Virus record (IMG/VR): IMGVR_UViG_2872152978_000001
Coordinates: 1 to 25,455 of that record
Source of the DNA: a virus
Lineage: Duplodnaviria > Heunggongvirae > Uroviricota > Caudoviricetes
Direction: 5' to 3' (one strand)
Length of the DNA: 25,455 bases
The notes under the pieces: model-generated
Database searches by the model: none
The model's input: the letters and a program-made list of their open reading frames with translations, nothing else
What the model was told of the DNA's origin: nothing
Translations under genes and position numbers: made by a program
Shown here: positions 1-25,455 of the stretch, piece by piece
Layout of the letters: every line of letters starts with the position of its first letter
How positions within the stretch are numbered: the stretch's first letter is position 1

Positions 1-10149: not shown

Positions 10150-10695
10150 TCAGGAAGAAATTTCCGGAGAGGCGGGCCATTCAATGGCGTTGTATGAGGT
10201 TTTATCAGTGATGACACTGAAATCCATCGCCTGCAGCGATTTCGCGTAAATGCGGTACGCTTTCAGTTTTTCCCGGTCTTCGTCGCTGATTAGCCCCAGC
10301 AGCAGGTCTTCTTCCCATTCCCCTGTCCGGGCACTGACCTGAGCCAGAAGGGCATCACGCTCATCTTCCGCTTTGAGTCTGTAGTCAAAGACAAATTCAT
10401 CATTGCGGTAAAACCAGTAACCCGGCGCGGTAATGCGGCGGTTGGCGGTAATATCAGGAACTTCAATAACACTGGCGTTACGGGGTTCAATGCCTGTCAC
10501 ATCCTTACCGACCCACACCACGCGCCCGTCTCCGGTGTAAACCATTTTTATGGTGTCACTGGCAAAGTTCTTCTGTTCTTCATACCAGTTTTTGCCGTCT
10601 TCCGAAAAAAGCCAGGTGACATCATACTGTTTTGTCAGCTGATATTGTTCCGCGGTTTTCGGATTACCTGCCGTAATATTTTTTAAATGCAACAT
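10150..10695 (-). CDS. tail fibre assembly protein (P2 gpG / Mu U-like)
   Basis: N-terminus MLHLKNITAGNPKTAEQYQLTKQYDVTWLFSEDGKNWYEE... closely resembles P2 gpG-type chaperones; lies right after the tail-fibre gene it would serve. Confidence 0.8.
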   Translation of the reverse strand: MLHLKNITAGNPKTAEQYQLTKQYDVTWLFSEDGKNWYEEQKNFASDTIKMVYTGDGRVVWVGKDVTGIEPRNASVIEVPDITANRRITAPGYWFYRNDEFVFDYRLKAEDERDALLAQVSARTGEWEEDLLLGLISDEDREKLKAYRIYAKSLQAMDFSVITDKTSYNAIEWPASPEISS

Positions 10696-10979
10696 TGTTA
10701 AATACTCGCTACGTTATACCAGGTGCCATTAATCAGTTTTTGCAGCGGTCGGTAATACACACCGTTGACGTTATCCGCTGAGTTACGGCCGGTATCCGAT
10801 ATCGATATCCCTGACAACCCGTGTCCCGAAGGTGAGCGAAACGTCCATGAAACGGTGTTGCTGCCAGGGTTGTAATACATTTCATAACCATACCGCACAT
10901 CCTGTACCCCCTCAGTTCGATGTTGGTGATGCTGCCAACTTACTGATTTAGTGTATGATGGTGTTTTTGAGGTGCTCCA

Positions 10980-11255
10980 GTGGCTTCTGTTTCTATCAGC
11001 TGTCCCTCCTGTTCAGCTACTGACGGGGTGGTGCGTAACGGCAAAAGCACTGCCGGACATCAGCGCTATCTCTGCTCTCACTGCCGTAAAACATGGCAAC
11101 TGCAGTTCACTTACACCGCTTCTCAACCCGGTACGCACCAGAAAATTATTGATATGGCCATGAATGGCGTTGGATGCCGGGCAACTGCACGCATTATGGG
11201 CGTTAGCCTCAACACGATTTTACGTCACTTAAAAAACTCAGGCCGCAGTCGGTAA
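10980..11255 (+). CDS. insA: IS1 InsA
   Basis: 91-aa [40 protein letters not shown]... recognised as IS1 InsA. Confidence 0.95.
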
Positions 11256-11299
11256 CCTCGCGCATACAGCCGGGCAGTGACGTCATCGTCTGCGCGGAA

Positions 11300-11677
11300 A
11301 TGGACGAACAGTGGGGATACGTCGGGGCTAAATCGCGCCAGCGCTGGCTGTTTTACGCGTATGACAGGCCCCGGAAGACGGTTGTTGCGCACGTATTCGG
11401 TGAACGCACTATGGCGACGCTGGGGCGTCTTATGAGCTTGCTGTCACCCTTTGACGTGGTGATATGGATGACGGATGGCTGGCCACTGTATGAATCCCGC
11501 CTGAAGGGAAAGCTGCACGTAATCAGCAAGCGATATACGCAGCGAATTGAGCGGCATAACCTGAATCTGAGGCAGCACCTGGCACGGCTGGGACGGAAGT
11601 CGCTGTCGTTCTCAAAATCGGTGGAGCTGCATGACAAAGTCATCGGGCATTATCTGAACATAAAACACTATCAATAA
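11300..11677 (+). CDS. insB: IS1 InsB reading frame (expressed as InsAB' by frameshift)
   Basis: 125-aa ORF recognised as the C-terminal part of IS1 InsB. Confidence 0.9.
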
Positions 11678-12672
11678 GTTGGAGTCATTACCTTCGATGT
11701 TTATAGCGGGCATCGAAGTTTCCGTAATTTAACGGAATTACCTGTCCGTTTACAGCGAATGTGATACTACCATCGGTATTTCTCTGGCTGTAGAAATGCC
11801 AGCCGGAATCATCACCAAGCTCTGCAACAACAGGCCTGGATGGATTACCCCACAAATAAAACGCTGCATTTTTCGTGGAGTTGTTGGCGCTGGATAACGT
11901 GAATTTTTTAGCATTTCCGGCCTGAATATTTTTTAACGCTATCGCCACACCATTCTGGAAACGAAATACATGCTGTCCATTCGCATAAACATCCAGAATG
12001 CCGTCGCCGTTTTGTTTTATACCTGTATCGTTATCCCCGAAAGCAATTGAATTCCCCCCCCCCAGGGCGTTCTGAACGCCGATACCCAGCGCACCATTGA
12101 CCTGCGAACCACCGCCAACAGACACTTTATGCGACATGGATATTTCACCCGTCCGCAGATTAATGGTGAACGGGCGCAGGGGACCAATATCGCCATTTTC
12201 CCCCTGACCTTCACTGGTGGGAATAAGGTGCAGGCACTCTTCCGAACGACGAAAAATCAGGCCAAAAGCTTCGTTGAAAATCCTCAGCGCATTAACACCA
12301 CGGATTTTCAGCTCTCCGGTCATGGTGTCGCCATCACGCTGAACGGCATTTTTTGCCTTATCCACCGTGGGTTTTAATCCGAGGTTTTCAACAGCCTCAT
12401 CCCTGTCTTCCACATCCGAAAGGTTATTTTTTATCAGCAATGCCTCTTCGTTAATTGCACCGCCCACCAGCAATAATATAGCCTTATATAGCTGGTCGTG
12501 TTCTTCTTTATTCAGTTCTATCCCGGCCTTCTCAATGACACCACAGATTTCCTCCTGAATGGCATTCCACATGGCACTGTTCAGCCAGGTAGCAAGACGT
12601 CCTGTGCGAAGATTTCCGTCAGTAAATCCGTTCTTACCCGGACCAAACTTATCTTTTACCGCAGTCAGCGTA

Positions 12673-13263
12673 TCAATCCTGTGCATCTTCATCCTCATCT
12701 GGATAGGAAAATAAAACGACGGTGTGTGACGGACATAATTTATTAATCACGCACTCCGCAACCGTATCCCCCCACGTCCGGATCGGTGTGTTGCAGGCGT
12801 CCGTGCATGTCTGCCACTGAGCACCGGCATCCACCGGCAACGTCACACGCCAGAAATAACGCCAGCGATCTCCCCATTCCGGATCGGGGCTTGCATCCAG
12901 GTGCTGGAACTGTTCGATCGTTACGCCGGTATATCCCAGCGCCTCAAGCTAATCCAGGAAGAACTGCTCATTTATGCCACCAGCCACATTGGCTTTTGCT
13001 TCAAGACGTTGCTGACGCTGGCGTAATGTCTGGGTTCCGACAGGGGAACAGGAATCAGGTAAACCATACAATTCTTCATAACGTTCAATCAGCTCTGTGG
13101 ACTGACCGGGATCGATTTCAATCACCAGTTCATCAGCCCGCTGGTGAACACGCACAAGCGATGGTGCCAGACCGTCAAGTACACCGTCGGTATCTGACCA
13201 TGCAGGCCCCGGCGGCATCAGTCCGTACAGCAGCTTTGTATAATCATCCTGTAACGAATCCAT
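12673..13263 (-). pseudogene. phage tail protein (Mu gp48 / YmfQ-like, DUF2313) with in-frame amber codon
   Basis: [22 protein letters not shown]... (104 aa), TAG at 12949–12951, then the same frame continues LEALGYTGVTIEQFQ... for 91 more codons to 12673; total about 196 aa. Confidence 0.6.
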
Positions 13264-13438
13264 TATTTACTCCTTGCCGGGTCATAAGCCTGCCAGGTGA
13301 TCTCGCCGAGCACCGGAAGCTCGGTCTCCCCCAGGTCAATATCCGATGAAGGGACGATTAACCGGTGGGCCACTTCACCAGCAGACAAACTGATGGCCTC
13401 ACTGATTCTGGACAGATACATACGCCCCTCTGGCACAC
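13263..13438 (-). pseudogene. C-terminal fragment of an upstream tail/baseplate gene, truncated by IS600
   Basis: 58 codons of host-side ORF fused to IS600 end sequence (the chimeric ORF MPFYFRKECPLNSGYL...); its stop overlaps the DUF2313 start (TAATG). Baseplate (Mu gp47-like) identity is inferred from position only. Confidence 0.4.
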
Positions 13439-13502
13439 TGAGGTAGCCTGAGTTTAACGGACACTCCTTCCTGAAATAGAATGGCATCAGAAGGAGCTAA
13501 TA

Positions 13503-13805
13503 ATGAGCAGAAAAAACCAACGTTACTCTAAAGAGTTCAAAGCCGAAGCTGTCAGAACGGTTCTTGAAAATCAACTTTCGATCAGTGAAGGCGCTTCCCG
13601 ATTATCCCTTCCTGAAGGCACTTTAGGACAATGGGTTACCGCCGCCAGAAAAGGGCTCGGTACTCCTGGTTCCCGCACGGTGGCTGAACTGGAATCTGAA
13701 ATTCTGCAACTGCGTAAGGCGTTAAATGAAGCTCGCCTTGAGCGAGATATATTAAAAAAAGCAACAGCGTATTTTGCACAGGAGTCGCTGAAAAATACGC
13801 GTTAA
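13503..13805 (+). CDS. IS600 OrfA
   Basis: 100-aa HTH/leucine-zipper ORF MSRKNQRYSKEFKAEAVRTVLENQLSISEGASRL..., identical in copies 2 and 3. Confidence 0.92.
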   Translation: MSRKNQRYSKEFKAEAVRTVLENQLSISEGASRLSLPEGTLGQWVTAARKGLGTPGSRTVAELESEILQLRKALNEARLERDILKKATAYFAQESLKNTR

Positions 13806-13840
13806 TCGAACAATGGCGACAACAATTTCCCATTGAAGCG

Positions 13841-14659
13841 ATGTGTCAGGTATTTGGTGTATCCAGGAGCGGTTATTACAACTGGGTACAGCATGAACCC
13901 TCAGACAGAAAACAAAGTGATGAGCGGCTAAAACTGGAGATTAAGGTGGCACATATCCGCACTCGCGAAACATATGGAACCCGGCGGCTCCAGACGGAGC
14001 TGGCAGAGAATGGCATCATCGTTGGTCGTGACCGACTGGCACGTCTTCGTAAGGAGCTAAGGCTACGCTGTAAGCAGAAACGCAAGTTCAGAGCGACTAC
14101 GAACCCGAACCACAATCTGCCAGTTGCGCCAAATCTGCTGAACCAGACGTTCGCTCCTACAGCACCAAATCAGGTCTGGGTGGCGGACCTGACGTATGTT
14201 GCCACACAGGAGGGATGGTTGTACCTCGCTGGCATCAAAGATGTTTATACGTGCGAAATTGTCGGCTACGCCATGGGAGAGCGCATGACAAAAGAGCTGA
14301 CAGGTAAAGCCCTGTTTATGGCGCTCAGGAGCCAGCGCCCACCTGCCGGGCTAATCCACCACTCTGATCGAGGTTCACAGTACTGCGCATACGATTACCG
14401 GGTCATACAGGAGCAGTCTGGTCTGAAAACATCAATGTCGCGTAAAGGTCACTGTTACGACAACGCTCCGATGGAAAGCTTCTGGGGAACGCTGAAAAAT
14501 GAGAGCCTGAGCCACTATCGTTTTAATAACCGGGATGAAGCCATCTCAGTAATACGGGAATACATTGAGATTTTCTACAATCGTCAGCGTCGTCACTCTC
14601 GTCTGGGGAATATCTCCCCGGCAGCCTTCAGGGAAAAATATCATCAGATGGCTGCTTAA
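13841..14659 (+). CDS. IS600 OrfB transposase
   Basis: Identical to the ORF at 1–819 and 22996–23814. Confidence 0.92.
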   Translation: MCQVFGVSRSGYYNWVQHEPSDRKQSDERLKLEIKVAHIRTRETYGTRRLQTELAENGIIVGRDRLARLRKELRLRCKQKRKFRATTNPNHNLPVAPNLLNQTFAPTAPNQVWVADLTYVATQEGWLYLAGIKDVYTCEIVGYAMGERMTKELTGKALFMALRSQRPPAGLIHHSDRGSQYCAYDYRVIQEQSGLKTSMSRKGHCYDNAPMESFWGTLKNESLSHYRFNNRDEAISVIREYIEIFYNRQRRHSRLGNISPAAFREKYHQMAA

Positions 14660-14702
14660 AAAAAGAACAAATGGTAGTGTCCGCTATTGCCAGTACACCT
14701 CA

Positions 14703-15458
14703 CTGAGCCGGAGATTCCGGATCAACGGCAATGCTGACCACCGTCTCTTCCTGTGGTGGATTCTGTTGCTGGTGGGCGTGAGGCAGCAGCGCAAGATTTT
14801 TTGTGCGCTGCTTCAGTATGCTGGTAGCGGTCTGCTCTCCCGGCACGATGTCGCTTTCACGGTACATTGAGCGGATTTTTTCCGCACGCAACCCCAGCGA
14901 ACGACGTAATACCGCTTCCGGTAGCGCGTCCGCCACCTGATTGCGGACCGCCTACCAGGATAATTCAGCCAGAGATAATTCACGCTCCTGCGTACCGCTT
15001 ATTGCGTGACCGATGACGTCAATCATCCATGCTGACAGGTTTTGATGAGCAAGTTGCTCGAGTGATTCGGATGTCTGGTCACGCAACTGGTTGTCGCAGT
15101 GCCAGCACAACACCATTGCGCCGGTACCATAACGGTGAATGACGGTTTCGCTGTGATGATAATCGCCGTGTGGCCACTGGCAGGATTTAATATGGCGCAA
15201 CAGCCAGTCAGACAATGCACCAGCACCACCAGCAGCACGAATCACCCGTGCGTTACTGAAAAACGGCAGCAATGTTTTGTCTTCCACTAGCGGCTGGCGA
15301 ACGGCAGGAACGACCCCGGACGGCAGATTACGCATGCTTTTCGGTTCCGGCTCCACCAGTACCCGGGTATTGTGGAATACCGGCATGGATTCACGGCCTG
15401 GCTTAAGGACCACCAGCCCGAGTTCCGGAACCAGAACAGGTCGAAGTAATACCCGCAC
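14703..15458 (-). pseudogene. lambdoid prophage protein (YdfU-like, probable DUF968), in-frame amber codon and 3' truncation by IS600
   Basis: MRVLLRPVLVPELGLVVLKPGRE...CQWPHGDYHHSETVIHRYGTGAMVLCWHCDNQLRDQTSE resembles Qin-prophage YdfU as I recall it; TAG at 14949–14951 with the frame continuing to the IS600 end, where the first in-frame stop is the IS terminal TGA. Confidence 0.5.
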
Positions 15459-15459
15459 A

Positions 15460-15738
15460 TTACCTCCAGATCCGTTGCTGGAATGTGCAGGACGGACGCG
15501 GTGGCCGTTCGGAATAAGGGAGCCTGACGAAGATTATCCAGTGACGATAATCGAGACTGAGGGCTTTCTTAATCTCGTATCCGTGTCTGCGGTAGCGCTG
15601 AATCAGCCATTCAGCCTGTTCTTCGGTGCAGGGGTCGTGCTGATACCAGTCAGATTTGAATGCATGAGAACGCCGCCCGTGCCTGCTGGCAGGGGCGGCA
15701 GAGTTATCCGAATTGTAAAATTTGGTATCGTGCGCCAT
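15460..15738 (-). CDS. hypothetical prophage protein (in the rem-like position between hokD and the ydfU-like gene)
   Basis: 92-aa ORF from the internal Met; the longer six-frame ORF reads through the upstream terminator hairpin and was trimmed; its stop sits 1 nt before the next gene's start. Confidence 0.45.
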   Translation of the reverse strand: MAHDTKFYNSDNSAAPASRHGRRSHAFKSDWYQHDPCTEEQAEWLIQRYRRHGYEIKKALSLDYRHWIIFVRLPYSERPPRPSCTFQQRIWR

Positions 15739-15808
15739 CTGTTTTCTCTGCTGGCGCAGCAGGTGCCAGTTGTTCAGGCTGACGGATGGATTGTAAACCA
15801 GAACGACC

Positions 15809-15837
15809 AGAAAAAACAAAACCCGCCGAAGCGGGTT
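15809..15837 (-). terminator. rho-independent terminator downstream of hokD
   Basis: AACCCGC-TTCG-GCGGGTT hairpin followed on the minus strand by TTGTTTTTTC. Confidence 0.6.
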
Positions 15838-15905
15838 AAGTGCGGGTGCGTTGAGGATGCCTGACACATCAGCGGTGGCGAGGGATTTCTCCCCCGCCGG
15901 GTCTC

Positions 15906-16061
15906 TTACTCCTCAGGTTCGTAAGCTGTGAAGACAGCGACCTCCGTCTGGCCGGTTCGGATTCGTACCTCGCAGAGGTCTTTCCTCGTTACCAGTGCCG
16001 TCACTATGACGGTTAAACAGATGACGATAAGGGCGATTAACATCGCCTTTTGCTGCTTCAT
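15906..16061 (-). CDS. hokD: Hok/Gef-family type I toxin (HokD/RelF-like)
   Basis: 51-aa MKQQKAMLIALIVICLTVIVTALVTRKDLCEVRIRTGQTEVAVFTAYEPEE matches HokD as recalled; AAGGAG RBS upstream; the six-frame ORF has a mok-like N-terminal extension. Confidence 0.85.
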   Translation of the reverse strand: MKQQKAMLIALIVICLTVIVTALVTRKDLCEVRIRTGQTEVAVFTAYEPEE

Positions 16062-16320
16062 AGCCTGCTTCTCCTTGCCTTTCGGCACGTAAGAGGCTAA
16101 CCTACATGTGTTCAGCATGGATTGAGCCTCAGATTAATGTTAAGCGTCTTGCAGGACGCGTAATGTTAACTGGGGCTTTTCTCTATCTGCCTTTTGGTGT
16201 TCATGCCTGAGACGGATAGCCTCAAGCACCCGCAGTCATTCTACTTAACTAAGATTTCCCTGCAAACCGTTTTTGTCCGGCACAGTAAATATCCAACTAA
16301 ACCAATAGCGTTCGCTGTAT

Positions 16321-16500
16321 TTACCGCCAGTATTCAATGCACATGACCGCCATGAACACCCCTAAAAAAAGGGCATTTATATGTCCAAACATTAATATCA
16401 AAACATCAATTTTTTCCATATACCTTGCTGTGAAGATGATGGGCATACATGATGCGAACAACCAGAACGCAACAAACAAAAACTGCAATGCGTTTTTCAT
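16321..16500 (-). CDS. small hydrophobic membrane protein (59 aa), function unknown
   Basis: MKNALQFLFVAFWLFASCMPIIFTARYMEKIDVLILMFGHINALFLGVFMAVMCIEYWR; strong SD-like AGGGGG just upstream of the ATG at 16500; two predicted hydrophobic helices; AT-rich. Confidence 0.4.
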   Translation of the reverse strand: MKNALQFLFVAFWLFASCMPIIFTARYMEKIDVLILMFGHINALFLGVFMAVMCIEYWR

Positions 16501-16712
16501 TATTCCCCCTACAATCAATGTGCAATAACATTTAAACACACCTCAATTTGGCCGGACATATAAATATCTAAACCAGAAAAAATCACTTACATAGCGTTAC
16601 AAACTCTTTAGTCTAAATACTCATCGTAAAACATTCCCCATACTTATCAGTCCGTTCCGCGCCAGGTAGCTTATTGCCTTATCTGGCAACCTATAATCAG
16701 GTTTCCGCTTTT

Positions 16713-17135
16713 TCAGTTGGCTGGTCGTTTAACCGACATAGTTAACCCATTAATCTGGTTGCCGGATGCTGGTGGATTTTCGCGTTTTAGTTGTTCATAA
16801 AAGTGCACAGCTTTAACCAGTTCTTCTGATGTAACCGGGACTGGTGGGGCAGTGAATAAGGCCTGAATTTCATAGTTCGGCCTGTCGTTACAATCCTCTT
16901 TTTTCGGTACATATTTCCAGTCACCAACCCACAACTCCCCCTGAGAGTCCATAACACCTTTTTTCACGTAGCGATATCGCCACGCTATCGGCTCTGCTTC
17001 CAGCGATGCCCGTGCAATTTTGAATAACTCGCCCTCTACTCGCGCCATCCCTGAATTGGGGTGGCATTTCGTAATCGCTATTTTTAATTTGGCTTCTTCG
17101 ATTAATTGTTCTTTTGTTAATTCAGTCATTTTCAT
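16713..17135 (-). CDS. hypothetical protein (140 aa), function unknown
   Basis: Intact ORF MKMTELTKEQLIEEAKLKIAITK...PIAWRYRYVKKGVMDSQGELWVGDWKYVP...; no family recognised with confidence. Confidence 0.45.
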   Translation of the reverse strand: MKMTELTKEQLIEEAKLKIAITKCHPNSGMARVEGELFKIARASLEAEPIAWRYRYVKKGVMDSQGELWVGDWKYVPKKEDCNDRPNYEIQALFTAPPVPVTSEELVKAVHFYEQLKRENPPASGNQINGLTMSVKRPAN

Positions 17136-17219
17136 TACCGCCCTTTCAGTAAGCGTACAGCCTGAACCGTCTGGTCAGAATCTGACGAATTAGACAAAGT
17201 GGTGTCCACCAAATAAGTA

Positions 17220-17621
17220 GTGGGAACCAAAGTGTCAGATATGCAGAAAAATGTGAATCCCGGCAGGCGAAAAGGCTGCCCTAATTATCCTCCCGAATTT
17301 AAACAGCAGCTCGTTGCTGCCTCCTGTGAACCCGGGATATCCATCTCAAAACTTGCTCTTGAAAATGGCATTAACGCCAATCTGTTGTTCAAATGGCGAC
17401 AACAATGGCGCGAGGGAAAGCTGCTATTACCTTCTTCAGAGAGCCCCCAGCTACTTCCTGTGACTCTCGATGCAGCTGCCGAACAGCCAGAATCGCTCGC
17501 AGAGGATCCGGAAACCCTCAGTATCAGCTGTGAGGTAACGTTCCGGCACGGGACGCTCCGCTTCAATGGCAATGTCAGCGAAAAGCTCCTGACTCTGCTG
17601 ATACAGGAACTGAAGCGATGA
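17220..17621 (+). CDS. IS66-family accessory protein TnpA (OrfA)
   Basis: 133-aa ORF recognised as IS66 OrfA; may start at the GTG at 17220 or the ATG at 17241. Confidence 0.8.
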   Translation: MGTKVSDMQKNVNPGRRKGCPNYPPEFKQQLVAASCEPGISISKLALENGINANLLFKWRQQWREGKLLLPSSESPQLLPVTLDAAAEQPESLAEDPETLSISCEVTFRHGTLRFNGNVSEKLLTLLIQELKR

Positions 17622-17965
17622 TCCCGTTACCTTCCGGGACCAAAATTTGGCTGGTTGCCGGTATCACCGATATGAGAAATGGCTTCAACGGCCTGGCGGC
17701 AAAGGTGCAGACGACGCTGAAAGACGATCCGATGTCAGGTCACGTTTTTATCTTCCGTGGGCGTAATGGCAGTCAGGTAAAGCTCCTCTGGTCTACCGGC
17801 GATGGACTGTGTCTGCTGACCAAACGGCTGGAGCGCGGCCGCTTCGCCTGGCCGTCAGCCCGGGATGGCAAAGTGTTCCTCACACCGGCACAGCTGGCGA
17901 TGCTCCTTGAAGGTATCGACTGGCGGCAGCCTAAAAGACTGCTTACGTCCCTGACTATGTTGTAA
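17618..17965 (+). CDS. IS66-family TnpB (OrfB)
   Basis: 115-aa ORF overlapping OrfA by ATGA; recognised as IS66 OrfB. Confidence 0.85.
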   Translation: MIPLPSGTKIWLVAGITDMRNGFNGLAAKVQTTLKDDPMSGHVFIFRGRNGSQVKLLWSTGDGLCLLTKRLERGRFAWPSARDGKVFLTPAQLAMLLEGIDWRQPKRLLTSLTML

Positions 17966-18013
17966 GCCTCTTTATCCTGGTCGACGCTGAATGAGCCTGG
18001 TAATATACCCGGT

Positions 18014-19552
18014 ATGAGCAGCTCACTTCCTGACGATATCAATGCACTGAAACGTCTCCTTGCCGAACAGGAGGCGCTGAACCGTGCCCTGCTGGAAAAG
18101 CTGAACGAGCGTGAACGCGAAATAGACCATCTGCAGGCACAGCTGGATAAGCTGCGCCGGATGAACTTCGGCAGCCGCTCCGAAAAAGTCTCCCGTCGTA
18201 TCGCACAGATGGAAGCTGACCTGAAGGCACTTCAGAAAGAAAGTGATACCCTTACCGGTCGGGTTGACGACCCGGCCGTGCAGCGCCCGCTGCGTCAAAC
18301 CCGCACCCGCAAACCGTTCCCCGAATCACTCCCCCGCGATGAAAAACGGCTGCTGCCGGCAGCGTCATGCTGCCCGGAATGTGGAGGCTCACTGAGCTAT
18401 CCGGGTGAGGATGCCGCCGAACAGCTGGAGTTGATGCGCAGCGTCTTCCGGGTTATCCGGACTGTACGTGAAAAGCATGCCTGTACTCAGTGCGATGCCA
18501 TCGTGCAGGCCCCCGCGCCTTCACGGCCCATCGAGCGGGGTATCGCAGGACCGGGGCTGCTGGCCCGCGTGCTGATCTCAAAGTATGCAGAGCACACCCC
18601 GCTGTACCGCCAGTCTGAAATGTACGGCCGCCAGGGCGTGGAGCTGAGTCGTTCACTGCTGTCGGGCTGGGTGGATGCATGCTGCCGGCTACTGTCACCG
18701 CTGGAAGAAGCGCTTCAGGACTATGTGCTGACTGACGGTAAGCTCCATGCTGATGACACGCCTGTCCCGGTGCTGTTGCCAGGCAATAAGAAAACGAAGA
18801 CCGGGCGGTTATGGACCTACGTTCGTGACGACCGTAACGCCGGGTCAACGCTGGCGCCGGCGGTGTGGTTCGCTTACAGCCCGGACAGAAAAGGCATCCA
18901 TCCGCAGACCCATCTTGCGGGGTTCAGTGGTGTACTGCAGGCGGATGCATACGCCGGGTTCAACGAGCTGTACCGGGATGGCCGGATAACGGAAGCCGCC
19001 TGTTGGGCTCACGCCCGCCGTAAAATCCACGATGTGCACGTTCGCACCCCGTCAGCCCTGACGGAGGAAGCGCTGAAACGGATCGGCGAACTGTACGCCA
19101 TCGAGGCAGAGATAAGGGGAATGACGGCGGAGCAGCGCCTTGCCGAACGTCAGTTGAAAACGAAACCGCTGCTGAAATCCCTGGAAAGCTGGCTGCGTGA
19201 AAAGATGAAAACCCTGTCGCGACACTCAGAACTGGCGAAAGCGTTCGCATACGCCCTGAACCAGTGGCCGGCGCTGACGTACTATGCAGATGATGGCTGG
19301 GCTGAGGCGGACAATAACATCGCTGAAAATGCGTTGCGGATGGTCAGTCTGGGCCGCAAAAACTACCTGTTCTTCGGTTCGGATCATGGAGGAGAGCGGG
19401 GAGCGCTGCTGTACAGCCTGATCGGGACGTGCAAACTGAACGGAGTGGAGCCAGAAAGCTACCTCCGCTATGTCCTTGACGTCATAGCCGACTGGCCGAT
19501 AAACCGGGTCGGCGAACTGCTCCCCTGGCGCGTAGCACTGCCGACTGAATAA
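18014..19552 (+). CDS. IS66-family transposase TnpC
   Basis: 512-aa ORF with N-terminal coiled coil, CxxC zinc motifs and the IS66 DDE core. Confidence 0.9.
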
Positions 19553-19601
19553 CACATCCCCGTCAATACGGTTCTTGCTGCACGCTTACTGCTAAATTTA
19601 A

Positions 19602-25455: not shown

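Follow-up and report, generated by a model that had tools for sequence, protein, structure and literature searches.

Two small open reading frames (ORFs) lie between hokD and an IS66-family element in the window analysed here, which is the whole 25,455-nt stretch of a prophage-like virus record (IMG/VR IMGVR_UViG_2872152978_000001). An earlier note had read them as an uncharacterised two-gene module occupying 16130-17135 of an AT-rich segment, and had offered a second type I toxin, a superinfection-exclusion protein or an immunity protein as identities for the smaller, hydrophobic product. Do the two ORFs belong together, and is the smaller one (here termed ORF59, for its 59 codons) a gene with a role of its own? 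The combined answer that we somewhat favour is that ORF59 is a real gene for a membrane hairpin, moron-like and partnered by hok/sok, and that the 140-aa ORF beside it is unrelated and degenerating.

The prophage segment and the larger ORF

What is read here, on the minus strand, is the nin (early-right) segment of a Qin-like lambdoid prophage in decay, probably one of Shigella flexneri. In the direction of reading the order is a truncated gene of PHROG family 660, a 121-nt spacer, ORF59, ∼55 nt, the hok promoter and then hok/mok/sok. The 59-aa and 140-aa ORFs are both on the minus strand, in the same orientation as had been claimed, and the segment is indeed AT-rich, with 36.8% GC in 16275-16625 vs 49.7% for the whole window. 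An IS66-family element (17150..19589, plus strand; ends GTAAGCG…/…CGCTTAC) cuts off the PHROG-660 gene both from the Ea22-like gene upstream of it and from the early-right operon; relative to an uninterrupted locus (L001), ∼64 bp have been lost at the insertion site and target duplication is absent.

The larger ORF is found where the earlier note placed it, as a 140-aa ATG ORF at 16713..17135 on the minus strand; its start likely lies at 17129, giving 138 aa (the PGAP call, annotated as a hypothetical protein, and the homologue consensus 'MT.ITKE'). The statement that no family could be named for it did not hold, because residues 1-139 match phrog_660 (E 6.3e-47) at profile positions 1-133 of 193; the unmatched C-terminus of the profile corresponds to a tail that is deleted and frameshifted in this copy. 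The protein has 568 homologues, hundreds of them in enterobacterial prophages, and is without a Pfam domain; its layout is a variable N-terminal helical part followed by a conserved core (WRYRYVKKG…GDWKYVP…YEIQALF…FYEQ.KRENPP). It shares with PHROG 660 the nin-region site beside Ea22-like, DUF4406 and DUF977 genes, and differs from the family in lacking 30 internal residues, missing between two NPP repeats, and its last ∼30 residues, lost to a 4-bp frameshift that DNA alignment reveals relative to an intact allele. The lost end persists out of frame at 16622..16712 (minus strand; …SQLKKRKPDYRLPDKAISYLARNGLISMGNVLR*, ancestral stop 16624..16622), as read by DNA alignment, by protein alignment with the 201-208-aa forms and by frame translation. 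An Ead/Ea22-like identity (PF13935) for the 140-aa protein was set aside for lack of a Pfam match; one of 18 PHROG-660 family members does match PF13935 weakly (1.7e-4), in its variable N-terminal part, and the family's links to Ead/Ea22-like proteins are distant ones.

A census of 83 related loci shows the gene upstream of ORF59 to be mosaic, with intact 171-aa and 328-aa forms, the truncated 138/140-aa form of the window and several other frameshifted forms; over half of the loci carry it disrupted or truncated, and tblastn found no trace of PHROG 660 beside the diverged copy of ORF59 described below as type B. The 140-aa ORF is thus a degenerating, truncated copy of a mosaic phage gene that has no relation to ORF59, and the idea of a two-gene module must be given up. 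The proposed start of the module, 16130, falls within the hok/sok locus. What had been taken for long non-coding spacers proves in large part to be the C-terminal remnant of the upstream gene (16622-16712) and the hok promoter with the hok/mok/sok leader (16056-16266), and genuine intergenic DNA around ORF59 amounts to ∼121 nt upstream and ∼55 nt downstream. Followed through related prophages, as the earlier note had proposed, the pair comes apart: ORF59 is contiguous with the hok leader and not tied to the 140-aa ORF, and it is intact in ∼98% of copies; the 140-aa ORF is variable or disrupted in relatives and truncated here. The picture of the island is corrected accordingly, to a pseudogene-like truncated PHROG-660 copy, a small gene that is very probably real, and a complete hok/mok/sok locus.

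Coding status of ORF59

ORF59 (16321..16500, minus strand) stands in the ORF list; it begins with ATG and encodes the 59-aa product MKNALQFLFVAFWLFASCMPIIFTARYMEKIDVLILMFGHINALFLGVFMAVMCIEYWR, assigned here to type A. The GGGGG Shine-Dalgarno sequence that had been claimed for it is present 4 nt 5′ of the ATG (16506..16510, minus strand), and among 82 loci the allele is GGGGG in 73 and AGGAGG in 7. The description of the product as strongly hydrophobic was likewise borne out (GRAVY 1.2, two helices predicted). The gene has 37.8% GC, below the 45-49% of its neighbours. Its length alone is not beyond chance in this window, where ORFs of 30-70 codons are many; the case for a real gene rests on comparison with the paralogue.

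RefSeq/PGAP leaves ORF59 uncalled in every locus inspected, and some sources label it 'membrane protein' or 'hypothetical protein'. It is distributed in E. coli/Shigella prophages only, and in complete E. coli genomes its prevalence is ∼28% for type A and ∼19% for type B. All 154 full-length copies are intact, as are 115 of 117 matches to a motif that spans codons 18-44 only; frameshift variants in a T7 run are present in databases.

Scanned in full with HMMER, 1.84 billion representatives yielded, apart from near-identical copies, only one 59-aa paralogue, with 44% identity (E 4.8e-10). This type B lies between ttcA and uspF of B2 E. coli, within the degraded remnant of a prophage; over 1000 B2 genomes carry it intact. 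The two types share 59% DNA identity across ORF59, with no indels; the 100 nt 5′ of the gene are at the random level of identity (27%) and not alignable, and downstream similarity ends ∼40 nt past the stop codon. Between types pN is 0.34 vs a pS of 0.70 (Fisher p 4e-4); as just two ORF59 sequence types are known, this test comes from one pair only, and its synonymous sites are close to saturation. The synonymous excess is frame-specific, being weaker or gone in shifted frames. No third lineage appeared in two word-index protein searches and the full HMMER scan, in two invariant-residue DNA motif scans, or in pattern scans of GTDB genomes, IMG/VR and metagenomes, the pattern scans being tied to known motifs that very divergent relatives could escape.

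Could ORF59 nevertheless be non-functional, a frame that arose by chance or is decaying in AT-rich intergenic sequence and hitch-hikes along with hok/sok? Its consistent omission by PGAP would suit such a frame, as would the failure to find a family match or a promoter and the existence of frameshift variants. Polymorphisms within types, 12 nonsynonymous to 1 synonymous (binomial p 0.24), are too few to inform dN/dS; they fit neutrality and give no support for present purifying selection. A decaying frame is, however, hard to reconcile with a protein homologue of the same length (E 5e-10) despite 59% DNA identity and an unalignable upstream flank, or with a synonymous excess specific to the ORF59 frame (p 4e-4). 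The strong Shine-Dalgarno sequence is moreover conserved, and ORF59 stays intact among pseudogenised neighbours in both lineages. We therefore consider a non-functional frame unlikely. The view of ORF59 as an uncharacterised hydrophobic protein adjoining hokD gained support; it is very probably a genuine protein-coding gene for an uncharacterised two-helix membrane protein. If expressed, it would represent an undescribed small membrane protein family of two lineages that RefSeq has missed.

As to expression, the spacer that separates ORF59 from the upstream gene's ancestral stop (16501..16621, minus strand; 121 nt, 32% GC) yielded no detectable promoter or terminator. Because no promoter of its own is detectable, we infer that ORF59 most likely depends on read-through transcription of the phage early-right operon, with translation starting from its strong ribosome-binding site. 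The copy in this window may be silent, since no promoter was found and the IS66 element severs that operon.

Synteny with hok/sok

The neighbouring hok/mok/sok locus is complete, with CDS, in-frame mok, Sok-target leader, promoter and terminator, and is homologous to the annotated mokW/hokW/sokW. The hok mRNA promoter is of sigma-70 type (TTTGCA, 17 nt spacer, TAGAAT; 16238..16266, minus strand) and lies just 5′ of the Rfam match that marks the leader (RF01794, 114 bits, E 1e-26; 16056..16231, minus strand), which holds the mok start at 16118 and the Sok-complementary region. The 51-aa hokD CDS follows at 15906..16061 on the minus strand (Pfam HOK_GEF E 3e-23; hokD in PGAP), with the in-frame mok extension reaching to 16118, and past it comes an intrinsic terminator (15820..15837, minus strand) within a weak isrK-like Rfam match (27 bits, below threshold). 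Homology to sokW of 933W places the Sok antisense RNA gene on the plus strand at about 16110-16180. The locus shows the ancestral arrangement behind the leaderless hokD of K-12.

Of 104 distinct type-A contexts, 102 have the hok promoter and leader directly after ORF59, and in 85 of them an intact hok lies 256-259 nt downstream. Downstream of type B, at 55 nt, is a hok remnant with an in-frame stop (tblastn E 4.5e-5; 80.6% nt identity over 62 nt). Because both lineages of ORF59 stand directly upstream of hok, the conserved unit is ORF59 plus hok/sok, and the conserved genomic partner of ORF59 is this downstream cassette, not the 140-aa ORF. The dependence is one-way, because the hok/sok cassette occurs in many other contexts: hok is found without ORF59 in 933W, Rac-SA53 and PPompW phages. 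ORF59 for its part remains intact despite deletion of hok (type B) or its displacement to 3.3 kb away (ATCC 8739 type). No neighbour of this sort is mentioned in a recent survey of Hok diversity (10.1101/2025.08.07.668861).

The fixed position of ORF59 5′ of hok in both lineages raises the question of whether a protein modulates Hok killing. One possibility is that the small ORF59 product sits in the inner membrane and modulates or neutralises Hok. In one version, early phage transcripts would supply it as an immunity factor, which would keep the phage's own lytic cycle, or other hok loci in the cell, from killing too soon; in another, it would be a co-factor aiding Hok action. Such a partnership would account for two diverged lineages directly 5′ of hok sequences, and for ORF59 always being beside hok when hok is not always beside ORF59; yet adjacency in two lineages may stem from one ancestral arrangement. 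Hok and the predicted ORF59 product are both inner-membrane peptides. The persistence of ORF59 where hok is deleted or displaced speaks against partnership, even if retention of ORF59B after hok loss would suit a role in countering the addiction imposed by other hok loci. Well-studied hok/sok loci, those of plasmid R1 and 933W, function without an ORF59-like gene. We regard partnership with Hok as possible but doubtful, and the link may be an inherited adjacency without functional meaning. It is decidedly unlikely that ORF59 and hok/sok form an undescribed two-component membrane cassette in which a two-helix peptide controls Hok as immunity factor or enhancer. Were that so, a protein layer would be added to the hok toxin system, which to our knowledge is regarded as RNA-regulated only, and the orphan copy in B2 genomes would be an anti-addiction or anti-phage factor.

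Predicted membrane hairpin and comparison with known small proteins

The AF2 model of ORF59 is a two-helix hairpin (H2-24 and H30-58, pLDDT 72), with which hydropathy agrees, and the conserved polar residues cluster by the loop (S17-C18-x-P20…T24 and F38-G39-x-x-N42). The 59-aa product would form this hairpin in the inner membrane, probably with both termini cytoplasmic and the short acidic loop periplasmic. For ORF59 the earlier statement that no family could be named still stands: searches of Pfam, PHROG, NCBIfam and PADLOC gave no match at E≤1, in a Pfam search where the adjacent hokD scores 3e-23, a PDB sequence search gave no match, and a BFVD structural search with the hairpin returned nothing significant (best E 0.5). 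Neither the 59-aa nor the 140-aa ORF has a PADLOC match at E≤1 to defence or superinfection-exclusion models, and a role in superinfection exclusion or immunity would be speculation. A class II holin or pinholin was considered for its two helices and rejected: the tail of ORF59 is just four residues (EYWR), its nin-region site is far from the holin-lysozyme cassette of an intact relative, and holin matches are absent in Pfam and PHROG.

Of the suggested second type I toxin, one part stood, namely a small hydrophobic peptide (59 aa, GRAVY 1.2, two predicted helices); the antisense promoter and terminator, extra RNA family, clearly conserved mRNA structure and toxin-family match that would go with it were not found. 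Like Hok/Gef (PF01848), ORF59 encodes a small hydrophobic, putatively inner-membrane peptide in the ∼50-60 aa range, and is prophage-borne, of narrow enterobacterial range and often unannotated. Unlike Hok/Gef, with which it shares no sequence similarity (the HOK_GEF profile is negative), it has two predicted helices in place of one helix with a periplasmic tail, and a mok-like leader ORF, a Sok-like antisense RNA and a fold-back mRNA structure were not detected. GhoT and OrtT are 57-aa toxins with two transmembrane helices, OrtT being an orphan with no antitoxin next to it. ORF59 falls in their size class and has, by its model, the same two-helix/short-loop architecture, and ORF59B likewise appears to be an orphan, whereas a Pfam match at E≤1 and an adjacent GhoS-like gene are both missing. 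The resemblance is purely architectural and serves as a lead.

At the RNA level, a perfect 12-nt inverted repeat links the spacer (16554-16565) to codons 39-42 of ORF59 (16375-16386; shuffling p ∼0.009). Three polymorphisms within it retain pairing via G·U, and the repeat is confined to type A. The minimum-free-energy fold of the ORF59 mRNA does not use it, and the Shine-Dalgarno sequence seems freely accessible. Folding z-scores are −2.2 for type A and −0.25 for type B, their upstream flanks not being alignable. A consensus scan, which can miss weak promoters, found no plus-strand promoter or terminator in 15800-17300, and Rfam gave no match at E≤1 in 16270-16700, sok being the sole RNA family found nearby.

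These signals weigh on the alternative that ORF59 is itself a membrane toxin, either of type I, its antisense RNA having escaped detection, or a two-helix orphan acting in the manner of GhoT/OrtT. Much of its profile would fit: 59 aa, very hydrophobic, AT-rich, narrow in range, unannotated, prophage-borne and next to a type I toxin. Long-range pairing occurs in toxin mRNAs, of which the repeat linking the 5′ UTR to codons 39-42, its pairing kept via G·U, is reminiscent; the minimum-free-energy fold nonetheless ignores that repeat, the Shine-Dalgarno sequence looks accessible, and type B gives no clear sign of a conserved mRNA structure. Neither a plus-strand antitoxin promoter or terminator nor an RNA family was found, HOK_GEF, GhoT_OrtT and other Pfam toxin families give no match, and over 1000 B2 genomes keep an intact copy without a recognisable partner. 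A toxin of either kind is very unlikely, and the account we favour does not make ORF59 a type I toxin paired with its own antisense RNA.

On that favoured account, we infer that ORF59 is an accessory ('moron'-like) membrane factor carried with hok/sok. Prophage morons and small membrane proteins of cryptic prophages, such as YdfD of Qin, are the closest in kind: ORF59 is a short accessory gene of the nin region, lower in GC than its neighbours, dispensable for phage functions and kept in defective prophages. Classical morons bring their own promoter and terminator; for ORF59 these were not detected, and it is unrelated to any PHROG.

A 63-aa ORF runs antisense to ORF59 (16337-16528, plus strand); its lack of conservation in type B led to its dismissal as a candidate gene. 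Its length equals that of the CFT073 'SMP7', a 192-nt small ORF reported from E. coli and S. flexneri only (10.64898/2026.09.28.754932). The two are not the same, as SMP7 maps to the microcin/F1C island. In one phage record the antisense ORF carries the label 'hornerin'.

Coding evidence for the small ORF

Both ORFs of the earlier note lie where it placed them, on the minus strand: one of 59 codons (ORF59, 16500..16321) and, upstream, one encoding 140 aa (17135..16713). The GGGGG Shine-Dalgarno sequence claimed for ORF59 was found 4 nt ahead of its ATG and is AGGAGG in other alleles, and the segment is AT-rich as described (36.8% GC at 16275-16625 versus 49.7% for the window). Word-index searches with ORF59 returned only near-identical copies from Escherichia coli and Shigella, together with some frameshifted variants; one distinct protein, likewise of 59 aa (MRKILMYLCISIWIVISCVPIILTSEYLTEASIMALMFGHANALCIGVFISIIYIECWR), emerged from an exhaustive HMMER scan at 44% identity (E 4.8e-10). 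In what follows the lineage of the window is termed type A and that of the second protein type B; a third lineage, sought by several independent search strategies, was not found. The exact ORF59 protein is already present in some sources as 'membrane protein' or 'hypothetical protein'.

The two types align codon for codon with no indels at 59% nucleotide identity, and the proportion of nonsynonymous differences is 0.34 versus 0.70 for synonymous ones (Fisher p 4e-4), a contrast that weakens or vanishes in shifted frames. In the flanks, the 100 nt upstream show 27% identity, as for random sequence, and downstream similarity ends ∼40 nt past the stop codon. IMG/VR, metagenomes and genomes together supplied 154 full-length type A copies, every one of them intact. 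A motif scan spanning only codons 18-44, which introduces no bias towards copies with a complete C-terminus, found 115 of 117 copies intact, one being frameshifted in a T7 run and one ended by a contig end. This run (16364-16370; T on the coding strand, codons 44-47) is the origin of most database frameshift variants (proteins P0019, P0020 and P0023-P0025; locus L241), which may reflect either errors of sequencing or genuine slippage. Within types, 12 of 13 polymorphisms are nonsynonymous, conservative changes, not significantly different from neutrality. Judged by these comparisons, ORF59 is quite likely a real gene.

Neighbours of the two lineages

The earlier note had joined the two ORFs into a two-gene module, a grouping that does not hold. 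Neither was thought to match a family; that was right for ORF59, which has no match among toxin, holin or defence profiles, and wrong for the 140-aa protein, which a PHROG profile search assigns to phrog_660 (E 6e-47), with 568 homologues in enterobacterial prophages. It has no matching family in Pfam or NCBIfam and no solved relative by PDB sequence search, and its AlphaFold model is weak (pLDDT 54). The homologue alignment reveals a mosaic family of four parts: a variable N-terminal helical section, an invariant core (AEPVAWRYRYVKKG…GDWKYVP.KEDCNDRP.YEIQALF…FYEQ.KRENPP), a segment VETGAWKDAVDWVL…, and a tail, …NPPASGNQVSELTMWVKRLVSQLKKAQPDCKLPEKAMDYLKRNGLISVEDVLR, found in long forms. The copy in the window is an ordinary truncated member, in which the 30 residues between two NPP repeats are deleted and a 4-bp difference from an intact allele yields the reading …VKRPAN*; frame translation finds the rest of its C-terminus out of frame at 16622-16712 (-), as SQLKKRKPDYRLPDKAISYLARNGLISMGNVLR* with the stop at 16624..16622. 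Checked in relatives, ORF59 stays intact whereas the gene upstream is mosaic and often frameshifted: among 83 related loci the 171-aa form is intact in 33, a 328-aa form occurs in four and the truncated 138/140-aa form of the window in 22, most others being variously frameshifted. PGAP labels the gene 'frameshifted; internal stop' in ATCC 8739 and JJ1887.

The supposed long non-coding spacers consist mostly of this C-terminal remnant and of the hok promoter (16266-16238, -) and the leader of the hok mRNA, which includes mok and the target of Sok (16056-16231, -; Rfam RF01794, 114 bits). In type A, different prophages share one block of homology, which extends from the upstream gene's tail across ORF59 and into hok. 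Among 104 distinct type A contexts having sufficient downstream sequence, 85 carry an intact 51-aa hok 256-259 nt past the ORF59 stop; another 16 retain the hok promoter and leader and break at window position ∼16060, the insertion point of a 3.3-kb block (relBE-ydfV-flxA-ydfW-intK') that ATCC 8739 also has. In that strain the ∼3.3-kb block (relB-relE-ydfV-flxA-ydfW-intK') lies where the leader of hok meets its CDS, with 16 bp of overlap at 16060-16075, and K-12 has kept only the CDS side, which together account for the leaderless hokD of K-12. The hok/mok/sok locus of the window is uninterrupted. A weak isrK-like Rfam match (15816-15897, -; 27 bits versus a gathering score of 50) overlaps the intrinsic terminator following hok (15837-15820) and is probably mere terminator-terminator similarity.

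Of 5426 complete E. coli genomes, 1045 carry type B in the interval from ttcA to uspF, among them APEC O1, NU14 and ST131 (ST131 locus L091, 4130-4430; also L007, L008 and L291); PGAP/RefSeq leaves it unannotated. It lies in a Rac-like prophage remnant in which every neighbouring gene is a pseudogene: there are fragments of an integrase and of a DUF1627 gene, and the gene for a metal ABC permease is frameshifted. By tblastn, no trace of a PHROG-660 gene was found around type B. What is left of hok begins 55 nt past the ORF stop and belongs to its 3′ half (tblastn of Hok residues 24-44, E 4.5e-5); it contains an in-frame stop and matches window 15993-15932 at 80.6% nucleotide identity. The first ∼20 codons of hok have been lost, together with its promoter, its leader and sok. 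Since both lineages lie beside hok sequences, PHROG-660 is absent at type B, and hok/sok occurs without ORF59 in phages 933W, Rac-SA53 and PPompW, the conserved pair is ORF59 with hok/sok, in a one-way association. This adjacency is the sole element of surprise, and modestly so; no ORF59-like neighbour is mentioned in a recent survey that covers the diversity and localisation of Hok (10.1101/2025.08.07.668861).

Two minor observations concern type B. In the database protein P0166 (87 aa) a Rac-type integrase C-terminus (…QMVYEIYGMW) is fused to type B from residue 13 on, so in some strains a further deletion has joined what is left of the integrase straight to ORF59. The 385-kb E. coli KE48 record NZ_CP141085.1 (L008), a 'plasmid' by label, carries the ordinary chromosomal genes ogt, dgcM, zntB, dbpA, ttcA, uspF, ompN and ldhA, and resembles a piece of chromosome or an assembly error more than a plasmid.

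Predicted protein and candidate roles

ORF59 is a translatable, conserved, hydrophobic ORF with a strong ribosome-binding site and two helices predicted by AlphaFold (residues 2-24 and 30-58; pLDDT 72). Its invariant residues are L5, L8, W13, S17, C18, P20, I21, I22, T24, L36, F38, G39, N42, A43, L44, E56, W58 and R59; the type B protein has an acidic loop and a basic N-terminus. It would insert as a hairpin with both termini inside. Scans of both strands for sigma-70-like promoters and terminators found only those of hok and none proper to ORF59, whose expression may come from read-through early-right transcripts. Around ORF59, Rfam gave no RNA family other than sok, and no mRNA fold conserved between the types was found. 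A perfect 12-nt inverted repeat pairs codons 39-42 (16375-16386) with the 5′ UTR (16554-16565); an equivalent arose in 18 of 2000 shuffles, and three natural polymorphisms inside it all still pair via G·U. The repeat is unused in the predicted minimum-free-energy fold and has no type B equivalent.

Granted a real gene, ORF59 is unlikely to be a toxin in its own right: it is similar in size and hydrophobicity to peptides of the Hok and GhoT/OrtT types but failed sequence membership of either, and the antisense RNA that is the hallmark of type I toxin-antitoxin systems was not detected for it. A modulator of Hok or an immunity protein is a possible reading, to be set beside both the conserved adjacency and the one-way nature of the association. 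Our tentative preference is for an accessory factor independent of Hok, carried with hok/sok and acting at the inner membrane; some other role altogether seems improbable. ORF59 fits best as a new, small family among prophage-borne small membrane proteins, a known kind.

Prophage setting

The window comes from a Qin-like lambdoid prophage and is riddled with IS elements. Shigella flexneri chromosomes contain an exact copy of ORF59; among complete records the nearest is that of FDAARGOS_944, an ipaH-bearing strain and an uninterrupted relative. Its minus-strand order (replication genes, DUF977, DUF4406, Ea22-like, a 138-aa hypothetical, an unannotated gap, hokD, a 92-aa hypothetical, DUF968, RusA, Q) is that of the early-right (nin) region. 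In the window an IS66-family element (17150-19589; ends GTAAGCG…/…CGCTTAC) lies 14 bp upstream of the ATG of the PHROG-660 gene; ∼64 bp of intergenic DNA that the uninterrupted relative retains (L001, 10251-10314) is gone, and no target-site duplication is visible. Because this insertion parts the ORF59 region from the early operon, the window's own ORF59 copy may be poorly expressed. Downstream of hok, the DUF968 (ydfU-like) gene (14952-15458, -) is cut to 168 codons by the adjoining IS3-family element, and the ORF at 15460-15867, listed as 135 aa, is probably the 92-aa phrog_1212 gene (15460-15738, -) of the PGAP annotation in relatives, a gene named 'toxin to Rem' in one phage record.
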